Shown here: positions 1 to 14,431 of the stretch, piece by piece | How the letters are laid out: every line of letters begins with the position of its first letter | How positions within the stretch are numbered: position 1 is the stretch's first letter | Translations under genes and position numbers: made by a program | The notes under the pieces: model-generated | What the model was told of the DNA's origin: nothing | The model's database searches: none | What the model saw: the letters and a program-made list of their open reading frames with translations, nothing else | Source of the DNA: a virus | DNA: 14,431 bases | Reading direction: 5' to 3' (one strand) | Virus genome (UHGV): UHGV-1968440

Positions 1-57
1 GGTATCCGTTCTGCTGAAGTGTCATGGCGTTGATTTTACGGTGACTCTTCGACAGTG

Positions 58-83
58 AAAAGAAAAAAGGCCGCAGAGCGGCC
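58..83 (-). terminator. Rho-independent terminator closing the leftward int-cargo operon
   Basis: 6-bp GC stem ggccgc/gcggcc (69..83) with 3-nt loop; on the minus strand it is followed by TTTTTTCTTTT (plus-strand A-tract 58..68); lies ~125 bp downstream of the stop of the 209..646 gene. Confidence 0.6.
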
Positions 84-208
84 ATAAACACAAGTAAAAA
101 TCAATAAGTTAGATAATTATCAAAGGCTTACAGACACACAAAAACACAGCCAACCACAACAAATAACAGGGATGTGGTCACTTTGTGGATCATATCGCCG
201 CCATAAAT

Positions 209-646
209 TTACTTAATAACAGTAACCACAGCCACAAGCACAGCCATCGCAGACAGGACAATACCTGTGAGTAACCAAGTCTGATTTGCAAATGATTTCT
301 GAAGTTCAGTACGATGCTCAGCCATCTCAACTTTCAGAGACTGGCGTAAATCAGCCATCTCAGACTTCAGGGATTGGCGCGATTCTGCCATCTCAAGCCT
401 CAACCCTTCGCGAATCTCCAGTACATCAGATTTGGTAGCAAAGGATTCGCTTCTTGTGGTGAGAGTAATCAGGTTGTTTTTGATTTCAGTCACATCACTT
501 TCCAGGCAACTGACCCGCCGTTCAAGGTCGTCATTCATGCCATCACCTCCATCATTACCACTTCCTGTTACTTGGTTGTTGGATACATTATAGGCATTCT
601 CTTTCTTTTTTCTGAACCGCGAAATATGTGCAACATTCTCTGCCAT
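209..646 (-). CDS. Hypothetical coiled-coil, C-terminally membrane-anchored protein (prophage cargo downstream of int)
   Basis: Track ORF 209..649; ATG at 644..646 is the likely start (the GTG at 647..649 is the track start). Translation has three tandem ~11-residue repeats (LRLEMAESRQS / LKSEMADLRQS / LKVEMAEHRTE) and a hydrophobic C-terminal segment WLLTGIVLSAMAVLVAVVTVIK. Start overlaps the stop of the upstream gene (TGATG). Confidence 0.55.
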   Translation of the reverse strand: MAENVAHISRFRKKKENAYNVSNNQVTGSGNDGGDGMNDDLERRVSCLESDVTEIKNNLITLTTRSESFATKSDVLEIREGLRLEMAESRQSLKSEMADLRQSLKVEMAEHRTELQKSFANQTWLLTGIVLSAMAVLVAVVTVIK

Positions 647-1008
647 CACTTCTCATCACCCTGCTTGCCTACCCAGTTCATAAAGGCCCGGGCCGAGTAA
701 CGATGAACAAACCCACATCTGTTACAGGTAAGTCGGAATTCATAGTTATGGATATTTTCCCGATCATGTCCCTCATATCCCGGATACCCAGTAAATGGAC
801 CGATATAATCAAGCATAACAAGAGTGCCTAAATCACACTCCTCAGCAGTTTTCGGCTCAGACCCCACCTCAACAATATTCGTCAAATACATGTACATATC
901 CGTATCGCCACACGACAAACATTTTTCATTCGTAGACGACTCATTGAGAAAACGCGCAAAATTATCGAGCGTTGCCATTCTTTTAAGTTCATCTATATCA
1001 AACTTCAC
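646..1008 (-). CDS. Hypothetical Cys-rich protein (possible zinc ribbon), co-transcribed with int
   Basis: Track ORF 646..1008; GTG start preceded by a strong SD AGGAGGTG (reverse complement of 1016..1023) placed inside the int 3' end; two Cys pairs (CLSCG and CNRCG); starts 2 nt after the int stop. Confidence 0.55.
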   Translation of the reverse strand: MKFDIDELKRMATLDNFARFLNESSTNEKCLSCGDTDMYMYLTNIVEVGSEPKTAEECDLGTLVMLDYIGPFTGYPGYEGHDRENIHNYEFRLTCNRCGFVHRYSARAFMNWVGKQGDEK

Positions 1009-1010
1009 TC

Positions 1011-1988
1011 TTAAGCACCTCCTAGTGGATTAAACCTCACCGCATCCTGCAGGTAATCCGGCGCAAGATGGGCATAAATCATCGTTGTCTGAATCTTTGC
1101 GTGCCCCAGAATTTTCTGGAGCGTCAGAATATTGCCGCCGTTCATCATGAAATGACTGGCGAAGGTGTGGCGCAGCGCATGAACAGCCTGGCCGTCAGGA
1201 ACATCAGGTGCGACCGTTTTGATGACATCGCGAACCAATGAATAATCCAGCGTCGGAAACACCAGTTTCCCGCCCCGTTTTTTGATCTTTTCAAACAGGC
1301 TTTCAGAAATAGGAACGGTACGGTTTTTGCTGTTCTTCGTTTTTGAAAAAGTGATTCGACAATGAAGAACACGGCGCTGCTCCAGTGCCGCTACCTCGCC
1401 CCATTGCGCCCCGGTCGACAGAAGGATTTCGACAGCCAGCCGTTCATCGGGATTTTCAGCCAGTGCATCCAGCAACTGAACACATTCAGACTTACTCAGG
1501 TATCCCATTTCGCGCTCGTTAACCTTCATTCCTTTAAGGCCTTGAACGGGGTTATCGTTAAGAAAATGGCCGGATGAGATGAGTGCGGTAAACATCGCGC
1601 TTAACGCCCCAATCTCTCGATTTATGGTGCTGGGCTGTATCCCCTGCTCTATCCTGGACACACGTAGCTCGGTGAGCATCGTTGTATTAAGTTTATGCAC
1701 GCACGGGTCATCCATTGCCTCACTCAAGCGCAGCAATTTAAGGCGCGTGTTATGCCCTGACTTCATTAGCTGGCCGTGGTATTTCCACCACAAGTCAATA
1801 AGCACTGACAGCGGACGGCGATCAATAGAGTTTCCTTTCCACTCATTGTTATGCTGTTGCGCCAGCACCCACCGCTCATATAAAACTGCATCCGATTTCG
1901 TTTTAAATTTTTTACGAATGCGTTTGCCTTTACGCCCCTCCGGGCGTATGTCAAGAAGATACCCTCCCGGAATTGATTTTATGCTCAT
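1011..1988 (-). CDS. int: Tyrosine integrase, P2 Int-like
   Basis: Track ORF 1011..2138; likely start at internal M (MSIKSIPGGYLLDIRPEGRKGKRIRKKFKTKSDAV...) at 1986..1988, giving ~325 aa. C-terminal catalytic region HALRHTFASHFMMNGGNILTLQKILGHAKIQTTMIYAHLAP carries the R/H..H/Y signature of tyrosine recombinases. N-terminal segment resembles P2 integrase as I recall it. Confidence 0.9.
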   Translation of the reverse strand: MSIKSIPGGYLLDIRPEGRKGKRIRKKFKTKSDAVLYERWVLAQQHNNEWKGNSIDRRPLSVLIDLWWKYHGQLMKSGHNTRLKLLRLSEAMDDPCVHKLNTTMLTELRVSRIEQGIQPSTINREIGALSAMFTALISSGHFLNDNPVQGLKGMKVNEREMGYLSKSECVQLLDALAENPDERLAVEILLSTGAQWGEVAALEQRRVLHCRITFSKTKNSKNRTVPISESLFEKIKKRGGKLVFPTLDYSLVRDVIKTVAPDVPDGQAVHALRHTFASHFMMNGGNILTLQKILGHAKIQTTMIYAHLAPDYLQDAVRFNPLGGA

Positions 1989-2037
1989 TCGTGAAACCCC
2001 AGCGTTACAAGACCACCATGCCCCCAGCGCTCCATGA

Positions 2038-2346
2038 TTAGCCGGGCTGTGTGCCAGTCTTGCGGGGTTTTTGAGAAGGCGATGTGCTTTTTGGCCCATC
2101 AGGGGAGAGAGACGGACTGATCTGCCCAGCAGCCTCATTTGTTTTTCCCGTCATAAGCCAATTCATGTACTTAAAAAAGCGAGGGTGATTAACAATCTTG
2201 ATAAGCACTTCGCCCCCTATGTTTTCAATCCGCCCCGTTTCATAACGACGCAAAGTGCCGATAGGCACATCAATCAGGCCGCAAAATTCTTCGCGCGTTA
2301 AATCCTCTGATTCACGAATCACTCTAATTTTTTCACCGATAAGCAT
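2038..2346 (-). CDS. Immunity repressor, P2 C-type small HTH protein
   Basis: Track ORF 2038..2382; probable start at M13 (MLIGEKIRV..., ATG at 2344..2346). HTH-like segment LTREEFCGLIDVPIGTLRRYETGR. Sits between int and a divergently transcribed Cox-like gene, as in P2-like phages. Confidence 0.75.
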   Translation of the reverse strand: MLIGEKIRVIRESEDLTREEFCGLIDVPIGTLRRYETGRIENIGGEVLIKIVNHPRFFKYMNWLMTGKTNEAAGQISPSLSPDGPKSTSPSQKPRKTGTQPG

Positions 2347-2442
2347 TGACAGTGTTCCTATAAGTACACTAAGCTTGCGCACAAGGTGTACTTATAAGTA
2401 CACCAAGTCACAAACAACCACAGATAGCGCAGGTTATCACAC
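2347..2442. promoter_or_regulatory. Divergent immunity-switch region with operator-like repeats
   Basis: Direct repeat TATAAGTACAC at 2359..2369 and 2393..2403 (34 bp apart) plus an inverted copy GTGTACTTAT at 2386..2395, in the 96-bp gap between the divergent repressor and Cox-like genes. P2-type repressors are known to bind direct repeats around the early promoter. Confidence 0.5.
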
Positions 2443-2721
2443 ATGGCAAAAGTCCTGAACACACACGAACAGGCAGACTTTGAGCGTTTAGCAGCGTTCT
2501 ATCCCTACCGCGATGAGCATGGGTTACCAGTACTTGAAGAAAGCCTGAAAGATTACGCAAAGCGTACCAACCAAGCTGTTAACACAGTGAAAAGACAGGC
2601 TGACAGAGGTTCAATTCCCATCAACCAGGATGAAAAGAACTCAAGACGCACAGTAAATCTCTTCGCTCTTTTCCTGAAAACAATCAGGAGCGCAGAAAAA
2701 TACGTGCAGATGACAAAATAA
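2443..2721 (+). CDS. Cox/Apl-like small DNA-binding protein (excisionase / early regulator), putative
   Basis: 92-aa ORF, first gene of the rightward early operon. Segment YAKRTNQAVNTVKRQADRGSIP fits the AlpA/Cox-type HTH pattern. Position is equivalent to P2 cox. Confidence 0.6.
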   Translation: MAKVLNTHEQADFERLAAFYPYRDEHGLPVLEESLKDYAKRTNQAVNTVKRQADRGSIPINQDEKNSRRTVNLFALFLKTIRSAEKYVQMTK

Positions 2722-2735
2722 CGAGGTGTCATTTT

Positions 2736-3074
2736 ATGCTGAAGCAACGCCGTAATTTTCGTACCGGAACAGAACGCCACGCTAACCGTTTCACTACCAG
2801 TGCATCACGCAGCAACTCTCGCTACAGCCTGAGTGATACACACGCAACGCCGGATGGCTACCCAGTAAAACAAATCGGCGAGCACGCCTGGCTGATTGAG
2901 AAAGCTGGAATCGTGATCCACAAATGCCCACGCAATCCGTTTACCGGAAACCGCATTTTTGCATTGAGCTGTGGCGACAATCAGTTCGGGCAGGATTTCA
3001 CATTATACGAAGCACTTCGCACGGTTGATCGTCTGCTTCGCGGGCAAAGTTTTATTAAACAGGCTGATTTATAA
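2736..3074 (+). CDS. Hypothetical early protein
   Basis: 112-aa ORF; SD GAGGTG at 2724..2729, 6 nt before the ATG; begins 15 nt after the Cox-like stop. Confidence 0.6.
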   Translation: MLKQRRNFRTGTERHANRFTTSASRSNSRYSLSDTHATPDGYPVKQIGEHAWLIEKAGIVIHKCPRNPFTGNRIFALSCGDNQFGQDFTLYEALRTVDRLLRGQSFIKQADL

Positions 3075-3084
3075 CAGGCGCTTT

Positions 3085-3372
3085 ATGACCAAAGACCATG
3101 CACAAGGTGTATTTATCCGTTTTATTGATTTTCGCGGTGAACTGTTATTACGTGCATCCGCTATTGACGGAGTGACTCCGGCGGGTAAAAACGGAACCGA
3201 CGAAGCCACTTACGTTTATCTGAACGGCACGCGACTGCTTGTGGAACTTCCGTACCAGACCGTACGAGAAATCATTAGCGAAGCTGAAAAGGCACGCCAG
3301 GTTAATGCCGATGAACCCTATATCGAAATTATTTGTATGGATTCAGAAGCTGAAATACAGAAAGCAGATTAA
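3085..3372 (+). CDS. Hypothetical early protein
   Basis: Track ORF 2971..3372 overlaps the previous gene; in-frame ATG at 3085 (MTKDHAQGVF...) starts 11 nt after the upstream stop, giving ~95 aa. Confidence 0.5.
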   Translation: MTKDHAQGVFIRFIDFRGELLLRASAIDGVTPAGKNGTDEATYVYLNGTRLLVELPYQTVREIISEAEKARQVNADEPYIEIICMDSEAEIQKAD

Positions 3373-3383
3373 AGGGCGTTGTG

Positions 3384-3626
3384 ATGGGCAAAGAATATAA
3401 AACTCTCATTAACAAAGCACTTGAGCGTTTTTATTTTCGCTTAAGTGCATCAGGCGCTCATGCTGAACGTGCGGCCCGTGACTCATTGACCAGAGCAATC
3501 CGAAGTCTGTATGACGTGGCTTTTTACGCTGATGATCTGGATGCACTTAACGAACTTTCCGAGCTGATCTGTGCCGCAGAATGCGGGGAACATATTGAAC
3601 CGTATAAGTTGGGAAATATCGCATGA
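3384..3626 (+). CDS. Hypothetical early protein
   Basis: Track ORF 3381..3626; ATG at 3384 with AAAGGG 7 nt upstream; ~80 aa. Confidence 0.5.
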   Translation: MGKEYKTLINKALERFYFRLSASGAHAERAARDSLTRAIRSLYDVAFYADDLDALNELSELICAAECGEHIEPYKLGNIA

Positions 3627-3736
3627 GTATATTTATCTCATGGCTTGTTCTGATTATTTCGGTGGTCTGCGCCATTGGGATTATGCGAATTATTAATTCA
3701 GTGAAAAAGATCGAGCGTTTTTTCTCTGATGAATAA
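3623..3736 (+). CDS. Small hydrophobic membrane peptide (37 aa)
   Basis: Hand-translated (below the track size cutoff): MSIFISWLVLIISVVCAIGIMRIINSVKKIERFFSDE. ATG overlaps the upstream TGA (ATGA). One predicted transmembrane helix followed by a basic tail. Confidence 0.4.
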   Translation: MSIFISWLVLIISVVCAIGIMRIINSVKKIERFFSDE

Positions 3737-3828
3737 CGATACAAATAAAACATCAAATTAAATAAGAAAACGTGAAAACCATCCGTATTAATGGAGGTAT
3801 TCGCACGCGTAAATAACGGAGATATAAA

Positions 3829-4245
3829 ATGAAAGCAAAAGAAGAAGGCATTATCGACACATTTAAAAAAATATCAGAAGCGGAAGATGAAATGGCTAAA
3901 GATGCCGTGAAGCGTAGCCAACATATGGCAGCACTTCACGCACTGACCATTGCAAAAATCACCGCTGACGCAGCCAAAATTATTGAGGAACAGGGCAAAG
4001 AAATCGATACTCTTAAAACACAGTCAACAGTTGCAGCCATGAATCCGTCCAGCATTGGACGCCGCATTTACATTCTTGGTTCGGCAATAATGACGCAATA
4101 CACCATTATTGCCGAACTGCACGGCAAATACCTGATAACGCCTTACCACACAAAAGAGTCAGAGCTTCTGACAAATCTCCGCCTGATAGAACGCTCTCAA
4201 GCTGTATTCATTGATGACGCGCAACGTGCCGTATTTAACGCATAG
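3829..4245 (+). CDS. Hypothetical protein in an AT-rich segment (possible moron)
   Basis: 138-aa ORF; SD GGAG at 3818..3821, 7 nt before the ATG; preceded by a ~90-bp AT-rich stretch (3738..3828). Confidence 0.6.
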   Translation: MKAKEEGIIDTFKKISEAEDEMAKDAVKRSQHMAALHALTIAKITADAAKIIEEQGKEIDTLKTQSTVAAMNPSSIGRRIYILGSAIMTQYTIIAELHGKYLITPYHTKESELLTNLRLIERSQAVFIDDAQRAVFNA

Positions 4246-4268
4246 GGTTACTGGACAAAGGGGGCGCA

Positions 4269-4472
4269 ATGGCAATTAAGCATTTTCCCGTCGTTCGCTT
4301 TACCTCCAGAGGGCGCGAATACGAGGTCGACGAACGCCTGATTACCACTATCGACAAACATCGTTCGGAAAAGGATGCACACCACATCTACCTCACTGAC
4401 GGCACTTACTTCTGCGCCACCAACGTGGCGCGAGTAAATCTTATCCGACAGGTACAGGAGCCACGCAGATGA
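4269..4472 (+). CDS. Hypothetical small protein
   Basis: 67-aa ORF with G-rich SD before the ATG; its stop overlaps the next start (ATGA). Confidence 0.5.
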   Translation: MAIKHFPVVRFTSRGREYEVDERLITTIDKHRSEKDAHHIYLTDGTYFCATNVARVNLIRQVQEPRR

Positions 4473-4735
4473 CCATTCTGGACTACATCGCTACTCATCC
4501 GGGGTGTAGCGGCGGAGAGATCGCCGCAGCACTGAATACCCCAACCACAGCCATTAATGCTGAGTTACGCCGACTTTGGCGCGGCGGCTTAGTCATCAGA
4601 ACAAACCGCAGCACAGGTGGTCGCGCTCGCAAAACAGGAGGCCAGGCTTCTTACCACGTAAACCCGATGCCGTTCGGGTGTAGCAATCCACTTACTCACA
4701 TGTTTAACCAGCTACTGAAGGAAGCCAGAGCATGA
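4469..4735 (+). CDS. Small winged-helix-like DNA-binding protein, putative
   Basis: 88-aa ORF; SD AGGAG at 4456..4460; N-terminal MTILDYIATHPGCSGGEIAAALNTP resembles a winged-HTH recognition segment; ATGA overlap with both neighbours. Confidence 0.5.
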   Translation: MTILDYIATHPGCSGGEIAAALNTPTTAINAELRRLWRGGLVIRTNRSTGGRARKTGGQASYHVNPMPFGCSNPLTHMFNQLLKEARA

Positions 4736-5031
4736 GCACCATCAACCACCAGAAGCTACGCGAACTGGCATTTGCCCTGCAACGAATGGCAACGCCTCAA
4801 AAATTACTGGCATTTCGCGCAATGCTCTCGCCGTCTGCTGTGCTGGCACTGCTGAATGAGCTGGAGCACGCCAGAACCACGGCTCCTGCCATTCGCCTGA
4901 CGCTCCATCATGAAATCGCTGATTTCTGCGCGACGTTGGAGGCGCCGGGCGAACCGGAAACGCCGGAAGCAATACAGCAAGAGCTGCTGCAACGCATTGA
5001 CAAGGTTTTTGATTTTTTTCTGAACCAGTAA
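4732..5031 (+). CDS. Hypothetical early protein
   Basis: 99-aa ORF translationally coupled to the upstream gene (ATGA at 4732..4735). Confidence 0.5.
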   Translation: MSTINHQKLRELAFALQRMATPQKLLAFRAMLSPSAVLALLNELEHARTTAPAIRLTLHHEIADFCATLEAPGEPETPEAIQQELLQRIDKVFDFFLNQ

Positions 5032-5153
5032 GAAACCAGAACATGCACACACAAAAAAACCGCTTGCCATGCCGCAATCAGTCAGGTTACATTTCCGCTG
5101 CACCTCATAAAACGGGTGCCGGGATTTCCACCCCGCTGACAACCAAAGCGCAC

Positions 5154-5174
5154 AACCGCGCCAGCGGTTTTTTT
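5154..5174 (+). terminator. Candidate intrinsic terminator inside the early region
   Basis: Stem aaccgc/gcggtt with 4-nt loop followed by a run of seven T (5168..5174), ~120 bp after the stop at 5031. Confidence 0.45.
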
Positions 5175-5353
5175 GTGCGTACCGTATCGCCACGTCTTTT
5201 TCGCACACGAATTATGGTGGGGCGTACAGGGCCGACTTCGGTCGGGCCGGGTTCTTTGGTTGCCGGTTGTGGAAACCCTGTACGTCTCACCACCCCGAGT
5301 TTTCCACCTCTGGATGGTGAGTTTTCAAAACTTACAACCAAAGAGGCCACCCC

Positions 5354-5584
5354 ATGGCAAACCGCAAACAACAGCGCGCATACGCTGCGCGTCGTCACAT
5401 CCAGACTGAAATCAACCGCAGACTTTACCGCGCATCACGCGTCGCTCGTATCATGTTCATCAACATGTCACATGAGCACAGCCACGTGCTGTCAAACGCC
5501 TACTCCGCCGCAGTATTTAGCTATCTGGCGGATGATCTGCGCGAGCTTCAGCAGCTCATCGAGCAGCAAAACAAACCCCATTAA
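5354..5584 (+). CDS. Hypothetical small basic protein
   Basis: 76-aa ORF; SD AAGAGG at 5341..5346, 7 nt before the ATG. Confidence 0.55.
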   Translation: MANRKQQRAYAARRHIQTEINRRLYRASRVARIMFINMSHEHSHVLSNAYSAAVFSYLADDLRELQQLIEQQNKPH

Positions 5585-5656
5585 TTCCTGTTCCGGGCCT
5601 TTCCTGCACCTTGCGGCGGGAGGCCTTCGCACATCTGTAGTAAAGAGAATTGCAGC

Positions 5657-6046
5657 ATGATTGACGCTCATGACTTCACAAGATGGGTGCGCACACAGGA
5701 CACCCGTCTGGCTCCCGTTCTTCAGGGATTATTTGATCTCTACATCCGTGGTCGTGACAACAGAGCACGCACCACAAAACCGGAGAATGCAGACACCCTT
5801 TATTTCACAGTAGACGACTGCTACCGCGTGGACTTCACACCACACGGGCTGGCGTTGCACTGCCTGACACCACACGGAGAATCACTGCTGGCGTATTACG
5901 ACTCCCCGACCTCCGTATTTGCGGCAATGCTGGCGCATCGCACTGCTGGCGGGTGTGCCTCGCTGAGTGAATACACCGCTGAATTTAACCGCCTTTCTGC
6001 CCTCTTCTCGCAGGAGTGGCAGCGCGTGACGGGATACCAGCCATGA
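5657..6046 (+). CDS. Hypothetical protein translationally coupled to the replication initiator gene
   Basis: 129-aa ORF; its TGA (6044..6046) overlaps the ATG (6043..6045) of the downstream large gene. Confidence 0.6.
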   Translation: MIDAHDFTRWVRTQDTRLAPVLQGLFDLYIRGRDNRARTTKPENADTLYFTVDDCYRVDFTPHGLALHCLTPHGESLLAYYDSPTSVFAAMLAHRTAGGCASLSEYTAEFNRLSALFSQEWQRVTGYQP

Positions 6047-8883
6047 ATGAGTTTGCATGGAGCTGGAATGAACCACGGCCAGCCATTGATCCGGCCAGAT
6101 TTACGGAGCACAGGCAGGAAACTGAAACCGACCTGCAACGCGCCATCCGTTACTACCTTGAGGCAGACAAAAAGGCTCTGGAAGAACAGGAAGCGAAGGA
6201 GGAAGCCTTTTTCGCACAATCCACCGTGGGTAAAAAACTCATGGCATCCCTTGAGGAAGCCGGACAGCGTGAAAAGCTGGCACAAAGCATCATCAGCAAG
6301 CGTCAGGCAACAGAACAAGACCCGGTGGCCCGTGCTTTTGCCACACTGAAGGTGCTTCCCGTTTATCTGCGTAAACCTCTGAGCCGCCACCTCTCTTTCC
6401 TGCGCAAAAAACAGGAAGCCGATCGCCAGAAAGGCAAAAAGAGCTGGCAGGCTGAACGCTACGCGCGCGGAACCCTGCGCAAAATATTCGAACGCCTGGA
6501 CCGCACCGACCACCGCTGGCTGACACCGGGTTATCGCTCCCTTGCCGGACGCGAACGCCTGGATGATTTGCTTTACCTGCCGCAGCTCAACAAGCACCAG
6601 ATACAGACGCTGGCCACCATGACGGCGGCGATGTTCAGCAGCACCTTCGAAAAACTCTGCGATGGCTTTGGCGCGACCGATGGTGAGCTGACCATGGATG
6701 TAACGCTGAAGGCGTATCAGATGCTGGCCCGCATGGCGTTACACCTGCACGCCATGCCTCCACATTATGACGCACTGACAACAGACAAAGACCGGAGGAA
6801 CGAACCGGACACGGAGCTGCTGCCGGGCGCAACCCTTCGCCTGACCTGTGCGGAATGGTGGAAACGCAAACTGTGGCTGTTACGTTGCGAGTGGCGGGAA
6901 GAACAACTCCGCGCCGCCTGTCTGGTTTCCAGAAAAACATCACCCTATCTGAGCCAGGACGCGTTAAGCGAGTTTCGCGCACAGCGCGAGAAAACACGCG
7001 ATTTCCTGAAAAGTTTCATGCTGGAAAATGAAGACGGGTTCACGATTGATCTCGAGACGGTGTATTACGCGGGAGTAAGTAACCCGGTTCACCGTAAGGC
7101 AGAAATGATGGCCACCATGAAGGGGCTGGAACTTCTGGCCGAAGCCCGTGGCGACAGAGCGGTGTTTCTGACTGTCACCTGCCCGTCAAAATACCACGCA
7201 ACAACGGAGAACGGTCATCCGAATCCCAAATGGAACGGGGCCACAATGCGCGACTCCAGCGATTACCTGGTTAACACGTTTTTTGCGGCGGTCCGCAAAA
7301 AACTGAACCGCGACGGCCTGCGCTGGTATGGCATCCGCACGGTGGAGCCTCACCATGACGGCACTGTGCACTGGCATATGATGGTCTTTGCACATCCGGA
7401 CGAGATTGAAACCATCGTGTCCCACGTCTGCGATATTGCCATTCAGGAAGACCGCCACGAGCTGGGCGATGACATAACTCCGCGTTTTAAGGCGGAGTAC
7501 GTCGACGGCTCAAAAGGCACGCCAACCAGCTACATCGCCACCTACATCGGAAAGAACCTGGACAGCCGCGCCGTGGATGGCATCGACCCGAAAACGGGCA
7601 AGCCACGCGTTGACCACGAAACAGGTAAATCAATGGCCGAGAGCGTGGAGCGCGCCATCGGCTGGGCGCGCCTTCACCGGGTCCGTCAGTTCCAGTTCTT
7701 TGGCATCCCCTCCCGTCAGGTGTGGCGTGAACTGCGCCGCCTTGCCAGCCAGATGGCACGCAATCCGGAAGGCCCGCAACGGCTGAAGGATGACGCAATG
7801 GACGCGGTACTCGCTGCCGCTGATGCCGGATGTTTTGCCACCTACATTGAGAAACAGGGTGGCGTACTTGTTCCACGCAAAGACTACCTGATTCGCACCG
7901 CCTACGACCTCGCAGATGAGCTGAACGATTACGGTGAACAGAGCGTACAGATTTACGGGATCTGGTCGCCGCTCATTGGGGAGTCTTCCCGCGTATGCAC
8001 GCATCCGGATAACTGGAAGCTGGTAAGACGCAAACCGGAAGCGGAAGACAGCGCCCGCGAAAATGGTTTTGACCTTCAGGGCGGCCCTGCCGCCCCTTGG
8101 ACTCGTGGCAATAACTGTCCCCGTGTACAGGAAACAGGCAACAACGGGACAGAACAGCCGGAAGAACGGCCAGCACCGTGGCCGCAGCTTCCTGACGGCG
8201 TTGAAGTAAATGAATGGATGCGCTCACTGAAACGGCACGAACGCCGGGCGCTGATGCGTTCGCTTCGTGACAAACAGGCAAAAAACAGCAGCGATGAAAT
8301 GCAGAACTGGACACAGAGCCGCAAACAGCAGCGGCCTTTGCCTGATAACCACGAGTTACTCGCTAAAGAATGGCGGGAGTCTGCTGAATCTCTCGGCCTG
8401 CATATCGGTGAACAACAGATGCAGCACCTGTTACGGGGCGGCAGTCTGTACGTTGACGGCAGCATCATTGCACCGCAGGGATTTGAAATTGTACGCAAAC
8501 CGGATACCCGCCCGGACAGCCGAATCACGCAGCTCTGGCAGCGTCTGAGCCGTAATCATGGCGTAAGCAGCACGGAGATCCGCCATAACCCGGTCGCCAG
8601 CTATCTGGCACAGCTGGGGGCATCAGACCCTGAAGCCGCCGCACGCCTGGCATCCACACTTCAGCAGGACCAGAACACCATGAAAACACCCGTTACCGTG
8701 CTTTCTGACATGCTGCGCGCCATCCGCGACGCAGAGCACGCACAGAGAATCAGTGAAACCACTGAACGCGCCAGCCGCAAAGCAGACCTGCTGCGGGGTG
8801 GCCTGACCAGTGGAAACAAAAAACAGACAGAAACGGGACTCACGAATCCCGTAAATGAGCAAAAAACGCGCAGCGATATATGA
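6043..8883 (+). CDS. A: Rolling-circle replication initiator, P2 gpA-type HUH endonuclease
   Basis: Track ORF 6016..8883; likely start MNEFAWSW at 6043. HUH metal-binding motif VHWHMMVF (codons 7366..7389) and a paired-tyrosine motif YIATYIGKN (7531..7557), as in phiX174 gpA / P2 gpA-type initiators. Last large gene of the early operon. ~946 aa, longer than P2 gpA as I recall it (~760 aa). Confidence 0.85.
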   Translation: MNEFAWSWNEPRPAIDPARFTEHRQETETDLQRAIRYYLEADKKALEEQEAKEEAFFAQSTVGKKLMASLEEAGQREKLAQSIISKRQATEQDPVARAFATLKVLPVYLRKPLSRHLSFLRKKQEADRQKGKKSWQAERYARGTLRKIFERLDRTDHRWLTPGYRSLAGRERLDDLLYLPQLNKHQIQTLATMTAAMFSSTFEKLCDGFGATDGELTMDVTLKAYQMLARMALHLHAMPPHYDALTTDKDRRNEPDTELLPGATLRLTCAEWWKRKLWLLRCEWREEQLRAACLVSRKTSPYLSQDALSEFRAQREKTRDFLKSFMLENEDGFTIDLETVYYAGVSNPVHRKAEMMATMKGLELLAEARGDRAVFLTVTCPSKYHATTENGHPNPKWNGATMRDSSDYLVNTFFAAVRKKLNRDGLRWYGIRTVEPHHDGTVHWHMMVFAHPDEIETIVSHVCDIAIQEDRHELGDDITPRFKAEYVDGSKGTPTSYIATYIGKNLDSRAVDGIDPKTGKPRVDHETGKSMAESVERAIGWARLHRVRQFQFFGIPSRQVWRELRRLASQMARNPEGPQRLKDDAMDAVLAAADAGCFATYIEKQGGVLVPRKDYLIRTAYDLADELNDYGEQSVQIYGIWSPLIGESSRVCTHPDNWKLVRRKPEAEDSARENGFDLQGGPAAPWTRGNNCPRVQETGNNGTEQPEERPAPWPQLPDGVEVNEWMRSLKRHERRALMRSLRDKQAKNSSDEMQNWTQSRKQQRPLPDNHELLAKEWRESAESLGLHIGEQQMQHLLRGGSLYVDGSIIAPQGFEIVRKPDTRPDSRITQLWQRLSRNHGVSSTEIRHNPVASYLAQLGASDPEAAARLASTLQQDQNTMKTPVTVLSDMLRAIRDAEHAQRISETTERASRKADLLRGGLTSGNKKQTETGLTNPVNEQKTRSDI

Positions 8884-8928
8884 GGCGCGCACAAAACAGG
8901 CAAAAACGGGATTTCAGAATCCCGTAAA
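8821..8928. repeat. Two copies of a ~35-bp iterated dyad element (parC-like centromere/operator or ori-associated site)
   Basis: AAACAGRCARAAACGGGAYTYASGAATCCCGTAAA at 8821..8855 and 8893..8928; each copy contains the inverted pair ACGGGA/TCCCGT; spacing ~72 bp. Copy 1 lies inside the 3' end of the A gene, copy 2 in the parM upstream region. Confidence 0.6.
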
Positions 8929-8959
8929 CGATTAATTAATCAACATAAGGAAAACCGAC

Positions 8960-9919
8960 ATGAAAATTTACATCGACGACGGCTCCACCAACATCAAGCT
9001 GGCATGGACTGAGAACGGCGAACGCCGCAACGCCATCAGCCCGAACAGCTTCAAGTCGGAATGGTCTGCGCCGTTCGGTGGCTCGCAGCCTGCTAACTAC
9101 ATGCTTGATGGCGTGCGCTATGGTTTTGATCCGGTCAGCGATCGCTTTGTCCAGACGACCGACACGCAATACCAGTACAGCGATGTGAATGTCATTGCCA
9201 TTCATCACGCGCTGGTCAAATCAGACATCACGCCACAGGAAGTGGATGTGGTTGTTACCCTGCCACTGAGCGAATATTTCGACACAAACGCACAGCCGGA
9301 CATGGCCAACATCAACCGCAAAAAAGCGAACGTCATGCGCCCGGTGGAGTACCAGAACGGCGAAGCATTCACTATCCGTAACGTACGGGTTATGCCTGAA
9401 TCCATTCCGGCTGGCTTTAAAGCACTGGCTGACATGAGTCCGTTTGAATCCCTGCTGATTGTGGATTTGGGCGGAACCACGCTGGATGTGGCAAAGGTTC
9501 AGGGGCAACTGGCAGGTATCAGCCAGGTGTTTTGCGATCCACACGTAGGCGTTTCTCTTATGGCCGATGCCGTACTGTCGGTGATGGCCACTAACGGTAT
9601 GCGCACCAGTCACCACATCGCCAATACCATTATCGAACATCGCCATAATGAAGCCTGGCTGCGCCAGCACATCCACAATGACGCGCATTACGCCAGCCTG
9701 ATGGCGGTTATTCGTGAAAAGGAAGAAACACTGAAACAACGCGTGATCCGCGCGCTGGCGGTTTTTTCGGGTTACGGGCGGGTGATGGTTGTCGGTGGCG
9801 GGGCGGAGATTGTGGCACCCGCTATCCGCGAAGCCTGCGGAGTTAATGCGACTTTCATCGCGGACGGGGTGCCACAGTTTGCTCTGGTTAATGGGCTGTA
9901 CGCAATGGACAAGGAGTAA
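8960..9919 (+). CDS. parM: ParM/StbA-like actin-type segregation ATPase
   Basis: 319-aa ORF. N-terminal MKIYIDDGSTNIKLAW, then SPNSFK, YSDVNV, HHAL, MPESIPAGF, DLGGTTLDV, GVSL, VVGGGAE and LVNGLYAM match, in order, the motifs I recall from plasmid R1 ParM (actin/ASKHA fold). SD-like AGGA 8 nt upstream of the ATG. Confidence 0.85.
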   Translation: MKIYIDDGSTNIKLAWTENGERRNAISPNSFKSEWSAPFGGSQPANYMLDGVRYGFDPVSDRFVQTTDTQYQYSDVNVIAIHHALVKSDITPQEVDVVVTLPLSEYFDTNAQPDMANINRKKANVMRPVEYQNGEAFTIRNVRVMPESIPAGFKALADMSPFESLLIVDLGGTTLDVAKVQGQLAGISQVFCDPHVGVSLMADAVLSVMATNGMRTSHHIANTIIEHRHNEAWLRQHIHNDAHYASLMAVIREKEETLKQRVIRALAVFSGYGRVMVVGGGAEIVAPAIREACGVNATFIADGVPQFALVNGLYAMDKE

Positions 9920-9923
9920 ACCA

Positions 9924-10235
9924 ATGACGACACCAACCAGACGGATAAGTTTCTATCTGAAGCCCGCCGCCGTCAAGAACGAAGGAGAAGCATGCGCCTG
10001 GCTGGACAGCCTTACACCAGAAGCCCGCAAAAGCGGCCAACGCGTGGCTTTTCTGGCCGGGCTGGCACTTCTGAAGACGAATCCGGCAGAGGCTTACCGA
10101 CTGGCCGCATGGGCTGATGATGAGATGTTACCTGTGACACAAATCAGCTCAAAAAAGTTTGAAGCACAGTCTGCACCAGTGGCTAAGATAACCAGCCAGA
10201 TGGCTGGGAATATCCGGGCGTTATTTCCTGAGTAA
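9924..10235 (+). CDS. parR: ParR/StbB-like centromere-binding adaptor
   Basis: Track ORF 9789..10235 is an upstream-extended version; ATG at 9924 has SD AAGGAG (9911..9916) and follows the parM stop by 4 nt. Translation MTTPTRRISFYLKPAAVKNEGEACAWLDSLTPEARKSGQRVAFLAGLALL parallels the N-terminal region of R1 ParR as recalled (RTIAFKLNP...LDSIPQGERSRLNRAALTAGLAL). Confidence 0.75.
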   Translation: MTTPTRRISFYLKPAAVKNEGEACAWLDSLTPEARKSGQRVAFLAGLALLKTNPAEAYRLAAWADDEMLPVTQISSKKFEAQSAPVAKITSQMAGNIRALFPE

Positions 10236-10355
10236 AAGCATCTGCGCGAAAAATGCTCACGTTTATAGAGACAGTATCATTCCATTTGGCACACTTACTT
10301 CAATAATCGATCTGTTAAACAAATAGATTGTCTATTATCTATCGATTAAAACGAT

Positions 10356-10420
10356 CAATTATCTTGACAGTAATGTGCCTTTTTGTAAGATCGTTCGCAT
10401 TGTGAGCGACAAGATAATTG
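10356..10420 (+). promoter_or_regulatory. Sigma70-like promoter bracketed by 11-bp inverted repeats (operator-controlled promoter)
   Basis: TTGACA at 10364..10369, 16-bp spacer, TAAGAT at 10386..10391. Flanked by CAATTATCTTG (10356..10366) and its inverse CAAGATAATTG (10410..10420). A 15-bp palindrome AATAGATTGTCTATT (10322..10336) lies just upstream. Confidence 0.5.
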
Positions 10421-10441
10421 CGCGGCATTGTCCATGCAAAA

Positions 10442-10469
10442 CGCCCCAATAGCAGCAACTATTGGGGCG
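10442..10469. other. Perfect 11-bp stem hairpin in the leader of the 89-aa gene
   Basis: cgccccaatag / ctattggggcg with 6-nt loop. On the minus strand it is followed by TTTTG, so it could act as a leftward terminator or as an RNA/DNA structural element. Confidence 0.45.
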
Positions 10470-10599
10470 TAAAACTCGGTCGGGCTCACTTAACCTGATA
10501 TGCGTGCCTTCCGAAGTAAATCAAAATGTGCGTCGTATATTTTATTGCTTACACGCACCTCTGTAAAGGCACGCATATTTTTCCTATGAGGTAAATAAA

Positions 10600-10869
10600 G
10601 TGCGGGCTAAAACAGGTATTTGCAAGAACCCTCATCGTTATAATCCAACATTTCTGTCTCTCCCTGAATATCAAGGACAAGAAGGTCGGCACAAATGCGC
10701 TGCCTGTGCTTTTGAGCTAGGCATAAAAGATGCGCTTGAAGGACGCGCTATGGCTCAGAATGATTTAGTTTTAGCTAACATTCCGTTTAGCCAGGCTGGA
10801 ACTGTAAGGCACAGAGATGCCTATGAAGCATATGTTCGTGGTTGGCGATTAATAAACAGCAACAATTGA
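10600..10869 (+). CDS. Hypothetical small Cys/His-containing protein (accessory island cargo)
   Basis: 89-aa ORF with GTG start; SD GAGGT at 10588..10592. Residues C8, H12, C34, C37 (CKNPH ... HKCAACAF) could form a small metal-binding site. Followed by a clear intrinsic terminator. Confidence 0.5.
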   Translation: MRAKTGICKNPHRYNPTFLSLPEYQGQEGRHKCAACAFELGIKDALEGRAMAQNDLVLANIPFSQAGTVRHRDAYEAYVRGWRLINSNN

Positions 10870-10877
10870 TACTTTTG

Positions 10878-10901
10878 AAGCGCCGATAAGGCGCTTTTTT
10901 T
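10878..10901 (+). terminator. Rho-independent terminator after the 89-aa gene
   Basis: Stem aagcgcc/ggcgctt with loop gataa, followed by TTTTT (10897..10901); starts 9 nt after the stop codon. Confidence 0.7.
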
Positions 10902-11294
10902 GTTTGCACGATAGTGCACAAGTTTGCACAATTTTTTTGAACGACTTTTTGTACTTCCGGCCCGCGTGGTGGCTGGATCCGTCAAGGATCCGTACGTGCA
11001 CAAAAAAACGCGTTTTTTCTGCGCGCAGGTGACGGGGGAACAGCCCGCGTTTCAGGGGGTAAATAGCATTCCCTGAACGATGTCGCAGAGACACAACAGA
11101 ATGGCCATATTTCTCACGCTGAGCATGAAAAAGGCGTGAGGGCTTTTGATTTGATGGGGTGAAAGGTAAGGCCGTCAAAATCGCACTGAGGCAGCGAGAA
11201 CATACAGTCAACGCGGTGGAATTGCGTAAGAGTCTGACCGTCGATGGTGGCGATAAACTGGAAGGCGTCGTGAAATTATCTGATTGATACAGGA

Positions 11295-11339
11295 GCTGCT
11301 TCGCCGGGGCATAAATTTTTTATGCCCCGGCGAAGCAGC
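11295..11339. repeat. Perfect 21-bp inverted repeat (45-bp palindrome)
   Basis: gctgcttcgccggggcataaa / tttatgccccggcgaagcagc around a 3-nt centre; GC-rich arms with an AT-rich centre; no flanking T-tract on either strand; ~90 bp upstream of the 174-aa gene. Confidence 0.7.
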
Positions 11340-11430
11340 AGACAAGCGAAGCGCGTCAGCGATACGGCACCTTGCCGACCATACTTCATAAGTGCAAAAT
11401 ACGAGCAAAGAAATCAATGGAGGCTGTCTT

Positions 11431-11955
11431 ATGGTCATTAATTACAAGCAGTTAAGAGAAAAACGGGAGCAGGTAAAGGAGAGCTTTCGCCGCAATGAAG
11501 ATCTGACCCCGCTTGTACGCCTTGCCCAGGGCATTGTTGATGCTTATGAAATCTCGCTGGAGCTGCCATCACAGACCTGGACAGATAGCGACGGTAATCG
11601 CCAGCATTACGTTTCATGCGGACTGGAAGCAGCCGAAGGATTTCGCAGAATGCCTTTATCCCAGATCCCTGCCGCTACCCCCAAAGCACGGGGCAGCAAT
11701 GATGAGCGAAAACTGACTTTTAGTATTGAAACGGTGGTTGACGACACACCTGGCGAAGTCGCGTTCGTGCACACGCCTGTTTCGATCGCAATGTATAACG
11801 ATGAAATACAGGTTCGCGTTAATAATAATATCGTGCCACTTAAAGAAGGTAATTCACCCTACACCACCGTTTGTGAAGCCATTCAATATTACGTTCTCTC
11901 TGAAATTGATAATCTCAAGCCTGACGGCACCCAGAAAATGGTTCAACTCTGGTAA
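11431..11955 (+). CDS. Hypothetical protein (orphan cargo gene adjacent to the portal gene)
   Basis: Track ORF 11392..11955; ATG at 11431 with SD GGAGG (11419..11423) at 7 nt; ~174 aa; no motif I can recognise; convergent with the portal gene. Confidence 0.6.
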   Translation: MVINYKQLREKREQVKESFRRNEDLTPLVRLAQGIVDAYEISLELPSQTWTDSDGNRQHYVSCGLEAAEGFRRMPLSQIPAATPKARGSNDERKLTFSIETVVDDTPGEVAFVHTPVSIAMYNDEIQVRVNNNIVPLKEGNSPYTTVCEAIQYYVLSEIDNLKPDGTQKMVQLW

Positions 11956-11961
11956 AAAGGA

Positions 11962-11986
11962 CAGCCCCATCACGGGGCTGTTTTTT
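11962..11986. terminator. Bidirectional intrinsic terminator between convergent genes
   Basis: Stem cagcccc/ggggctg (11962..11980) followed by TTTTTT on the plus strand and by CCTTTTTAC on the minus strand; overlaps the last codons of the portal gene. Confidence 0.7.
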
Positions 11987-13016
11987 CATCAAGAAGAGCA
12001 TAAGAGTTAAAACGGATCACCTCTTCGCCAAGCCAGTCATTGATGTGCTTCATAGCCTCCATGACGGGCATCAGCTCGTTAATTGCGTAAACCCGCGCTG
12101 CCTTCTCCACATCGCCAAACGCACTTTTTTCGCCCGGCATCGCCCCCATCAGTTGCGGCGGAACGCGGTGCGCAGCCAGCACATCATCACGGGATGCCGC
12201 CTTAACATTCATGAATTCATCTTTTGCGGTGATCTGCTGGAACGGCAAAATTTGCACCCCCTCTTTGCCCCCGTTGGGCGCATGAATGAGCACGTTTTTA
12301 AACGCACCACCACCACGTGCCCCCTGTAGCGTTTCTTTCAGGGAGTCCATGCTTTCGCGGTTTACCTGCGCTGCACCGATGTAGATGATGCACCCGGCGT
12401 GGGATCCGTTGTCGTAGTACAGTTTTCTGAACATGTCCGCCGAATGAGAAAGGCTGGCCGAGAGTAATGCGCCAAGATATTCCGGCATGCCGTAGATTTC
12501 CTGGTTAATATCCGGATTCATCAGGTGGCACACTTTGCCAGGACGAAACTGAAACGCGTCCTTGCCATCCTGCACATACCACCATGATTCAAGATCGCTT
12601 CCGCGTCGCATGTATTTCGCCAGGGCGTGCCGTAATTTAAGCGGTTCGCCGAGCATATTGCTTCGAAGCTCAAGGAATGCGTTACCGAACACAAACCAGT
12701 CCAGCGCCAGCGCCGAGAAATCCTGCCGGGAAAGCAGCGGGTGCGGGATGTAGCAACCGAGTAATACATTGCGCTTAAAGTAAAGCGCAGACTGATGCCA
12801 GGACGTTTGCCGGGCTGCTCTTGCCAGACCGTACCAGTCCACCGGGGTTTCATACCACCGCCCGTTATCAGCACAGTACATATTGTCCAGCAGGTCATGC
12901 CCGGTCAGGCGATAAGGACCATCAAATGTGAATGCACTGAGCGATGATTCTTTCCTGAGCGCATCAGCGAGATCAATGCGTGAACTCATGCGCACTTTTT
13001 TATTTTTTCTGCTCAT
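11970..13016 (-). CDS. Q: Portal protein, P2 gpQ-like
   Basis: 348-aa ORF beginning MSRKNKKVRMSS; segments GRWYETP, LESWWYVQ, HLMNPDINQEIYGMPEYL, YYDNGSHAG, SRDDVLAAHRVPPQLMG, GDVEKAARVY and NDWLGEEVIRFN resemble P2 gpQ as I recall it. Start overlaps the stop of the upstream terminase gene (ATGA at 13014..13018). Confidence 0.8.
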   Translation of the reverse strand: MSRKNKKVRMSSRIDLADALRKESSLSAFTFDGPYRLTGHDLLDNMYCADNGRWYETPVDWYGLARAARQTSWHQSALYFKRNVLLGCYIPHPLLSRQDFSALALDWFVFGNAFLELRSNMLGEPLKLRHALAKYMRRGSDLESWWYVQDGKDAFQFRPGKVCHLMNPDINQEIYGMPEYLGALLSASLSHSADMFRKLYYDNGSHAGCIIYIGAAQVNRESMDSLKETLQGARGGGAFKNVLIHAPNGGKEGVQILPFQQITAKDEFMNVKAASRDDVLAAHRVPPQLMGAMPGEKSAFGDVEKAARVYAINELMPVMEAMKHINDWLGEEVIRFNSYALLDEKTAP

Positions 13017-14428
13017 CAGAACTCCATAACCGTGAAACGCTCGTTTTCTCCTTCGCCGCCAATTGGTTCGTTAATGACAGCAAGCATGGTTGCCCACGCA
13101 AGGTCGCCGTGGCTGATCCCCCTCGCGCGGTCCGTTTCGTAAGTGATAAAGCCGCCCGGTGTTTTCACCTTACGCACGGCGTTAAAGGCTGCGACCAGCT
13201 CGCGTTCGGCGCGATCGTATTCCCACCGCCCGGCACGCATTATTTGCAGCATTTTCAGTACCAGCGACCGTTTTGATGACAGCGTGAAGGTGTACGGAAT
13301 AGCAGCAGGGAAAAACCGTTTCACTATCTGATAAACAGCCTCCCCGTTCCCGCCTGTCACATCAATGCCGATGTGTTCCACGTTGTAGCGACACGTGAAC
13401 TCTTCAATGACTCTGGCCTGTTCTTCAAACTCCAGCCCCTGAACGCGTCGCGTCTCCACCGTTCGAAAACGGCCGCCAGGAACAGCCGGAGGAACCACCA
13501 CGGACACAGCGCCGCTGTCGCCGTTTCCACTGCTGCCGTTTGCGTCATACCCAATCCATACCGGACGATTCCCCATCGGGCGGGGAGCAAAAGGTTTCCA
13601 GTCTTTCCAGTCGTCGTATCCGTCAACACCACAGCCAATCAGGATATTCAGGTTAAATGCCGATTCCCCTTCGCGGACAAACTCACACATATAGAGATTG
13701 AGGAACTCGTCTTCGGTGTTTTCATCACGAATTTCATCAATATCGGTGTGTTTCCAGCCGTGATTAACCACATCTTCCAGCGTGACAATTTGCCGCCACG
13801 TCCGGTCAGGGCAGATAAGCCCGTTATGCAGCGTTTTCCAGTCCACAGAAAAACGCTGGCGTTTATGCGAGGCCTTTTTCTCGTTCCAGCGGTCGCCGTT
13901 CCAGTAGGCGTATGCCTCGTGCGTTTCGGTGGATGGCGTGGAGAAGTAGGTGCGCCGCAGTCCGCTGAGGGTTGCCATAGCGCCAGCCACCTTGCGCAGT
14001 TCAGCAAAGCGACTGACCCAGAAAAATTCATCAAAATAAAAATTGCCCGTGTAGGACTGTGCCGTCGCAGCAGAAGTACCAAGAAAATGCAGCTCTGCGC
14101 CGTTGGAGAGGATGATTTTATCGCCCCCTTTCAGCTCCACATCAACTTCAGATGCAGCCTCCTGAATAATGCTTTTAAACTGGAACGCCTGACGACGCGA
14201 CGCAGACAAAAAAATCTGGTTACGCTGGTAAGGTTGCGCCACATCGTCACGCAGCGCCATCAGCAGTGCTTCCTGAGCAAAATACCAGGTCGCCCCAATC
14301 TGTCGGGATTTCAGGACCATCCTGTTACGTATCCCGGCTTCCCTGCAAAGGGTCCTGTCTCTTATACACAAATCCCCACCCGGGGATTTGTGATGTCTGT
14401 CAGTCTGCTTTAGGGGGACTCTTTCCAT
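13016..14428 (-). CDS. P: Terminase large (ATPase) subunit, P2 gpP-like; 5' boundary uncertain
   Basis: 470-aa track ORF in-frame to within 3 nt of the window edge. Walker-A-like KSRQIGAT near the N-terminal end of the recognisable region and a Walker-B-like hydrophobic-DE segment (NFYFDEFFWV). The first ~36 track residues translate a hairpin / IS-end-like sequence and look non-protein-like, so the true start is either the Met at about 14318..14320 or lies beyond the window. Confidence 0.75.
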   Translation of the reverse strand: MERVPLKQTDRHHKSPGGDLCIRDRTLCREAGIRNRMVLKSRQIGATWYFAQEALLMALRDDVAQPYQRNQIFLSASRRQAFQFKSIIQEAASEVDVELKGGDKIILSNGAELHFLGTSAATAQSYTGNFYFDEFFWVSRFAELRKVAGAMATLSGLRRTYFSTPSTETHEAYAYWNGDRWNEKKASHKRQRFSVDWKTLHNGLICPDRTWRQIVTLEDVVNHGWKHTDIDEIRDENTEDEFLNLYMCEFVREGESAFNLNILIGCGVDGYDDWKDWKPFAPRPMGNRPVWIGYDANGSSGNGDSGAVSVVVPPAVPGGRFRTVETRRVQGLEFEEQARVIEEFTCRYNVEHIGIDVTGGNGEAVYQIVKRFFPAAIPYTFTLSSKRSLVLKMLQIMRAGRWEYDRAERELVAAFNAVRKVKTPGGFITYETDRARGISHGDLAWATMLAVINEPIGGEGENERFTVMEF

Positions 14429-14431
14429 CCG

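What the first reader, a model, noticed from the sequence alone, without database searches (positions are those of the whole stretch)
209..1008. Two cargo genes co-transcribed downstream of int
A Cys-rich protein and a coiled-coil, tail-anchored membrane protein with tandem 11-residue repeats are translationally chained to int (SD inside the int 3' end, 1-nt TGATG overlap between the two cargo genes) and closed by a terminator. They therefore belong to the prophage, on the attachment-site side of int, where lysogeny-expressed morons (exclusion, toxin or membrane-acting functions) are commonly placed.
Basis: partly seen in the sequence, partly recalled or inferred. Interest (0 to 1): 0.45.

Follow-up and report, generated by a model that had tools for sequence, protein, structure and literature searches.

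The report
Prophage zinc-ribbon and membrane-anchor gene pair
Two small uncharacterised genes, one for a zinc-binding protein and one for a membrane-anchored rod-like protein, sit at the end of a P2-like E. coli prophage's repressor-integrase operon. They form a conserved, swappable module that probably protects the lysogen against other phages, although no function has been tested.

Summary
Two minus-strand genes (646-1008 and 209-646) follow int. A GGAGGT lies in the last int codons, and the two genes overlap in TGATG. There are three 11-residue repeats, a C-terminal membrane helix and a downstream hairpin terminator.

Comparison with an empty site places both genes inside a P2-like prophage between ihfA and btuC. 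The 25-bp att core (59-83) is the ihfA terminator, so the terminator that closes the operon is the attachment site.

The pair is a conserved module. An acidic protein with four invariant cysteines is always translationally coupled to a tail-anchored coiled-coil protein. It occurs in Enterobacterales prophages after C-int (P2-like), before int (186-like), or directly after cI (lambdoid, the rexAB position).

On one int/attP backbone in E. coli the slot holds this pair (86 of 5426 genomes), two divergent alleles of it, or an unrelated 131-aa gene (158 genomes).

The anchor protein resembles DUF1640 and XhlA below threshold and carries a trimer-type beta-layer motif. Its N-terminal peptide tracks the zinc-protein allele. 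A conserved internal Met with a selected Shine-Dalgarno suggests a second, shorter isoform.

Neither protein matches a known defence family or a solved fold. A lysogen-expressed membrane exclusion or abortive-infection function is the best inference, and it is untested.

The parts
59..83 (-). att core, AAAGAAAAAAGGCCGCAGAGCGGCC on the + strand. It is the rho-independent terminator of host ihfA, it is duplicated at the other prophage end, and it terminates the C-int-cargo operon.
   Evidence: Host identity ends at position 83. Three-way comparison of the empty site L002, the window and L003 1316-1340. Terminator scan and RNA fold.
84..192 (.). Phage-side attP arm. It is conserved in all prophages at this site and ends with two P2-type arm repeats, TGTGGTCA (173-180) and TGTGGATCA (184-192). 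It forms the left boundary of the swappable cargo slot.
   Evidence: Present in 299 of 5426 genomes whatever the cargo. Identity with L004 is lost after about position 192. The P2 arm consensus tgTGGaCa is from PMC3448106. Position 173-180 is the only exact match in the window.
209..646 (-). Gene for the tail-anchored coiled-coil protein (TA; 145 aa from ATG 646, with GTG 649 one codon upstream). Layout: disordered N-terminal peptide, Gly/Asp linker, coiled coil, C-terminal membrane helix.
539..646 (-). N-terminal extension of TA (residues 2-37). It is a disordered peptide (ISRFRKKKEN...) followed by the linker GNDGGDG. It is coding, although many database entries omit it.
   Evidence: The frame is open up to the stop of the zinc-protein gene in 10 of 10 divergent alleles (product of chance probabilities about 1e-10). 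pLDDT is below 50. Its similarity tracks the zinc-protein allele, not the TA body.
536..550 (-). Conserved internal Met38 (ATG 538-536) preceded by GGAGGT (550-545). This is a candidate second translation start that would give a 109-aa isoform lacking the N-terminal peptide.
   Evidence: Met is invariant in 14 of 14 homologues. The Shine-Dalgarno is stronger than a synonymous-codon null (window P=0.04; no combined null draw of 5000 was as strong). The 109-aa form is what many sources annotate.
587..616 (-). Promoter-like site, TTCAGA-18-TATAAT (10 of 12 matches), inside the N-terminal extension. It could drive the short isoform. This is speculative.
   Evidence: Consensus match only; the number of such sites does not exceed the shuffle expectation.
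425..442 (-). FATKSD (residues 70-75). It matches the beta-layer motif [aliphatic]-A-T-K-[polar]-[D/E] of DUF1640/DUF3782 trimeric alpha/beta coiled coils.
   Evidence: The motif is present in 9 of 10 alleles. The AlphaFold2 helix break falls at residues 72-73. The family profile aligns its ATK onto the ATK of PDB 5apz (Tcar0761) and 7o92. The motif definition is from PMC4786415.
296..396 (-). Three tandem 11-residue (33-bp) coiled-coil repeats. Copy number varies between alleles.
215..277 (-). C-terminal membrane helix (W125-I145). Only one residue follows it.
646..1008 (-). Gene for the acidic zinc-ribbon protein (ZnR; 120 aa, GTG start, pI 4.9). The CxxC knuckles are at 910-921 (C30, C33) and 715-726 (C95, C98).
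   Evidence: Invariant C30, C33, C95, C98, G99 and W112 in 35 sequences. AlphaFold2 pLDDT 86. pI.
1017..1022 (-). GGAGGT Shine-Dalgarno for the ZnR gene, formed by the Gly-Gly codons at the int 3' end.
1011..1988 (-). P2-type tyrosine integrase.
   Evidence: Int_N (2e-28) and Phage_integrase (4.5e-18) domains. RefSeq start.
2038..2346 (-). [quoted passage not shown]
   Evidence: Operon logic from PMC3936717.

Best explanation
SHOWN. The two genes are the last genes of the lysogenic (repressor C - integrase) transcription unit of a P2-like prophage. The prophage is integrated at the terminator of host ihfA. The genes occupy a swappable cargo slot bounded by the attP arm (about position 192) and the int stop codon (1011). 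The unit is closed by the att core, which is the ihfA terminator that the phage carries in attP.

They form a conserved two-gene module of Enterobacterales prophages:
- ZnR is a small acidic protein with four invariant cysteines.
- TA, whose start is always coupled to the ZnR stop, has a disordered N-terminal peptide, a Gly/Asp linker, a coiled coil of variable length and a C-terminal membrane helix.

INFERRED. TA forms a trimeric stalk that stands on the cytoplasmic face of the inner membrane. Its flexible N-terminal peptide docks its cognate ZnR. A shorter isoform from the conserved internal Met lacks the docking peptide and could modulate the complex.

Expressed with the repressor in the lysogen, the complex acts as a phage-exclusion or abortive-infection device. 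ZnR would be the sensor or regulator and TA the membrane-acting effector. This is the logic of lambda RexA/RexB, carried out by unrelated proteins.

I rate the architecture and the cargo status at about 0.9. The 0.42 confidence applies to the defence function.
For: Location inside the prophage and the att core.

Operon: coupling signals; no credible internal terminator; the published P2 Pc-C-int lysogenic operon (PMC3936717).

The module is conserved at 20-30% identity, with the TA start within -2 to +17 nt of the ZnR stop in 10 of 10 alleles. It is found in Klebsiella, Serratia, Salmonella, Rahnella, Photorhabdus and others.

It sits directly after cI in two lambdoid lineages, which is the rexAB position. 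It sits between other lysogenic-side genes and int in a 186-like prophage.

The int-att region is a recognised minor defence hotspot of P2 (PMC13586616).

TA architecture.

The N-terminal peptide is coding. Its similarity follows ZnR similarity (Spearman rho 0.45) and not the TA body (rho 0.13). L030 and L036 share YLFP(E/Q) and related ZnRs, yet their stalks are unrelated.

Internal Shine-Dalgarno selection.

ZnR is acidic (pI about 5), so it is unlikely to bind DNA.
Against: There are no expression or phenotype data.

There is no hit to any PADLOC model apart from coiled-coil noise. There is no informative Pfam or NCBIfam hit.

TA has a single membrane helix and almost no periplasmic part. 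How it would damage the membrane or block DNA entry is not evident.

Co-inheritance of the N-terminal peptide with ZnR could be plain linkage, because the two are adjacent in the DNA.

The Shine-Dalgarno signal is absent in 2 of 8 alleles tested, and the null used E. coli K-12 codon usage for all hosts.

In Photorhabdus the pair sits in a tail-gene cluster, not a lysogenic operon.

Location in a hotspot is circumstantial. Only 3% of P2 defence systems map to int-att.
Confidence: 0.42

Rival explanations
1. Lysogenic-conversion module with a function other than defence. A membrane-tethered scaffold would alter host envelope physiology, stress signalling, colonisation or virulence to the benefit of the lysogen.
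For: The operon and cargo evidence is the same. The module has no similarity to known defence proteins. DUF1640/CCDC90-like relatives act as scaffolds in mitochondria (family name only). Carriers include many pathogenic and commensal lineages.
Against: Highly divergent alleles on near-identical backbones, and replacement by unrelated cargo, are more typical of conflict systems. Placement directly after cI, as for rexAB, also points that way. No domain suggests a host target.
Confidence: 0.2
2. Addiction or toxin-antitoxin-like pair. TA would be a small membrane toxin and the acidic zinc protein its neutraliser, stabilising the prophage.
For: The genes are tightly coupled. TA is a small membrane protein. 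The top Foldseek PDB hit for ZnR, which is not significant, is the zinc domain of the antitoxin MqsA (E 0.72). A hok/gef gene sits at the other prophage end, so addiction modules do occur in this element. In Regiella the pair lies next to a HigB/HigA-like pair.
Against: The structural hit is insignificant. The gene order and the long cytoplasmic stalk of about 85 residues, with variable repeats, are unlike known small membrane toxins. The same prophage backbone does without the pair in 158 genomes.
Confidence: 0.12
3. Lysis accessory of the XhlA type. TA would cooperate with a holin to control lysis timing of this phage, or trigger premature lysis by a superinfecting phage's holin. The second version overlaps with the abortive-infection reading above.
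For: 4 of 14 TA homologues hit Pfam XhlA below threshold (best E 3.6e-5). XhlA is a membrane protein predicted to act together with the holin XhlB, and it is needed with XhlB and XlyA for PBSX lysis (PMC5589764). The architecture is the same: a coiled coil followed by a C-terminal membrane helix.
Against: The gene lies in the lysogenic operon, which Cox shuts off in lytic growth. It is far from the prophage's own holin-endolysin-LysB/C cassette (L003 20006-21264). The window protein itself does not hit XhlA. XhlA has no zinc-protein partner.
Confidence: 0.1
4. Accessory factors for site-specific recombination at the ihfA terminator, such as a directionality or targeting factor.
For: The genes are adjacent to int and attP. 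The protein contains zinc.
Against: The same int (almost identical in sequence) and the same attP arm work with unrelated cargo in 158 genomes. In lambdoid prophages the module follows cI, with no int called in the fetched flank. ZnR is acidic. A Cox-like gene is already present at 2443-2721.
Confidence: 0.03

Closest known systems
Lambda RexA/RexB, and analogous repressor-linked two-gene exclusion systems such as mycobacteriophage Sbash gp30/gp31 (the latter from my own knowledge)
   Same: A two-gene module in the repressor transcription unit. In lambdoid relatives it lies immediately downstream of cI. It combines one soluble and one membrane protein.
   Different: There is no sequence or profile similarity. 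The membrane partner has one tail-anchor helix and a long cytoplasmic coiled coil, not a polytopic channel-like protein. The soluble partner is a small acidic zinc-ribbon protein. No phenotype is known.
DUF1640 / CCDC90-like (PF07798) tail-anchored coiled-coil membrane proteins
   Same: A coiled-coil stalk ends in a C-terminal membrane helix. The beta-layer motif [hydrophobic]-A-T-K-x-[D/E] is present. 7 of 14 homologues give sub-threshold Pfam hits, and RefSeq and UniRef name some alleles DUF1640.
   Different: The Pfam gathering score is not reached (window 10.9 bits, best allele 25.8, against 33.5). The N-terminus is a disordered peptide plus a Gly/Asp linker rather than a folded head. There is an obligatory zinc-ribbon partner gene.
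XhlA (PF10779), the PBSX lysis-cassette membrane protein
   Same: A small phage protein with an N-terminal coiled coil and a C-terminal membrane helix. Some alleles give sub-threshold profile hits.
   Different: It lies in a lysogenic operon, not next to a holin and endolysin. The window protein does not hit the model. The zinc-protein partner and the N-terminal extension are absent from XhlA.
Cargo/defence hotspots of P2-like phages (gpA-gpQ tin/old locus, Z/fun locus, and the minor int-att hotspot)
   Same: The position between int and att, with alternative contents among closely related prophages.
   Different: The cargo here is not a recognised defence system. The slot boundaries are defined exactly here: the end of the attP arm repeat and the int stop codon.
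P22/lambda SieB with its internally initiated inhibitor Esc, and dual-start holin/antiholin pairs (my own knowledge, not tested here)
   Same: A possible pair of isoforms from one membrane-protein gene, through a conserved in-frame internal start with its own Shine-Dalgarno.
   Different: There is no homology. The second isoform is only predicted here.

Membership tests
DUF1640 / CCDC90-like (PF07798) | Score at or above the Pfam gathering threshold (33.5 bits) | tested here: not met
   The window protein scores 10.9 bits (E 0.42). The best allele, L040, scores 25.8 bits. 7 of 14 homologues hit below threshold.
DUF1640 / CCDC90-like (PF07798) | Beta-layer motif [aliphatic]-A-T-K-[polar]-[D/E] at the start of the stalk (Hartmann et al. 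2016) | tested here: met
   FATKSD at residues 70-75. The motif is present in 9 of 10 alleles. The AlphaFold2 helix break is at residues 72-73. The profile aligns its ATK onto the ATK of PDB 5apz and 7o92. The motif is defined in PMC4786415. The first residue is Phe, Tyr or Leu rather than strictly aliphatic.
DUF1640 / CCDC90-like (PF07798) | C-terminal transmembrane anchor after the coiled coil | tested here: met
   W125-I145 followed by one Lys.
DUF1640 / CCDC90-like (PF07798) | Homotrimeric state | not testable with these tools
   Inferred only, from the finding that beta-layers occur in homotrimers.
XhlA (PF10779) | Profile match at family threshold | tested here: not met
   The window protein gives no hit. 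4 of 14 homologues hit below threshold, best E 3.6e-5.
XhlA (PF10779) | Location in a lysis cassette next to a holin and an endolysin | tested here: not met
   The gene follows C-int. The prophage's holin, M15 peptidase and LysB/C genes lie about 18 kb away.
RexAB-type repressor-linked exclusion system | Homology to RexA or RexB | tested here: not met
   No Pfam, NCBIfam or PADLOC match.
RexAB-type repressor-linked exclusion system | Two genes co-oriented with, and directly downstream of, the immunity repressor | tested here: met
   L030 and L036/L037: cI-like HTH_3 gene, then ZnR, then TA. In the window: C, int, ZnR, TA.
RexAB-type repressor-linked exclusion system | Exclusion or abortive-infection phenotype | not testable with these tools
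   This needs phage challenge assays.
P2 int-att cargo/defence hotspot | Located between int and the att site, inside the element | tested here: met
   att core at 59-83, genes at 209-1008, int at 1011-1988.
P2 int-att cargo/defence hotspot | Alternative gene content among prophages sharing the flanking core genes | tested here: met
   86 genomes carry the pair, 158 carry a 131-aa gene, and there are two divergent module alleles and one frameshifted copy, all with the same arm and int.
P2 int-att cargo/defence hotspot | Cargo recognisable as a known defence system | tested here: not met
   PADLOC gives only coiled-coil noise.
Zinc ribbon | Two CxxC knuckles that are invariant across the family | tested here: met
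   C30, C33, C95 and C98 are invariant in 35 sequences.
Zinc ribbon | Structural match to solved zinc-ribbon domains, and metal binding | tested here: inconclusive
   [not shown]

The most novel reading that the evidence does not exclude
The pair is a previously unrecognised two-component prophage immunity system, specific to Enterobacterales. A trimeric alpha/beta coiled-coil stalk is tail-anchored in the inner membrane. Through a flexible peptide it presents an allele-specific zinc-ribbon sensor. Stalk length is tuned by 33-bp repeat expansion, and activity is controlled by two isoforms made from one gene (full-length, and an internally initiated form lacking the docking peptide). The sensor-plus-peptide cassette and the stalk-plus-anchor cassette recombine independently at the Gly-codon linker.
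Probability: 0.25. Interest if true: 0.7.

Novelty: new variant of a known kind. Interest (0 to 1): 0.5.

Why it matters
If the module is an exclusion system, it adds a new protein architecture to the small set of defences wired directly to the prophage repressor. The architecture is a zinc-ribbon sensor on a tail-anchored trimeric stalk.

The work also gives an exactly delimited, naturally swappable cargo slot in P2-like phages, running from the attP arm repeat to the int stop codon. That slot could be mined for further systems.

It corrects a widespread annotation: many entries give a 109-aa form that omits a coding N-terminal peptide. It yields concrete hypotheses that are cheap to test, namely peptide docking, dual start, and repeat-length variation.

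Independently of function, it documents a phage whose attP core is the complete terminator of ihfA. Integration therefore preserves the host terminator and also supplies the terminator of the phage's own lysogenic operon.

Tried and rejected
Family and literature searches:
- Pfam, NCBIfam and PADLOC scans of both proteins, of the divergent alleles and of the alternative cargo gave only coiled-coil or low-complexity noise.
- A literature search for the RefSeq accessions and PHROG ids found nothing. A keyword search for a comparable zinc-ribbon plus coiled-coil membrane exclusion pair found nothing relevant.

Structure searches with the ZnR model:
- The afdb50 library was unavailable.
- A profile search of PDB sequences gave only XPA at E 0.04, which I rejected as zinc-finger noise.

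Sequence collections:
- Megablast and tblastn against deposited phage genomes found only one Klebsiella P2-like record. The lambdoid and O157 ZnR alleles found none.
- A genome-contig scan with the close-homologue alignment found nothing, because there is one genome per species. The broad alignment was too divergent for pattern scanning.

Analyses that carried little weight:
- A motif count for the P2 arm consensus across the whole window is not above chance. Only the position next to the core and the literature consensus give it meaning.
- ZnR and TA-body pairwise identities are not correlated (rho 0.16-0.20), so I do not claim whole-protein co-evolution.
- A dN/dS analysis on the IMG/VR variants was not pursued, because the TA sequences are nearly identical.

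Readings I rejected:
- The genes as host genes (att mapping).
- The genes as recombination factors (the same int and attP occur with other cargo).
- The upstream 37 codons of TA as non-coding.
Full report
OBSERVATION

On the minus strand, int (1011-1988) is followed by two genes. The first is a 120-aa ORF (646-1008, GTG start). The second is a 145/146-aa ORF (209-646/649).

The last int codons (GGA GGT GCT TAA) place GGAGGT 8 nt before the GTG at 1008. The first cargo gene ends and the second begins in TGATG.

The second protein has three 11-residue repeats, encoded by a 33-bp tandem array that Tandem Repeats Finder reports at 318-396. It also has a terminal hydrophobic helix, W125-I145.

A GC-rich hairpin with a T tract lies at 83-59. 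It is the only convincing terminator-like site in 1-2600.

Both ORFs match PHROG families of unknown function: phrog_9415 at 1.3e-42 and phrog_4293 at 2.7e-29. The description is therefore accurate, and the ORFs are real genes.

WHERE THE PROPHAGE ENDS

The window is from E. coli. All 5426 complete genomes match the query, and in nearly every genome without the prophage the match covers positions 1-83 only.

In RP437 the same 83 bases continue directly into the 3' end of ihfA. In the lysogen TUM13770 a P2-like prophage of about 38 kb lies between ihfA and btuC.

Aligning the empty site with both junctions gives a 25-bp duplicated core, AAAGAAAAAAGGCCGCAGAGCGGCC (window 59-83; L003 1316-1340). 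This core is the complete ihfA terminator: hairpin plus T tract on the transcribed strand.

Two consequences follow. The terminator that closes them is the attachment site itself, which the phage carries in attP. After integration both ihfA and the phage operon keep a terminator.

Next to the core, positions 84-192 are conserved in every prophage at this site (299 genomes). This stretch ends in TGTGGTCA-ctt-TGTGGATCA. That matches the published P2-type Int arm-site consensus tgTGGaCa (PMC3448106). The count of such motifs across the window is not above chance, so the position is what gives it meaning.

OPERON

The gene order is C repressor (2038-2346), int, ZnR, TA, att-core terminator, all on one strand. 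No credible terminator lies in between.

[quoted passage not shown] Expression of the pair in the lysogen is therefore the expected state. It is inferred, not measured.

A SWAPPABLE SLOT

Among 5426 genomes, 299 carry the attP arm. Of these, 86 carry this pair and 158 carry an unrelated single 131-aa gene at exactly the same place.

Sequence identity between the variants breaks at about position 192 on one side and at the int stop on the other.

A 2026 survey of P2-like prophages lists the int-att interval as a minor defence hotspot, holding 3% of P2 systems (PMC13586616).

THE MODULE ELSEWHERE

An exhaustive profile search of 1.8 billion representative proteins found 35 ZnR relatives at E of 0.001 or better. 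Every relative whose source I looked up is from Enterobacterales and is named 'hypothetical'.

Contexts I examined:
- Klebsiella P2-like: int, ZnR, TA.
- Serratia P2-like: C, VasI-like gene, int, a 278-aa gene, ZnR, TA, then host genes.
- Salmonella, same ihfA-btuC site: int, ZnR, TA, btuC.
- A 186-like prophage: ZnR, TA, int.
- Two lambdoid lineages (Rahnella; Salmonella/Citrobacter): cI-like repressor, ZnR, TA, which is the position of rexAB in lambda.
- Photorhabdus: inside a tail-gene cluster.
- Regiella: a decayed copy.
- Morganella: ZnR without a recognisable TA, but followed by a small ORF with hydrophobic, membrane-like segments.

In 10 of 10 intact pairs the TA start lies within -2 to +17 nt of the ZnR stop.

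THE ZINC-RIBBON PROTEIN (ZnR)

C30, C33, C95, C98, G99 and W112 are invariant in 35 sequences. The proteins are mostly acidic, with pI 4.9-6.0 in 9 of 10 alleles.

AlphaFold2 gives a confident model (pLDDT 86): N-terminal helices, a beta-sheet carrying the two knuckles, and a C-terminal helix.

THE TAIL-ANCHORED PROTEIN (TA)

AlphaFold2 predicts residues 1-37 disordered, then helices 38-71 and 74-145, running into the membrane helix.

The helix break falls on F70-A-T-K-S-D75. This matches the beta-layer motif [aliphatic]-A-T-K-[polar]-[D/E], described for trimeric alpha/beta coiled coils and for the DUF1640 membrane-protein family (PMC4786415).

The motif is present in 9 of 10 alleles. The family profile aligns its ATK onto the ATK of the solved constructs 5apz and 7o92.

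Homologues hit Pfam CCDC90-like/DUF1640 (7 of 14) and XhlA (4 of 14), always below the family thresholds. I therefore describe TA as DUF1640/XhlA-like, not as a member.

The number of 11-residue repeats differs between alleles.

THE N-TERMINAL PEPTIDE AND A POSSIBLE SECOND START

Many database entries start TA at Met38, giving 109 aa. However, the upstream 29-39 codons are open right up to the ZnR stop in 10 of 10 divergent alleles, while the other two frames contain stops. The product of the chance probabilities is about 1e-10, although the alleles are not all independent. The long form is therefore coding.

The peptide carries a short hydrophobic motif (for example LPFP, YLFP, ITL, ISRF), followed by a Gly/Asp linker and an invariant Met.

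Similarity of the peptide follows similarity of ZnR (Spearman rho 0.45, nominal P 0.002; the pairs are not independent). It does not follow the TA body (rho 0.13). Two comparisons show this:
- L038 and L040 have TA proteins 84% identical, but unrelated peptides and ZnRs.
- L030 and L036 share the peptide motif and related ZnRs, but have unrelated stalks.

This fits peptide-ZnR docking, with recombination at the linker. Simple linkage cannot be excluded.

Upstream of the invariant Met, the Gly codons spell GGAGG more strongly than a synonymous-codon null predicts. P is 0.003-0.04 in three alleles, and none of 5000 combined null draws was as strong. The signal is absent in Klebsiella and in L036. 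That suggests an internally initiated short isoform. A promoter-like site at 616-587 could feed it. Both points are hypotheses.

MECHANISM

Shown: cargo status, operon position, module conservation, translational coupling, and the domain layout.

Inferred:
- A trimeric stalk on the cytoplasmic face of the inner membrane.
- ZnR tethered through the N-terminal peptide.
- Expression with the repressor.
- A role in excluding or aborting superinfecting phages, RexAB-like in logic.

The evidence for defence is contextual. It consists of repressor linkage in three phage types, a hotspot position, very divergent alleles and unrelated replacements on one backbone, and the fact that the prophage has its own lysis cassette elsewhere.

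Against it: no similarity to known systems, no data, and no obvious way for a single-helix anchor to kill the cell or block entry.

Rivals are a non-defence conversion function, a toxin-antitoxin-like pair, an XhlA-like holin accessory, and a recombination accessory. The last is disfavoured because the same int and attP serve other cargo.

VERDICT

The pair belongs to uncharacterised protein families. It is best described as a new variant of the repressor-linked, two-gene prophage module. I found no report of this pair in the paper library I could search.

Interest is moderate (0.5). It is a well-delimited and easily testable candidate, but its function is still circumstantial.

Noticed in passing
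window 59-83; L002 1559-1583; L003 1316-1340: The attB/attP core of this P2-like phage is the complete rho-independent terminator of ihfA, the gene for the IHF alpha subunit. IHF is an accessory factor of P2 Int (the title of a paper cited in PMC3936717; otherwise my own knowledge). Integration regenerates the terminator at both junctions. 299 of 5426 complete E. coli genomes carry a prophage arm at this site.
   Followed up: yes
window 8960-10235 (+): The classical gpA-gpQ cargo hotspot of this prophage holds a plasmid-type partition pair. ParM/StbA (8960-9919) matches StbA_N at 1e-80 and ParM_N at 3e-68. A ParR/StbB-like gene (9789-10235) matches Plasmid_stab_B at 2e-23. There is no PADLOC hit. 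In TUM13770 the parM is a pseudogene.
   Followed up: partly
L004 1690-2085 (-), same slot as window 209-1008: The alternative cargo is a single 131-aa protein (VEKTVNSDLHLGQYWRIDIV...) with no Pfam or PADLOC hit. It is present in 158 genomes, including O55:H7 CB9615, E2348/69, O104:H4 and O111 strains. A frameshifted copy occurs in strain CH4793 (L039).
   Followed up: partly
window 2359-2369 and 2393-2403: A direct repeat, TATAAGTACAC, spaced 34 bp apart, lies between the divergent C (2346) and cox-like (2443) genes. A TTGACA is at 2346-2351. These are likely C-repressor operators and the Pe/Pc switch, as in P2.
   Followed up: no
L003 1614-1754 and 2438-3607 (other prophage end): A Hok/Gef family toxin gene lies next to the ihfA-proximal att site, outside ogr. 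A DUF3800 gene lies between ogr and the tail genes. Both are further accessory cargo at the opposite end of the same prophage.
   Followed up: no
L036 3877-4431 and L037 3877-4407: In the lambdoid allele the TA partner has a different stalk, with GLKGQID repeats and no ATK motif. After the membrane helix it has a (Pro-Ala)n tail, which I presume is periplasmic. The tail is four Pro-Ala units longer in L036 than in L037.
   Followed up: no
L043 1688-2317: In the 186-like prophage the module is preceded by a 209-aa Flk_N-domain protein that ends in a hydrophobic tail (GVIFIIGAIAGALIF), and by a DUF8087 gene. This is a second tail-anchored protein in the same lysogenic-side gene string.
   Followed up: no
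[not shown]
   Followed up: yes
L028/L029 vs window (IMG/VR loci): Within the E. coli allele, ZnR can be 81% identical while the adjacent TA is about 95% identical. The first roughly 10 TA residues switch between two versions (MAENVAHISRF and MPDS(A/T)xILPF). This indicates recombination breakpoints inside the module.
   Followed up: partly
L007 3111-3947: In Serratia an extra 278-aa gene with predicted membrane segments sits between int and the ZnR-TA pair. It has no Pfam or PADLOC match and may be additional cargo or a third component.
   Followed up: no

What the first reader, a model, noticed from the sequence alone, without database searches (positions are those of the whole stretch)
3623..4245. 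AT-rich insert with a 37-aa membrane peptide and a 138-aa orphan gene in the early operon
The segment from about 3640 to 3830 is visibly more AT-rich than its surroundings. It carries a one-helix hydrophobic peptide overlapping the upstream stop (ATGA) and then a gene with its own ribosome-binding site and an AT-rich putative promoter. The compositional shift suggests a separately acquired moron; small membrane peptides of this kind are often toxic or exclusion-related.
Basis: seen in the sequence. Interest (0 to 1): 0.35.

Follow-up and report, generated by a model that had tools for sequence, protein, structure and literature searches.

The report
Conserved phage membrane peptide plus swappable early gene
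In this P2-like (P88-type) E. coli prophage, the AT-rich patch holds a conserved 37-residue membrane peptide gene followed by a slot that is empty or holds different small genes in related phages; both genes are already annotated as hypothetical proteins and neither has a known function.

Summary
GC falls to 0.34 at 3640-3830, the lowest stretch of the window. A 37-aa single-helix ORF (3623-3736) overlaps the upstream stop (ATGA). A 138-aa ORF (3829-4245) has its own GGAG.

The AT-rich part, meaning the peptide gene and the A-rich spacer, is conserved backbone. It is present in all 14 P88-like phage records and in 88 loci compared, including phages that lack the 138-aa gene. The peptide gene's low GC comes from its hydrophobic codons; its GC3 is normal. 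It is under purifying selection (pN/pS about 0.2), and a diverged lineage has a positional counterpart.

Only the 138-aa gene is accessory. It sits in a ~446-nt cassette (about 3810-4262) in a slot with at least three states: empty, an 87-aa gene, or a 136/138-aa gene. The cassette's GC is ordinary (0.44). No promoter or terminator of its own was found, so it is not a textbook moron.

The 138-aa protein is not an orphan (phrog_9338), but it is confined to P88-type prophages of Escherichia and close relatives. It models as a helical hairpin plus a small SH3-like barrel. Function is unknown for both genes. Interest is low to moderate.

The parts
3384..3626 (+). DUF4754 gene (80 aa from ATG 3384, as PGAP annotates it). 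It is the upstream partner, and its stop overlaps the peptide start.
   Evidence: Pfam PF15946, E 2.9e-54. Annotated by PGAP in a 99.9% identical E. coli genome. pN/pS 0.05. The AF2 model is a two-helix hairpin with pLDDT 88.8 and no significant fold match.
3623..3736 (+). Gene for a 37-aa single-pass membrane peptide, translationally coupled to DUF4754 through an ATGA overlap. It is a conserved backbone gene of P88-like phages.
   Evidence: ORF and overlap. Present in all 14 P88-like phage records and in 88 of 90 loci, with residues 1-31 almost invariant. pN/pS is 0.19 for codons 1-31 and 0.26 for the full gene. A 47-aa TM peptide sits at the same ATGA-coupled position in the diverged lineage L094/L096. 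109 protein clusters were found; every source name shown is Escherichia and 'hypothetical'.
3737..3809 (+). A-rich intergenic spacer belonging to the conserved backbone. It is present whether or not a cassette follows.
   Evidence: GC 0.315 for the whole 3737-3828 interval. Alignable in cassette-free phages. The fraction of variable columns is 0.43, close to third codon positions of DUF4754 (31 of about 80), so most of it looks near-neutral. No + strand promoter-like site.
3772..3804 (+). Possible conserved RNA hairpin at the left edge of the variable slot. The inner stem is 3782-3786 with 3791-3795, and its 3' arm overlaps an invariant GGAGG (3793-3797).
   Evidence: The window spacer folds at -14.8 kcal/mol, z -2.3. 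Across 15 distinct variants, including L093/L094, 88% of cells are paired against 27-54% for slid controls, and two pairs show compensatory changes. The evidence is modest.
3810..4262 (+). Accessory cassette, a net 446-nt indel relative to P88. It carries its own SD, the 138-aa ORF, and a 3' tail that supplies the SD of the next gene.
   Evidence: Junctions from alignment A1. Distances from peptide stop to the 67-aa start codon are 83-87 nt (empty), 352 nt (87-aa allele) and 526-537 nt (136/138-aa allele).
3829..4245 (+). 138-aa gene (phrog_9338). The predicted protein is cytoplasmic: an N-terminal helical hairpin plus a C-terminal small SH3-like beta barrel.
   Evidence: phrog_9338, E 6.9e-80. 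No Pfam, NCBIfam, PADLOC or PDB sequence hit. AF2 pLDDT 77.7, with helices 3-28 and 32-64 and strands between 79 and 127. Foldseek gives only weak barrel matches, E 0.003-0.1. pN/pS 0.52.
4269..4472 (+). 67-aa gene (phrog_3459). It is the conserved right flank of the slot.
   Evidence: It directly follows the spacer in cassette-free phages.

Best explanation
**Setting (shown).** The window is a P88-like (Xuanwuvirus, Peduoviridae) E. coli prophage. The finding covers two separate things in its early lytic operon.

**1. The 37-aa ORF.**
- Shown: it is a conserved backbone gene. It encodes a single-pass peptide with a hydrophobic helix at residues 3-21 and a basic or amphipathic tail. Its start is fused to the stop of DUF4754 (ATGA).
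- Inferred: the orientation is N-out/C-in, from the distribution of positive charges.
- Inferred: it is translated by coupling with DUF4754, from the early promoter, during lytic growth or induction rather than in the repressed lysogen.
- Inferred, low confidence: it acts through specific helix-helix contacts in the inner membrane. It would either tether or partner the DUF4754 protein, or bind a host membrane protein, as part of early host takeover. Generic membrane damage seems less likely. The basis is a conserved Ser/Ala face (S6, S13, A17 in the window peptide) that persists in the 30%-identical counterpart, while the tail varies freely.

**2. The 138-aa gene.**
- Shown: it is one allele of a multi-state accessory slot that begins just after a conserved GGAGG-containing hairpin. 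The slot can be empty, hold an 87-aa helical protein, or hold a 136/138-aa protein. One lineage has an extra 112-aa gene there.
- Shown: it has a ribosome-binding site but no detectable promoter or terminator.
- Inferred: it is read through from the early promoter.
- Inferred, low confidence: the variable, mosaic helical hairpin and the conserved SH3-like barrel fit a dispensable, fast-evolving early protein that binds a host or competitor target, in host takeover or counter-defence.

**3. The AT dip (shown).** It is the sum of hydrophobic codons in the peptide gene, an A-rich spacer, and Lys/Glu codons at the start of the 138-aa gene. It is not a mark of foreign DNA.
For: - **Identity of the element.** 85-93% nucleotide matches to P88-like phages and 99.9% to an E. 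coli chromosome next to btuC.
- **Backbone versus cassette.** Alignments A1 and A4, slot census, cassette-free annotated phages and prophages.
- **Frequency in E. coli.** 1300 of 5426 complete genomes carry the region, and 822 of them match with the cassette.
- **Selection.** pN/pS is 0.19-0.26 for the peptide, 0.05 for DUF4754 and 0.52 for the 138-aa gene.
- **Diverged counterpart.** L094/L096 keep a peptide, ATGA coupling and a 137-aa homologue, with DUF4754 at only 43% identity.
- **Composition.** Values by codon position.
- **No transcription signals.** No + strand promoter and no terminator around the cassette.
- **Structure.**
- **Narrow distribution.**
- **Hairpin.**
Against: - No functional or expression data exist for either gene. 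The literature searches returned nothing on them.
- The promoter scan is a simple consensus match and cannot exclude a weak or non-sigma-70 promoter.
- Translational coupling and early-only expression are inferred from gene layout and from the P2 paradigm. They were not measured.
- The peptide's C-terminal tail tolerates frameshifted 45-aa and truncated 30-aa variants, so only the TM part may matter.
- Fold matches for the 138-aa protein are all weak (E >= 0.003). Its MSA is shallow (26 sequences), and only one of the five models reached pLDDT 77.7.
- Homology between the 87-aa allele and the hairpin of the 138-aa protein is unproven (hhalign probability 5.7%).
- Hairpin covariation rests on one or two events.
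- No natural DUF4754-peptide fusion was found. The long DUF4754 entries are frameshift read-throughs.
Confidence: 0.6

Rival explanations
1. The whole AT-rich block, peptide plus 138-aa gene, is one horizontally acquired moron with its own promoter. It would be expressed in the lysogen, with the peptide acting as a toxin or superinfection-exclusion factor.
For: The GC dip is real and is the lowest in the window. The 138-aa gene is indeed dispensable. Small membrane peptides are often toxic (general knowledge).
Against: The peptide gene and spacer are present in every relative and do not co-vary with the cassette. The peptide gene has normal GC3. The cassette GC is ordinary. There is no + strand promoter or terminator. 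The peptide start overlaps the upstream stop, which indicates operon expression.
Confidence: 0.05
2. The 37-aa peptide is a membrane-damaging 'kil', holin-like or type I toxin-like product. It would depolarise the inner membrane to arrest the host early in the lytic cycle.
For: Its architecture, a short N-terminus, one TM helix and a charged tail of 37 aa in all, resembles Fst-, Ldr- and Hok-type toxins (own knowledge; hydropathy). It shows purifying selection.
Against: No hit to any toxin family in Pfam, NCBIfam or PADLOC. No dedicated antisense RNA or promoter was found: the antisense promoter-like hits are at chance level, 4 found against 3.9 expected, and no Rfam family matches here. The gene sits inside an operon rather than in its own unit. 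The strict conservation of particular TM residues goes beyond what hydrophobicity alone requires.
Confidence: 0.2
3. The 37-aa ORF matters only as a translated spacer, a coupling or uORF device that delivers ribosomes towards downstream genes. Its peptide product would have no function, or the ORF may be a gene-caller artefact.
For: The ORF is very short. The tail tolerates frameshifts and truncation. No experimental evidence of the product exists.
Against: pN/pS is 0.19 over codons 1-31, with substitutions biased to third positions: 7 of 12 variable columns. A TM peptide is kept at the same position in a lineage where the nucleotide sequence has diverged, with about 30% amino-acid identity and the same conserved S/W/V/I/S/A/I columns.
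Confidence: 0.1
4. The 138-aa gene and its slot alleles are near-neutral selfish or filler DNA decaying in prophages, with no selected function.
For: pN/pS is 0.52. Frameshifted alleles exist, P0070 and P0072. The gene is absent from more than half of the IMG/VR-derived relatives.
Against: Intact full-length ORFs persist across alleles only 51-60% identical, and in the diverged L094/L096 lineage. The C-terminal half has 23 invariant columns among residues 77-138 and pN/pS 0.41, below 1. The AF2 model is a confident ordered fold for the hairpin.
Confidence: 0.15

Closest known systems
P88 gp07 'membrane protein' (YP_009113050.1) and its PGAP equivalents (WP_000021666.1, WP_000021668.1)
   Same: The same gene: 84-92% identical in most of the phage records, the same ATGA coupling to DUF4754, and the same position.
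   Different: Nothing of substance. These entries are annotation only, with no function assigned.
PHROG family phrog_9338 (unknown function), e.g. the 136-aa protein URC09553.1 of phage vB_EcoM-569R5
   Same: Full-length match, E 6.9e-80. Same slot and same flanking genes.
   Different: The window carries the 138-aa allele group, 51-60% identical to the common 136-aa group. The difference is concentrated in the N-terminal helical hairpin.
Classical phage morons (e.g. lambda bor/lom; P2 tin/old and Z/fun insertion spots; own knowledge)
   Same: A dispensable gene inserted precisely between two backbone genes of otherwise collinear phages, with alternative cargo at the same spot.
   Different: No promoter or terminator of its own was found, and composition is not deviant. 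It lies inside the early lytic operon, not at the known P2 moron spots. Expression in the lysogen is therefore not expected.
Small single-pass membrane peptides: type I toxins (Hok, Ldr, Fst, TisB) and small regulatory membrane proteins (AcrZ, MgrB, CydX); own knowledge
   Same: Size (37 aa), one TM helix and a charged C-terminal tail.
   Different: No sequence-family membership. No antisense-RNA partner was detected. It is encoded within, and coupled to, a phage operon gene.
SH3-like small beta barrels (KOW domains of Spt5/NusG, PWWP, chromo)
   Same: The C-terminal 55-60 residues of the model superpose at rmsd 2.3-3.3 A.
   Different: E-values are only 0.03-0.1 and sequence identity 9-18%. 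No motif is shared. It is a resemblance of fold class only.

Membership tests
Moron (autonomous accessory transcription unit in a phage genome) | Present in some and absent from other otherwise collinear relatives, inserted between backbone genes | tested here: met
   Met for the 138-aa cassette only: 28 of 88 loci carry it, with precise junctions. Not met for the peptide gene, which is present in all relatives.
Moron (autonomous accessory transcription unit in a phage genome) | Own promoter and terminator allowing expression from the repressed prophage | tested here: not met
   No + strand sigma-70-like site in 3737-3828 and no terminator-like site on the + strand between 3046 and 5153. A consensus scan only, so a weak promoter is not excluded.
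Moron (autonomous accessory transcription unit in a phage genome) | Base composition deviating from the flanking genome | tested here: not met
   Cassette ORF GC is 0.441 and GC3 0.42, against 0.44-0.50 and GC3 0.38-0.50 for the four genes to its left. The dip lies in the conserved peptide gene and spacer.
Type I toxin-antitoxin toxins (Hok/Ldr/Ibs/TisB/Fst-like) | Sequence membership in a described toxin family | tested here: not met
   No Pfam, NCBIfam or PADLOC hit for the 37-aa peptide beyond a sub-threshold DUF2975 match, E 0.084.
Type I toxin-antitoxin toxins (Hok/Ldr/Ibs/TisB/Fst-like) | Cognate antisense or overlapping small RNA with its own promoter | tested here: inconclusive
   No Rfam family in 3300-4300. 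One antisense promoter-like match at 3707-3680 sits within the chance expectation of 4 found against 3.9 expected.
Type I toxin-antitoxin toxins (Hok/Ldr/Ibs/TisB/Fst-like) | Toxicity or membrane depolarisation on expression | not testable with these tools
   Needs an expression experiment.
phrog_9338 (P88-like phage protein of unknown function) | Full-length profile match | tested here: met
   E 6.9e-80, residues 1-138 on profile positions 1-138.
SH3-like barrel / KOW domain proteins | Significant structural or sequence similarity, including the KOW motif | tested here: inconclusive
   Best Foldseek E is 0.03 in PDB and 0.003 in BFVD, over 55-61 aligned columns for the barrel matches. No Pfam KOW or SH3 hit.

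The most novel reading that the evidence does not exclude
DUF4754 and the ATGA-coupled membrane peptide form a conserved two-component early host-takeover module, a soluble helical protein recruited to the inner membrane by the peptide. The slot immediately downstream, bounded by a conserved GGAGG hairpin, would be a previously unrecognised hotspot in P88-type P2-like phages. There, alternative hairpin-type proteins (87 aa, 136/138 aa, +112 aa) would be exchanged as counter-defence or inter-phage competition factors.
Probability: 0.15. Interest if true: 0.5.

Novelty: new member of a known kind. Interest (0 to 1): 0.25.

Why it matters
About a quarter of complete E. coli genomes (1300 of 5426) carry this prophage region, including O157:H7 strains. 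Its early genes are therefore among the more common uncharacterised phage genes in E. coli. Separating the conserved peptide from the swappable cassette tells an experimenter what to delete and compare: natural isogenic-like phages exist with and without the cassette. If the slot proves to hold counter-defence or host-takeover factors, it would add an early-operon accessory hotspot to the ones already known in P2-like phages. As it stands, this is an ordinary pair of hypothetical phage genes with a corrected evolutionary reading.

Tried and rejected
- **Family searches.** Pfam, NCBIfam, PADLOC and PDB sequence searches of both ORFs gave nothing significant.
- **138-aa fold search.** Foldseek against PDB and BFVD gave only weak SH3-like barrel matches.
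- **DUF4754 as a lead.** AF2 plus Foldseek gave a generic helical hairpin and no match.
- **Exhaustive profile search.** The 138-aa family has only 23 representatives, with no distant relatives of known function. P0087, with a different N-terminus, comes from a 1.6-kb contig at 1.8x coverage and was not trusted.
- **Genome-contig scan.** The DUF4754 alignment found one locus, a 'Vagococcus' assembly at 98% identity. Unproductive.
- **Literature.** No paper mentions DUF4754. The Xuanwuvirus, P88 and CP-933T papers say nothing about these genes.
- **Conserved upstream mini-ORF.** I considered a mini-ORF or N-terminal extension starting at 3772, which is in frame with the downstream gene in several alleles. 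I rejected it: the 'start' is GTG, GTA, ATG, CTG or deleted among relatives, and in the window the frame is closed by TAA at 3814-3816.
- **Rosetta-stone fusions.** The 103-116-aa DUF4754 entries are frameshift read-throughs from low-quality assemblies.
- **87-aa allele versus the 138-aa hairpin.** hhalign gives a colinear 54-column alignment but probability 5.7%. Left open.
- **Ead/Ea22-like neighbour.** No relation to the 138-aa family.
- **14-nt perfect inverted repeat (4079-4117).** Perfect only in the window's own allele subgroup, so judged incidental.
- **Lipoprotein signal peptide.** By eye, the peptide has no basic N-region, and the residues before its Cys do not fit a lipobox.

Full report
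**What the window is.**
The region matches P88-like P2-type phages (Peduoviridae, genus Xuanwuvirus) at 85-93% nucleotide identity. It is 99.9% identical to a prophage next to btuC in E. coli E300082. Gene order is as follows:
- Integrase and a C-type repressor lie on the minus strand.
- On the plus strand come a Cox-like gene (2443-2721), DUF4761 (2736-3074), a hypothetical gene (3085-3372) and DUF4754 (3384-3626).
- The 37-aa ORF (3623-3736), the 138-aa ORF (3829-4245) and a 67-aa gene (4269-4472) follow.
- After these come a MarR-type wHTH gene, an Ead/Ea22-like gene, an isrK/C4 RNA region and the replication endonuclease.

The 'early operon' setting is therefore correct.

**Checking the observation.**
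- GC of 3640-3830 is 0.340, against 0.512 for the whole window. Only 0.9% of 191-nt windows are as low, and the global minimum (0.293) is at 3688-3878.
- The 37-aa ORF, its ATGA overlap with the DUF4754 stop, and the GGAG 7 nt upstream of the 138-aa ORF are all present.
- The peptide has one strongly hydrophobic segment (residues 3-21, KD 2.81). It has no basic residue before that segment and four after it, which predicts an N-out/C-in single-pass topology.
- The scan reports no + strand sigma-70-like site in the spacer and no terminator-like site near the genes. The suggested AT-rich promoter is therefore unsupported.

**What is conserved and what is inserted.**
Aligning the window with phages P88, P88_4B11, 520873, 503458, Chuche and 569R5 gives a clear answer. 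The peptide gene and the spacer up to about 3809 are shared by all of them. P88-type phages then run straight into the 67-aa gene, while the window and 569R5 carry an extra 446 nt (about 3810-4262) holding the 136/138-aa gene.

I fetched 80 further loci from IMG/VR using DUF4754 as the anchor. In 88 loci that could be scored, the distance from the peptide stop to the 67-aa start falls into three classes:

| Slot state | Distance (nt) | Loci |
|---|---|---|
| Empty | 83-87 | 51 |
| 87-aa helical ORF (phrog_21900) | 352 | 9 |
| 136/138-aa gene | 526-537 | 28 |

In complete E. coli genomes, 1300 of 5426 carry the region and 822 match with the cassette. A more diverged lineage (L094, L096; DUF4754 only 43% identical) keeps the same layout, and in both loci a 112-aa gene also follows the 137-aa homologue in the slot. 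The AT-rich part is therefore backbone. The accessory part is the 138-aa gene alone.

**Why the patch is AT-rich.**
- The peptide gene has GC of 0.34, 0.29 and 0.42 at codon positions 1, 2 and 3. The low values at positions 1 and 2 reflect Ile, Leu, Val and Phe codons. GC3 equals that of the neighbouring genes, which run 0.38-0.50.
- The spacer is A-rich (GC 0.315).
- The first 100 nt of the 138-aa gene are Lys/Glu-rich (GC 0.38).
- The cassette ORF as a whole has GC 0.441, like the genes to its left.

Composition gives no evidence for foreign origin of either ORF.

**Is the 37-aa ORF a real gene?**
- All 14 P88-like phage records encode it. Two of those records, phage 503458, carry a version only 51% identical because two indels shift its frame internally.
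- In the locus set, residues 1-31 are almost invariant, while the last six vary (FFSDE, FFTGE, FFTEE). Loss of one T in a T6 run gives a 45-aa tail variant, which many independent contigs also show. Phage Chuche has a 30-aa truncation.
- Pairwise pN/pS is 0.19 for codons 1-31 and 0.26 overall. For comparison it is 0.05 for DUF4754, and the spacer varies at about the rate of third codon positions.
- In L094/L096 a 47-aa peptide with the same ATGA coupling aligns with about 30% identity. It keeps the columns S, W, V, I, S, A, I, I.
- PGAP and the P88 authors already annotate the ORF.

I conclude that it is a genuine, selected membrane-peptide gene. Every source name returned for its clusters is an Escherichia species (E. 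coli, E. albertii or E. fergusonii), and the tblastn search also finds the ORF in the Citrobacter rodentium phage phiSM.

**The 138-aa protein.**
- It belongs to phrog_9338 and has 74 homologous clusters. An exhaustive profile search of 1.84 billion representatives finds only 23. Phage and plasmid tblastn searches find it only in P88-like elements.
- It is not an orphan, but it is taxonomically very narrow.
- The alignment shows a mosaic, highly variable N-terminal half and a conserved C-terminal half. pN/pS is 0.59 at the N-terminus, 0.41 at the C-terminus and 0.52 overall.
- AlphaFold2 (26-sequence MSA, pLDDT 77.7) gives a long helical hairpin (3-64, pLDDT above 90) and a small beta domain (79-127).
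- Foldseek matches for that domain are weak, E 0.003-0.1. They are to SH3-like barrels such as Spt5 KOW, PWWP and chromo domains, and to uncharacterised phage proteins.
- No defence, anti-defence or toxin family matches.

**How it most likely works.**

*Shown:* gene order, ATGA coupling, conservation pattern, the cassette polymorphism, and the absence of consensus promoter or terminator sites.

*Inferred from the P2 paradigm* (the C repressor shuts off the early promoter): both genes are expressed with the early operon on infection or induction.

For the peptide, specific TM residues on one helical face are strictly kept while the tail varies freely. It is also persistently coupled to DUF4754 across diverged lineages. 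This makes specific helix-helix interaction my preferred mechanism, either as a partner or anchor for DUF4754 or as a modulator of a host inner-membrane protein. Non-specific membrane damage is the main rival.

For the 138-aa protein, the variable hairpin and conserved barrel, its dispensability and its fast evolution fit an accessory early protein that binds a host or competitor target. These functional statements carry low confidence, about 0.25-0.35. The anatomical reading carries high confidence, about 0.9.

**The slot boundary.**
The left junction of all slot alleles lies just after an invariant GGAGG(T/C)AT. The surrounding 33 nt (3772-3804) can form a hairpin. Across 15 distinct variants, 88% of cells are paired against 27-54% for slid controls, and two pairs show compensatory changes. 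The loop sequence varies. I treat this as a possible RNA element or recombination anchor, not as established. An apparent upstream ORF in this stretch was rejected because its start codon is not conserved.

**Comparison with known things, and novelty.**
- Both ORFs are already annotated as hypothetical or membrane proteins, and the 138-aa gene has a PHROG family.
- The cassette behaves like a moron in its presence/absence pattern. It fails the moron's other two features, an own promoter and terminator and deviant composition.
- The peptide resembles type I toxins and small regulatory membrane proteins in architecture only.
- The papers returned by the searches say nothing about these genes.

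This is a new, uncharacterised member of known kinds: a small phage membrane peptide and an accessory early gene. Interest is low to moderate.

Noticed in passing
window 5100-5174 and 5210-5297 (+): Strong Rfam matches to isrK Hfq-binding RNA (64 bits, E 4e-12) and C4 antisense RNA (82 bits, E 3e-15). They lie inside the stretch PGAP calls a truncated 'ash family protein', upstream of a 76-aa gene at the position of P88 gp14, which RefSeq annotates as a 'derepression protein'. This looks like a P1/P7-type c4-antirepressor-style immunity module in a P2-like phage.
   Followed up: no
window 3772-3804 (+): Possible conserved hairpin at the left edge of the variable slot. Its 3' arm overlaps an invariant GGAGG about 30 nt upstream of the next gene's start. 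88% of cells are paired in 15 variants, and two pairs show compensatory changes.
   Followed up: partly
L014, L020, L031 and others (IMG/VR loci), slot between the peptide gene and the 67-aa gene: Third slot allele: an 87-aa (or 105-aa with an upstream in-frame start) all-helical ORF, phrog_21900. It aligns colinearly but insignificantly with the helical hairpin of the 138-aa family.
   Followed up: partly
L096 3387-3725 and L094 3516-3854: In the diverged lineage, the slot holds a further 112-aa gene (MEKLKYSVALMGHII...) after the 137-aa homologue.
   Followed up: no
window 4079-4092 / 4104-4117: Perfect 14-nt inverted repeat with an 11-nt loop inside the 138-aa gene. It is perfect only in the window's own allele subgroup (11 loci), has two mismatches in the sister allele and is absent from the 136-aa group. 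The frameshifted alleles P0070 and P0072 break close to it.
   Followed up: yes
window 3718-3723 (T6 run near the end of the peptide gene): Loss of one T gives a 45-aa peptide with a different tail (…ERFSLMNNDTNKTSN). The variant is seen in many independent E. coli contigs, so it is a natural allele rather than a sequencing error.
   Followed up: partly
window 2443-6046: The early operon has a compositional step near the right end of the cassette. Genes to the left (2443-3622) have GC 0.466, and genes to the right (4246-6046) have GC 0.546.
   Followed up: no
window 209-1008 (-): Two cargo genes lie between btuC and the integrase: a DUF1640-domain protein and a hypothetical protein in the PGAP annotation of the 99.9% identical genome. 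In E. coli SE11, different genes occupy this position.
   Followed up: no
L095 (NZ_JBQPOM010000071.1, 'Vagococcus sp. WN89Y'): A 226-kb contig of a Vagococcus assembly encodes a DUF4754 protein 98% identical to the E. coli one. This probably reflects contamination or mislabelling of that assembly.
   Followed up: no
window 29-225 and 10175-10474: Two other low-GC stretches in the window, below 0.38 in 191-nt windows.
   Followed up: no

What the first reader, a model, noticed from the sequence alone, without database searches (positions are those of the whole stretch)
5032..5353. 322-bp structured non-coding gap inside the early operon
The otherwise tightly packed, translationally coupled early genes are interrupted by an ORF-free stretch. 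It contains an intrinsic terminator (5154..5174), a perfect 5-bp stem with a UUCG-type tetraloop (ccgacTTCGgtcgg, about 5234..5247), and a second hairpin (ctcacca ... tggtgag, about 5286..5317) followed by TTTT. This could be an attenuator separating regulatory genes from replication genes with an internal promoter, or a small RNA gene. The only track ORF covering it (5043..5660) is Ser/Thr/Pro-rich and looks spurious.
Basis: seen in the sequence. Interest (0 to 1): 0.4.

Follow-up and report, generated by a model that had tools for sequence, protein, structure and literature searches.

The report
Antisense-RNA switch guarding a phage antirepressor
The 322-bp "empty" gap in this P2-like prophage holds two known phage small-RNA genes, an IsrK-type leader and a C4/CI-type antisense RNA. 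Together with their matching target sites they most likely gate a P4-epsilon-like antirepressor gene, so this is a new copy of a known device, not a new one.

Summary

**What is there**
- Window 5047-5353 is a self-contained RNA cassette.
- Promoter-like site at 5064-5093.
- IsrK / c4-a1b1-type leader at 5100-5174 (Rfam 64.3 bits).
- C4 antisense RNA at 5210-5297 (82 bits).
- Target sites a2 (5301-5307) and b2 (5335-5344). b2 overlaps the Shine-Dalgarno sequence of the 76-aa gene at 5354.

**The regulated gene**
That gene is a homologue of the satellite phage P4 epsilon antirepressor (Pfam Derepression; BLASTP E=5e-8).

**Comparative evidence**
Across 69 related loci the C4 recognition sequences take 28 (a') and 44 (b') forms. 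Their targets change with them: a' finds its own complement in 91-97% of loci and b' in 59-80%, against 2-4% for foreign pairings.

**Closest known systems**
P4 and P1 show the same layout with the same Rfam models. These are the P4 immunity region (seqA-CI RNA-seqC-epsilon), P1 immI, and Gifsy-1 IsrK.

**Verdict**
This is a new member of a known kind, and no RNA feature is listed over it in the RefSeq records I viewed, where PGAP calls part of the stretch an "ash family" pseudogene. Its interest is that it may explain how P2-like prophages whose repressor lacks a self-cleavage (peptidase) motif are induced.

The parts
5064..5093 (+). Promoter-like site of the cassette (-35 TTGCCA 5064-5069, 18-nt spacer, -10 TACATT 5088-5093). 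The predicted start is near 5100.
   Evidence: It is the only sigma-70-like site found in 4500-6000. It lies inside the block shared by ten relatives whose upstream flanks differ; nine keep it unchanged and L062 differs in the spacer. The distance from the -10 end to a1 is 32 nt, the same as for P1's annotated P1c4 promoter. Activity was not tested.
5100..5174 (+). IsrK / c4-a1b1-type leader RNA. Hairpin 1 is at 5100-5119. Hairpin 2 is at 5120-5135 with a1 in its loop. b1 is single-stranded. The leader ends in an intrinsic terminator.
   Evidence: Rfam isrK RF01394 scores 64.3 bits against a gathering score of 50, E = 4.3e-12. The two 5' hairpins are kept, with compensatory changes, in 30 leaders including P1 and P4.
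5125..5131 (+). a1 site (UUUCCAC), complementary to a' of C4
   Evidence: Exact 7-nt complement. A locus's own a' finds a complement of at least 7 nt upstream in 97% of 69 loci, against 2% for foreign a'.
5140..5148 (+). b1 site (CAACCAAAG), complementary to b' of C4
   Evidence: Exact 9-nt complement. Own b' finds b1 at 7 nt or more in 59% of loci, against 4% for foreign b'.
5154..5174 (+). Intrinsic terminator of the leader (stem 5154-5169, U7 at 5168-5174)
   Evidence: Terminator scan and third hairpin of the isrK model. The T-run is conserved in all 30 aligned leaders and present in 45 of 55 unique leaders.
5210..5297 (+). C4/CI-type antisense RNA. The probable mature RNA is about 5216-5294, by alignment with P1's annotated c4. 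Its parts are the outer stem 5215-5231/5276-5292, the UUCG hairpin 5232-5245, and a second hairpin 5246-5267.
   Evidence: Rfam C4 RF01695 scores 82 bits against a gathering score of 45, E = 3.2e-15. Fold energy -46.4 kcal/mol, z = -3.93. 17 of 26 pairs are compensatory in 54 sequences.
5253..5262 (+). b' recognition sequence (UCUUUGGUUG) in the 12-nt loop of C4 hairpin 2
   Evidence: There are 44 loop variants among 69 loci.
5269..5275 (+). a' recognition sequence (GUGGAAA) in the single-stranded junction of C4
   Evidence: There are 28 variants among 69 loci.
5286..5321 (+). Hairpin that presents a2 (5301-5307) in its loop. Its 5' arm is the 3' strand of the C4 outer stem, so the two structures exclude each other in an unprocessed transcript.
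   Evidence: -16.5 kcal/mol, z = -3.68. An equivalent hairpin is predicted in nearly all 69 loci. A locus's own arms form at least 7 bp in 77% of cases, against 44% for foreign arms. The overlap was already noted by Weinberg 2010.
5301..5307 (+). a2 target (UUUCCAC)
   Evidence: Own a' finds a2 within 25 nt after C4 in 91% of loci, against 2% for foreign a'.
5335..5344 (+). b2 target (CAACCAAAGA). It overlaps the Shine-Dalgarno AAGAGG at 5341-5346 of the gene that starts at 5354.
   Evidence: Own b' finds b2 in 80% of loci, against 3% for foreign b'.
5354..5584 (+). Regulated gene: a 76-aa homologue of the P4 epsilon antirepressor ('derepression protein')
   Evidence: Pfam PF25738 scores 33.1 bits against a gathering score of 27. 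P4 epsilon scores 167.9 bits on the same family. BLASTP against P4 epsilon gives 35% identity over 51 aa, E = 5e-8. Variable columns by codon position are 23/24/46.

Best explanation
The gap is a mobile antisense-RNA immunity cassette. It is of the type known from the satellite phage P4 immunity region, P1/P7 immI and Salmonella Gifsy-1 IsrK. Here it sits in the early operon of a P88-like (Xuanwuvirus, P2-like) E. coli prophage.

Proposed mechanism:
1. A promoter of the cassette's own (5064-5093) starts transcription near 5100.
2. Most transcripts stop at the terminator (5154-5174). This gives an IsrK-like RNA of about 75 nt that displays a1 in a hairpin loop and b1 as a single strand.
3. Read-through transcripts carry the C4 RNA (about 5216-5294). 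By analogy with P1 C4 and P4 CI, RNase P cuts it out.
4. C4 pairs through a' and b' with a2 and b2 on the mRNA. b2 covers the Shine-Dalgarno sequence of the 76-aa epsilon-like gene, so that antirepressor is not translated.
5. By analogy with P1 icd-ant and P4, the untranslated RNA is then terminated early. This would also limit expression of the downstream 129-aa ORF and replication gene A.
6. The leader's a1/b1 sites bind the same C4 sequences, in cis or in trans. They act as a decoy that frees a2/b2 and switches the antirepressor on.

Shown here: the families, the structures, the six complementary sites and their co-variation, and the epsilon homology.

Inferred: promoter activity, RNase P processing, translational block, polarity, the decoy role, and that the epsilon-like protein inactivates this phage's own C-type repressor.
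For: **Family matches and structure**
- Rfam matches above gathering scores.
- C4 structure with 17 of 26 compensatory pairs. Leader hairpins and T-run are conserved.

**Complementary sites**
- Exact complements: a':a1 and a':a2 at 7 nt, b':b1 at 9 nt, b':b2 at 10 nt, with b2 on the Shine-Dalgarno sequence.
- Across 69 unique loci with 28 a' and 44 b' variants, own-versus-foreign complementarity of at least 7 nt is 97/59/91/80% against 2-4%.
- Among ten near-identical relatives, variable columns fill 38 of 62 positions in the six sites and 55 of 242 elsewhere (Fisher p = 2e-8). The changes match each other.

**Same layout in known systems**
- P1's annotated map has the same order and nearly the same spacings.
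- P4 gives isrK 60.8 bits and C4 74.9 bits upstream of epsilon.
- The window protein is an epsilon homologue.

**Published function**
- IsrK supplied in trans raises translation of the downstream antirepressor 139-fold in the Table 1B fusion. An RNA of about 80 nt (STnc1160) is processed from the read-through transcript. The authors call IsrK a structural homologue of P4 SeqA (PMC4825925).
- C4 and CI are listed as RNase P substrates (PMC5499578).
- The a1/b1 competition idea is stated in the Weinberg 2010 supplement.

**Fold of the full precursor**
- In the minimum-energy fold of 5100-5360, a1/b1 pairs with a'/b' and the a2 hairpin forms. I read this as matching the inactive 'structure A' of Gifsy-1.
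Against: - Nothing here measures RNA or protein. The promoter is a 9-of-12 consensus match only.
- The Rfam c4-a1b1 model (RF03163) was not reported for the window at E up to 5, although it scores on P1 and P4. Only the isrK model covers the leader.
- Whole-molecule duplex energies of C4 with its targets are not clearly better than shuffles: 18 of 300 and 39 of 300 shuffles did as well.
- The Gifsy-1 authors explain activation through translation of 'orf45' and alternative folds, not through C4 titration. Constitutive STnc1160 did not relieve IsrK toxicity.
- No LexA box or other input signal lies near the cassette, so the trigger is unknown.
- The hairpin-2 stem of C4 is invariant in my sample because the search pattern required it.
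Confidence: 0.8

Rival explanations
1. P4-style immunity is the main output. C4 pairing with a1/b1 and a2/b2 on nascent transcripts mainly causes premature transcription termination. This shuts off the downstream replication gene A (6016-8883) in the lysogen, and control of the antirepressor is secondary.
For: The gene order (leader, C4/CI RNA, epsilon-like gene, small ORF, replication gene) parallels P4's seqA, CI, seqC, epsilon, orf151, cnr, alpha. P4 prevents expression of its replication genes this way (PMC4825925 discussion).
Against: In P2-like phages the early operon is already repressed by C at Pe (established knowledge). No Rho-dependent site can be read from sequence. b2 sits on the Shine-Dalgarno sequence of the epsilon-like gene, which fits translational control as the first step. 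The two readings are compatible.
Confidence: 0.35
2. The stretch acts in cis as an attenuator. The 3' strand of the C4 outer stem switches between the C4 fold and the 5286-5321 hairpin followed by UUUU. That hairpin would work as a terminator deciding read-through into the replication genes, with no need for a diffusible RNA.
For: The two folds exclude each other. The hairpin is stable and conserved. Weinberg 2010 raised this possibility.
Against: A T-run of 4 or more follows the hairpin in only 16 of 69 loci. The terminator scan did not call it. Co-variation of a'/b' with sites on both sides of C4 is not explained by a cis switch alone. P1 C4 and P4 CI act in trans.
Confidence: 0.15
3. The region encodes a protein, an 'Ash family' product read from ORF 5043..5660 or from the ATG at 5214.
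For: The ORF translation hits Pfam Phage_ASH at 32.7 bits against a gathering score of 26. RefSeq annotates an 'ash family protein' pseudogene there. The frame of the C4 5' AUGG stays open to the next start codon in 48 of 60 loci, against 19 and 8 for the other frames. Translation of 'orf45' from that AUG was shown in Gifsy-1.
Against: Variable columns by codon position in that frame are 30/35/28 within 5050-5353. Inside the epsilon-like CDS they fall on its second codon position (24/46/23). Changes cluster in the RNA pairing sites and are compensatory at the RNA level. The ORF runs through a promoter and an intrinsic terminator. PGAP itself flags it as incomplete. The factor responsible for P4 termination control is the CI RNA, generated by processing of an untranslated transcript.
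Confidence: 0.05
4. This is plain operon punctuation: a terminator plus a restart promoter, with hairpins that have no regulatory RNA role.
For: A terminator and a promoter-like site are present.
Against: There are two Rfam matches above gathering scores. Structural and intermolecular co-variation is extensive. The cassette occurs in unrelated phage types.
Confidence: 0.03

Closest known systems
Satellite phage P4 immunity region (PLE leader with seqA, CI RNA with seqB, seqC, then epsilon, orf151, cnr, alpha)
   Same: The same two Rfam families occur in the same order and orientation (P4: isrK 60.8 bits, C4 74.9 bits). The P4 leader and CI loops show the same a1/b1 to a'/b' complementarity (read from the alignments). 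The gene downstream is the same family: P4 epsilon and the window's 76-aa protein are both PF25738, and BLASTP gives E = 5e-8. A replication gene lies further downstream in both.
   Different: The host element here is a full P2-like phage, the helper type, not a satellite. The epsilon-like gene starts 10 nt after b2, whereas P4 epsilon starts about 245 nt after CI. The replication gene is P2 gpA-type, not the alpha primase. The recognition sequences differ.
Phage P1/P7 immI (P1c4/P51b promoter, a1, b1, c4, a2, b2, icd, ant1/2)
   Same: The order is identical and the spacings are close. The -10 to a1 distance is 32 nt in both. a1 to b1 is 14 versus 15 nt. b2 to ATG is 11 versus 10 nt. P1 scores C4 at 68.8 bits, c4-a1b1 at 51 bits, and isrK at 35.1 bits, below its gathering score. 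The regulated function is an antirepressor.
   Different: There is no Icd or Ant homologue; P1 Icd has no Pfam match and the window protein is epsilon-like. No second, C1-controlled promoter was found. The host is a P2-like phage, not a P1-like plasmid prophage.
Salmonella Gifsy-1 IsrK, orf45 (STnc1160), anrP (Hershko-Shalev 2016, PMC4825925)
   Same: An IsrK-family leader with its own promoter and a leaky terminator is followed by a processed RNA of about 80 nt and an antirepressor gene. The middle part of IsrK pairs with the downstream RNA.
   Different: In Gifsy-1 'orf45' ends on the anrP start codon (AUGA). Here the same frame runs past the epsilon-like start and ends at 5658-5660, on the start of the next ORF. 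The antirepressor families differ and the host phage is lambdoid. The authors did not equate orf45 with C4.
Phage-plasmid N15 cA ('secondary immunity repressor') upstream of its antirepressor operon
   Same: blastn of 5095-5360 matches the N15 cA locus at 69% identity over 76% of the query (H110).
   Different: Only sequence similarity was checked here.

Membership tests
C4 antisense RNA (Rfam RF01695; P1/P7 C4, P4 CI) | Covariance-model score at or above the curated gathering score | tested here: met
   82 bits against 45, E = 3.2e-15, full-length match 1-87
C4 antisense RNA (Rfam RF01695; P1/P7 C4, P4 CI) | A long outer stem enclosing two hairpins, the first usually with a stable tetraloop | tested here: met
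   17-bp outer stem, UUCG hairpin at 5232-5245, second hairpin with a 12-nt loop. 17 of 26 pairs are compensatory in 54 sequences.
C4 antisense RNA (Rfam RF01695; P1/P7 C4, P4 CI) | Unpaired a' and b' complementary to a2/b2 just downstream, with b2 at the ribosome-binding site of the next gene | tested here: met
   a':a2 7 nt; b':b2 10 nt, overlapping AAGAGG 7 nt before the ATG at 5354. Co-variation in 69 loci.
C4 antisense RNA (Rfam RF01695; P1/P7 C4, P4 CI) | Excised from a longer transcript by RNase P | not testable with these tools
   Known for P1 C4 and P4 CI (PMC5499578). Here only the conserved AUGG...CCACC ends are seen.
isrK / c4-a1b1 leader (Rfam RF01394 / RF03163) | Covariance-model score at or above the gathering score | tested here: met
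   isrK scores 64.3 bits against 50. RF03163 (c4-a1b1) was not reported at E up to 5, so membership rests on the isrK model.
isrK / c4-a1b1 leader (Rfam RF01394 / RF03163) | Two 5' hairpins with a1 in the loop of the second, b1 just 3' of them, located upstream of a C4 RNA | tested here: met
   matches the description in the Weinberg 2010 supplement.
isrK / c4-a1b1 leader (Rfam RF01394 / RF03163) | Ends in a Rho-independent terminator that is partly read through | tested here: inconclusive
   The terminator is present and conserved. Read-through cannot be measured here.
isrK / c4-a1b1 leader (Rfam RF01394 / RF03163) | Hfq binding | not testable with these tools
   Taken from the family name only.
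P4-type RNA immunity region | An epsilon (helper derepression) gene downstream of the CI RNA | tested here: met
   PF25738 scores 33.1 bits against 27. BLASTP against P4 epsilon gives E = 5e-8.
P4-type RNA immunity region | RNA-dependent premature termination that silences the replication operon in the lysogen | not testable with these tools
   Only the gene order is shared.
P1/P7 immI | icd-ant operon as the regulated genes | tested here: not met
   The first gene is epsilon-like. No Ant, KilA or Icd family was found at 5354-6046.
Ash protein family (Pfam PF10554) | A protein-coding gene under amino-acid constraint | tested here: not met
   The profile matches the ORF at 32.7 bits. Variable columns by codon position are 30/35/28 and 24/46/23.

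The most novel reading that the evidence does not exclude
P88/Sp13-type P2-like prophages, whose C-type repressors lack a peptidase (self-cleavage) motif, are induced through this cassette. A rise in the IsrK-like decoy, or a fall in C4, frees the ribosome-binding site of an epsilon-like antirepressor, which then inactivates the phage's own C repressor. The two short recognition sites (a and b) form a fast-evolving two-part RNA address that is reshuffled between phages. This would give dozens of mutually blind immunity types. P4 satellites and their helper-type phages would have exchanged the whole CI-epsilon unit.
Probability: 0.25. Interest if true: 0.55.

Novelty: new member of a known kind. 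Interest (0 to 1): 0.33.

Why it matters
- About a quarter of complete E. coli genomes (1373 of 5426) carry a close copy of this stretch, including O157:H7, O104:H4 and O121 strains.
- In the RefSeq rows I saw, no RNA feature is listed there. Part of the stretch is called an "ash family protein" pseudogene.
- Asadulghani 2009 found that the P2-like O157 prophage Sp13 is mitomycin-inducible although its repressor lacks a peptidase motif. They suggested its P4-epsilon-like gene might be involved and left the mechanism open (PMC2669165).
- An RNA switch directly on the ribosome-binding site of such an epsilon-like gene gives that question a concrete, testable handle.
- The comparative data also show how far the two recognition sites have diversified inside an almost invariant scaffold.

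Tried and rejected
- **tRNA/tmRNA scan.** None in the window.
- **LexA box.** CTGT-N8-ACAG with one mismatch gives 4 hits, none near the cassette and no more than chance. No SOS input can be read from the sequence.
- **Rfam at a permissive E-value on 4950-5450.** Only chance-level extra hits (IMPDH, sR19). c4-a1b1 was not reported.
- **Whole-molecule duplexfold of C4 against targets.** It does not discriminate from shuffles, so I relied on comparative co-variation.
- **tblastn of the 76-aa protein against phage records.** It reached only the P88 group (9 records) and not P4. The P4 link came from Pfam and direct BLASTP.
- **NCBIfam.** No match for the 76-aa or 129-aa proteins.
- **Protein-coding reading of ORF 5043..5660.** Rejected on codon-position patterns.
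- **Second hairpin as a general intrinsic terminator.** Not supported.
- **Shared a'+b' pairs between P4-like loci and the window's group.** In the output I saw none, so this sample gives no evidence for helper-satellite RNA cross-talk.

Full report
**Setting**

The window is a P2-like prophage. It encodes:
- an integrase (1011-2138, minus strand);
- an HTH repressor (2038-2382, minus strand);
- a Cox-like protein (2443-2721);
- a run of small early genes up to 5031;
- then a 76-aa gene (5354-5584), a 129-aa gene (5657-6046) and a P2 gpA-type replication endonuclease (6016-8883).

The nearest deposited phages are P88 and other Xuanwuvirus members of the Peduoviridae. The stretch 5032-5660 is 100% identical in several E. 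coli O157:H7 chromosomes. Related copies occur in 1373 of 5426 complete E. coli genomes.

**Checking the observation**

- The terminator is stem 5154-5169 plus seven T at 5168-5174.
- The UUCG hairpin is at 5232-5245, 2 nt left of the stated position.
- The second hairpin pairs 5286-5292 with 5315-5321, so it ends 4 nt later than stated. TTTT follows it.
- ORF 5043..5660 exists.

The structure exceeds chance. The region 5100-5360 has z = -4.12. The C4 part has z = -3.93 and the second hairpin z = -3.68, with no shuffle as good in any of the three.

**What it is**

Rfam places two families in the gap, both above their curated thresholds and both full length:
- isrK at 5100-5174, 64.3 bits against a gathering score of 50;
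- C4 antisense RNA at 5210-5297, 82 bits against 45.

The UUCG hairpin is the first inner hairpin of C4.

C4 leaves two unpaired stretches. These are the 12-nt loop of its second hairpin (b', UCUUUGGUUG, 5253-5262) and the junction after it (a', GUGGAAA, 5269-5275). Exact complements of both occur twice on the same strand:
- a1 (5125-5131) and b1 (5140-5148) inside the leader;
- a2 (5301-5307) and b2 (5335-5344) just after C4.

b2 overlaps the AAGAGG Shine-Dalgarno sequence, which lies 7 nt before the ATG at 5354. a1 sits in the loop of the leader's second hairpin.

**Comparative test**

A scan of viral contigs for the C4 core returned 119 loci. Of these, 78 have the C4 outer stem and 69 are unique.
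- *Diversity.* a' takes 28 forms and b' takes 44 forms, in 50 combinations.
- *Matching of a'.* A locus's own a' finds a complement of at least 7 nt upstream in 97% of loci and just after C4 in 91%.
- *Matching of b'.* Its own b' does so in 59% (upstream) and 80% (downstream).
- *Control.* Recognition sequences from other loci reach this in 2-4%.
- *Reshuffling.* a' and b' are recombined independently. The window's b' also occurs with a different a'.

Ten close relatives of the window share an almost invariant scaffold.
- Their differences fill 38 of 62 positions in the six sites and 55 of 242 elsewhere (Fisher p = 2e-8). The changes match each other.
- Homology among them begins near 5047, and the upstream flanks differ. 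The cassette therefore carries the promoter-like site TTGCCA-18-TACATT (5064-5093) with it. Nine of the ten keep that site unchanged and L062 differs in its spacer.

Structural co-variation supports both RNAs.
- The C4 fold is supported by compensatory changes in 17 of 26 pairs across 54 sequences that include P1 and P4.
- The stem of C4 hairpin 2 is invariant only because my search pattern fixed it.
- The leader's two 5' hairpins and its T-run are kept in 30 leaders. A T-run of at least 5 follows b1 in 45 of 55 unique leaders.

**Comparison with known systems**

*P1.* The deposited P1 record annotates the P1c4 promoter, a1, b1, c4, a2, b2, icd and ant1. The order is the same as in the window and the spacings are nearly the same. 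On P1, Rfam gives C4 at 68.8 bits, c4-a1b1 at 51 bits and isrK at 35.1 bits.

*P4.* On satellite phage P4, Rfam gives isrK at 60.8 bits and C4 at 74.9 bits, upstream of epsilon. The C4 match lies inside P4's old 'cI' ORF, where I place the CI RNA.

*The regulated gene.*
- The window's 76-aa protein and P4 epsilon belong to the same Pfam family, PF25738 (33.1 and 167.9 bits).
- They align at 35% identity over 51 residues, E = 5e-8.
- The substitution pattern in the 76-aa frame marks it as the coding frame: 23/24/46 variable columns by codon position.

*Literature.*
- Weinberg 2010 described the c4 motif and the c4-a1b1 motif. It recorded the proposal that a1/b1 compete with a2/b2 for C4. It also noted that the 3' half of the C4 outer stem often overlaps a terminator-like hairpin (PMC2864571).
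- Hershko-Shalev 2016 showed several things for Gifsy-1 (PMC4825925). IsrK has its own promoter and a leaky terminator. IsrK in trans activates translation of the downstream antirepressor 139-fold. An RNA of about 80 nt (STnc1160) is processed from the read-through transcript. IsrK is a structural homologue of P4 SeqA.
- C4 and CI are listed as RNase P substrates (PMC5499578).

Every component of the finding therefore belongs to a described kind.

**How it most likely works**

1. The cassette promoter fires near 5100.
2. Termination at 5174 yields the IsrK-like leader.
3. Read-through yields a precursor from which C4 is excised. By alignment with P1's annotated mature RNA, this is about 5216-5294.
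4. C4 pairs with a2 and b2 and blocks the ribosome-binding site of the epsilon-like antirepressor gene.
5. By analogy with P1 and P4, the untranslated RNA is then terminated early. This would also limit the 129-aa ORF and gene A.
6. The leader offers the same two sites and can titrate C4, or hold it in cis.

On the last point, in the minimum-energy fold of 5100-5360 the a1/b1 region pairs with a'/b'. The a2 hairpin forms in place of the C4 outer stem.

Shown: family membership, structures, sites, co-variation and epsilon homology. Inferred: promoter activity, processing, translational block, polarity, the decoy role and the protein's target.

**The second hairpin**

It is stable and an equivalent is predicted in nearly all loci. 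Its arms co-vary only moderately: at least 7 bp in 77% of own pairings against 44% of foreign ones. A T-run follows it in only 16 of 69 loci. I read it as a hairpin that displays a2, as the leader hairpin displays a1, and that competes with the C4 fold in unprocessed RNA. I do not read it as a general terminator.

**The ORF over the gap**

- ORF 5043..5660 hits Pfam Phage_ASH at 32.7 bits. The matched residues correspond to nt 5088-5372, which is the RNA cassette. P4's old 'cI' ORF hits the same family.
- RefSeq annotates an incomplete 'ash family protein' pseudogene here.
- The frame shows no third-position bias: 30/35/28 in the gap and 24/46/23 within the epsilon-like CDS.
- This is the frame of the conserved AUGG at the 5' end of C4, and I equate it with the 'orf45' frame of Gifsy-1. 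It stays open to the next start codon in 48 of 60 loci, against 19 and 8 for the other two frames. Translation through it may matter even though no protein is conserved.

**Novelty and value**

This is a new member of a known kind.
- I found no paper describing the cassette in P2-like phages, and no RNA feature is listed over it in the E. coli records viewed.
- One Stx-phage record, LC710661.1, does annotate both families.
- The presence of a P4-epsilon-like gene in a P2-like O157 prophage (Sp13), and the puzzle of its mitomycin induction, were published in 2009 (PMC2669165).
- I did not check whether the window's prophage is Sp13. O157 Sakai was not among the listed hits.
- Placing an antisense switch on the ribosome-binding site of such a gene turns that open point into a direct experiment.

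Noticed in passing
window 5043-5660 (+); L122 8168-8584 (-): Pfam Phage_ASH (PF10554) matches the translation of the isrK + C4 RNA cassette, both here and in P4's historical 'cI' ORF. RefSeq calls the stretch an 'ash family protein' pseudogene. Codon-position patterns show no protein constraint, so the family may be a translated RNA region.
   Followed up: partly
window 5214-5660 (+): The ATG in the conserved C4 5' AUGG opens a 148-codon frame. It crosses a2, b2 and the whole epsilon-like gene out of frame. It stops at TGA 5658-5660, overlapping the ATG at 5657 of the 129-aa ORF (ATGA). Relatives keep the 148-150 codon length. Across families this frame is open to the next start codon in 48 of 60 loci, against 19 and 8 for the other frames.
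   Followed up: partly
L002-L120 (IMG/VR loci), first ORF after b2: C4 cassettes precede many unrelated first genes: Rha, Bro-N, P22_AR_N, AntA/ANT, DUF6124, DUF3077 and a Tad2-like (Thoeris anti-defence 2-like) protein in L017. L118 has a similar 85-aa first ORF that was not scanned.
   Followed up: partly
window 5269-5275; L007, L020, L083: The window's a' (GUGGAAA) is the reverse complement of a common a' in other cassettes (UUUCCAC). So its a1/a2 sites have the sequence that other C4 RNAs use as a'.
   Followed up: no
window 5585-5656: The 72-nt spacer after the epsilon-like gene holds a GC-rich hairpin at about 5595-5626, with no T-run. Its fold is only weakly better than shuffles (z = -1.55).
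   Followed up: partly
L001 3556-3744 (P88 record 5033-5221, minus strand): Phage P88's record annotates a minus-strand hypothetical protein (SF19_gp13) over the leader and C4 stretch. The equivalent minus-strand ORF in the window (5105-5398) has no Pfam match, so this is probably a spurious call.
   Followed up: partly
window 5032-5660: A close copy of the cassette plus the epsilon-like gene occurs in 1373 of 5426 complete E. coli genomes, with up to 4 places per genome. These include O104:H4 outbreak strains, O157:H7, O121 and O55:H7.
   Followed up: partly

What the first reader, a model, noticed from the sequence alone, without database searches (positions are those of the whole stretch)
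6043..8883. Replication initiator with a long C-terminal extension
The HUH and paired-tyrosine motifs sit around residues 440-500 of a ~946-aa protein, leaving roughly 450 residues after the catalytic core. The C-terminal portion is charged and Gln/Arg/Glu-rich (for example KQAKNSSDEMQNWTQSRKQQRPLPDNHELLAKEWRE) and the gene ends inside the first iteron. From memory P2 gpA is ~760 aa, so this looks like an extended or fused variant, possibly with an added domain that links replication to the downstream partition module.
Basis: inference. Interest (0 to 1): 0.35.

Follow-up and report, generated by a model that had tools for sequence, protein, structure and literature searches.

The report
Long P88-type phage replication initiator gpA
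This is the ordinary replication-starting enzyme of a common P2-family prophage of E. coli. Its extra length is a short lineage-specific helical tail, whose last part simply reads through the control region of the neighbouring partition genes.

Summary
The ORF 6043-8883 (946 aa) is real and is the gpA rolling-circle initiator (PF05840) of a P88-like (Xuanwuvirus) P2-family prophage. The HUH motif is at H443-W-H445 and the tyrosine pair at Y497/Y501. RefSeq already annotates the same 946-aa protein as "replication endonuclease". This stretch of the gene, up to the parM start, is in about 1300 of 5426 complete E. coli genomes.

The protein is 185 aa longer than P2 gpA (761 aa). About 47 aa are gained before the tyrosines, 19 between the tyrosines and the origin-encoded peptide, and 119 after it. 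The true C-terminal add-on is about residues 821-946 and has three layers:
- **821-880:** a helical module conserved as protein, also found in long gpAs of phages without parMR.
- **881-919:** one predicted long helix with dN/dS about 0.9.
- **920-946:** a disordered tail that translates the first parC-like repeat. Its frame and stop differ between relatives.

No known domain or fold matches the add-on. A functional link to partition is not supported, because a 910-aa variant keeps 807-907 with no parMR downstream.

By-product: the replication origin lies inside the gene (8089-8126) and marks a recombination boundary, so the part of gpA after it is exchanged as a block, in one case together with parMR.

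Ordinary, low interest.

The parts
6043..8883 (+). gpA gene, 946-aa HUH rolling-circle replication initiator of a P88-like (Xuanwuvirus) prophage
   Evidence: PF05840 at 430 bits over residues 185-509; PHROG 91 'nicking at origin of replication' over 2-946. 91 % identical to P88 gp16. RefSeq CDS of the same length.
6043..6372 (+). Residues 1-110: variable, mosaic N-terminal helical segment, about 60 aa of it absent from P2 gpA
   Evidence: 24-27 % against 93 % identity among proteins that are 96-98 % identical in the catalytic core. Helices 30-92 in the model. Gap in P2.
7369..7377 (+). HUH motif H443-W-H445
   Evidence: Invariant in alignments A1, A2 and A5; position computed.
7531..7545 (+). 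Active-site tyrosine pair Y497-x3-Y501
   Evidence: Invariant; aligns with P2 Y450/Y454.
8041..8178 (+). Residues 667-712: predicted disordered linker that encodes the origin
   Evidence: pLDDT below 50. Synonymous divergence against Hafnia is 0.15 here and 0.64-0.75 in the flanks, with dN/dS 0.85, so the DNA is constrained rather than the protein.
8089..8126 (+). Origin core GCCGCCCCTTGGACTCGTGGCAATAACTGTCCCC..., with the predicted gpA nick near 8099 by homology with P2; also a recombination boundary
   Evidence: Aligns with the annotated P2 nick site. Identical in gpA genes that are otherwise 57-76 % aa identical. The junction of L011 starts at 8091, and divergence in L006 and L004 begins right after the core. 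Partial E. coli hits end at 8126.
8350..8502 (+). Residues 770-820: small alpha/beta domain (two helices plus a beta-hairpin); sequence conservation across gpAs, including P2, is shown only for its first part (~772-806)
   Evidence: pLDDT 80-88. LLRGG-type motif aligned with P2 and the 186-like gpA.
8503..8682 (+). Residues 821-880: add-on module 1, a four-helix segment with the motif D-x-R-I-T-x-[IL]-W-x-R-[LM]-x-x-N-H-G-x4-I-R-[HY]-N-P-x2-x-Y
   Evidence: Helices 823-877, pLDDT 64-74. Conserved at 32-40 % identity in the 872-879-aa forms, Hafnia and a distant 841-aa gpA, with a weaker motif match in SI7. pN/pS about 0.44-0.54.
8683..8799 (+). Residues 881-919: add-on module 2, one predicted long helix
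   Evidence: Helix 883-919, pLDDT 52-75. Seen only in the P88-like and Hafnia lineages. pN 0.34 against pS 0.37 versus Hafnia; that pS is like parM (0.42), not like the gpA core.
8767..8767 (.). Cargo boundary: nucleotide identity with the 910-aa variant locus (no parMR) ends here, at codon ~908
8800..8883 (+). Residues 920-946 plus stop: disordered tail that translates the first parC-like repeat
   Evidence: pLDDT below 50. Three different tails and stop positions on conserved DNA in the window, L011 and L010.
8817..8858 (.). parC-like repeat 1 (palindrome 8835-8850)
8890..8931 (.). parC-like repeat 2 (palindrome 8908-8923)
   Evidence: The same two repeats with 73-nt spacing occur in Hafnia L010.
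8960..9919 (+). parM (actin-like segregation ATPase)
   Evidence: PF06406 and PF21523.
9924..10235 (+). parR/stbB-type centromere-binding protein
   Evidence: PF10784.

Best explanation
The gene encodes the standard gpA-type HUH rolling-circle initiator of a P88-like P2-family prophage.

**Mechanism, by homology with P2.** gpA nicks its own origin, which lies inside its own coding sequence at about 8099. It uses Y497/Y501 and primes leading-strand synthesis.

**Where the extra length comes from.** The protein is a mosaic:
- a variable N-terminal helical segment (1-110);
- a conserved catalytic core (about 111-666);
- a disordered linker that encodes the origin (667-712);
- a C-terminal block that is exchanged by recombination at the origin.

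**The C-terminal block.** Residues 770-820 form a small domain whose start (~772-806) is conserved in other gpAs including P2. Three add-on layers follow:
- **821-880** is a genuine accessory protein module found in several long-gpA lineages. I infer that it makes protein-protein contacts (self-association, or recruitment of a replication partner) rather than taking part in catalysis.
- **881-919** is a weakly constrained or unconstrained helix.
- **920-946** is an incidental translation of the leading edge of the parC-parMR cassette, which sits in the known gpA-gpQ cargo hotspot.

The overlap with the partition locus is a by-product of where cargo cassettes join the 3' end of gpA. It is not a functional fusion.

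**Shown:** identity, motifs, mosaic structure, cassette boundary and selection pattern. **Inferred:** the nick position, the role of the repeats as parC, and the role of 821-880.
For: - **Family and motifs:**
- **P88-like context:** integrase, early operon, parMR, portal and terminase.
- **Same 946-aa CDS in RefSeq.** The 3' end of the gene up to the parM start is in 1300 of 5426 complete E. coli genomes, almost always on the chromosome. A cluster at 98 % identity has 16,881 members.
- **Mosaic structure.** Per-segment identities are discordant. P0123/L011 has a core 56 % identical but a post-origin part 97-99 % identical, with 95 % nucleotide identity starting at 8091. P0071 is 94 % identical in the core and 25 % after the origin.
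- **Origin.** The core is identical across lineages and homologous to the annotated P2 nick site. Partial hits end at 8126. Synonymous divergence is low there.
- **Add-on layers:** structure models; pN/pS by segment; tails in different frames.
- **Independence from parMR:**
- **Hotspot.** The gpA-gpQ interval is a described cargo hotspot (PMC9122126).
Against: - Every parMR-bearing locus I saw also carries module 881-919 directly upstream of parC (window, P88-like phages, Hafnia L010, L011). A function tied to the cassette is therefore not excluded.
- The 910-aa variant is a close relative (95 % nucleotide identity) that probably lost parMR recently, so it is weak as independent evidence.
- The dN/dS for 881-919 rests on 37 codons.
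- The models of the add-on have only moderate confidence (pLDDT 52-75) from shallow alignments of 16-26 sequences.
- No experiment on any long gpA was found in the searchable literature.
Confidence: 0.75

Rival explanations
1. The C-terminal add-on is a functional adaptor that couples the initiator to the ParMR partition machine. For example, it would tether gpA, which is covalently bound to the displaced 5' end, or newly replicated circles to ParR/parC.
For: The gpA 3' end overlaps the first parC-like repeat. All parMR-bearing gpA loci seen have module 881-919. The gpA post-origin part and parMR moved together into a 186-like backbone (L011). Synonymous divergence of 881-919 matches parM rather than the gpA core.
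Against: Co-transfer is explained by adjacency. Module 821-880 occurs without parMR. The 910-aa variant keeps 807-907 without parMR. dN/dS is about 0.9 for 881-919. The tail frame and stop are not conserved, and the tail is predicted to be disordered. There is no fold or sequence relation to any partition protein.
Confidence: 0.1
2. The whole add-on (821-946) is dispensable read-through. It would have been created by repeated cassette insertions at the 3' end of gpA and have no function as protein.
For: P2 and 186-like gpAs work without it (lengths). The post-origin region is hypervariable. 881-946 shows little protein-level constraint. Only 16 hits were found among 1.84 billion representatives.
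Against: Module 821-880 keeps invariant D, W, H, I-R, P and Y positions at 32-40 % identity across distant lineages, with a weaker match to the same motif in a different genus, SI7. It shows pN well below a saturated pS. It is predicted as a packed helical segment.
Confidence: 0.13
3. Artefact. Two genes were joined by a sequencing or assembly error, or a stop codon was lost in one strain.
For: None found.
Against: The same continuous ORF occurs in published phage genomes (P88 and 13 other records), in RefSeq and in about 1300 complete genomes. The 59 %-identical Hafnia orthologue has the same architecture.
Confidence: 0.02

Closest known systems
Bacteriophage P2 gpA (NP_046795, 761 aa), the cis-acting HUH/two-tyrosine rolling-circle initiator with its origin inside its own gene
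   Same: Same Pfam family. The HUH motif and the Y-x3-Y pair align (P2 Y450/Y454). An origin-like sequence occupies the homologous place in the gene, and the C-terminal LLRGG-type motif is shared.
   Different: 32 % identity overall. The window protein has about 47 more residues before the tyrosines, 19 more between the tyrosines and the origin peptide, and 119 more after it. P2 lacks modules 821-880 and 881-919, and has old/tin rather than parMR downstream.
Escherichia phage P88 gp16 'replication endonuclease' (YP_009113059, 940 aa; genus Xuanwuvirus)
   Same: 91 % identical overall, and 98-99 % identical from residue 111 to 906. Same add-on, same parC repeats, same parM/parR downstream.
   Different: Different N-terminal ~110 residues (the P88-type allele is only 24-27 % identical there) and a few substitutions in the tail.
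Long gpA of Salmonella phage SI7 (Irrigatiovirus, 878 aa) and the 872-879-aa E. coli/Shigella/Salmonella forms
   Same: They end with a homologue of module 821-880.
   Different: No module 881-919, no parC tail and no parMR downstream.
R1/NR1 parMRC (stbAB) type II plasmid partition locus
   Same: ParM (PF06406/PF21523) and ParR/StbB (PF10784), with repeated sites directly upstream of parM.
   Different: Two 16-bp palindromes 73 bp apart, instead of the ten 11-bp repeats I recall for R1 parC (from memory, not tested). The locus is chromosomal, inside an integrated prophage, and its first repeat lies within the coding sequence of the upstream gene.

Membership tests
gpA / Phage_GPA (PF05840) HUH rolling-circle initiators | Profile match above the curated cut-off | tested here: met
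   430.3 bits against a cut-off of 31.4, residues 185-509 covering profile positions 1-321 of 321. PHROG 91 E = 6e-275.
gpA / Phage_GPA (PF05840) HUH rolling-circle initiators | HUH metal-binding motif | tested here: met
   H443-W-H445, invariant in 26 sequences.
gpA / Phage_GPA (PF05840) HUH rolling-circle initiators | Two active-site tyrosines spaced Y-x3-Y | tested here: met
   Y497 and Y501 align with P2 Y450 and Y454.
gpA / Phage_GPA (PF05840) HUH rolling-circle initiators | Origin or nick site located within the gene itself | tested here: met
   By sequence homology only: 8089-8120 aligns with the annotated P2 nick site, with 7 substitutions in 32 nt. Actual nicking cannot be tested here.
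gpA / Phage_GPA (PF05840) HUH rolling-circle initiators | HUH-nuclease fold | tested here: inconclusive
   The full-length model (pLDDT 69) gives AAV Rep origin-binding/nuclease domains as its best PDB matches, but only at E about 0.04.
P2-family (Peduoviridae) prophage early region | Integrase, C-type repressor, early operon, gpA, cargo, then portal and terminase on the opposite strand | tested here: met
Fusion of gpA with a known independent domain | The add-on matches a family or fold that also exists outside gpA | tested here: not met
   No Pfam, NCBIfam or PDB sequence hit. Foldseek best E = 0.58 in PDB and 0.047 in BFVD. Credible HMMER hits are gpA C-termini or short unnamed fragments near-identical to this region.
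Type II (ParMRC) partition locus | Actin-like ParM plus ParR adaptor genes in tandem | tested here: met
   PF06406 and PF21523; PF10784.
Type II (ParMRC) partition locus | Repeated centromere sites (parC) upstream of parM that bind ParR | tested here: inconclusive
   Two conserved palindromic repeats lie upstream, keep the same spacing in Hafnia, and travel with parMR. ParR binding cannot be tested here.
Replication iterons (initiator-binding repeats of theta replicons) | Repeats belong to the replication module and accompany the rep gene | tested here: not met
   The repeats are absent from L008/L009, which carry a 95 %-identical gpA but no parMR. They follow parMR into a different gpA backbone (L011).

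The most novel reading that the evidence does not exclude
The gpA nick site (8089-8126) is itself a recombination hotspot. It would set the left border of the P2 gpA-gpQ cargo hotspot inside gpA, so each cargo swap can also swap the initiator's C-terminal third. On this reading module 881-919 and the tail belong to the parMR cassette and have a cis or protein role in coupling rolling-circle products to segregation.
Probability: 0.15. Interest if true: 0.55.

Novelty: already known. Interest (0 to 1): 0.2.

Why it matters
The finding itself matters little. The protein is the usual initiator of a prophage carried by about a quarter of complete E. coli genomes, and it is already annotated at this length.

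Two side results could be useful:
- **Survey borders.** gpA is used as a fixed 'core' flank when surveying the P2 defence/cargo hotspot. Its last third, from the origin onward, is itself mosaic and travels with the cargo, which affects how hotspot borders and gpA phylogenies should be drawn.
- **A testable overlap.** The 3' end of a replication gene reads through a centromere-like site. This gives a simple system for testing whether ParR binding interferes with expression of the upstream gene.

Tried and rejected
- **Domain and fold searches.** Pfam, NCBIfam and PDB sequence searches found nothing in the add-on. Foldseek of the 765-946 model against PDB and BFVD gave nothing below E = 0.047.
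- **Exhaustive HMMER with residues 807-946.** There were 16 hits. The long multi-stretch ones (P0143, a cadherin-like repeat protein; P0146; P0151) I judged compositional or repeat noise after reading P0143 and P0146; P0151 was not read.
- **Profile search with the module-1 alignment.** It returned only fragments of the same E. coli proteins, because the word index limits its reach.
- **P0022.** A DUF4761 protein ending in 35 residues of the add-on looks like a deletion chimera, not an independent occurrence.
- **Promoter scan.** No consensus sigma-70 promoter was found upstream of parM. By eye, a TGAACA-16-TATAAG element lies between the repeats in Hafnia, with a weaker TGAGCA-15-TATATG in the window. 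I treat this as tentative.
- **Plasmid search.** True plasmid parM genes match only inside parM at 66 % identity, so the origin of the DNA upstream of parM could not be traced.
- **Literature.** Nothing on the long gpA or on origin-associated breakpoints. One search was badly framed and returned irrelevant papers.
- **Phage-plasmid idea.** I rejected the idea that the element is a phage-plasmid: 1532 of 1534 places in complete E. coli genomes are chromosomal.
Full report
**What is there**

The window is a P2-family prophage segment. It holds, in order:
- a tyrosine integrase at 1011-2138 (-);
- an HTH repressor;
- a rightward early operon;
- the long ORF 6043-8883;
- parM (8960-9919) and a parR/stbB-type gene (9924-10235);
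- portal and large terminase on the minus strand.

Megablast places it in the P88 group (genus Xuanwuvirus, Peduoviridae) at about 95 % identity over 2757-14354.

The ORF is 946 codons. Its ATG overlaps the stop of the upstream ORF as ATGA. RefSeq annotates an identical-length CDS, "replication endonuclease" WP_001001609.1, in E. coli O157:H7 FRIK944, followed by ParM and a partition/stability protein.

**Checking the observation**

- Pfam Phage_GPA matches residues 185-509 at 430 bits.
- The HUH motif is H443-W-H445 and the tyrosine pair is Y497/Y501. They align with P2 H399-W-H401 and Y450/Y454.
- 445 residues follow the second tyrosine, but P2 (761 aa) already has 307 and a 186-like gpA (802 aa) has 295.
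- The quoted peptide begins at residue 744. Residues 693-806 are Q/R/E-enriched but not more charged overall than the core.
- Two 42-nt repeats lie at 8817-8858 and 8890-8931, each with a GGGAYT-N4-AATCCC palindrome. The first is entirely inside the gene. The stop at 8881-8883 lies between the repeats.

The observation therefore stands, with that small correction.

**Where the extra length is**

Relative to P2 the protein gains about 47 aa before the tyrosines, 19 aa between the tyrosines and the conserved NNC peptide, and 119 aa after that peptide.

P2 and 186-like gpAs align up to about residue 806, at the motif LLRGGSLYVDG.

Two AlphaFold2 models were made, the full-length protein at pLDDT 69 and residues 765-946 at pLDDT 68. 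They give this picture:

| Residues | Prediction | pLDDT |
|---|---|---|
| up to ~665 | well-predicted core | mostly 70-90 |
| 667-712 | disordered linker | below 50 |
| 770-820 | small alpha/beta domain; its first part (~772-806) is shared with other gpAs | 80-88 |
| 823-877 | four helices | 64-74 |
| 883-919 | one long helix | 52-75 |
| 921-946 | disordered tail | below 50 |

The real add-on is therefore about 821-946.

**What the add-on is**

It has no Pfam, NCBIfam or PDB relative and no Foldseek match. In an exhaustive HMMER scan of 1.84 billion representatives, only 16 proteins score E < 0.001. The credible ones are gpA C-termini, or short unnamed fragments near-identical to this region.

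It splits into three layers.

*Residues 821-880.* These are conserved at 32-40 % identity, with invariant D, W, H, I-R, P and Y positions, in:
- the 872-879-aa E. coli/Shigella/Salmonella forms;
- a 59 %-identical Hafnia gpA;
- a distant 841-aa gpA.

The 878-aa gpA of Salmonella phage SI7 (Irrigatiovirus) ends in a weaker match to the same motif.

Non-synonymous divergence is well below a saturated synonymous divergence: pN 0.34 against pS 0.79 versus Hafnia, and 0.37 against 0.68 versus the 879-aa form. This layer is a real protein module.

*Residues 881-919.* These occur only in the P88-like and Hafnia lineages. pN is 0.34 and pS is 0.37 (dN/dS about 0.9, 37 codons). That pS resembles parM (0.42) rather than the gpA core (0.64-0.75).

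*Residues 920-946.* These are the translation of parC-like repeat 1. The same DNA gives three different tails:
- ...GNKKQTETGLTNPVNEQKTRSDI* in the window;
- ...GNKNRQKRDSQIP* in L011, where one A fewer shifts the frame and the stop falls at the end of the palindrome;
- ...NNKQKRDS* in Hafnia, where the stop falls in the centre of the palindrome.

Here the DNA is conserved and the peptide is not.

**Is the add-on tied to the partition genes?**

| gpA form | Add-on present | Downstream cargo |
|---|---|---|
| P0059, 879 aa | module 1 only | Fic/Phd-type cargo |
| P0071, 830 aa (CP-933T type) | none | no parMR |
| SI7, 878 aa | module 1 | no parMR |
| P0040, 910 aa | 807-907 | unrelated reverse-strand genes |
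| Hafnia L010 | full add-on | parMR |
| L011 | full add-on | parMR |

For P0040, nucleotide identity with the window stops at 8767, which is codon 908.

In complete E. coli genomes, 1300 carry the junction with parM. About 70 further genomes match only part of the query, and the one listed covers only 8461-8767. In the phage collection, ParM occurs only in Xuanwuvirus and, distantly, in phage D6.

The perfect co-occurrence among phage records therefore reflects one clonal lineage. Module 1 is independent of parMR. The last ~40 codons belong physically to the parMR block.

A functional replication-partition adaptor is not supported. For 881-946 it cannot be strictly excluded.

**The origin as a module boundary (by-product)**

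- The annotated P2 nick site (GCGCCTCGG/AGTCCTGTCAATAACTGTGG) aligns with window 8089-8120.
- The core GCGCCCCTTGGACTCGTGGCAATAACTGTCCCC is identical in P88-like, Hafnia and 186-like gpA genes whose proteins are only 57-76 % identical. Divergence starts immediately 3' of it in L003, L004 and L006.
- L011 has 186-like early genes and a 186-like gpA core (56 % identity). From 8091 onward it is 95 % identical to the window, through parMR.
- Partial megablast hits in E. coli genomes end at 8122-8126, or consist only of 8077-8126.
- Synonymous divergence falls to 0.15 in codons 667-712, and the model places these codons in a disordered linker.
- The gpA-gpQ interval is a described cargo/defence hotspot (PMC9122126). 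The two hotspot papers that I term-searched treat gpA as a fixed flank and mention no breakpoint inside it.

**Mechanism**

Shown:
- family membership, catalytic motifs and an origin-like core inside the gene;
- mosaic N- and C-terminal parts;
- the cassette boundary at about 8767;
- the selection pattern by segment.

Inferred from P2 biology:
- gpA nicks near 8099 and acts in rolling-circle initiation;
- the two palindromic repeats are ParR sites (parC);
- a weak promoter may lie between the repeats. The Hafnia sequence reads TGAACA-16-TATAAG by eye, but the consensus scan found none in the window.

My best guess for 821-880 is an accessory protein-contact module. I hold this with low confidence.

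**Verdict**

This is an ordinary, already annotated P88-type gpA. The "added domain linking replication to partition" is not supported.

Noticed in passing
window 8089-8126: Origin core inside gpA. It is identical across gpA genes that are otherwise 57-76 % aa identical and is homologous to the annotated P2 nick site. Recombination junctions and the ends of partial database hits cluster at its 3' edge. Synonymous divergence drops to 0.15 in the surrounding codons, which the model places in a disordered linker.
   Followed up: yes
window 8817-8931; L010 6714-6828; L011 ~6745-6860: Two 42-nt repeats with GGGAYT-N4-AATCCC palindromes, always 73 nt apart, upstream of parM. They are probably parC, with a possible promoter between them. 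The gpA stop codon falls at three different places or frames relative to the first palindrome in three lineages.
   Followed up: partly
window 5100-5174 and 5210-5297 (+): Rfam matches above gathering score to isrK (64 bits) and C4 antisense RNA (82 bits). Both lie inside the ORF 5043-5660, which has an Ash-family match. This looks like a P1/P7-type c4-antirepressor immunity cassette in the early operon of a P2-like phage.
   Followed up: no
window 6043-6372 (gpA residues 1-110): A second mosaic segment in gpA. Two N-terminal allele types are only 24-27 % identical to each other, in proteins that are 96-98 % identical in the catalytic core.
   Followed up: partly
window 10236-11960: Variable stretch between parR and the portal gene, with small ORFs (10600-10869 +, 10849-11211 -, 11208-11438 -) that have no Pfam or PADLOC match. 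Related phages differ here: the P884B11 match (H53/H54) ends at 10235 and the 500465-2 match (H55/H56) begins at 10773. A perfect 12-nt hairpin lies at 10441-10470 and a 13-nt inverted repeat at 10498-10578.
   Followed up: no
PLSDB record NZ_CP148288.1 (34,461 bp, E. coli) and NZ_CP049283.1 (26,762 bp, Shigella boydii): Records deposited as plasmids that are about the size of a P88-like phage genome and carry gpA-parMR at 93-96 % identity. They could be excised or replicating phage circles caught in an assembly, or occasional plasmid-like carriage. In complete E. coli genomes 1532 of 1534 places are chromosomal.
   Followed up: no
protein P0022 (101 aa, DUF4761): A DUF4761 early protein that ends in 35 residues of the gpA add-on (…RPDSRITQLWQRLSRNHGVSSTE…). 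This is probably a deletion chimera in a decayed prophage.
   Followed up: no

What the first reader, a model, noticed from the sequence alone, without database searches (positions are those of the whole stretch)
8821..10235. ParM/ParR-type actin-like segregation module inside an integrase-bearing P2-like prophage
The two genes right after the replication initiator encode a protein with the ordered motif set of plasmid R1 ParM (DDGSTNIKL, SPNSFK, MPESIPAG, DLGGTTLD, GGGAE, LVNG) and a ParR-like adaptor, preceded by iterated dyad repeats in the position of a parC centromere. Type II partition systems are plasmid and phage-plasmid equipment; an integrating P2-type phage has no obvious need for one. 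It could give the element an episomal, actively segregated lifestyle, position replicating phage DNA, or have been co-opted as an exclusion/defence function in this variable cargo locus.
Basis: partly seen in the sequence, partly recalled or inferred. Interest (0 to 1): 0.8.

Follow-up and report, generated by a model that had tools for sequence, protein, structure and literature searches.

The report
ParMRC partition cassette in P2-like prophage
This integrated P2-type E. coli prophage carries a genuine, well-conserved actin-type (ParM/ParR) DNA-segregation cassette of the kind plasmids use; databases and two papers have already noted it, but nobody has tested what it does for the phage.

Summary
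Window 8960-9919 encodes a full-length ParM, with both Pfam ParM domains and E = 7.7e-92 to the R1 ParM structure. Window 9924-10235 encodes a ParR/StbB adaptor (PF10784, 9.8e-24). Upstream lie two 42-nt repeats, each holding a CGGG-N10-CCCG dyad, 73 bp apart. That is two sites, not a long iteron array.

The element is a P88-like (Xuanwuvirus) prophage. The same DNA occurs in 1321 of 5426 complete E. coli genomes, and 1473 of the 1475 copies are chromosomal.

The pair is not variable cargo. gpA-parM-parR-[cargo]-portal synteny recurs in Plesiomonas, Hafnia, Serratia and Enterobacter P2-like prophages (ParM 53-62% identical). All the prophage ParMs I checked fall in one clade, apart from R1 ParM. 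parM is under strong purifying selection (dN/dS 0.05-0.15). The two dyads keep their position in three lineages.

RefSeq and PHROGs already name both genes. Rousset et al. 2022 and Pfeifer et al. 2021 already proposed an episomal state.

My best reading is that the cassette segregates the circular phage DNA while it is off the chromosome, as srpMRC does for SXT/R391 ICEs. A standing plasmid lifestyle is not supported. The system is already known and its function is untested.

The parts
8817..8858 (+). Candidate parC repeat 1: a 42-nt unit containing the dyad ACGGGACTCACGAATCCCGT (8833-8852). It lies inside the last codons of gpA.
   Evidence: Direct-repeat family D2 and inverted repeat I4. The pattern is unique to these two sites. 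A YGGG-N10-CCCR dyad sits at the same offset (-126 to -132 from the parM ATG) in Plesiomonas and Hafnia prophages.
8890..8931 (+). Candidate parC repeat 2: a 42-nt unit containing the dyad ACGGGATTTCAGAATCCCGT (8906-8925), 53 nt upstream of the parM ATG. It is a possible ParR operator over a weak parM promoter (inferred).
   Evidence: It is conserved in E. coli, E. albertii and Salmonella relatives. The equivalent dyad is at -60 (Plesiomonas) and -56 (Hafnia).
8936..8954 (+). Conserved TTAATCAA box followed by the ribosome-binding site AAGGAAAA of parM.
   Evidence: The same TTAATCAA..AAGGxA string precedes parM in the window, Plesiomonas L014 and Hafnia L015. Its role is not established.
8960..9919 (+). 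parM: 319-aa actin-fold ATPase (filament-forming motor).
   Evidence: Pfam StbA_N 9.7e-81 and ParM C-terminal domain 3e-68. R1 ParM PDB 1mwk E = 7.7e-92 over the full length. PHROG 691 'partition protein'. dN/dS 0.05-0.15.
9924..10235 (+). parR (stbB): 103-aa centromere-binding adaptor. It has a conserved N-terminal RRISFYLKP strand plus helices, a hypervariable linker (about residues 67-88) and a conserved C-terminal NIRALFPE motif.
   Evidence: PF10784 9.8e-24. PHROG 2515 'partition protein'. 34% identity to R100 StbB N-terminus. Alignments.

Best explanation
This is a functional type II (ParMRC) DNA-segregation cassette that belongs to the phage itself. It acts on the phage's circular DNA during the periods when that DNA is off the chromosome: after infection and before integration, or after excision while gpA-driven rolling-circle replication makes monomer circles. 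The proposed steps are as follows. ParR dimers bind the two CGGG-N10-CCCG dyads that straddle the end of gpA and the parM upstream region (four half-sites). The ParR C-terminal helix captures the ends of ATP-ParM filaments. Filament growth between two ParR-bound circles pushes the copies apart, so that both daughter cells keep a copy that can integrate or go on to produce phage. The element is therefore not lost when it leaves the chromosome. This is the role shown experimentally for srpMRC in SXT/R391 ICEs, which are also integrating elements that replicate by a HUH-type nickase and have a four-repeat centromere. Shown here: the protein identities, the repeats and their conserved position, the conserved synteny, the purifying selection and the predominantly integrated state. 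Inferred: ParR binding to the dyads, the timing of expression and the benefit to the phage.
For: Protein identity is shown. The operon runs in the same direction as the early/replication genes and lies 76 bp after gpA. The scans found no + strand terminator and no strong own promoter in between. The gpA-(0-2 ORFs)-parM-parR-cargo-portal arrangement is kept in P2-like prophages of Plesiomonas, Hafnia, Serratia and Enterobacter, with ParM only 53-62% identical. All the prophage ParMs I checked fall in one NJ clade, apart from R1 ParM. Purifying selection on parM (dN/dS 0.05-0.15) is stronger than on gpA (0.14-0.32). Two dyads lie at -126/-53, -132/-60 and -129/-56, spaced 72-73 bp, in three lineages whose loop and flanking sequences differ. 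Chance density of the pattern is 0.04-0.07 per kb. The ParR DNA-contacting strand RRISFYL and the C-terminal N-I/A-x-x-x-F-P motif are invariant or nearly so, while the linker varies freely. The integrated state is the rule, so any role must lie in a transient phase. One phage-sized circular replicon, pZ1323PEC0009-2 (34,461 bp, integrase present), shows the circle can be abundant enough to assemble. Precedent: srpMRC stabilises excised R391, and its centromere has four 13-bp repeats bound pairwise (PMC4489591).
Against: There is no experimental datum for this system. Two dyads are far fewer than the ten iterons of R1/R100 parC, so centromere function is unproven. In the E. coli lineage the dyads also look like - strand intrinsic terminators. 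Serratia and Enterobacter relatives have a different upstream repeat layout. I could not tell whether the genes are expressed in lysogens or only after derepression. A non-replicating circle gains nothing from partition, so the benefit depends on some replication before integration or after excision, which was not shown. The ParM clade rests on an NJ tree without bootstrap support, and the genomic context was checked for only some members.
Confidence: 0.5

Rival explanations
1. Lytic-cycle DNA positioning. ParMR is an early lytic function that spreads or positions the replicating phage circles for efficient replication and packaging, as AlpC/AlpA do for the Corynebacterium prophage CGP3. It would have no role in inheritance.
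For: The position directly behind gpA, in the early-operon direction, with no detected strong promoter or + strand terminator between them. AlpAC is an integrated-prophage actin-plus-adaptor pair that is induced early, binds repeats upstream of its own operon and is needed for efficient replication (PMC4446434). From established knowledge, P2-type phages package monomeric circles, so dispersing circles could matter.
Against: ParM here is a close relative (about 50% identity) of true plasmid-partition ParMs, whereas AlpC is a distinct actin-like family. Nothing here shows lytic-phase expression. Most P2-like phages replicate well without such a system: 382 phage records carry a gpA homologue and only 14 carry this ParM.
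Confidence: 0.2
2. Facultative phage-plasmid. P88-like phages can persist for many generations as low-copy plasmids, with ParMRC as their partition system. This is the idea of Rousset 2022 and Pfeifer 2021.
For: It is the canonical function of the family. One circular 34.5-kb replicon is deposited as a plasmid. A 32,167-bp Plesiomonas contig is phage-sized and, by my coordinate reading, ends close to the integrase gene. Published suggestions appear.
Against: 1473 of 1475 copies in complete E. coli genomes are chromosomal. The near-identical PLSDB hits I inspected, other than pZ1323PEC0009-2, were not episomal phages: one is an IS26-flanked prophage fragment in an IncC plasmid and one is a linear fragment. 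None of 443 genomes holding the halves of the pZ1323PEC0009-2 attP has the joined junction. Every lineage examined far enough upstream keeps an integrase. No copy-controlled plasmid replicon was seen, only the gpA rolling-circle initiator.
Confidence: 0.15
3. Host-directed or competitive function. The prophage-expressed ParR/ParM would interfere with incoming plasmids or related phages through partition incompatibility or exclusion, or would act as a defence system in the gpA-gpQ hotspot.
For: The location borders the known P2 defence hotspot (PMC9122126). ParR alleles are diverse within E. coli: groups of about 98%, 82-86%, 75% and 54-62% identity sit next to nearly identical ParM.
Against: Neither protein matches any PADLOC family. 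The pair is syntenic and conserved rather than swapped in and out. ParR variation is concentrated in the linker, not in the DNA-reading strand. The upstream dyads are unchanged even where ParR is only 54% identical.
Confidence: 0.05
4. The two dyads are - strand intrinsic terminators that shield gpA from antisense transcription coming from the cargo/late region. On this view they are not a centromere, and the true ParR sites lie elsewhere or are absent.
For: The scan calls both dyads terminator-like on the - strand. The - strand RNAs fold into 8-bp hairpins (-10.2 and -11.3 kcal/mol, z about -2.5) followed by U-rich tails.
Against: In Plesiomonas and Hafnia the equivalent sites keep the YGGG-N10-CCCR dyad and the 72-73 bp spacing. 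There they give only 4-bp stems with 10-nt loops and no U tail. What is conserved is therefore the dyad, not the terminator. The two roles are not mutually exclusive.
Confidence: 0.1

Closest known systems
parMRC (stbAB) of plasmids R1/R100, the type II partition system
   Same: ParM aligns over its full length with all nucleotide-binding motifs identical. ParR belongs to the same Pfam family PF10784, with a similar N-terminal strand-helix region (34% identity). Its C-terminal motif aligns with the ...KKNAMKLIN end of R100 StbB. The gene order parC-parM-parR is the same.
   Different: The host replicon is an integrating P2-like phage, not a low-copy plasmid. The candidate centromere is two dyads 73 bp apart, one of them inside the gpA coding sequence, whereas R100 has 2 x 5 A/C-rich 11-bp direct iterons flanking a promoter. 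This ParR is shorter (103 vs 116 aa) and lacks the mid-protein ...LRSLFPKE segment. No strong promoter was detected between the repeats.
srpMRC of SXT/R391 integrative conjugative elements (Carraro et al. 2015, PMC4489591)
   Same: It is a type II actin-type partition system carried by an element that normally sits integrated. That element excises into a circle that replicates from a nick made by a HUH-type enzyme. The small centromere has four repeats bound pairwise, and the system was shown to reduce loss of the element. This is the closest functional analogue.
   Different: SrpM/SrpR are only distantly related to R1 ParM/ParR, and SrpR has no ParR homology. The proteins here are close ParM/StbB relatives. 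The element here is a phage, not an ICE. Homology to SrpM was not tested here.
AlpC/AlpA/alpS of Corynebacterium glutamicum prophage CGP3
   Same: An integrated prophage encodes an actin-like ATPase plus a DNA-binding adaptor that binds repeats upstream of its own operon. It links circular phage DNA to filaments.
   Different: It belongs to a different actin-like family and a Gram-positive host. It has 24 short alpS repeats, and the gene order is adaptor first. Its role was shown in replication efficiency rather than segregation.
StbA-type ParM of the P1-like phage-plasmid D6
   Same: It is the only other ParM homologue in the phage collection (47% identity). It is a phage that uses a type II system.
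   Different: D6 is a 91-kb obligate plasmid prophage. P88-like phages carry an integrase and are found integrated.

Membership tests
Type II (ParMRC) partition system | Actin-fold ATPase ParM with both ParM domains and the phosphate-1, phosphate-2 and adenosine motifs | tested here: met
   Pfam PF06406 9.7e-81 and PF21523 3e-68. The full-length alignment to R1 ParM structures (E = 7.7e-92) has DDGSTNIKL, MPESIPAG, DLGGTTLD and GGGAE identical.
Type II (ParMRC) partition system | ParR adaptor gene immediately downstream of parM in the same orientation | tested here: met
   parR starts 5 nt after the parM stop. PF10784 9.8e-24. 34% identity to R100 StbB.
Type II (ParMRC) partition system | Ribbon-helix-helix DNA-binding fold in the ParR N-terminus | tested here: inconclusive
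   The AlphaFold monomer model had mean pLDDT 56. Helices were predicted at 20-29, 32-52 and 54-61, with the N-terminal 17 residues unmodelled. No solved-structure sequence match was found. The invariant RRISFYLKP segment fits a ribbon strand, but the fold was not shown.
Type II (ParMRC) partition system | C-terminal ParR helix that binds ParM | tested here: inconclusive
   A predicted C-terminal helix at 86-100 (low confidence). The N-I/A-x-x-x-F-P motif is conserved across all prophage ParRs and aligns with the R100 StbB C-terminal KKNAMKLIN. Binding was not testable.
Type II (ParMRC) partition system | cis-acting centromere of iterated ParR sites upstream of parM, overlapping its promoter | tested here: inconclusive
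   Two positionally conserved dyads are present. There are only two, against ten iterons in R100, and no strong promoter was detected.
Type II (ParMRC) partition system | ATP-dependent filament formation and stabilisation of an unstable replicon | not testable with these tools
   This needs plasmid-stability assays and microscopy or biochemistry.
Phage-plasmid | The prophage resides as an extrachromosomal replicon | tested here: not met
   1473 of 1475 places in complete E. coli genomes are chromosomal. None of 443 genomes has the joined attP junction. One exceptional circular record exists.
Phage-plasmid | Plasmid-type, copy-controlled replication module | tested here: not met
   The only replication initiator recognised is the P2 GPA-family rolling-circle endonuclease. 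RefSeq annotation of near-identical prophages lists no plasmid replication protein. This is a Pfam/annotation-level test only.
Anti-phage defence system of the P2 gpA-gpQ hotspot | Match to a known or candidate defence family, and presence/absence variation between otherwise similar phages | tested here: not met
   There are no PADLOC matches for either protein. The pair is syntenic in all lineages examined, with cargo varying downstream of it.
srpMRC-like stabiliser of an integrating element | Type II partition genes plus a small repeat centromere on an integrating element that replicates as an excised circle | tested here: met
   Integrase plus HUH-type initiator gpA plus parMR plus a four-half-site candidate centromere, compared. 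This is a functional analogy only. Sequence homology to SrpM/SrpR was not tested, nor was stabilisation.

The most novel reading that the evidence does not exclude
P88-like and related P2-like phages need actin-driven movement of their own DNA as a regular step of their life cycle. That step could be handing a replicated circle to each daughter before integration, keeping excised circles from being lost, or spacing rolling-circle products for packaging. It would use a minimal centromere of only two dyads, partly embedded in the replication initiator gene. This would be the first such case in a Gram-negative integrating phage. It would also make P2-like phages a tractable model for transient episomal phases of 'integrated' prophages.
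Probability: 0.35. Interest if true: 0.55.

Novelty: already known. Interest (0 to 1): 0.3.

Why it matters
About a quarter of complete E. coli genomes (1321 of 5426) carry this cassette inside a P2-like prophage. It is kept under stronger purifying selection than the phage's own replication initiator. Integrated prophages are assumed not to need partition, yet no experiment has asked what the cassette does. If it stabilises a transient circular phase, as srpMRC does for ICEs, it would bear on three things: how often 'integrated' prophages live off the chromosome, how lysogeny is established and lost, and where the line between phages, plasmids and ICEs lies. The existence of the system and the episome hypothesis are already in the literature, so the value lies in testing it, not in discovering it.

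Tried and rejected
1. Misassembled plasmid fragment. Rejected, because the same gpA-parM-parR-portal junctions occur in 1321 complete genomes and 14 phage records.

2. Recent capture from a known plasmid. Rejected. Apart from the seven near-identical P88-type records in the plasmid collection (one phage-sized circular replicon; of the two others I opened, one is an IS26-flanked prophage fragment and one a linear fragment; the remaining four, all far larger than a phage genome, I did not open), the best plasmid DNA matches are about 66% identical over 600 nt. The prophage ParMs also form their own clade.

3. Evidence of an episome from the 'Escherichia phage 520873' and '503458' records. Rejected. 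The 520873 record starts with the host gene yecA, so it is a prophage cut out in silico.

4. Large plasmids carrying the cassette. pC-Ec2-KPC (IncC) holds an IS26-flanked prophage fragment, not an episomal phage. The Shigella 'plasmid' is a linear fragment.

5. ParR structure. The AlphaFold monomer had pLDDT 56, too poor for a fold search, so none was run.

6. Expression data for the O157:H7 prophage CP-933T. The papers found gave nothing specific to these genes. I did not confirm that CP-933T carries them.

7. Covariation between ParR and the dyads. The E. albertii ParR is only 54% identical, but its DNA-reading strand and its dyads are unchanged. The result is consistent with the model but not a discriminating test.

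8. The exact ACGGGA-N8-TCCCGT dyad was not found at any other site in the window or in the 41.9-kb locus covering most of the near-identical prophage.

9. The AT-rich inverted repeat after parR (10303-10362) as a downstream centromere. Rejected, because that stretch lies beyond the point where similarity to P88 ends.
Full report
**What is in the sequence**

The window is the left arm of a P2-type prophage. It contains:
- a tyrosine integrase, 1011-2138 (-);
- a Cox/Ash-type early region;
- a GPA-family replication endonuclease, 6016-8883 (+);
- the two genes of the finding;
- a short cargo region;
- the portal, 11970-13016 (-), and the large terminase, 13016-14428 (-).

It matches both Pfam ParM domains (StbA_N 9.7e-81; ParM C-terminal domain 3e-68). 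It aligns end to end with the solved structures of plasmid R1 ParM (E = 7.7e-92), and the nucleotide-binding motifs are identical.

The second gene starts at ATG 9924, 5 nt after the parM stop, and encodes 103 aa. It matches PF10784 Plasmid_stab_B at 9.8e-24. It is 34% identical to R100 StbB/ParR over the N-terminal 56 residues. PHROGs files both proteins as 'partition protein'.

**The repeats**

Upstream of parM there are two 42-nt direct repeats (8817-8858 and 8890-8931, 81% identical). Each contains a 20-bp dyad ACGGGA-N8-TCCCGT, and they lie 73 bp apart.
- The dyad pattern occurs nowhere else in the window.
- It occurs nowhere else in a 41.9-kb locus spanning the left flank and most of a near-identical prophage, where 0.08 are expected.
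- The first repeat lies inside the last codons of gpA, whose stop is at 8883.

This is not an iteron array of the R1 kind. R100 parC, fetched for comparison, has two sets of A/C-rich 11-bp direct repeats flanking a TTGACA promoter. 'Iterated dyad repeats' is therefore right in kind but overstated in number.

**What element this is and how common**

The 1.9-kb region is 94-98% identical to phages of the genus Xuanwuvirus (P88, 520873, 503458, P884B11), to Citrobacter phage phiSM and to a few other isolates. It is present in 1321 of 5426 complete E. coli genomes. Of the 1475 copies, 1473 are on chromosomes and 2 on plasmids. RefSeq annotates the genes as 'plasmid segregation protein ParM' and 'plasmid partitioning/stability family protein'. 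Near-identical prophages sit next to btuC in the chromosome and look complete. Misassembly is excluded.

**Conserved module, not cargo**

Similarity to P88 and most relatives stops exactly at the end of parR, position 10235. The variable gpA-gpQ hotspot therefore begins after parR.

A homologue search found ParM relatives at 91-92%, 62%, 57-58% and 53-56% identity before reaching the roughly 50% level of ordinary plasmid ParMs. I looked up the genomic context of five of these: P0003, P0014, P0016, P0020 and P0027.
- All five lie in P2-like prophages with the order gpA, 0-2 small ORFs, parM, parR, variable cargo, (ogr), portal, terminase.
- The hosts are E. coli, Hafnia, Plesiomonas, Serratia and Enterobacter.
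- The variable cargo includes HicAB, a KAP NTPase and a DUF3800 protein.

In a neighbour-joining tree of 106 full-length sequences these ParMs, and only the sequences nearest to them, form one clade apart from R1 ParM. The tree has no bootstrap support, and the context of the remaining clade members was not checked. A 48%-identical pair in Dickeya sits in an ICE.

The neighbouring modules reassort. Hafnia has ParM at 62% identity but gpA at 33%. E. albertii has ParM at 99% but ParR at 54% and the portal at 30%. The cassette nonetheless keeps its place.

Selection is purifying. dN/dS is 0.05-0.15 for parM, 0.2-0.47 for parR and 0.14-0.32 for gpA.

In the phage collection 382 records carry a gpA homologue. 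Only the 14 P88-type records, plus the P1-like phage-plasmid D6, carry a ParM.

**Support for the dyads as the centromere**

An unbiased repeat search in the Plesiomonas locus found two 26-nt direct repeats 72 bp apart. The first again lies inside the end of gpA, and the second lies just upstream of parM.

Written as YGGG-N10-CCCR, the dyad occurs exactly twice upstream of parM:
- at -126/-53 in the E. coli, E. albertii and Salmonella group;
- at -132/-60 in Plesiomonas;
- at -129/-56 in Hafnia.

The chance density of this pattern is 0.04-0.07 per kb. I widened the pattern after seeing the first two lineages, so the Hafnia hits are the only semi-independent test. Even so, two chance hits landing at those offsets is very unlikely.

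The loop and flanking sequences differ between lineages. The ParR strand RRISFYL (RRVSFYL in Hafnia) is conserved, which fits one shared half-site. Serratia and Enterobacter, whose ParR has RKISFYL, instead carry one long inverted repeat.

The rival reading is that the dyads are - strand terminators. It fits the E. coli sequences, which give 8-bp hairpins followed by U tails. It does not fit Plesiomonas or Hafnia, where only the 4-bp half-sites remain.

A centromere of four half-sites has a tested precedent. srpC of SXT/R391 has four 13-bp repeats that are bound in pairs.

**ParR anatomy**

Across 17 E. coli-group alleles three features stand out.
- The N-terminal about 66 residues and the last nine (NIRALFPE) are conserved.
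- Residues about 67-88 vary freely.
- The C-terminal motif aligns with the C-termini of the longer prophage ParRs and with the ...KKNAMKLIN end of R100 StbB.

From my own knowledge of the R1 ParM-ParR peptide structure, that end is the ParM-binding helix. An AlphaFold monomer model was too weak to use (pLDDT 56).

**Integrated or episomal?**

- 1473 of 1475 copies are chromosomal.
- PLSDB holds seven near-identical hits. One is an IS26-flanked prophage fragment in an IncC plasmid. One is a linear fragment. Several are very large records that I did not inspect.
- Only one is a phage-sized circle: pZ1323PEC0009-2, 34,461 bp, with a complete P2-like gene set including an integrase.
- I joined the ends of that record and searched the resulting attP junction. 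443 E. coli genomes hold its two halves, and none holds them joined.

No plasmid-type replicon is recognisable; gpA is the only initiator. A standing plasmid state is therefore rare at best. Any role must lie in the phases when the genome is a free circle.

**Mechanism proposed**

The proposed sequence of events is:
1. ParR binds the two dyads.
2. Its C-terminal helix caps ATP-ParM filaments.
3. Filament growth pushes sister circles apart.

The cassette lies 76 bp behind gpA, in the same direction. The scans found neither a + strand terminator nor a strong promoter in between. It is therefore probably read with the early/replication genes, possibly with a weak ParR-controlled promoter at dyad 2. 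This point is inferred.

The best-supported role is to keep the excised or newly arrived circle from being lost at division while it replicates by gpA. The circle is made as monomers by rolling-circle replication. This is the role shown for srpMRC of the ICE R391, where the partition system and relaxase-driven replication both reduce loss of the excised form.

The main rival is an AlpAC-like role in lytic replication or positioning. The data here cannot separate the two. The defence/exclusion idea has no support.

**Comparison with what is known, and novelty**

Both proteins are ordinary members of the R1-type ParM and StbB families. Two things differ from the plasmid paradigm: the host replicon, and the minimal candidate centromere that partly overlaps a coding sequence.

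The existence of the system in P2-like phages is already published.
- Rousset et al. 2022 surveyed 18,150 gpA-gpQ loci. [quoted passage not shown]
- Pfeifer et al. 2021 flagged P88 in their phage-plasmid screen. [quoted passage not shown]
- Magaziner et al. 2019 listed the phiSM gene as a 'fitness' factor.

I found no experimental work on the system.

The finding is therefore real, correctly identified and already known. This analysis adds four things: the conserved-module status, the clade, the selection figures and the conserved two-dyad site, together with the genome-scale evidence against a standing plasmid state.

**Verdict**

The novelty rating is 'already known'. Interest is modest (0.3), because an open and easily testable functional question remains.

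Noticed in passing
window 9924-10235; loci L005, L007, L018, L002: parR is a recombination and variation hotspot. Next to a ParM that is 97-99% identical, ParR ranges from 98% down to 54% identity. In most alleles the changes are confined to a linker at about residues 67-88. In some phages DNA similarity to the window stops about 55 nt into parR. The E. albertii prophage L005 is a mosaic whose late genes (portal 30% identical) come from another P2-like lineage, and the similarity drops between parM and parR.
   Followed up: partly
window 10600-10869 (+) and 11431-11955 (+): Two cargo ORFs lie in the gpA-gpQ hotspot, of 89 aa (phrog_3941) and 174 aa (phrog_5091). Both are of unknown function and have no Pfam or PADLOC match. 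The second is missing from the otherwise identical locus H15/L004, where the portal gene lies about 600 bp closer to parR.
   Followed up: partly
window 10303-10391: An AT-rich imperfect inverted repeat (arms 10303-10328 and 10337-10362, rich in ATCGAT) lies immediately before the only good + strand sigma-70-like promoter in the region (TTGACA 10364 ... TAAGAT 10391). It looks like an operator-promoter unit for the 89-aa cargo gene.
   Followed up: no
window 10498-10578: A perfect 13-nt inverted repeat ATATGCGTGCCTT/AAGGCACGCATAT has arms 55 nt apart and surrounds a - strand promoter-like site (10567-10539). Its meaning is unknown.
   Followed up: no
L002 (NZ_CP148288.1, whole record): A complete P88-like genome with an integrase is deposited as a 34,461-bp circular 'plasmid', pZ1323PEC0009-2, from a cat E. 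coli isolate. Its attP junction is never contiguous in 443 other genomes. I could not determine whether that strain also has an integrated copy.
   Followed up: partly
L021 (NZ_MK439959.1, 39750-62833): An IS26-flanked fragment of a P88-like prophage, running from the early genes through parMR to the baseplate genes, sits inside the IncC KPC plasmid pC-Ec2-KPC. A phage partition cassette has therefore been carried onto a conjugative resistance plasmid.
   Followed up: no
L006 (NZ_JBQPOM010000071.1): A 226-kb contig labelled Vagococcus sp. WN89Y carries a 97%-identical ParM with the E. coli-type flanks. This probably reflects enterobacterial contamination of that assembly.
   Followed up: no
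L014 (Plesiomonas WEKF01000002.1): The contig carrying the Plesiomonas P2-like phage is 32,167 bp, which is phage-sized. By my reading of the coordinates, its integrase gene lies close to one end. It could be a circular episome, or an assembly break at att sites caused by a mix of integrated and excised forms.
   Followed up: no
L020 (Dickeya CM001975.1): A parM-parR pair 48% identical to the window's lies beside TraG/TraU conjugation genes and an integrase in a chromosome. It appears to be another integrating element (an ICE) with a type II partition system.
   Followed up: no
window 8833-8852 and 8906-8925, - strand: In the E. coli lineage the two candidate ParR sites also have the form of tandem - strand intrinsic terminators, with 8-bp hairpins followed by U-rich tails. 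They might also stop antisense transcripts from the cargo/late region before these enter gpA.
   Followed up: partly

What the first reader, a model, noticed from the sequence alone, without database searches (positions are those of the whole stretch)
8821..8928. 35-bp iterated dyad element spanning the end of the initiator gene and the parM promoter
Two near-identical copies of AAACAGRCARAAACGGGAYTYASGAATCCCGTAAA lie ~72 bp apart (about seven helical turns). Each holds an ACGGGA/TCCCGT inverted pair. One copy is inside the coding 3' end of the A gene, which constrains that codon stretch. This fits a ParR-bound centromere/autoregulated promoter; it could alternatively be an initiator-binding site, since the P2 origin is reported to lie inside gene A.
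Basis: seen in the sequence. Interest (0 to 1): 0.55.

Follow-up and report, generated by a model that had tools for sequence, protein, structure and literature searches.

The report
Probable partition centromere of a prophage
The repeat is real and is most likely the DNA site (centromere, parC) that a plasmid-type ParM/ParR DNA-segregation system grips, but here it sits in a P2-like prophage found in about a quarter of complete E. coli genomes and is built as two symmetric sites rather than the usual row of short direct repeats.

Summary
Two about 42-nt direct repeats (8817-8858 and 8890-8931) lie 73 bp apart, and each holds the dyad ACGGGA-N8-TCCCGT. Copy 1 lies inside the 3' end of the gpA replication-initiator gene. 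Copy 2 ends 29 nt before parM.

The window is a P88-like (Xuanwuvirus, P2-like) prophage with the gene order gpA, parM, parR.

The main evidence is comparative. In Hafnia and Plesiomonas prophages (ParM 62% identical) almost all surrounding sequence has diverged. Two GGG-N10-CCC boxes nevertheless persist 72-73 bp apart at the same distance from the parM start codon. In Hafnia they lie in an unrelated ORF and a different reading frame. The element therefore travels with parM, not with gpA. The homolog of the P2 origin nick site lies about 700 nt upstream (8089-8125).

RNA-hairpin and terminator readings are not conserved in these relatives. ParR belongs to the ribbon-helix-helix ParR family, and the box core resembles the plasmid R1 parC iteron core.

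Best explanation: a ParR-bound type II centromere of unusual architecture (confidence about 0.7). No consensus promoter was found, so the "parM promoter / autoregulation" part is unproven.

Verdict: a new variant of a known kind, of moderate interest.

The parts
8817..8858 (.). Repeat unit 1: an A-rich 5' flank followed by dyad 1. It lies inside the gpA coding 3' end.
   Evidence: family D1; for the ORF.
8833..8852 (.). Dyad 1, ACGGGACTCACGAATCCCGT. It consists of two inverted GGGA/TCCC boxes (GGG at 8835-8837, CCC at 8848-8850).
   Evidence: core conserved in 159 loci; conserved in Hafnia and Plesiomonas.
8859..8889 (.). Spacer. It carries the gpA stop codon (8881-8883) and a central GC-rich dyad, CGCGC (8867-8871) / GCGCG (8885-8889). 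That dyad is centred at 8878, essentially the midpoint (8879) of the two outer dyads.
   Evidence: Direct reading of the sequence; variant table.
8890..8931 (.). Repeat unit 2: an A-rich 5' flank followed by dyad 2. It is intergenic.
8906..8925 (.). Dyad 2, ACGGGATTTCAGAATCCCGT (GGG at 8908-8910, CCC at 8921-8923). It is a perfect 8-bp inverted repeat with a 4-nt centre.
8932..8959 (+). parM leader. It contains a TTAATCAA box (8936-8943) conserved in the window, Hafnia and Plesiomonas lineages, and the Shine-Dalgarno sequence AAGGA (8947-8951).
8960..9919 (+). parM, an actin-like segregation ATPase of 319 aa.
   Evidence: PF06406 at 9.7e-81, PF21523 at 3e-68; R1 ParM, PDB 1MWK, 7.7e-92.
9924..10235 (+). 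parR, a ribbon-helix-helix adaptor of 103 aa. The N-terminal TRRISFYLKP strand and the C-terminal NIRALFPE tail are conserved.
   Evidence: PF10784 at 2.4e-23; phrog_2515; family profile to PDB 2JD3 at 3.9e-13.
6043..8883 (+). gpA, the P2-type rolling-circle replication endonuclease. Its last 50 nt before the final 31 nt carry repeat unit 1. The start is most likely ATG 6043.
   Evidence: (PF05840 at 5.4e-129).
8089..8125 (+). Homolog of the P2 origin nick-site region (GCCGCCCCTTGGACTCGTGGCAATAACTGT). It is listed to show that the origin is not at the repeats.
   Evidence: P2 rep_origin at 29892.

Best explanation
The two repeat units are the cis-acting centromere (parC) of the prophage's ParMRC type II partition system.

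**Proposed mechanism**
- Each 20-bp dyad offers two inverted GGGA(T)T boxes. Ribbon-helix-helix ParR dimers are proposed to bind these boxes through the invariant N-terminal strand TRRISFYLKP.
- The two dyads lie 73 bp apart, about seven helical turns, so they face the same side of the helix. The A-tract-rich DNA between them is proposed to bend so that both ParR clusters form one segrosome.
- The clustered C-terminal tails of ParR (..NIRALFPE) then capture the growing end of ParM filaments, which push the attached DNA.

**Shown here**
- The repeat exists and exceeds chance.
- The adjacent genes are a ParM and a ParR.
- The boxes, their 72-73 bp spacing and their distance to the parM ATG are conserved in diverged lineages, whatever the upstream gene or reading frame.
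- The upstream repeats differ between ParR lineages.

**Inferred**
- ParR binding, bending or looping of the DNA, and ParM capture.
- Regulation. No consensus promoter is found, so parMR is probably read through from the early operon (cox...A). ParR bound at the sites would then act, if at all, as a roadblock or weak-promoter occluder rather than as a classical operator. I give that regulatory part only about 0.35.
- Role in the phage. Because the phage integrates, the system most likely acts on excised or replicating phage circles during lytic growth.
For: 1. **Position.** The element lies immediately upstream of parM-parR. This is where type II centromeres lie (review PMC5016525).
2. **Motor and adaptor.** ParM matches R1 ParM at E=7.7e-92. 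ParR matches PF10784 at 2.4e-23. A ParR-family profile led by the window protein hits pB171 ParR (PDB 2JD3) at 3.9e-13.
3. **Deep conservation.** GGG-N10-CCC occurs twice at -125/-52 (window), -128/-55 (Hafnia L050) and -131/-59 (Plesiomonas L053) relative to the parM ATG. In each lineage 0 of 20000 dinucleotide shuffles give such a pair, and 37 control par loci contain no such site. Outside the 12 core bases only 9-17 of 34 flanking positions match.
4. **Linkage to parM, not gpA.** In Hafnia an unrelated 167-aa ORF lies between gpA and parM. Both boxes sit in that ORF, in a different reading frame.
5. **Variation within P88-like loci.** In 159 loci the GGGAT..ATCC cores are conserved, the 4-nt centres vary, and the ParR strand TRRISFYLKP is almost invariant (3 of 159 loci show an F-to-Y or F-to-L change). 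This holds even for ParR alleles only 54% identical overall.
6. **Co-variation between lineages.** Plasmid relatives (ParR strand RRKI[T/M]FYL) carry TTCTC-type 11-bp iterons around a promoter. Serratia and Enterobacter prophages (NRKISFYL) carry a GGGAAC...AGAAAAA inverted pair. R1 carries AAACCC iterons.
7. **Resemblance to R1 iterons.** The half-site core GGG(A/T)TT is the reverse complement of AA(T/A)CCC and resembles the R1 iteron core. A weight matrix built from the phage half-sites picks four R1 iterons, 5 hits in total against a shuffle mean of 1.4.
8. **Helical phasing.** AAAC boxes across the element are phased at about 10.3 bp (p about 0.03). This agrees with the intrinsic curvature reported for R1 parC (PMC2241845).
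Against: - No binding data exist.
- There are only two units (four half-sites). Known enterobacterial parC sites have 6-10 direct iterons, and the weight-matrix scan finds no further boxes.
- The boxes are inverted with a 13-14 bp centre-to-centre distance, not direct repeats at 10-11 bp.
- No consensus promoter is embedded in the element.
- The AlphaFold monomer model of ParR was too poor to confirm the fold (pLDDT 55).
- Changes inside the arms are frequent and one-sided in some natural variants.
- One natural variant (L086) has lost one copy by a 73-bp deletion, so two copies are not strictly required for the prophage sequence to persist.
- The Serratia and Enterobacter lineage does not share the GGG-N10-CCC design.
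Confidence: 0.7

Rival explanations
1. The dyads act as nucleic-acid hairpins. On the minus strand they would be tandem intrinsic terminators that stop antisense transcription entering gpA. On the plus strand they would be mRNA stem-loops at the gpA/parM junction that affect processing, stability or translation.
For: - Both dyads are scored as terminator-like on the minus strand: 8-pair stems followed by TTTTTGCC and TTCTGTCT.
- The 156-nt region folds better than shuffles on both strands (z = -4.3 and -3.8).
- Some natural changes are G-T wobbles on the plus strand (TCCTGT and GCGGGA variants).
Against: - In Hafnia and Plesiomonas only 3-4 bp of each 'stem' survive, with 10-nt loops.
- The Hafnia region has no excess folding energy (z = +0.39) and Plesiomonas only weak excess (z = -1.7).
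- No terminator-like site is scored in those two lineages.
- No compensatory double changes occur within the dyads in 159 loci. Most arm changes are plain mismatches.
- No minus-strand gene converges on the site.
- There is no U-run on the plus strand.
- There is no Rfam match.
Confidence: 0.1
2. The dyads are operators for another DNA-binding protein rather than for ParR. The protein could be a phage regulator or a host factor that controls read-through from the early operon into parMR.
For: - Conserved half-sites with a variable centre are typical of any dimeric regulator.
- A 13-14 bp half-site distance is unusual for ribbon-helix-helix proteins (established knowledge of Arc, MetJ, CopG and pSK41 ParR).
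- No ParR binding data exist.
Against: - The boxes track parM-parR through lineages whose other early genes differ.
- The box type changes when the ParR N-terminus changes.
- The known P2 regulator sites have different forms: C O1/O2 direct repeats (annotated), and cox boxes and the Ogr TGT-N12-ACA site (from my own knowledge).
- In the complete P88 genome the pattern CGGGA-N8-TCCCG gives only four matches, two of them being the repeats.
Confidence: 0.1
3. The element belongs to replication. It would be an accessory binding site for the gpA initiator, or part of the origin, which in P2 lies inside gene A.
For: - Copy 1 is inside gpA.
- The P2 origin is indeed intragenic (rep_origin annotation).
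- The element lies only about 700 bp from the origin homolog.
Against: - The P2 nick site (..GCGCCTC/GGAGTCCTGTCAATAAC..) aligns with window 8089-8125, not with the repeats.
- Other P2-like gpA genes lose similarity to the window right after that point and lack the repeats.
- In Hafnia the boxes lie about 420 nt beyond the gpA stop, in another ORF.
- The distance to parM is conserved (-52 to -59), while the distance to the gpA stop is not.
Confidence: 0.03
4. The repeat is a non-functional relic, a short duplication of the gpA 3' end left by recombination at a module junction.
For: - Read in frame, copy 2 would encode TKQAKTGFQNPVND*, similar to the gpA tail KKQTETGLTNPVNE encoded by copy 1.
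- Variant L086 has recombined the two copies into one, giving a gpA that ends ..KTGFKNPVTD*.
Against: - The same two-box, 72-73 bp design is kept in Hafnia and Plesiomonas, where the flanks are essentially randomised and the coding context differs.
- The cores are 2-3 fold less variable than neighbouring third codon positions in 96 haplotypes.
- The single-copy state is seen in 1 of about 160 loci.
Confidence: 0.07

Closest known systems
parC of plasmid R1 (ParMRC type II partition; Dam & Gerdes 1994; Hoischen et al. 2008, PMC2241845)
   Same: - Both lie directly upstream of parM-parR.
- Both are bipartite, with two protein-binding blocks separated by an unbound stretch (39 bp in R1, 53 bp between dyads here).
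- Both are A-tract rich and probably curved.
- The box core AA(A/T)CCC / GGG(T/A)TT is similar. The Hafnia arm AAACCCAAAAAC is identical to an R1 iteron 12-mer.
- The ParM proteins are homologous, and ParR is in the same family.
   Different: - R1 has 2 x 5 direct 11-bp iterons. Here there are 2 x 2 inverted boxes, each pair forming a 20-bp dyad.
- R1 has the par promoter in the spacer. Here no consensus promoter is found, and the spacer holds the stop codon of the upstream gene.
- One half of the site is inside a coding sequence.
- The host replicon is an integrating P2-like phage, not a plasmid.
pSK41 and pB171 ParR-centromere complexes (Schumacher 2007; Moller-Jensen 2007; summarised in PMC5016525)
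   Same: - The adaptor is a ribbon-helix-helix ParR (profile hit to pB171 ParR, PDB 2JD3).
- A 20-bp unit bound by a pair of ParR dimers in pSK41 is the same size as each dyad here.
   Different: - pSK41 has four contiguous 20-bp direct repeats that form a continuous superhelix.
- Here two isolated 20-bp dyads lie 73 bp apart, so a continuous ParR array on specific sites is not possible.
Dyad-type parC sites of some enterobacterial plasmid ParMRC loci seen here (L014, L018, L020, L022: TCTCA-N3-TGAGA pairs flanking a promoter)
   Same: - These sites show that inverted-repeat ParR sites exist naturally in this ParM/ParR family.
- They have two sites on each side of a central region.
   Different: - The half-site is different (TCTCA versus CGGGA).
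- The half-site spacing is 8 bp rather than 13-14 bp.
- A clear TTGAC-type promoter sits in the centre.
- They are plasmid-borne and, to my knowledge, uncharacterised experimentally.
AlpA-AlpC-alpS of Corynebacterium glutamicum prophage CGP3 (Donovan et al. 2015, PMC4446434)
   Same: - It is a prophage-encoded actin-like filament with a DNA adaptor that binds repeats upstream of its own operon.
- It provides a precedent that such systems serve excised, replicating phage DNA rather than plasmid inheritance.
   Different: - The proteins belong to different families (AlpC/AlpA versus ParM/ParR).
- alpS is 24 short TTAAnnG repeats.
- The phage type and the host are different.

Membership tests
Type II partition centromere (parC of ParMRC systems) | It lies immediately upstream of a parM-parR operon. 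| tested here: met
   The repeats occupy 8817-8931, parM 8960-9919 and parR 9924-10235. The same arrangement is seen in all relatives.
Type II partition centromere (parC of ParMRC systems) | The cognate motor is an actin-like ParM and the adaptor is a ribbon-helix-helix ParR with a conserved C-terminal ParM-binding tail. | tested here: met
   ParM matches R1 ParM at 7.7e-92. ParR matches PF10784 at 2.4e-23. The family profile hits PDB 2JD3 at 3.9e-13. The tail NIRALFPE is conserved. The fold itself was not confirmed, because the AlphaFold model reached only pLDDT 55.
Type II partition centromere (parC of ParMRC systems) | It is an array of several direct iterons in 10-11 bp (or 20 bp) register. 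| tested here: not met
   There are only two 42-nt units, giving four inverted half-sites. The weight-matrix scan finds no further boxes. Weak AAAC phasing at about 10.3 bp (p about 0.03) is the only trace of an array.
Type II partition centromere (parC of ParMRC systems) | The par promoter lies within or between the repeats and is autoregulated by ParR. | tested here: inconclusive
   No sigma-70 consensus match is found in the window, Hafnia or Plesiomonas. The same scan finds an 11/12 promoter in plasmid homolog L019. A weak promoter (TTCAGA-16-ATTAAT) overlapping dyad 2 cannot be excluded. Expression was not measurable here.
Type II partition centromere (parC of ParMRC systems) | The repeats co-vary with the ParR lineage (specificity pairs). 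| tested here: met
   Different ParR N-termini go with different upstream repeats: TRR[IV]SFYL with GGG-N10-CCC dyads; NRKISFYL with GGGAAC..AGAAAAA inverted repeats; RRKI[T/M]FYL with TTCTC iterons; and R1 RRTIAFKL with AAACCC iterons.
Type II partition centromere (parC of ParMRC systems) | It is specifically bound by ParR, stabilises a replicon in cis and exerts incompatibility. | not testable with these tools
   This needs EMSA or footprinting and plasmid-stability or incompatibility assays.
P2-type replication origin (gpA nick site) | It shows sequence homology to the P2 nick region and is linked to gpA. | tested here: not met
   The P2 nick is annotated at 29892. The homologous stretch in the window is 8089-8125. 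In Hafnia the boxes are detached from gpA.
Rho-independent terminator | It has a stable GC-rich stem followed by a U-run, sits at the end of a transcription unit, and is conserved as a structure. | tested here: not met
   Minus-strand matches occur in the window only. None is found in Hafnia or Plesiomonas. No converging minus-strand gene exists. There are no compensatory changes.
Known structured RNA family (Rfam 15) | It matches a covariance model. | tested here: not met
   There are no matches at E<=1 in 8600-9100 on either strand.

The most novel reading that the evidence does not exclude
The ParMRC module is not a plasmid-maintenance leftover. It would be a lytic-cycle device of an integrating P2-like phage.

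Its minimal two-dyad centromere sits about 700 bp from the rolling-circle origin and partly inside the initiator gene. From there it would let ParM filaments move or space replicating phage circles, as AlpAC does in CGP3.

ParR bound at the end of gene A would also gate read-through of the early operon. This would couple initiator expression, replication and DNA positioning.

A further possibility is that the chromosomal parC/ParR pair exerts partition incompatibility against incoming R1-like plasmids or related phages, because the box core resembles the R1 iteron.
Probability: 0.2. Interest if true: 0.7.

Novelty: new variant of a known kind. Interest (0 to 1): 0.45.

Why it matters
ParMRC is the textbook plasmid segregation machine. 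Its centromeres are described as arrays of direct iterons around an autoregulated promoter.

Here a close ParM/ParR pair sits in an integrating P2-like prophage carried by about 23% of complete E. coli genomes, almost always on the chromosome. Its apparent centromere differs in three ways:
- It is reduced to two dyad-symmetric sites seven helical turns apart.
- It has no obvious promoter.
- It overlaps the coding end of the replication initiator gene.

If ParR binds these sites, three things follow:
- It defines a minimal, differently wired parC that could show how few ParR dimers suffice to cap a ParM filament.
- It gives a handle (four GGG/CCC boxes) to test what a partition system does for a phage that does not live as a plasmid.
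- It is a clean example of a protein-binding site maintained inside unrelated coding sequences in different reading frames.

I found no paper that describes this site.

Tried and rejected
- **AlphaFold2 model of ParR from a 19-sequence alignment.** Mean pLDDT was 54.7 and the N-terminal strand was not modelled. The model was too poor for a fold search, so none was run.
- **phmmer of ParR alone against PDB.** It gave no hit. Only the family profile reached 2JD3.
- **The search for related loci with the ParM alignment on IMG/VR.** It returned only 98-100% relatives. Hafnia ParM found nothing and Plesiomonas ParM found one Enterobacter-type locus.
- **Architecture pattern TTGATTAA-N13-24-GGGN10CCC-N55-62-GGGN10CCC.** It gave 1 hit in IMG/VR and 52 in JGI metagenomes. 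None is next to a parM or parR gene, so all are chance matches and no new lineage was gained.
- **P0018, an 80%-identity ParM.** Its contig starts inside parM, so no upstream DNA was available.
- **Per-column variability across 96 haplotypes.** It gave only a modest 2-3 fold contrast and was disturbed by indel variants. I give it little weight.
- **Phasing of AAAC boxes.** It is only weakly significant (p about 0.03).
- **Liu & Haggard-Ljungquist 1994 (P2 nick site).** The paper is not held. I used the GenBank rep_origin annotation instead.
- **Rejected readings.** These are origin or initiator site, intrinsic terminators, known RNA family, and plain duplication relic. The reasons are given under the rival explanations.
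Full report
**1. What is in the sequence**

The region 8800-8960 contains one direct-repeat family: 8817-8858 and 8890-8931. The copies are 42 nt long, 81% identical and 73 bp apart start to start. Each copy ends in a 20-nt inverted repeat: ACGGGACTCACGAATCCCGT at 8833-8852 and ACGGGATTTCAGAATCCCGT at 8906-8925. The pattern AACGGGA-N8-TCCCGTAAA occurs exactly twice in the 14.4-kb window, and no dinucleotide shuffle out of 200 reached the observed count.

Two details need correcting: the spacing is 73 rather than 72, and two central consensus positions were wrong.

Copy 1 lies inside a long ORF that ends with TGA at 8881-8883. Copy 2 is intergenic and ends 29 nt before an ATG at 8960.

**2. Genomic context**

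The window is a P88-like phage (genus Xuanwuvirus, P2-like Peduoviridae). Fourteen phage records share 8600-9200 at 96-98% identity. The P88 annotation has the same gene order: integrase, C, cox, early genes, replication endonuclease, ParM, partition protein, variable genes, then portal and terminase on the other strand.

Gene identities in the window:
- The long ORF is gpA (PF05840, 5.4e-129). Its likely start is ATG 6043, which overlaps the stop of the upstream ORF.
- 8960-9919 is a ParM (PF06406 and PF21523). It matches plasmid R1 ParM structures at E=7.7e-92.
- 9924-10235 is a 103-aa protein of family PF10784, Plasmid_stab_B (2.4e-23), and of phrog_2515, 'partition protein'.

A profile of this protein together with its phage and plasmid relatives, including R1 ParR, hits the crystal structure of pB171 ParR/StbB (PDB 2JD3) at 3.9e-13. 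That structure is a ribbon-helix-helix protein according to the literature (PMC5016525). An AlphaFold monomer model was too poor to add anything.

The 173-nt stretch around the repeats is present in 1272 of 5426 complete E. coli genomes. It occurs at 1396 chromosomal places and only 2 plasmid places. This is a common integrated prophage, not a plasmid.

**3. The element belongs to parM, not to gpA**

ParM relatives at 53-62% identity all sit in P2-like prophages with the order gpA, zero to two extra ORFs, parM, parR, variable genes, portal and terminase.

In three lineages the motif GGG-N10-CCC occurs twice at nearly the same positions relative to the parM ATG:

| Lineage | ParM identity to window | First pair | Second pair | Spacing |
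|---|---|---|---|---|
| Window | - | -125 | -52 | 73 bp |
| Hafnia L050 | 62% | -128 | -55 | 73 bp |
| Plesiomonas L053 | 62% | -131 | -59 | 72 bp |

In each lineage none of 20000 dinucleotide shuffles of the 250-nt upstream region produced such a pair. Thirty-seven control par loci (plasmid-type and Serratia/Enterobacter-type) contain no GGG-N10-CCC at all. Outside the twelve core bases only 9-17 of 34 flanking positions agree between lineages, which is close to random for A-rich DNA.

In the window and in Plesiomonas the first box pair lies in the 3' end of gpA. In Hafnia a 167-aa ORF with no similarity to the window gpA is inserted between gpA and parM. Both box pairs lie in that ORF, in a different reading frame (TAT GGG ATT versus ACG GGA CTC).

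The distance to parM is therefore conserved, while the distance to gpA, the reading frame and the encoded peptide are not. This is the signature of a DNA-level site tied to the par genes.

**4. The origin alternative**

GenBank annotates the P2 nick site at 29892, inside gene A at about codon 619. The corresponding peptide and DNA in the window gpA are GGPAAPWTRGNNCP and GCCGCCCCTTGGACTCGTGGCAATAACTGT at about 8080-8125. That is some 700 nt upstream of the repeats.

Other P2-like gpA genes are alignable with the window only up to about 8126 and do not carry the repeats. The initiator/origin reading is therefore not supported.

**5. Hairpin, terminator and RNA alternatives**

On the minus strand both dyads look like intrinsic terminators, and the region folds better than shuffles on both strands. 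This follows directly from having two similar palindromes. It is not conserved:
- The Hafnia region has no excess folding energy (z=+0.39) and Plesiomonas little (z=-1.7).
- The 'stems' in those lineages are 3-4 bp with 10-nt loops.
- The terminator scan finds nothing in either.

Among 159 P88-like loci there are 37 dyad haplotypes. The cores GGGAT..ATCC are kept and the centres vary. Changes in the arms are one-sided, either mismatches or G-T, with no compensatory pair. Two loci show the same position altered in both copies (L127 G-to-A; L124 position 15). That is what a shared binding protein or gene conversion would produce, not hairpin maintenance. There is no Rfam match.

**6. Comparison with known centromeres**

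Locus L037 turned out to be plasmid R1 itself. Its ParM is identical to PDB 1MWK apart from one residue. Its upstream region shows the published parC: two sets of five 11-bp AAACCC-type iterons around a 39-bp promoter region, 159 bp in total, intrinsically curved, with one ParR dimer per iteron.

Most plasmid relatives retrieved here have the same design with TTCTC-type iterons around a clear TTGACA/TATAAT promoter. A few have TCTCA-N3-TGAGA dyads.

The phage half-sites read outward-in as GGG(A/T)T(T/C), preceded by a T- or A-rich flank. That is the reverse complement of AA(T/A)CCC plus an A-tract. The Hafnia arm AAACCCAAAAAC is identical to an R1 iteron 12-mer. A weight matrix made from the 16 phage half-sites picks out four R1 iterons: 5 hits in total, against a shuffle mean of 1.4 and a maximum of 5. 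In the window the same matrix finds only the four arms.

The ParR N-terminal strand changes in step with the site type: TRR[IV]SFYL, NRKISFYL, RRKI[T/M]FYL and RRTIAFKL. Within the P88 group ParR alleles diverge to 54% identity. They keep the first 18 residues and the C-terminal NIRALFPE, which aligns with the ParM-binding tail motif of plasmid ParRs.

**7. Mechanism proposed**

ParR dimers bind the four boxes. The two dyads lie about seven turns apart on one face of A-tract-phased DNA (AAAC boxes phased at about 10.3 bp, p about 0.03). They would be brought into one segrosome whose ParR tails cap ParM filaments.

Shown here are the position, family memberships, conservation and co-variation. 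Binding, bending and filament capture are inferred.

**8. Regulation**

The regulatory half of the classical model is doubtful here. No sigma-70 consensus promoter is found next to the repeats in any phage lineage, although the same scan finds one in a plasmid homolog. No plus-strand terminator separates gpA from parM. parMR is therefore probably part of the early operon. ParR bound at the site could at most act as a roadblock or occlude a weak promoter (TTCAGA-16-ATTAAT overlapping dyad 2).

Because the phage integrates, the likely substrate is the excised, replicating phage circle. The AlpA/AlpC/alpS system of prophage CGP3 is a precedent.

**9. Verdict**

The element is real and non-random, and it is most likely a parC-type centromere (0.7). 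It fails one defining feature of known parC sites, the tandem direct iteron array. A second feature, the embedded promoter, is unproven. I therefore file it as a new variant of a known kind, not as a standard member.

I found no publication that describes it. Interest is moderate. The mechanism class is familiar. The minimal dyad architecture, the overlap with unrelated coding sequences, and the unexplained role of a partition system in a very common integrating E. coli prophage are worth an experiment.

Noticed in passing
L086 (IMGVR_UViG_2657245439_000011), upstream of parM at locus position 1501: This natural variant has a single hybrid copy. The two repeats have recombined and 73 bp are deleted, so gpA now ends ..KTGFKNPVTD*. 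parM and parR are intact. It is 1 of about 160 loci.
   Followed up: partly
window 8867-8889: A central GC-rich dyad, CGCGC-N13-GCGCG, surrounds the gpA stop codon. It is centred at 8878, essentially the midpoint of the two outer dyads, so the whole element has pseudo-twofold symmetry. Variants include plus-strand G-T wobbles (18 loci), one compensated pair (L007, CGTGC/GCACG) and about 20 mismatched loci. The Enterobacter and Serratia lineages also have a small GC dyad at the centre of their inverted repeat.
   Followed up: partly
window 8936-8943: A TTAATCAA box 17-24 nt upstream of the parM ATG is conserved in the window, Hafnia and Plesiomonas lineages although its surroundings have diverged. 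It is not a good -10 element or IHF site, and its function is unknown.
   Followed up: no
L054/L012/L138 (Serratia) and L055/L137/L139 (Enterobacter-type), 130 nt upstream of parM: This prophage lineage has a different upstream design: AAAAACGGGAACGAnATAGAAAAA - about 30 bp containing a small GC dyad - TTTTTCTnTTTCGTTCCCAAAA. It is one large inverted repeat. Its GGG and CCC are at about -118 and -55, so the outer positions match those of the window element.
   Followed up: partly
window 8127-8883 (gpA C-terminal region of about 250 aa): Similarity to other P2-like gpA genes stops right after the origin homolog. The remaining quarter of the protein is specific to P88-like phages and has no Pfam domain. 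gpA length varies from 785 to 946 aa among parMR-carrying prophages.
   Followed up: no
window 9924-10235 and relatives (alignments A2, A5): ParR is strongly mosaic among otherwise 96-98% identical prophages, with alleles at 98, 84 and 54% identity. Only the N-terminal approximately 50 aa and the last 8 aa are conserved. The linker is replaced wholesale.
   Followed up: partly
window 10236-11969, and the same slot in L002-L008, L054, L055, L213-L215: The stretch between parR and the portal gene is a variable cargo slot. In the window it holds two ORFs of unknown function (10600-10869, phrog_3941; 11392-11955, phrog_5091). In relatives it holds hicAB, a KAP NTPase, DUF3800, SSB, an HTH/M78 peptidase pair and membrane proteins.
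   Followed up: no
L050 3453-3956 (Hafnia prophage): A 167-aa ORF with no Pfam or PHROG match is inserted between gpA and parM. Its 3' end carries both GGG-N10-CCC boxes, and its stop codon lies inside the second one.
   Followed up: partly
L010 (Vagococcus sp.), L037 (uncultured Clostridiales), L039 (Streptomyces morookaense): Genome records of unrelated taxa carry enterobacterial sequences: a P88-like prophage or the R1 parMRC locus. These are probably assembly contamination.
   Followed up: no
L217 (P88 genome) 30280-30297: A third exact match to CGGGA-N8-TCCCG (CGGGACATCTCTTTCCCG) lies inside the tape-measure gene of P88. The whole-genome count is 4 against 1.1 expected. I did not examine whether it is conserved.
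   Followed up: no

What the first reader, a model, noticed from the sequence alone, without database searches (positions are those of the whole stretch)
10236..10901. Small Cys/His protein gene behind an operator-bracketed promoter and ~200-nt structured leader
A near-consensus promoter (TTGACA, 16 bp, TAAGAT) is flanked by 11-bp inverted repeats and preceded by a 15-bp palindrome. The predicted leader contains a perfect 11-bp hairpin (10442..10469) and 13-bp inverted repeats ATATGCGTGCCTT / AAGGCACGCATAT (10499..10511 and 10566..10578) that end right at the ribosome-binding site. This is a lot of control for an 89-aa protein and is typical of a toxic or conditionally expressed product (abortive infection, exclusion, toxin). 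The protein has a possible four-residue metal site.
Basis: partly seen in the sequence, partly recalled or inferred. Interest (0 to 1): 0.6.

Follow-up and report, generated by a model that had tools for sequence, protein, structure and literature searches.

The report
Antisense-controlled prophage gene, methylation-linked zinc protein
A small self-contained gene cassette in a P2-like E. coli prophage encodes an uncharacterised zinc-binding protein whose relatives elsewhere always sit beside GATC DNA-methylation/restriction genes, and what looked like a structured leader is largely a conserved antisense small-RNA gene that probably keeps the protein switched off.

Summary
The 89-aa ORF (10600-10869) is a real gene. 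It belongs to a family of at least 915 protein clusters with no Pfam, NCBIfam or PADLOC match and no recognisable fold relative. The C8/H12/C33/C36 site is conserved, and the domain is an internal duplication.

The interpretation needs revising. The hairpins in the "leader" mostly reflect a convergent, previously undescribed antisense sRNA of about 96 nt (promoter 10567→10539, terminator 10470→10441). In an alignment of 23 upstream regions from seven diverged sequence groups, the most conserved bases are that minus-strand promoter.

The unit at about 10290-10900 is a mobile gene cassette. It occurs in P2-like, P22-like and lambdoid prophages, on plasmids and in chromosomal islets. Its sense promoter is enriched in Dam (GATC) sites, one of which overlaps the -10.

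Outside Dam-positive gammaproteobacteria, every sampled relative (14 of 14) lies next to a Dam-class methyltransferase, usually with DpnII. Some relatives are fused to nucleases.

My best reading is an antisense-RNA-controlled and probably Dam-sensitive cassette that encodes a DNA reader linked to GATC methylation. Toxicity and anti-phage activity are untested.

The parts
10290..10905 (+). Extent of the mobile cassette: regulatory region, leader/antisense gene, ORF and terminator.
   Evidence: Homology with the diverged G2 cassettes starts near 'caataatcGATCtgttaaaca'. Phage P88 and other relatives realign only from about 10878-10905 onward and carry other genes here.
10309..10392 (.). Three Dam sites (GATC at 10309, 10353, 10389). 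The last overlaps the -10 hexamer (TAAGAT|C).
   Evidence: 3 observed against 0.34 expected. The sites are conserved in position in group G2. Across all groups, promoter regions hold 46 GATC against 8.3 expected.
10322..10336 (.). 15-bp palindrome AATAGA-TTG-TCTATT upstream of the promoter.
   Evidence: Read. A related ATAGAT...ATCTAT repeat is present in G2. Its role is unknown.
10356..10420 (.). Perfect 11-bp inverted repeat (10356-10366 / 10410-10420) bracketing the sense promoter. Possible operator.
   Evidence: Not conserved in other groups and no further copy in the window.
10364..10391 (+). Sense promoter: TTGACA, 16-nt spacer, TAAGAT. Predicted transcription start about 10397-10399.
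   Evidence: TTGACA-16-TAGGAT lies at the same position in G2, and -10 boxes are visible in G3-G5.
10398..10599 (+). 5' untranslated leader of about 200 nt.
   Evidence: Inferred from the promoter and ORF positions. Folding z = -3.2.
10437..10532 (-). Predicted cis-antisense sRNA of about 96 nt with two stem-loops, fully complementary to the middle of the leader.
   Evidence: Promoter and terminator positions. Fold -37.9 kcal/mol, z = -4.0. All 22 homologous regions folded give the same plan of one stem-loop plus a terminator, with different sequences. No Rfam family matches.
10441..10470 (-). Terminator hairpin of the antisense RNA: 12-13 bp stem followed by UUUUG on the minus strand.
   Evidence: At the homologous position other groups have hairpins of different sequence, each followed by a T-run on the minus strand.
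10539..10567 (-). Antisense promoter: -35 TTTACA (10567-10562), 17-nt spacer, -10 TAAAAT (10544-10539).
   Evidence: TTTACA and the A and T of the -10 are the invariant or near-invariant columns in the 23-sequence alignment. The promoter lies 30-42 nt upstream of the start codon in about 25 loci, and also in L132 and L137.
10498..10578 (+). 13-bp perfect inverted repeat (10498-10510 / 10566-10578). It can pair only in the sense mRNA: the left arm lies inside the antisense target and the right arm overlaps the antisense -35.
   Evidence: Analogous sense-only repeats with other sequences were read by eye in groups G2, G4 and G5.
10588..10592 (+). Shine-Dalgarno GAGGT, 8 nt before the GTG start.
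   Evidence: It is predicted to pair with CCUCAU at 10630-10635 inside the ORF.
10600..10869 (+). 89-aa ORF: a stand-alone, internally duplicated CHCC zinc domain (phrog_3941).
10877..10905 (+). Intrinsic terminator of the sense gene: 8-bp GC-rich stem followed by a T-run.

Best explanation
Bases about 10290-10905 form a self-contained, horizontally mobile accessory cassette in the cos-proximal hot spot of a P2-like prophage.

Layout. A sigma-70 promoter carrying Dam sites, one of them overlapping its -10, transcribes a leader of about 200 nt followed by an 89-aa gene. Inside the leader, a convergent promoter on the opposite strand makes an antisense RNA of about 96 nt with two stem-loops. This RNA ends at the 12-bp hairpin.

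Inferred control. In the lysogen the antisense RNA pairs with the leader and keeps the protein from being made, through occlusion or refolding of the ribosome-binding region, mRNA cleavage, or transcriptional interference. Full Dam methylation may also damp the sense promoter. The gene would then fire mainly when its DNA is newly replicated or unmethylated. This is the control logic known from IS10 transposase and from type I toxin-antitoxin loci.

Protein. It is a stand-alone copy of a previously undescribed zinc-binding domain that arose by internal duplication. The domain depends on a GATC-methylating background: relatives are either in Dam-positive hosts or encoded next to a Dam-class methyltransferase, usually with DpnII. 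In some relatives the domain is fused to nucleases. It most likely reads DNA at GATC according to methylation state and acts in conflicts between mobile elements and hosts, either excluding foreign DNA or shielding DNA from restriction.

Status of each step. Shown: the gene, the family, the conserved residues, the duplication, the genomic associations, and the conservation of the antisense promoter and terminator. Inferred: that the antisense RNA is made, that it represses, that the promoter is Dam-sensitive, that the protein binds DNA, and any phenotype.
For: Gene and family.
- phrog_3941 match at E = 9e-49.
- 173 representatives at 50% identity and 915 clusters at 90% identity, all named 'hypothetical' and none with a Pfam domain.
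- C8, R30, G41, Q65, R70 and H71 are invariant. H12, C33 and C36 are at least 90% conserved.
- The two halves of the domain align with 98.5% probability, E = 2e-15.
- The AlphaFold model is confident (pLDDT 90, pTM 0.83).

Antisense RNA.
- A minus-strand promoter TTTACA-17-TAAAAT is present.
- In the alignment of 23 upstream regions from seven groups, whose proteins are about 50-60% identical to the window protein, the invariant columns are the -35 and the key -10 positions of that promoter.
- The promoter lies 30-42 nt upstream of the start codon, and a hairpin plus T-run lies 105-176 nt upstream, in most loci. The stems differ in sequence between groups.
- All predicted RNAs fold as one stem-loop plus a terminator, z = -1.2 to -5.4.
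- These features are absent from copies embedded in restriction-modification operons.

Mobility.
- P2-like prophages, downstream of ParM/ParR.
- A P22-like phage, between cI and N.
- A Providencia lambdoid prophage, between the Q-like gene and the holin.
- Chromosomal islets and conjugative plasmids.
- This exact locus is listed, untested, in the gpA-gpQ hot-spot catalogue of Rousset et al. 2022 (PMC9122126).

GATC link.
- Promoter regions hold 46 GATC against 8.3 expected.
- All 14 sampled loci outside the Dam-positive gammaproteobacteria carry a D12 and/or N6_N4 adenine methyltransferase within a few genes, with DpnII or a DUF6996/6997/7226 protein in all but one.
- The domain is fused to NOV_C, HNH_2, DGQHR and WYL modules.
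Against: - There is no transcript evidence for either RNA.
- The antisense terminator has a short U-tract (UUUUG).
- The antisense RNA does not overlap the SD or the start codon.
- Thermodynamic modelling of ribosome-site accessibility with and without bound antisense RNA is inconsistent. Accessibility of the SD or start codon falls in a majority of the 16 leaders modelled, but in the window's own sequence the SD is predicted to open.
- GATC enrichment is absent from the Pectobacterium and Serratia groups.
- No GATC clusters were seen around the family's genes in restriction-modification operons.
- DNA binding is inferred only from fusions, conserved Arg/Gln/His residues and gene neighbourhood.
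- Neither PADLOC nor any other defence library recognises the protein.
Confidence: 0.6

Rival explanations
1. It is a true type I toxin-antitoxin or abortive-infection module. The 89-aa protein would be toxic, for instance by coating or blocking DNA. The antisense RNA would be the antitoxin, and loss of that RNA or phage infection would release the toxin. This is a narrower version of the best explanation.
For: - Convergent antisense RNA against a long 5' UTR, with a poorly accessible ribosome site.
- Stand-alone cassettes sit among TA and defence genes on plasmids and in prophage defence hot spots.
- The antisense control appears only where the gene stands alone, not where it is co-transcribed with methyltransferases. 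This fits a product that is dangerous without a dedicated partner.
Against: - The protein is soluble, 89 aa and not hydrophobic.
- Relatives are co-transcribed in ordinary operons with no RNA antitoxin.
- There are no toxicity data and no PADLOC match.
Confidence: 0.3
2. One reading: the hairpins act only in the sense mRNA, as an attenuator, thermosensor or riboswitch-like leader that hides the SD, and no antisense RNA is involved.
For: - The sense leader folds better than shuffles (z = -3.2).
- The 13-bp repeat can form only in the sense RNA.
- The SD is predicted to be paired.
Against: - The best-conserved bases of the region form a minus-strand promoter.
- T-runs follow the hairpin on the minus strand and A-runs precede it on the plus strand in all groups.
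- No Rfam cis-regulatory family matches.
Confidence: 0.08
3. The small protein is a transcription factor: a zinc-based analogue of restriction-modification controller proteins, or a phage regulator. It would bind the repeats and GATC sites at its own promoter and at target promoters, and would not act on foreign DNA.
For: - Small size, conserved basic and polar residues, and an internal two-fold repeat suited to palindromic sites.
- Palindromes and an inverted repeat lie at its promoter.
- It occurs at either end of restriction-modification operons, and one relative is fused to a WYL regulator.
Against: - Fusions of tandem copies to NOV_C and HNH nucleases and to DGQHR proteins are not typical of controller proteins.
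- The 11-bp repeat is not conserved and has no other copy in the prophage.
- The protein has no HTH.
Confidence: 0.15
4. The minus-strand sRNA is the main product and acts in trans on host or phage mRNAs. The ORF would be incidental or only weakly expressed.
For: The sRNA has a conserved promoter, a two-stem-loop plan and a U-rich stretch before the terminator.
Against: - The ORF is under strong protein-level conservation across phyla.
- The sRNA sequence itself diverges freely between groups while staying complementary to its own leader.
- The sRNA is found only next to this gene.
Confidence: 0.07
5. The repeat-rich DNA downstream of the ParR-like gene is the partition site (parC) of the neighbouring ParM/ParR system rather than the control region of the small gene.
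For: It lies immediately after the StbB/ParR gene and contains several palindromes.
Against: - The same regulatory region travels with the small gene in phages and islets that have no ParM/ParR.
- It contains no iteron arrays.
- A better parC candidate lies upstream of parM: two 42-nt direct repeats at 8817-8858 and 8890-8931.
Confidence: 0.03

Closest known systems
IS10/Tn10 transposase control (Dam-sensitive pIN plus antisense RNA-OUT). Established knowledge, recalled from memory.
   Same: A GATC overlaps the last bases of the sense -10 (TAAGAT|C here). A convergent promoter inside the 5' region makes a stable stem-loop antisense RNA. Both layers would limit expression to newly replicated or unmethylated DNA.
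   Different: The product is not a transposase. The antisense RNA here covers the middle of a 200-nt leader and not the start codon. Dam dependence is not demonstrated.
Type I toxin-antitoxin loci with soluble toxins (symE/symR; ralR/ralA of the Rac prophage) and hok/sok-type leaders. Established knowledge.
   Same: A small protein gene on a mobile element, a long structured 5' UTR, a cis-encoded antisense sRNA with a stem-loop plus terminator, and a sequestered ribosome site. RalR is likewise a small zinc-type prophage protein linked to restriction alleviation.
   Different: There is no sequence or fold similarity to any known toxin. Toxicity is untested. The family also lives in ordinary operons without an RNA partner.
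DpnII-type GATC restriction-modification cassettes (dpnM / dpnA / dpnB)
   Same: Relatives of the 89-aa protein are encoded inside operons with a D12 methyltransferase, a DpnII endonuclease and an N6_N4 methyltransferase.
   Different: The classical cassette has no such fourth gene. The window copy has no adjacent methyltransferase and would rely on the host's Dam.
Reader-nuclease restriction enzymes, in which a modification-sensing domain is fused to an HNH or PD-(D/E)XK nuclease (for example SRA-HNH or sulfur-binding-domain-HNH enzymes). Established knowledge.
   Same: Tandem copies of this domain replace the reader module in front of HNH_2 and NOV_C nucleases.
   Different: The domain is unrelated to SRA, winged-helix or sulfur-binding readers. 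The window protein has no nuclease. Its ligand is unknown.
Accessory and defence genes of the P2 cos-proximal hot spot (old, tin and others; Rousset et al. 2022, PMC9122126), and of the cI-N interval of lambdoid phages (rexAB, and bstA from memory)
   Same: Same genomic positions, with the cassette carrying its own promoter and terminator.
   Different: No anti-phage activity has been tested for this cassette. It is listed only as 'hypothetical'.

Membership tests
Type I toxin-antitoxin system | Protein gene paired with an antisense sRNA gene complementary to its mRNA | tested here: met
   A conserved minus-strand promoter and terminator lie inside the 5' UTR. This is a prediction from sequence conservation; no transcript data are available.
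Type I toxin-antitoxin system | Product is toxic when expressed without the RNA | not testable with these tools
   Needs inducible expression in dam+ and dam- cells.
Type I toxin-antitoxin system | Toxin is usually a hydrophobic membrane peptide of fewer than 60 aa | tested here: not met
   The protein is 89 aa, soluble, and a confidently folded helical zinc domain. SymE and RalR are known exceptions to this rule.
Type I toxin-antitoxin system | The RNA represses translation or stability of the toxin mRNA | tested here: inconclusive
   Accessibility modelling shows a drop at the SD or start codon in a majority of the 16 homologous leaders, but the opposite for the window's SD.
IS10-type dual control | Dam site within the -10 of the sense promoter | tested here: met
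   GATC at 10389-10392 overlaps TAAGAT. The same arrangement occurs in G2 (TAGGATC) and in some G4 loci.
IS10-type dual control | Transcription depends on methylation state | not testable with these tools
   Needs promoter fusions in dam+, dam- and seqA- backgrounds.
IS10-type dual control | The antisense RNA covers the ribosome-binding site or start codon | tested here: not met
   The predicted antisense RNA spans 10437-10532. The SD is at 10588 and the start codon at 10600.
Restriction-modification controller (C) proteins | Helix-turn-helix fold (Pfam HTH_3-like) | tested here: not met
   No HTH family matched, no PDB sequence matched and no fold matched.
Ogr/Delta zinc-finger late activators of P2-like phages | Sequence membership (Pfam Ogr_Delta) and a Cys4 finger | tested here: not met
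   A Pfam scan at E <= 1 returned only one sub-threshold, unrelated match. The ligands here are Cys-His-Cys-Cys.
Lar/RalR restriction-alleviation proteins | Sequence membership in the Lar family | tested here: not met
   No Pfam match. The resemblance is conceptual only.
P2 gpA-gpQ hot-spot anti-phage systems | Located between the replication gene A and the portal gene Q | tested here: met
   Gene order. The locus is listed as 'StbA + Plasmid_stab_B + hypothetical' in Rousset et al. 2022.
P2 gpA-gpQ hot-spot anti-phage systems | Protects against phage infection | not tested
   No PADLOC model matches. No experiment was found in the searchable literature.
phrog_3941 | Profile match over the full length | tested here: met
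   E = 9.1e-49, covering residues 4-89 against profile positions 1-86 of 86. The family's function is unknown.
ParMRC centromere (parC) | Arrays of short iterons bound by ParR, normally upstream of parM | tested here: not met
   There is no iteron array at 10236-10600. The region travels with the small gene in elements lacking ParM/ParR.

The most novel reading that the evidence does not exclude
The domain is a previously unrecognised reader of GATC methylation state, and the prophage copy uses the host's own Dam mark as its 'self' label. It would be a nuclease-free, restriction-like discriminator of foreign DNA, or alternatively a Ral-like shield for unmethylated DNA. It would be switched on only when its own promoter is unmethylated and its antisense RNA is outrun. 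That would make it a new class of methylation-based self/non-self module, spread across phages, plasmids and DpnII-type operons.
Probability: 0.25. Interest if true: 0.85.

Novelty: new variant of a known kind. Interest (0 to 1): 0.68.

Why it matters
1. It defines a widespread protein domain (at least 915 clusters across Pseudomonadota, Bacteroidota and Bacillota) with no family annotation and no detectable fold relative. A simple genomic rule holds for this domain: it occurs only where GATC-type adenine methylation is available. This gives restriction-modification biology a concrete, testable candidate for a new accessory or reader component.

2. It adds an undescribed cis-antisense sRNA family to prophage accessory cassettes that sit in the known defence hot spots of P2-like and P22-like phages.

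3. It corrects annotation. At least one deposited phage genome has a spurious ORF called over the leader and antisense gene, and RefSeq lists no ORF under the match in about half of the top E. coli hits.

4. If Dam sensitivity and antisense control are confirmed, this would be a second natural example of the IS10 control logic attached to a completely different kind of gene.

Tried and rejected
- **Rfam.** Searches at gathering thresholds and at permissive E-values on the window and on eight homologous loci found nothing in this region except partial terminator-like hits.
- **Locus search with the broad alignment.** A narrower alignment worked.
- **LexA box.** CTGTTAAACAAATAGA near 10312 lacks the ACAG half-site, so I rejected it by eye.
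- **Operator repeat elsewhere in the prophage.** No other copy was found; matches with up to 2 mismatches are at chance level.
- **parC hypothesis.** Rejected.
- **GATC clusters near family genes in restriction-modification operons.** None were evident.
- **Consensus structure on a plain MAFFT alignment.** It recovered only the base of the terminator stem because the groups are too diverged to align. Per-sequence folds were used instead.
- **Ribosome-site accessibility modelling.** Ambiguous for the window sequence.
- **The DUF6996/6997/7226 partner protein.** Could not be identified.
- **Literature.** Searches for the family, its partner domains and an antisense/Dam-controlled prophage toxin found no prior description.
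Full report
**Context**

The window is a P2-like (Xuanwuvirus/P88-like, Peduoviridae) E. coli prophage. Bases 10100-11300 are 96.5-99.9% identical over their full length to 166 complete E. coli genomes and to two deposited phages (520873 and 503458).

The gene order is integrase, repressor, early genes, replication endonuclease A (6016-8883), ParM (8960-9919), a StbB/ParR-like protein (9924-10235), a 365-bp gap, the 89-aa ORF (10600-10869), the cos-proximal region, a 174-aa ORF, and then portal Q and terminase P on the minus strand.

The interval between A and Q is the hot spot of variable anti-phage and accessory genes described by Rousset et al. 2022 (PMC9122126). [quoted passage not shown] Phage P88 carries two unrelated genes at the same place.

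**Observation check**

- The promoter is TTGACA-16-TAAGAT at 10364-10391.
- The 11-bp inverted repeat is at 10356-10366 / 10410-10420.
- The perfect hairpin has a 12-bp stem at 10441-10452 / 10459-10470.
- The 13-bp inverted repeat is at 10498-10510 / 10566-10578.
- The 15-bp palindrome is at 10322-10336.

The window holds eight perfect inverted repeats (arms of at least 11 nt, gap of at most 60 nt) against 0.16 expected from shuffles. Three of them lie within 10356-10578. The sense leader folds better than shuffled sequence (z = -3.2). The promoter scan alone is at chance level (2 found, 2.0 expected), so the case for the promoters rests on conservation. The ORF has a good SD (GAGG at 10588-10591), a GTG start and an intrinsic terminator at 10877-10897.

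**The protein**

The ORF matches phrog_3941, a family of unknown function, at E = 9e-49. It matches nothing in Pfam, NCBIfam or PADLOC.

An exhaustive HMMER search found 173 representatives at 50% identity. A profile search found 915 clusters at 90% identity, all called 'hypothetical' and none with a Pfam domain.

In an alignment of 41 diverse stand-alone members, C8, R30, G41, Q65, R70 and H71 are invariant. H12, R13, Q25, H31, C33, C36, S64 and A66 are at least 90% conserved.

The motif LPxSQxGxxRH(K/R)...AYxxGY occurs twice. The two halves of the domain align with 98.5% probability (E = 2e-15), which shows an internal duplication.

AlphaFold2 gives a confident model (pLDDT 90, pTM 0.83). 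No structural relative was found:
- Foldseek against PDB: best E 1.9.
- Foldseek against BFVD: best E 0.8.
- A sequence profile against PDB: no hit.

**What the domain keeps company with**

In longer proteins the domain appears in four kinds of fusion:
- as tandem copies in front of an HNH_2 nuclease;
- as tandem copies in front of a NOV_C/DUF3883 PD-(D/E)XK-type domain;
- at the C-terminus of DGQHR/DndB-family proteins;
- after a WYL domain.

Gene neighbourhoods are very consistent.
- Three Bacteroidales loci have a D12 (Dam-class) methyltransferase, a DpnII endonuclease, this domain (as a 279-aa protein or a stand-alone 90-aa protein) and an N6_N4 methyltransferase.
- Three NOV_C fusions (from Flavobacterium, Runella and a third assembly whose organism was not shown) lie in the same kind of DpnII operon.
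- Another stand-alone copy sits just upstream of a DpnII operon.
- Five distinct arrangements pair it with a D12 methyltransferase and a DUF6996/6997/7226 protein. One further arrangement in the same genomic position retains only a truncated DUF6997/7226 gene. Two of these loci are on Lactobacillaceae plasmids.
- One locus follows an N6_N4 methyltransferase.

By contrast, copies in E. coli, Salmonella, Providencia, Serratia, Pectobacterium, Vibrio, Aeromonas and E. marmotae have no adjacent methyltransferase. From established knowledge, these are all Dam-positive gammaproteobacteria.

The rule 'Dam-positive host or an adjacent adenine methyltransferase (Dam-class in nearly all)' held in all the distinct contexts examined, about two dozen. 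I infer that the protein's activity is tied to GATC methylation. A nuclease directed at methylated DNA would be lethal beside its cognate methyltransferase. Reading of unmethylated GATC is therefore the more economical guess, but it is only a guess. The two-fold internal repeat, with its conserved Arg and Gln, would suit a short palindrome.

**The 'structured leader' is largely an antisense RNA gene**

The scan found a minus-strand promoter, TTTACA-17-TAAAAT (10567→10539). A transcript starting near 10532 would run into the 12-bp hairpin, which on the minus strand is followed by UUUUG. This gives an RNA of about 96 nt that folds at -37.9 kcal/mol (z = -4.0).

I collected homologous cassettes from viral, genome and metagenome collections and scanned the upstream regions of 45 distinct homologues.
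- A minus-strand promoter of the form TTTAC(A/T)-17/18-(T/C)AnnAT lies 30-42 nt upstream of the start codon in about 25 loci.
- A minus-strand hairpin plus T-run lies 105-176 nt upstream in most of them.
- The stem sequences differ from group to group (for example ACGCCCCAATAG, AAGCCGGATTCACAA, GCCCGATA, GGCCCAGAAGG).

In an alignment of 23 upstream regions from seven sequence groups, whose proteins are about 50-60% identical to the window protein, four of the six invariant columns belong to this promoter: two T of the -35, and the A and T of the -10. The rest of TTTACA is at least 90% conserved. In the loci where my strict scan missed the promoter, TGTAAA is still present with a weaker TAATCT -10.

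All 22 predicted RNAs fold as one stem-loop plus a terminator, with z scores of -1.2 to -5.4. No Rfam family matches, either in the window or in eight homologous loci. Copies of the gene embedded in restriction-modification operons lack these features.

The 13-bp repeat can form only in the sense RNA. Its right arm overlaps the antisense -35 and its left arm lies inside the antisense target. By eye, sense-only repeats of different sequence occupy the same position in other groups.

The SD is predicted to pair with CCUCAU at 10630-10635 inside the ORF. I modelled ribosome-site accessibility with the antisense target blocked. Accessibility of the SD or start codon falls in a majority of the 16 leaders, but in the window's own sequence the SD opens. 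I therefore treat the mechanism of repression as unresolved.

**The cassette is mobile**

The same unit of promoter, leader with antisense gene, ORF and terminator occurs in these places:
- after ParM/ParR in other P2-like prophages, where the protein is only about 52-57% identical;
- directly after the cI terminator, between cI and N, in Salmonella P22-like phage BIS08P22, where an annotated 'hypothetical protein' overlies the leader and is probably spurious;
- between the Q-like gene and the holin, on the opposite strand, in a Providencia prophage;
- in chromosomal islets of Pectobacterium and Serratia and between nupC and yfeC-like genes;
- on conjugative plasmids next to TA and defence genes.

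**Dam sites**

The window has three GATC sites within 84 bp at the sense promoter. The last one overlaps the -10 (TAAGAT|C). Across the representative cassettes, the promoter regions hold 46 GATC against 8.3 expected from their flanks. The enrichment is in groups G1-G5 and is absent from the two chromosomal groups. A GATC abuts the -10 in several groups, as TAGGATCGATC, TATGATC or TATAATGATC.

From established knowledge, recalled from memory, a Dam site in the -10 combined with a convergent antisense RNA is the control scheme of IS10 transposase. That scheme restricts expression to newly replicated DNA.

**Most likely mechanism, and what is shown versus inferred**

Shown:
- a real, conserved gene for a new, internally duplicated domain with a conserved Cys-His-Cys-Cys site;
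- its dependence on an adenine-methylation context;
- its fusions to nucleases and regulators;
- a conserved minus-strand promoter and terminator inside the leader;
- the mobility of the cassette;
- the GATC enrichment.

Inferred:
- that the antisense RNA is made and represses;
- that methylation modulates the sense promoter;
- that the protein binds zinc and DNA at GATC;
- that it acts in exclusion or anti-restriction.

The type I toxin-antitoxin reading is a plausible special case but fails the 'small hydrophobic toxin' criterion, and toxicity is untested. The parC, pure cis-leader and trans-acting sRNA readings are unlikely for the reasons given under the rival explanations.

**Verdict**

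This is not an ordinary hypothetical gene. It combines an undescribed antisense sRNA family with an undescribed protein domain linked to restriction-modification systems. I rate it a new variant of a known kind (an antisense-controlled accessory cassette) with interest 0.68. The more novel reading, a new reader of GATC methylation state that uses host Dam as the self mark, has a probability of about 0.25.

Noticed in passing
window 5100-5297 (+): Rfam matches above gathering score to isrK (5100-5174, 64 bits) and the C4 antisense RNA (5210-5297, 82 bits). They lie side by side in the prophage early region. This looks like a P1/P7-type or Gifsy-type RNA immunity/antirepressor module inside a P2-like phage.
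   Followed up: no
window 8817-8858 and 8890-8931: Two 42-nt direct repeats (81% identical), each containing the palindrome ACGGGA...TCCCGT. They straddle the end of gene A and the start of parM. They are a likely ParR-binding centromere/promoter (parC) for the ParM/StbB partition module, which is unusual cargo for a P2-like prophage.
   Followed up: partly
window 9924-10235 compared with L063/L070/L109: Between otherwise similar P2-like prophages, ParM is 95-98% identical while the adjacent ParR/StbB-like protein is only 48-54% identical. This suggests swapping of partition specificity.
   Followed up: no
window 11295-11339: A perfect 21-bp inverted repeat with a 3-nt loop (GCTGCTTCGCCGGGGCATAAA / TTTATGCCCCGGCGAAGCAGC), the longest in the window. 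It lies between the cos-proximal region and the 174-aa ORF (phrog_5091, unknown function). It may be a bidirectional terminator.
   Followed up: no
L137 3165-3401 (Salmonella phage BIS08P22, OP377721.1): The annotated 'hypothetical protein' directly after cI overlies the cassette's promoter, leader and antisense terminator, so it is probably a false gene call. Conversely, about half of the top E. coli RefSeq hits list no ORF under the match at the 89-aa gene.
   Followed up: partly
L042/L043 5315-6337 (Pectobacterium): In Pectobacterium the small gene is followed, 48 nt later, by a 340-aa DUF4062 protein. This may be a two-gene variant of the cassette.
   Followed up: no
window 10513-10523 compared with 10588-10598: By eye, the leader contains a near-copy of the ribosome-binding region (GAAGTAAATCA compared with GAGGTAAATAA). 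The antisense RNA, being complementary to the first copy, could also pair with about 10 nt of the true SD region. No equivalent was seen in the one other group checked (G4, by eye).
   Followed up: partly
window 10499-10589 and 10525-10594: Two short upstream ORFs (29 and 22 codons, neither with a convincing SD) end at or within the SD of the main gene. A database variant (P0002, 114 aa) fuses one of them to the main ORF, apparently through a 1-nt difference in the T-run at 10579-10583.
   Followed up: no
L131 4750-6865 (Vibrio alginolyticus): Here the family member sits in a four-gene operon of unknown proteins (80, 86, 344 and 187 aa) between a GmrSD type IV restriction gene and an HNH gene. 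This may be an uncharacterised defence system.
   Followed up: no

What the first reader, a model, noticed from the sequence alone, without database searches (positions are those of the whole stretch)
10902..11430. ~530-bp non-coding, repeat-rich spacer with a 21-bp perfect palindrome
This stretch has no convincing ORF but is dense in structure: several TGCAC/GTGCACA motifs (10905..10930 and 10995..11002), a tandem direct repeat GGATCCGT (10975..10982 and 10986..10993), and a 45-bp perfect palindrome at 11295..11339 with no terminator T-tract. In P2-type prophages the joined cos site normally lies between the right-end cargo and the portal gene, but I could not find the P2/186 cos consensus (GGCGAGGCGGGGAAAGCAC-like) here. 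A weakly similar G-rich segment exists around 11030..11050 (GTGACGGGGGAACAGCC). The region may hold a divergent cos/packaging site, a small RNA gene, or a recombination/insertion scar.
Basis: seen in the sequence. Interest (0 to 1): 0.55.

Follow-up and report, generated by a model that had tools for sequence, protein, structure and literature searches.

The report
Divergent cos packaging site of P88-type prophage
The left third of this spacer is very probably the prophage's DNA-packaging (cos) site, a diverged relative of the phage P2/186/P4 site, and the large palindrome is a separate hairpin left at the old end of the portal operon, so the feature is real but of an expected kind.

Summary
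The window is a P88-type (Xuanwuvirus) P2-like prophage.

Only 10904-11061 is conserved in distant Enterobacterales relatives. A profile built from those relatives finds the experimentally mapped cos sites of P4, 186 and P2 as the top hit in each genome (E = 7e-9, 5e-7, 0.011). The layout also matches. There are three TGCAC boxes 10 bp apart and a fourth box 72 nt further on, a spacing unchanged in 38 of 38 sequences including P2, 186 and P4. A G-rich core follows, which I predict to be the cohesive end at about 11026-11046, give or take 3 nt.

The stretch 11062-11294 evolves about neutrally. Its 42-codon ORF shows no coding signature, and no RNA family or covariation was found there.

The palindrome at 11295-11339 follows the portal stop codon directly in P88, where P2 has its terminator tQ. 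Its perfect 21-nt arms are rare; 117 of 119 relatives carry an imperfect version.

An inserted gene module (11360 to about 11995) now separates the palindrome from the portal gene.

The cos cleavage has not been mapped experimentally. This is a new member of a known kind, of modest interest.

The parts
10877..10903 (+). Intrinsic terminator of the upstream cargo gene (10600-10869, phrog_3941). It marks the right edge of the variable cargo region.
   Evidence: Stem-loop GAAGCGCCGATAAGGCGCTTT followed by TTTTGTTT. Homology among relatives is lost left of 10904: diversity is 0.64, and the alignment shows the same.
10905..10929 (+). cos boxes 1-3: three TGCAC boxes with 10-bp phasing. Inferred to be terminase recognition sites.
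   Evidence: Conserved in 38 relatives from many Enterobacterales genera. P2, 186 and P4 have TGCAT boxes 123-124, 111 and 101 nt upstream of their mapped cos cut.
10930..10996 (+). Fixed-length cos spacer with T-tracts (10932-10938, 10946-10950) and the lineage-specific GGATCCGT pair (10975-10993, carrying two GATC sites).
   Evidence: The stretch from box 3 to box 4 aligns without gaps over 79 columns in 38 of 38 sequences including P2, 186 and P4, although the sequence itself varies. The GGATCCGT pair is nearly invariant in close relatives. In distant relatives only the second GGATC is kept.
10997..11008 (+). cos box 4: TGCAC followed by an A-run.
   Evidence: Diversity 0.01 among 94 close relatives. 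It corresponds to TGCATTAAAA, 29 nt before the cut in P2, 186 and P4, and is aligned to it by the profile.
11021..11061 (+). cosN region: GCGCGCA, then the predicted cohesive end (about 11026-11046, give or take 3 nt; GGTGACGGGGGAACAGCCC = 11028-11046), then a conserved right flank ending in GGGGG.
   Evidence: The profile aligns it to the mapped 19-nt ends of P4, 186 and P2. Eleven distant relatives read GGCGAGGCGGGG at this position. Diversity is 0.002, against 0.055 at portal third codon positions.
11062..11294 (.). Lineage-specific filler with no detected function. It contains a 42-codon ORF (11159-11287) that some records annotate.
   Evidence: No homology in distant relatives. Diversity is 0.071, at or above the neutral yardstick. 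The ORF has no codon-position periodicity and is broken in 22 of 104 unique sequences. No Rfam match and essentially no covariation. The stretch is replaced by unrelated DNA in 10 of 104 relatives.
11295..11339 (.). Palindrome with 21-nt arms and a 3-nt centre. It is the ancestral hairpin downstream of the portal gene, in the position of P2 tQ and 186 tW, here in a rare perfected form.
   Evidence: describe the structure. In P88 and P884B11 it lies 16 nt from the portal stop. Distant relatives have unrelated GC-rich hairpins at that position. 117 of 119 IMG/VR loci have the imperfect left arm GCTGGAGAG(T/C)C or a close variant, and 1 has the window's arm.
11340..11359 (.). Remnant of the ancestral hairpin-to-portal junction. 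TCA at 11356-11358 is the complement of the P88 portal stop codon.
   Evidence: The alignment with P88 and P884B11 is identical up to 11359 and unrelated after it.
11360..11995 (+). Inserted gene module: ORF 11431-11955 (174 aa, unknown function), a bidirectional terminator at 11961-11981, and a replaced set of last codons for the portal gene.
   Evidence: Present in 19 of 115 IMG/VR relatives that have a portal gene in the locus, and in PhiR44_2 and similar phages; absent from P88. The ORF matches phrog_5091 and no Pfam family. The hairpin is followed by a T-run on both strands.
11970..13016 (-). Portal gene (homologue of P2 Q), part of the packaging machinery next to cos.
   Evidence: Pfam Phage_portal. 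47% identical to P2 gpQ.
13016..14428 (-). Large terminase subunit (homologue of P2 P; runs off the window). It is the predicted cos-cutting enzyme.
   Evidence: Pfam Terminase_6N plus the Terminase_6C RNaseH-like nuclease domain. 47% identical to P2 gpP.

Best explanation
The interval is a composite of three things.

(1) 10904-11061 is the cos site of a P88-type (Xuanwuvirus) P2-like prophage. By analogy with P2, 186 and P4, terminase recognises the circular or concatemeric phage DNA here. The phased TGCAC boxes (three at 10-bp spacing, and a fourth held exactly 72 nt from the third) most likely act as recognition or positioning sites for the small terminase subunit. The nuclease domain of the large subunit then makes staggered nicks in the G-rich core at about 11026-11046, giving 5' cohesive ends whose sequence differs from the P2 19-mer.

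(2) 11062-11294 is unconstrained filler next to cos.

(3) The palindrome at 11295-11339 is the stem-loop that in P88 sits directly after the portal stop codon. It most likely ends or stabilises the late terminase-portal transcript on the - strand. In this window it has been made perfect by a multi-base change, probably a template-switch correction of a quasipalindrome. It has also been separated from the portal gene by an inserted gene module that carries its own bidirectional terminator.

Shown here: homology, layout, conservation and positions. Inferred: which protein binds which element, the exact nick positions, the role of the hairpin, and how the arms became perfect.
For: Context: replication endonuclease, ParM and a Plasmid_stab_B partition protein, cargo, this spacer, then portal and large terminase on the - strand. 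This is the position of cos in P2 and 186 and agrees with PMC9122126.

Conservation: only 10904-11061 is kept, at 70-76% identity, in about 35 portal-linked loci from other Enterobacterales genera.

Homology: an nhmmer profile built from those loci, with no P2, 186 or P4 sequence in it, finds the annotated cos as the best hit in the whole circularised genomes of P4 (E = 6.9e-9), 186 (E = 4.8e-7) and P2 (E = 0.011; the next hit has E of 0.28 or more).

Layout: the boxes lie 123, 113, 103 and 31 nt before GGTGAC. In P2, 186 and P4 they lie 123-124, 111, 101 and 29 nt before the mapped cut. The box 3 to box 4 segment aligns without gaps in 38 of 38 sequences.

Intermediates: eleven relatives read GGCGAGGCGGGG, the P2 consensus, at the position of the window's GGTGACGGGGG.

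Constraint: diversity among 94 close relatives is 0.002 in cosN and 0.01 in box 4, against 0.055 at portal third codon positions and 0.071 in the filler.

Protein divergence: large terminase and portal are both 47% identical to P2 gpP and gpQ, in keeping with a diverged site. The P88 paper also finds its terminase phylogenetically distinct (PMC5285337).

Palindrome: it lies next to the portal stop in P88. Hairpins occupy the same position in distant relatives, and tQ and tW are annotated there in P2 and 186. It is linked to a portal gene in 115 of 119 IMG/VR loci.
Against: No virion-end data exist for any P88-type phage in the collections searched. No phage record starts or ends at the predicted site, and IMG/VR contig ends near it are scattered.

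The strict P2 19-mer is absent.

The alignment to the P2 19-mer is ambiguous by 2-3 nt. Counting from box 4 puts the end at 11026-11044. The conserved CA|GG context puts it at 11028-11046. The interval between the flanking GCGCGCA and CGCG is about 3 nt shorter than in relatives with a P2-like core.

The hit to P2 itself is weak (E = 0.011).

Binding of the small terminase subunit to the boxes has not been shown, here or in any paper I could read.

The palindrome has no U-tract on either strand, so it is not a canonical intrinsic terminator.
Confidence: 0.85

Rival explanations
1. The palindrome is itself part of the packaging signal, for example a second terminase or host-factor binding site on the portal side of the cut, like cosB in lambda.
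For: It lies about 250 nt from the predicted cut, on the side that carries the packaging genes. Its inner 10-bp stem is found in every close relative examined.
Against: It is absent from distant relatives that keep the cos core; these have unrelated hairpins that follow the portal stop. Ten of 104 close relatives have unrelated DNA between the cos core and the palindrome. Nineteen of 115 have 0.6 kb inserted on its other side. P2 and 186 have annotated terminators at this position.
Confidence: 0.07
2. The stretch 11062-11339 encodes a small RNA or a 42-aa peptide, with the palindrome as its terminator.
For: The 42-codon ORF (11159-11287) is intact in 82 of 104 unique relatives and ends 7 nt before the hairpin. 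Some records annotate it.
Against: Variation shows no codon-position periodicity (0.179, 0.177, 0.167), and most differences change the amino acid. Diversity is at the neutral level. There is no Rfam match beyond chance-level microRNA hits to the hairpin. Only 1-4 isolated compensatory pairs were found among about 70 predicted pairs. No promoter-like site was found upstream, and no U-tract follows the stem.
Confidence: 0.06
3. The real cohesive end lies elsewhere in the spacer, for example at 10962-10980 (CGCGTGGTGGCTGGATCCG, 10 of 19 matches to the 186 end by my count), or where the P88_4B11 record begins (window 10950).
For: In P88_4B11 this segment contains GCGTGGCGG, nine consecutive matches to the 186 end. 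The linear record NC_049391 starts at the equivalent of window 10950, and P2-type records from the same study start exactly at cos.
Against: The authors state that nt 1 was chosen relative to reference genomes, not mapped (PMC6969025). The 10950-10990 segment is variable in relatives, while 11026-11046 is almost invariant. The profile alignment places the mapped P2, 186 and P4 ends on 11026-11046.
Confidence: 0.04
4. The TGCAC repeats are a partition centromere for the ParM and Plasmid_stab_B genes encoded 1-2 kb upstream, not a packaging element.
For: Iterated, helically phased short repeats near a ParM-type partition operon.
Against: Equivalent boxes at the same distances from cos occur in P2, 186 and P4, whose annotations list no partition genes. 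The boxes keep a fixed 72-nt distance to box 4 and the cos core.
Confidence: 0.02

Closest known systems
cos sites of phages P2 and 186 and of satellite P4 (19-nt 5' cohesive ends; Ziermann & Calendar 1990, as cited in PMC9122126 and PMC9594776)
   Same: Same position: cargo, then cos, then portal and terminase on the opposite strand. Significant profile homology. Four TGCA(C/T) boxes with nearly the same distances to the cut and an identical 72-nt spacing between boxes 3 and 4. A G-rich core (CGGGG) flanked by GCGC-rich sequence.
   Different: The boxes read TGCAC, not TGCAT. The core reads GGTGACGGGGGAACAGCCC, not GGCG(A/T)GGCGGGGAAAGCA(C/T): 13 of 19 matches, and no hit at up to 3 mismatches. 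The interval between the flanking GC-rich blocks is about 3 nt shorter. The distance from cos to the portal gene is about 300 nt in P88 and 920 nt here, against 170 nt in P2. The ends have not been mapped.
P2 tQ and 186 tW, the terminators of the late terminase-portal operon
   Same: A stable stem-loop directly downstream of the portal stop codon, between the portal gene and cos.
   Different: No U-tract. The stem is much longer (21 bp here; a 10-11 bp inner stem plus a 4-bp outer helix around an internal loop in most relatives). In this window it no longer adjoins the portal gene.
The cos-adjacent hotspot of accessory and defence genes in P2-like phages (Rousset et al. 2022, PMC9122126)
   Same: Variable cargo abuts cos. 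Homology among relatives breaks exactly at box 1 (10904), and again at the left edge of the palindrome and at 11360.
   Different: Here a variable gene (11431-11955) also lies on the portal side of cos. The function of that gene was not examined beyond family searches.

Membership tests
P2-family cos site | Lies between the right-end accessory genes and the portal gene, with portal and large terminase on the opposite strand | tested here: met
   compare P2 and 186. In IMG/VR, 147 of 149 loci with enough downstream DNA have a portal gene in the locus, 146 of them within 1 kb downstream of the core motif.
P2-family cos site | Sequence homology to experimentally mapped cos regions | tested here: met
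   The profile built from P88-type loci hits the annotated cos of P4, 186 and P2 as the best hit in each whole genome (E = 6.9e-9, 4.8e-7, 0.011).
P2-family cos site | Cohesive-end consensus GGCG(A/T)GGCGGGGAAAGCA(C/T) | tested here: not met
   No match at up to 3 mismatches. The homologous position matches at 13 of 19. Eleven related loci carry GGCGAGGCGGGG at that position, linking the two forms.
P2-family cos site | TGCA(T/C) boxes at fixed distances upstream of the cut (my description; I did not find it stated in a paper) | tested here: met
   123, 113, 103 and 31 nt here, against 123-124, 111, 101 and 29 nt. The box 3 to box 4 segment aligns over 79 ungapped columns in 38 of 38 sequences.
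P2-family cos site | Cut by terminase to give cohesive ends, and sufficient for packaging | not testable with these tools
   No record or contig end marks the site.
Intrinsic (Rho-independent) terminator (for the palindrome) | GC-rich stem-loop directly followed by a U-tract | tested here: not met
   The stem is present but no T-run follows on either strand. The only scan hit uses a weak alternative 6-bp stem.
Dispersed palindromic repeats (REP, attC or IS ends) | Many copies in unrelated genomic contexts | tested here: not met
   115 of 119 IMG/VR loci with the inner palindrome also carry the portal gene. E. coli genomes with the spacer have a median of 1 place, about one per prophage.
Known small RNA families (Rfam) | Match to a covariance model, or covariation supporting a fold | tested here: not met
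   No family at gathering score. Only chance-level microRNA models hit the hairpin (E = 0.4-0.7). 1-4 compensatory pairs among about 70 predicted pairs.
Protein-coding gene (42-codon ORF, 11159-11287) | Purifying selection visible as excess variation at third codon positions, and an intact frame in relatives | tested here: not met
   Diversity by codon position is 0.179, 0.177 and 0.167. The frame is broken in 22 of 104 unique sequences. No Pfam or PHROG family.

The most novel reading that the evidence does not exclude
The TGCAC/GGTGACGGGGG site defines a packaging specificity separate from P2, 186 and P4. P88-type phages would then neither package nor be exploited by classical P4-type satellites, and would have satellites of their own. 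One IMG/VR element (L195) carries this cos type without an adjacent portal or terminase gene, next to a DUF927 primase-helicase, an integrase and a P2-family capsid gene. It could be such a satellite.
Probability: 0.15. Interest if true: 0.5.

Novelty: new member of a known kind. Interest (0 to 1): 0.25.

Why it matters
The cos core is present in 1149 of 5426 complete E. coli genomes and carries no feature in nearly every record shown. The paper describing P88 never mentions cos.

Locating it fixes the virion genome ends for this widespread prophage group. It also marks the exact edge of the cos-adjacent cargo hotspot. It gives a testable minimal packaging signal, about 160 bp, for P88-type transducing particles.

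The comparison further shows that the P2 family keeps four TGCA(C/T) boxes at a fixed geometry while the cohesive-end sequence drifts. That is a concrete lead on how these terminases recognise DNA.

None of this would surprise a specialist. P2-like prophages are expected to have cos here.

Tried and rejected
- A search for the P2 19-mer at up to 3 mismatches found nothing.
- Rfam found nothing in the spacer, at gathering thresholds or at permissive ones.
- I looked for phage records whose ends fall at the predicted site, using three queries. None did; most records are in prophage order.
- The linear P88_4B11 record starts at window 10950, which I first took as a possible mapped end. The paper says nt 1 was chosen relative to reference genomes.
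- IMG/VR contig ends near cos scatter between 10904 and 11367 with no clustering.
- Papers on a P88-type cos: none found.
- A conserved dyad in the spacer (alignment A3, columns 34-51) gave 57.9% paired cells against 52% in shuffles and 55.6% when slid by one column. This is inconclusive and is not claimed.
- RNAalifold on 11055-11350, both strands, gave no structure supported by covariation apart from the palindrome. A first attempt had filtered out the main sequence group and is disregarded.
- The first diversity profile was inflated by 10 non-homologous outliers and was recomputed without them.
- Extra copies of the cos core in E. coli outside prophages, which could be satellites: places number 1324 for the core against 1307 for the whole spacer. 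The one partial hit I opened is another P2-like prophage.

Full report
**What is in the sequence.**
- TGCAC occurs at 10905, 10915, 10925 and 10997.
- GGATCCGT occurs at 10975 and 10986.
- An inverted repeat has perfect 21-nt arms at 11295-11315 and 11319-11339 around a 3-nt centre.
- The repeat folds at about -43 kcal/mol on either strand, roughly 9-10 standard deviations below shuffled sequence. No T-run follows it.
- The P2 cos 19-mer is absent even at three mismatches.
- ORFs in the interval are short.
- Motif counts alone are unremarkable: TGCACAA occurs 4 times against 3.9 expected in the window. The case rests on comparison with other genomes.

**Context.** The window is the right arm and packaging end of a P88-type (genus Xuanwuvirus, Peduoviridae) P2-like prophage.
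- The gene order is replication endonuclease, ParM and a Plasmid_stab_B partition protein, small cargo genes, this spacer, then portal (11970-13016) and large terminase (13016 onward) on the minus strand.
- The spacer is 90-99% identical to phages P88, PhiR44_2, P88_4B11 and others, and to about 1140 complete E. coli genomes.
- Portal and large terminase are each 47% identical to P2 gpQ and gpP.

**Which part is conserved.** I collected 52 loci encoding portal relatives from other species and compared them with the spacer.
- Only 10904-11061 finds partners outside the close E. coli and Salmonella group. Identity is 70-76%, and the match always lies a few hundred bases downstream of the portal stop.
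- The alignment shows three TGCAC boxes, a T-run, a variable stretch, a fourth TGCAC followed by an A-run, GCGCGCA, and a G-rich core.
- In eleven loci the core reads GGCGAGGCGGGG, the start of the P2 cohesive end. In the window and its group the same position reads GGTGACGGGGG.

**Homology to mapped cos sites.** I built a 171-column nhmmer profile from the P88-type loci alone. I searched it against the complete, circularised genomes of P2, 186 and P4, whose cos ends are annotated from experiment.
- The best hit in each genome is the cos site: P4 E = 6.9e-9, 186 E = 4.8e-7, P2 E = 0.011. The next hits have E of 0.28 or more.
- The alignments pair the G-rich core with the 19-nt cohesive ends and pair the upstream boxes with TGCAT boxes.
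- In P2, 186 and P4 those boxes start 123-124, 111, 101 and 29 nt before the cut. In the window they start 123, 113, 103 and 31 nt before GGTGAC.
- The stretch from box 3 to box 4 aligns over 79 columns without a single gap in 38 of 38 sequences, including P2, 186 and P4, although its sequence is only 72% conserved. A length kept this strictly points to a geometric constraint, such as two protein contacts held a fixed distance apart.

**Where the cut is.** Two registers are possible.
- Counting 29 nt from box 4, and aligning the conserved CGGGG, puts the P2-equivalent 19-mer at 11026-11044.
- Keeping the CA|GG context of 186 puts it at 11028-11046.
- The window's group has 2 extra bases before GG and about 2-3 fewer within or after the core, compared with relatives that have a P2-like core.

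I therefore give 11026-11046, give or take 3 nt. I cannot say whether the overhang is 19 nt.

**Constraint among close relatives.** I compared 94 close, homologous sequences from IMG/VR and phage records.

| Region | Pairwise diversity |
|---|---|
| cosN | 0.002 |
| Box 4 | 0.01 |
| Right flank (11047-11061) | 0.014 |
| Boxes 1-3 region | 0.059 |
| 11062-11294 | 0.071 |
| Portal gene, third codon positions (yardstick) | 0.055 |

In the boxes 1-3 region the TGCAC letters themselves are invariant. Left of 10904 homology is lost, with diversity of 0.64. The cargo region therefore abuts box 1 directly. This fits the published cos-adjacent hotspot of P2-like phages (PMC9122126).

**The middle.** The stretch 11062-11294 is at or above the neutral yardstick.
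- Its 42-codon ORF (11159-11287) has flat variation across codon positions (0.179, 0.177, 0.167) and is broken in 22 of 104 unique sequences.
- It matches no protein family.
- Rfam gives only chance-level microRNA hits to the hairpin.
- Consensus folding finds no helix supported by covariation except the palindrome.
- Ten of 104 relatives have unrelated DNA here.

I treat it as filler.

**The palindrome.**
- In P88 and P88_4B11 the hairpin ends 16 nt before the portal stop codon, and the alignment with the window is identical up to 11359.
- P2 and 186 have annotated terminators, tQ and tW, at that place.
- In most of 30 distant relatives examined, a GC-rich hairpin of unrelated sequence follows the portal stop within about 10-40 nt.
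- The palindrome is therefore the positional equivalent of the portal-operon terminator, although it lacks a U-tract and cannot be called a canonical intrinsic terminator.
- It is not a dispersed repeat: 115 of 119 IMG/VR loci carrying its inner 23 bases also carry the portal gene.
- Its perfection is unusual. 117 of 119 loci have left arm GCTGGAGAG(T/C)C or a close variant, which leaves a 4x4 internal loop. Only one has the window's GCTGCTTCGCC.
- Five substitutions within seven bases, all making the arm complementary to its partner, look like a template-switch correction of a quasipalindrome. That is an inference.

**The right edge.** From 11360 to about 11995 the window carries a module that P88 lacks.
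- It holds an ORF of 174 aa (11431-11955, phrog_5091, no Pfam family).
- It holds a hairpin at 11961-11981 with T-runs on both strands, serving both the ORF and the portal gene.
- It replaces the last few codons of the portal gene.
- Nineteen of 115 IMG/VR relatives have it.

**What is missing.** No experiment maps the ends of any P88-type phage in the material I could reach.
- No record begins or ends at the predicted site.
- The linear P88_4B11 record begins at window 10950, but its authors chose nt 1 relative to reference genomes (PMC6969025).
- Contig ends scatter.
- The P88 paper does not mention cos.
- That the small terminase subunit binds the boxes is an analogy with lambda cosB and gpNu1, not a result.
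- Published work says P2 and P4 share a 55-bp cos core, and that longer flanks raised cosmid transduction more than 1000-fold (PMC9594776). This is compatible with a role for the upstream boxes but does not prove one.

**Verdict.** The element is a new, unannotated member of the P2-family cos sites. It keeps the family's box geometry but has a changed cohesive-end sequence. The palindrome is a separate feature linked to the portal operon. Interest is modest.

Noticed in passing
L195 8700-8860 and flanks (IMGVR_UViG_3300011919_000061): A P88-type cos (TGCAC boxes plus GCGCGCAGGTGACGGGGGG) with no portal gene downstream. Upstream lie a DUF927 primase-helicase, an integrase and a metallo-beta-lactamase-fold protein. 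Downstream lies a P2-family major capsid gene. It may be a satellite-like element or a rearranged phage. L165 also has the motif with no portal gene within 7 kb downstream.
   Followed up: partly
window 5100-5297: Rfam matches above gathering score to isrK (5100-5174, 64 bits) and C4 antisense RNA (5210-5297, 82 bits), side by side on the + strand in the early region of the prophage.
   Followed up: no
window 10236-10600: About 365 bp with no ORF of 50 aa or more on either strand, where P88 and PhiR44_2 carry small CDSs. It contains perfect inverted repeats: 10441-10452 with 10459-10470, and 10498-10510 with 10566-10578. It is 98% identical in phages 520873 and 503458.
   Followed up: partly
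window 11295-11305, against 119 IMG/VR loci: The left arm of the palindrome differs from the common allele by five substitutions in seven bases, all restoring complementarity. This looks like a single template-switch event rather than stepwise mutation.
   Followed up: partly
window 11285-11295 and 10904: Homology among relatives breaks sharply at the left edge of the palindrome: 10 of 104 unique sequences carry unrelated DNA to its left. It breaks again at box 1 of cos. Both elements therefore act as mosaic boundaries.
   Followed up: partly
window 10975-10993: The GGATCCGT pair places two GATC (Dam) sites 11 bp apart inside cos. It is nearly invariant in the E. coli and Salmonella P88 lineage but absent from distant relatives, apart from one GGATC.
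   Followed up: no
window 8960-10235: A ParM-type actin-like ATPase and a Plasmid_stab_B protein, a plasmid-style partition pair, lie inside the prophage just after the replication gene. No repeat array was found in the 96 bp upstream of parM.
   Followed up: partly

What the first reader, a model, noticed from the sequence alone, without database searches (positions are those of the whole stretch)
11431..11986. Orphan 174-aa gene inserted between the accessory island and the portal gene
The gene has its own strong ribosome-binding site and shares a bidirectional terminator with the convergent portal gene, whose last codons overlap the terminator stem. This is the architecture of an independently expressed moron. 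The slot next to the portal gene in P2-like phages is a recognised site of variable cargo, often anti-phage genes. I could not recognise any motif in the protein.
Basis: partly seen in the sequence, partly recalled or inferred. Interest (0 to 1): 0.55.

Follow-up and report, generated by a model that had tools for sequence, protein, structure and literature searches.

The report
Optional prophage gene beside the portal
A real, well-conserved but optional single gene of unknown function sits between the DNA-packaging site and the portal gene of a P2-like E. coli prophage; it is a typical phage "extra" gene, possibly used in conflicts between phages, but nothing yet shows what it does.

Summary
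A 174-aa ORF (11431-11955, +) has a GGAGG ribosome-binding site. It shares a bidirectional hairpin terminator with the convergent portal gene, whose stop codon lies in the hairpin loop.

The window is a P88-like (Xuanwuvirus, Peduoviridae) E. coli prophage. The gene is a 628-bp cassette (11360-11987) that phage P88 lacks. It occurs in 397 of 5426 complete E. coli genomes, at about one third of P88-type portals, and is under purifying selection (dN/dS 0.08-0.19).

- It is not an orphan. It belongs to phrog_5091 (function unknown), with divergent relatives beside the portal in Salmonella, Morganella and other E. coli P2-like prophages. Other relatives sit just after antiterminator Q in lambdoid prophages.
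- It is not in the classical variable island. It lies on the portal side of cos, in a slot that was either empty or held this family in every E. coli genome sampled.

There is no Pfam, NCBIfam, PADLOC or PDB match. The AF2 model is an alpha+beta sandwich with no convincing structural relative.

Best reading: an autonomous moron encoding a non-enzymatic binding protein, most likely with an exclusion or conflict role. That function is inferred, not shown.

The parts
11360..11987 (+). The cassette: 628 bp present here, replaced by about 14 bp in phage P88. It carries a promoter-like site, RBS, ORF, terminator and the last 5 codons plus stop of the portal gene.
   Evidence: Alignment with P88, re-read by hand. 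Homology stops after GCGCGTCAG (11351-11359) and resumes at ATCAAGAAG (11988). In E. coli genomes the span is 901 bp with the cassette and 285 bp without it.
11372..11400 (+). Sigma-70 promoter-like site, TTGCCG-N17-CAAAAT. It matches 8 of 12 consensus positions, which is below the scan's threshold.
   Evidence: CTTGnC and CAAAAT are invariant, at fixed spacing, across 4 E. coli and 2 Salmonella alleles whose remaining upstream DNA is largely unalignable (sequences). Promoter function is inferred.
11419..11423 (+). Ribosome-binding site GGAGG, 7 nt before the ATG.
   Evidence: Read. GGAG is invariant in the six-way alignment.
11431..11955 (+). CDS of 174 aa (WP_000236495.1), family phrog_5091. 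The protein is soluble and acidic (pI 5.0).
   Evidence: AF2 model has pLDDT 80 and pTM 0.73.
11956..11990 (.). Bidirectional intrinsic terminator (stem 11961-11981) shared by the 174-aa gene and the portal gene.
11970..13016 (-). Portal gene (gpQ homologue, 348 aa). Its C-terminal EKTAP* is encoded by the cassette, whereas P88 has TQPTS*.
   Evidence: plus manual translation of the sequence.
11295..11339 (.). Perfect 21-bp-stem hairpin just upstream of the cassette. It is the ancestral end of the portal operon in P88, and the 3' end of the upstream paralogue in L024.
   Evidence: Folds at -43 kcal/mol, z about -10. Context.
10900..11065 (.). cos (packaging) region: GTGCACAA/TTTGCAC repeats and the core GCGCGCAGGTGACGGGGGAACAG. 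It separates the variable island from the cassette.
   Evidence: Non-coding and at least 91% conserved in 58 of the 60 sampled rows of about 1310 P88-type places. Conserved in Salmonella P2-like loci. Shared with a satellite-like element that has no terminase or portal. The core matches P2 cos at 13 of 19 positions. The exact cut sites were not determined.

Best explanation
The gene is an autonomous, optional single-gene cassette (a moron) of the phage family phrog_5091. It sits in a dedicated slot between cos and the 3' end of the portal gene of a P88-like P2-family prophage.

It carries its own weak sigma-70 promoter, a strong RBS and a bidirectional terminator, so it can be transcribed independently of the phage's early and late operons, including in the lysogen.

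The product is a soluble, acidic 20-kDa alpha+beta protein. It has an N-terminal helical hairpin, a 7-8-stranded antiparallel sheet and a C-terminal helix. It has no catalytic motif, signal peptide or membrane segment, so it most likely acts by binding another macromolecule.

The most likely role is in phage-phage conflict: protecting the lysogen, or the resident phage, against a competing phage or satellite by sequestering or poisoning one of its proteins. P2 Tin is reported to work this way (my own recollection, not checked here).

Shown: the anatomy, optional status, family membership, purifying selection and positional conservation. Inferred: promoter activity, expression in the lysogen, a binding mode of action and an exclusion function.
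For: Anatomy.

Optional status:
- P88 and most relatives lack the gene.
- It is in 397 of 5426 complete genomes, at 403 places, against 1206 P88-type portals.
- The slot is binary, either empty or holding this cassette.

Independent of the neighbouring island:
- An identical copy lies beside ParM/ParR in the window and beside an AAA-ATPase plus S8 peptidase in strain M1/5.
- In 38 IMG/VR loci the block cos-spacer-hairpin-gene-portal is fixed while the DNA upstream of cos varies.

Selection: dN/dS 0.08-0.19. G+C is 47.6% against 53-57% for neighbours.

Expression signals:
- The promoter footprint is conserved to Salmonella.
- In 8 of the 10 contexts printed the copy is followed by its own terminator-like hairpin; the Trabulsiella and Morganella copies show no clear one.

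Family behaviour typical of morons:
- Copies lie next to the portal in Salmonella, Morganella and other E. coli P2-likes.
- A copy follows gpA directly in Trabulsiella, beside HicB and Phd-Fic modules.
- Copies lie between antiterminator Q and holin in four lambdoid prophages.
- One copy lies between the lysis genes and terminase in Edwardsiella.
- Two divergent paralogues lie in tandem in L024 and L025.

Non-enzymatic, soluble protein: no Pfam, NCBIfam or PDB sequence hit. Maximum hydropathy over 19 residues is 0.86, and pI is 5.0. The near-invariant residues are mostly hydrophobic or aromatic, not a catalytic set.

Against: There is no experimental or homology evidence for any function.
- PADLOC gives no hit.
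- The sub-slot on the portal side of cos was not seen to exchange different systems, unlike true defence hotspots.
- In two lambdoid prophages (L017, L018) a terminator lies right in front of the gene with no room for a promoter. Expression there would depend on Q antitermination, meaning late lytic expression. That fits a lytic-cycle role better than defence of a lysogen.
- The promoter matches only 8 of 12 consensus positions, and the scan did not call it.
Confidence: 0.4

Rival explanations
1. Counter-defence or host-takeover protein. It would be made during lytic growth and bind and neutralise a host immune protein or signalling molecule, acting as an inhibitor or sponge.
For: - It is a small, acidic, soluble, non-enzymatic protein with conserved aromatic residues Y39, W50, Y60 and F97.
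- In lambdoid prophages the family member is the first gene behind the late antiterminator Q, sometimes with a terminator directly upstream, which implies late lytic expression.
- Divergent paralogues lie in tandem, as expected for binders of polymorphic targets.
Against: - The family was found only in temperate phages or prophages. Only 4 of 50,697 phage records carry it, all P2-like.
- The P2-type copies carry their own conserved promoter-like site and lie outside any early operon.
Confidence: 0.25
2. Phage-auxiliary factor tied to packaging or head assembly, for example a non-essential helper of portal, terminase or cos function, or a protein carried in the head.
For: - The position is constant, between cos and the portal gene, in several deeply diverged P2-like lineages from Escherichia, Salmonella and Morganella, down to 23% identity.
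- The slot holds only this family.
- The Edwardsiella copy lies between the lysis genes and terminase.
Against: - About two thirds of otherwise near-identical P88-type prophages lack the gene, as do inducible phages such as P88.
- It is transcribed convergently to the late P-Q operon.
- In lambdoid phages it lies after Q and before the lysis genes, and in Trabulsiella it directly follows gpA. The position is therefore not tied to packaging genes across the family.
Confidence: 0.12
3. Lysogenic-conversion gene unrelated to phages, for example an orphan immunity protein against a bacterial contact-dependent or type VI toxin, or another host-fitness factor.
For: - It has moron architecture with its own promoter-like site.
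- The Q-holin slot of lambdoid phages is the classic site of conversion genes such as stx (established knowledge).
- Tandem paralogues resemble immunity-gene arrays.
Against: - No sequence match to any immunity family in Pfam.
- All members examined lie in prophages, none beside toxin loci.
- The structural scores are weak.
Confidence: 0.13
4. Not a functional gene: a chance ORF or a decaying remnant.
For: No known domain. All databases call it hypothetical.
Against: - dN/dS is 0.08-0.19.
- The full-length ORF is kept in 395 of 397 genomes.
- There are 89 HMM-level relatives of the same length and a confident fold prediction.
- The RBS is conserved.
Confidence: 0.02

Closest known systems
P2 old and tin (lysogenic-conversion / phage-exclusion genes in the gpA-gpQ interval of phage P2)
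   Same: All are non-essential cargo of a P2-family phage, located between the replication gene and the portal gene near cos. P2's old-tin mRNA has its own mapped transcript starts, and the cassette here has a promoter-like site of its own. Tin is likewise a protein without an enzymatic domain, reported to act by binding a phage protein (my own recollection).
   Different: There is no sequence or family relationship: no PADLOC hit and a different PHROG. old and tin lie on the gpA side of cos and are transcribed leftward. This gene lies on the portal side of cos and is transcribed toward the portal. Its function is untested.
Lambdoid 'morons' (Hendrix/Juhala sense), e.g. the stx slot between Q and the holin gene, and bor near cos
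   Same: It is a self-contained promoter-gene-terminator unit, present in some phages and absent from close relatives, with deviating G+C. Distant family members sit in the Q-holin and lysis-terminase slots.
   Different: There is no sequence similarity to any characterised moron product. Here the slot is family-specific rather than shared by many unrelated genes.
phrog_5091 (PHROGs v4, unknown function)
   Same: The window protein matches over its full length (E 1.4e-67). All 46 aligned relatives and the tandem paralogue also match.
   Different: Nothing differs; this is its family. The family has no annotation, no Pfam model and no solved structure.
Two-layer alpha/beta protein-binding folds (PI31/Fbxo7 FP domain, TnsE C-terminal domain, actin-capping protein, P1 DarA)
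   Different: Sequence identity is 3-10%, and Foldseek found nothing at E <= 1e-3 in PDB or BFVD. This is a resemblance of architecture only, not evidence of homology or shared function.

Membership tests
phrog_5091 | Full-length match to the family HMM | tested here: met
   E 1.4e-67, residues 1-168 against profile positions 1-164 of 164. 46 of 46 relatives match.
Phage moron (autonomous accessory cassette) | Present in some genomes and absent from close relatives, with clean flanks | tested here: met
   P88 and about two thirds of P88-type prophages lack it. The span is 901 bp with it and 285 bp without.
Phage moron (autonomous accessory cassette) | Own terminator | tested here: met
   Hairpin at 11961-11981 followed by a T run, -21.3 kcal/mol. 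Homologues in 7 of the 9 other contexts printed also have one.
Phage moron (autonomous accessory cassette) | Own promoter | tested here: inconclusive
   TTGCCG-N17-CAAAAT matches only 8 of 12 positions and was not called by the scan. The hexamers and their spacing are nevertheless invariant from E. coli to Salmonella. No transcript data are available.
Phage moron (autonomous accessory cassette) | Base composition differs from the surrounding phage genes | tested here: met
   G+C is 47.6%, against 53.0% (portal), 54.7% (parM) and 57.1% (gpA).
P2 gpA-gpQ defence hotspot cargo (Rousset 2022) | Located between replication gene gpA and portal gene gpQ | tested here: met
   gpA is 6016-8883 and the portal is 11970-13016. 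The accession WP_000236495 is listed 167 times in the stored part of their Table S5.
P2 gpA-gpQ defence hotspot cargo (Rousset 2022) | The slot is occupied by many alternative, unrelated gene sets | tested here: not met
   The feature holds for the DNA between gpA and cos. It does not hold for the cos-portal sub-slot. Among the 56 full-span rows of the 60-row spread there were only two states, empty or this cassette. The second sub-slot, where filled, holds a paralogue of the same family.
P2 gpA-gpQ defence hotspot cargo (Rousset 2022) | Confers resistance to phages when cloned | not testable with these tools
   The accession does not appear in their table of tested systems (Table S2); all occurrences are in Table S5. 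No paper mentions the accessions.
Known anti-phage defence systems (PADLOC-DB 2.0) | Match to a defence-protein HMM | tested here: not met
   0 families at E <= 1.
Core P2-family gene | Present in all P2-like genomes at this position | tested here: not met
   Absent from P2, which has 186 bp between cosL and the Q stop. Also absent from P88 and most P88-type prophages. Only 4 of 50,697 phage records carry it.

The most novel reading that the evidence does not exclude
phrog_5091 may be a previously unrecognised family of conflict proteins with a fold of its own. In this reading it has a private slot between cos and the portal gene across Peduoviridae, and a second home as the first late gene behind Q in lambdoid phages. 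It would diversify into paralogues that each bind a different polymorphic target: a protein of a competing phage or satellite, or a host immune sensor that recognises late proteins. That would make it a new single-protein exclusion or anti-defence mechanism.
Probability: 0.3. Interest if true: 0.6.

Novelty: new member of a known kind. Interest (0 to 1): 0.4.

Why it matters
About 7% of complete E. coli genomes carry this exact gene, including ST131, O111, O55:H7 and ETEC strains, and nobody knows what it does.

It adds a detail to the map of the P2 hotspot. The gpA-gpQ interval is really two compartments split by cos, and the portal-side compartment is reserved for one protein family. If that family proves to be an exclusion or anti-defence factor, it would be a compact, single-protein, non-enzymatic mechanism with a new fold. 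Its dedicated position would make further members easy to find.

If the gene has no phage phenotype, it is simply one more hypothetical moron.

Tried and rejected
- **Family searches.** Pfam, NCBIfam and PADLOC gave no family. The only Pfam line was Complex1_LYR at E 0.17, which is noise.
- **PDB by sequence profile.** Only EMC2 at E about 0.1, which is noise.
- **Repeat-protein hits.** HMM hits to a 3099-aa protein (P0049) and a 370-aa protein (P0094) turned out to be cadherin/RTX and Ig-like repeats matching one beta-hairpin. I rejected them as false positives.
- **cos site.** The P2 cos 19-mer was not found with up to 3 mismatches, and BLAST of the P2 cos region against the window gave only short chance words. 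cos was instead located through conservation with Salmonella phages and a satellite. The start of the P88_4B11 record is a plain break in contiguous sequence and does not define the cohesive ends.
- **Suspected P4-like satellite.** Hit H134 proved to be another P2-like prophage with an Ogr gene next to the portal.
- **Late promoter.** I read the upstream region by eye for an Ogr-type late-promoter motif (TGT-N12-ACA) and saw none.
- **Literature.** Searches for phrog_5091 and for six accessions returned nothing.
- **Tool limits.** The search for related loci with the broad alignment failed for lack of a conserved stretch. Supplements of PMC13586616 are not held.

Full report
**1.

- The window carries an ORF from ATG 11431 to TAA 11955, encoding 174 aa.
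- GGAGG lies at 11419-11423, 7 nt upstream of the ATG.
- Six bases after the stop codon, a G+C-rich hairpin (stem 11961-11981) is followed by T6 on the + strand and by CCTTTTT on the - strand.
- The hairpin folds at -21.3 and -17.4 kcal/mol on the two strands, with z-scores of -4.9 and -3.8 against shuffles.
- The convergent 348-aa gene at 11970-13016 is the portal gene. Its TGA stop lies in the hairpin loop, and its last three codons form one arm of the stem (read).

**2. What the window is**

The window is a P88-like (Xuanwuvirus, Peduoviridae) prophage of E. coli. Its layout is:

| Coordinates | Feature |
|---|---|
| 1011-2138 (-) | integrase-sized ORF (375 aa; inferred from position, not checked) |
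| 6016-8883 | replication gene gpA |
| 8960-10235 | ParM/ParR pair |
| 10600-10869 | 89-aa ORF with its own terminator |
| about 10900-11065 | conserved non-coding stretch (cos) |
| 11431-11955 | the 174-aa gene |
| 11970-13016 (-) | portal |
| from 13016 (-) | large terminase, running off the window |

**3. It is a cassette, and an optional one**

- Phage P88 lacks the gene. Homology with P88 stops after GCGCGTCAG (11359). In P88 the TCA of that motif is the portal stop codon. Homology resumes at 11988, inside the portal gene's penultimate codons (re-read by hand).
- The 628-bp cassette therefore brings its own upstream region, ORF, terminator and a new portal C-terminus: ...LLDEKTAP* instead of ...LLDTQPTS*.
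- The gene is found in 397 of 5426 complete E. coli genomes, at 403 places, all chromosomal. The same portal type is found at 1206 places.
- A 60-row even spread over 1291 matches to the flanks showed only two full-span states: a 901-bp span with the gene (21 rows) or a 285-bp span without it (35 rows). Four rows were partial matches.
- Only 4 of 50,697 phage records carry the gene. All are P2-like, and at least some are isolated, viable phages.

**4. It is a real gene**

- dN/dS is 0.08-0.11 between E. coli alleles and 0.19 between the two Salmonella alleles.
- The ORF is full length in 395 of 397 genomes. The ETEC H10407 copy is cut by IS1.
- G+C is 47.6%, against 53-57% for neighbouring phage genes.

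**5. It lies on the portal side of cos, not in the classical island**

- The stretch at about 10900-11065 contains GTGCACAA/TTTGCAC repeats and the core GCGCGCAGGTGACGGGGGAACAG.
- It is non-coding and at least 91% conserved in 58 of the 60 sampled rows of about 1310 P88-type places.
- It is conserved in Salmonella P2-like prophages whose surrounding DNA differs.
- It is shared with a roughly 10-kb satellite-like element that has a primase, an integrase, an ogr/delta-like gene and a P2-family capsid gene, but no portal, terminase or tail genes. A segment shared between helper and satellite is the expected signature of the packaging site.
- The core matches the P2 cohesive end at 13 of 19 positions. 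The exact cut sites remain undetermined.
- Upstream of cos the content varies: ParM/ParR with or without the 89-aa ORF, AAA-ATPase plus S8 peptidase, or something else. The block cos-spacer-hairpin-gene-portal stays fixed.
- So the gpA-gpQ hotspot of Rousset et al. (PMC9122126) and Vassallo et al. (PMC9519451) has two compartments. The finding lies in the one that does not swap unrelated cargo.

**6. It is not an orphan in sequence**

- The protein matches phrog_5091, function unknown, at E 1.4e-67.
- Close relatives (46-96% identity) occur in Escherichia, Yersinia, Salmonella and Trabulsiella.
- A profile search of 1.8 billion representative proteins found 89 hits. About 60 of these are full-length proteins of 155-185 aa at 22-33% identity, and all 46 that were aligned match phrog_5091.

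Contexts of the relatives:

| Host and phage type | Position of the family member |
|---|---|
| Salmonella P2-like (60-63% identity) | convergent with the portal, downstream of the same cos motif |
| Morganella P2-like (23% identity) | convergent with the portal |
| Another E. coli P2-like lineage | a divergent subtype alone beside the portal |
| Trabulsiella, 186-like | directly after gpA, next to HicB and Phd-Fic modules |
| Four lambdoid prophages | directly behind antiterminator Q, before the holin |
| Edwardsiella lambdoid | between the lysis genes and terminase |

- In two E. coli prophages (L024, L025) a second, divergent paralogue (167 aa; phrog_5091 E 6e-49; 39% identity over 46 residues) lies in tandem. 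It sits between cos and the 21-bp hairpin.
- In 8 of the 10 contexts printed the copy is followed by its own terminator-like hairpin.

**7. Expression signals**

- The cassette-specific 71 nt upstream of the ATG contain TTGCCG-N17-CAAAAT at 11372-11400.
- That is only 8 of 12 consensus matches, and the scan did not call it.
- However, in a six-way alignment of E. coli and Salmonella alleles the only invariant blocks are CTTGnC, CAAAAT at fixed spacing, GGAG and the ATG.
- I take this as a conserved weak sigma-70 promoter. That is an inference.
- In contrast, two lambdoid copies have a terminator immediately upstream and would depend on Q antitermination.

**8. The protein**

- It is soluble (maximum 19-residue hydropathy 0.86) and acidic (pI 5.0), with a mass of 19.8 kDa.
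- The AF2 model built on 11 sequences has pLDDT 80 and pTM 0.73. It shows two N-terminal helices, a 7-8-strand antiparallel sheet and a C-terminal helix.
- Residues kept in at least 90% of family members are Y39, S42, L43, L45, W50, G55, Y60, V61, F97 and T101. This looks like a packing or binding surface rather than a catalytic set.
- Foldseek found nothing in PDB or BFVD.

**9. Interpretation**

- What is shown: an autonomous, optional, selected single-gene cassette of a phage-specific family with a conserved position.
- What is inferred: it is expressed on its own, acts by binding, and serves in phage-phage or phage-host conflict.
- I favour lysogen-expressed exclusion (0.4 including the architectural claim) because of the conserved promoter footprint, the moron design and the hotspot prior.
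- Counter-defence (0.25) is the main rival because of the late-operon position in lambdoid phages.
- A packaging or head auxiliary role (0.12) and a non-phage conversion function (0.13) remain open.
- A chance ORF is excluded.

**10. Novelty**

- The gene is already listed as 'hypothetical' in Rousset's locus table, with 167 occurrences in the stored part. It does not appear in their table of tested systems (Table S2), and no paper I could search names it.
- It is a new member of a known kind: phage moron or hotspot cargo.
- The points I did not find described in the papers I could search are the split of the hotspot by cos, the family-specific portal-side slot, the tandem paralogues, and the family's second home behind Q in lambdoid phages.

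Noticed in passing
window 5100-5297 (+): Rfam matches above gathering score: isrK Hfq-binding RNA (5100-5174, 64 bits) and C4 antisense RNA (5210-5297, 82 bits), in the early region upstream of gpA.
   Followed up: no
window 10900-11065; L029 5900-6130: The cos region of this prophage is shared with a roughly 10-kb satellite-like element in E. coli 600468, at 86% identity over 80 nt plus the GTGCACAA repeats. That element carries an Icd-like gene, a toprim primase, an integrase, an ogr/delta-like gene, a P2-family major capsid gene and MazEF, but no portal, terminase or tail genes. It may be a satellite of P88-like helpers that brings its own capsid gene.
   Followed up: partly
window 11295-11339: A perfect 21-bp-stem palindrome (-43 kcal/mol, z about -10) with no T run. 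In P88 the outer left arm is mismatched. The same element follows the upstream paralogue in L024, and lies between a MarR gene and an Ogr/Delta gene next to the portal in another P2-like lineage (L028).
   Followed up: partly
L024 4355-4858 and L025 4354-4857: A second, divergent phrog_5091 paralogue (167 aa) lies in tandem upstream of the orthologue of the window gene, between cos and the hairpin. A related subtype stands alone next to the portal in 31 complete E. coli genomes.
   Followed up: partly
window 8960-10235: A ParM/ParR (StbA/Plasmid_stab_B) plasmid-partition pair lies inside an integrated P2-like prophage, directly after gpA. It is common in this lineage but variably present.
   Followed up: no
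window 10600-10897: An 89-aa ORF with a CAAC cysteine pair (phrog_3941, unknown function) has promoter-like sites upstream (10364-10391) and a strong terminator (10877-10897). It looks like another small moron, present in only some relatives.
   Followed up: no
L014, L016, L017, L018 (about 36 nt before the core ATG): Lambdoid-type family members have a conserved 12-codon extension (MLIR....MEK.M) upstream of the Met that aligns with the window protein's start. Each of the two ATGs has its own Shine-Dalgarno-like sequence, and annotations disagree on the start.
   Followed up: no
L022 6001-7141 (E. coli ETEC H10407): The H10407 copy of the gene is truncated by an IS1 insertion between it and the portal gene.
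   Followed up: no
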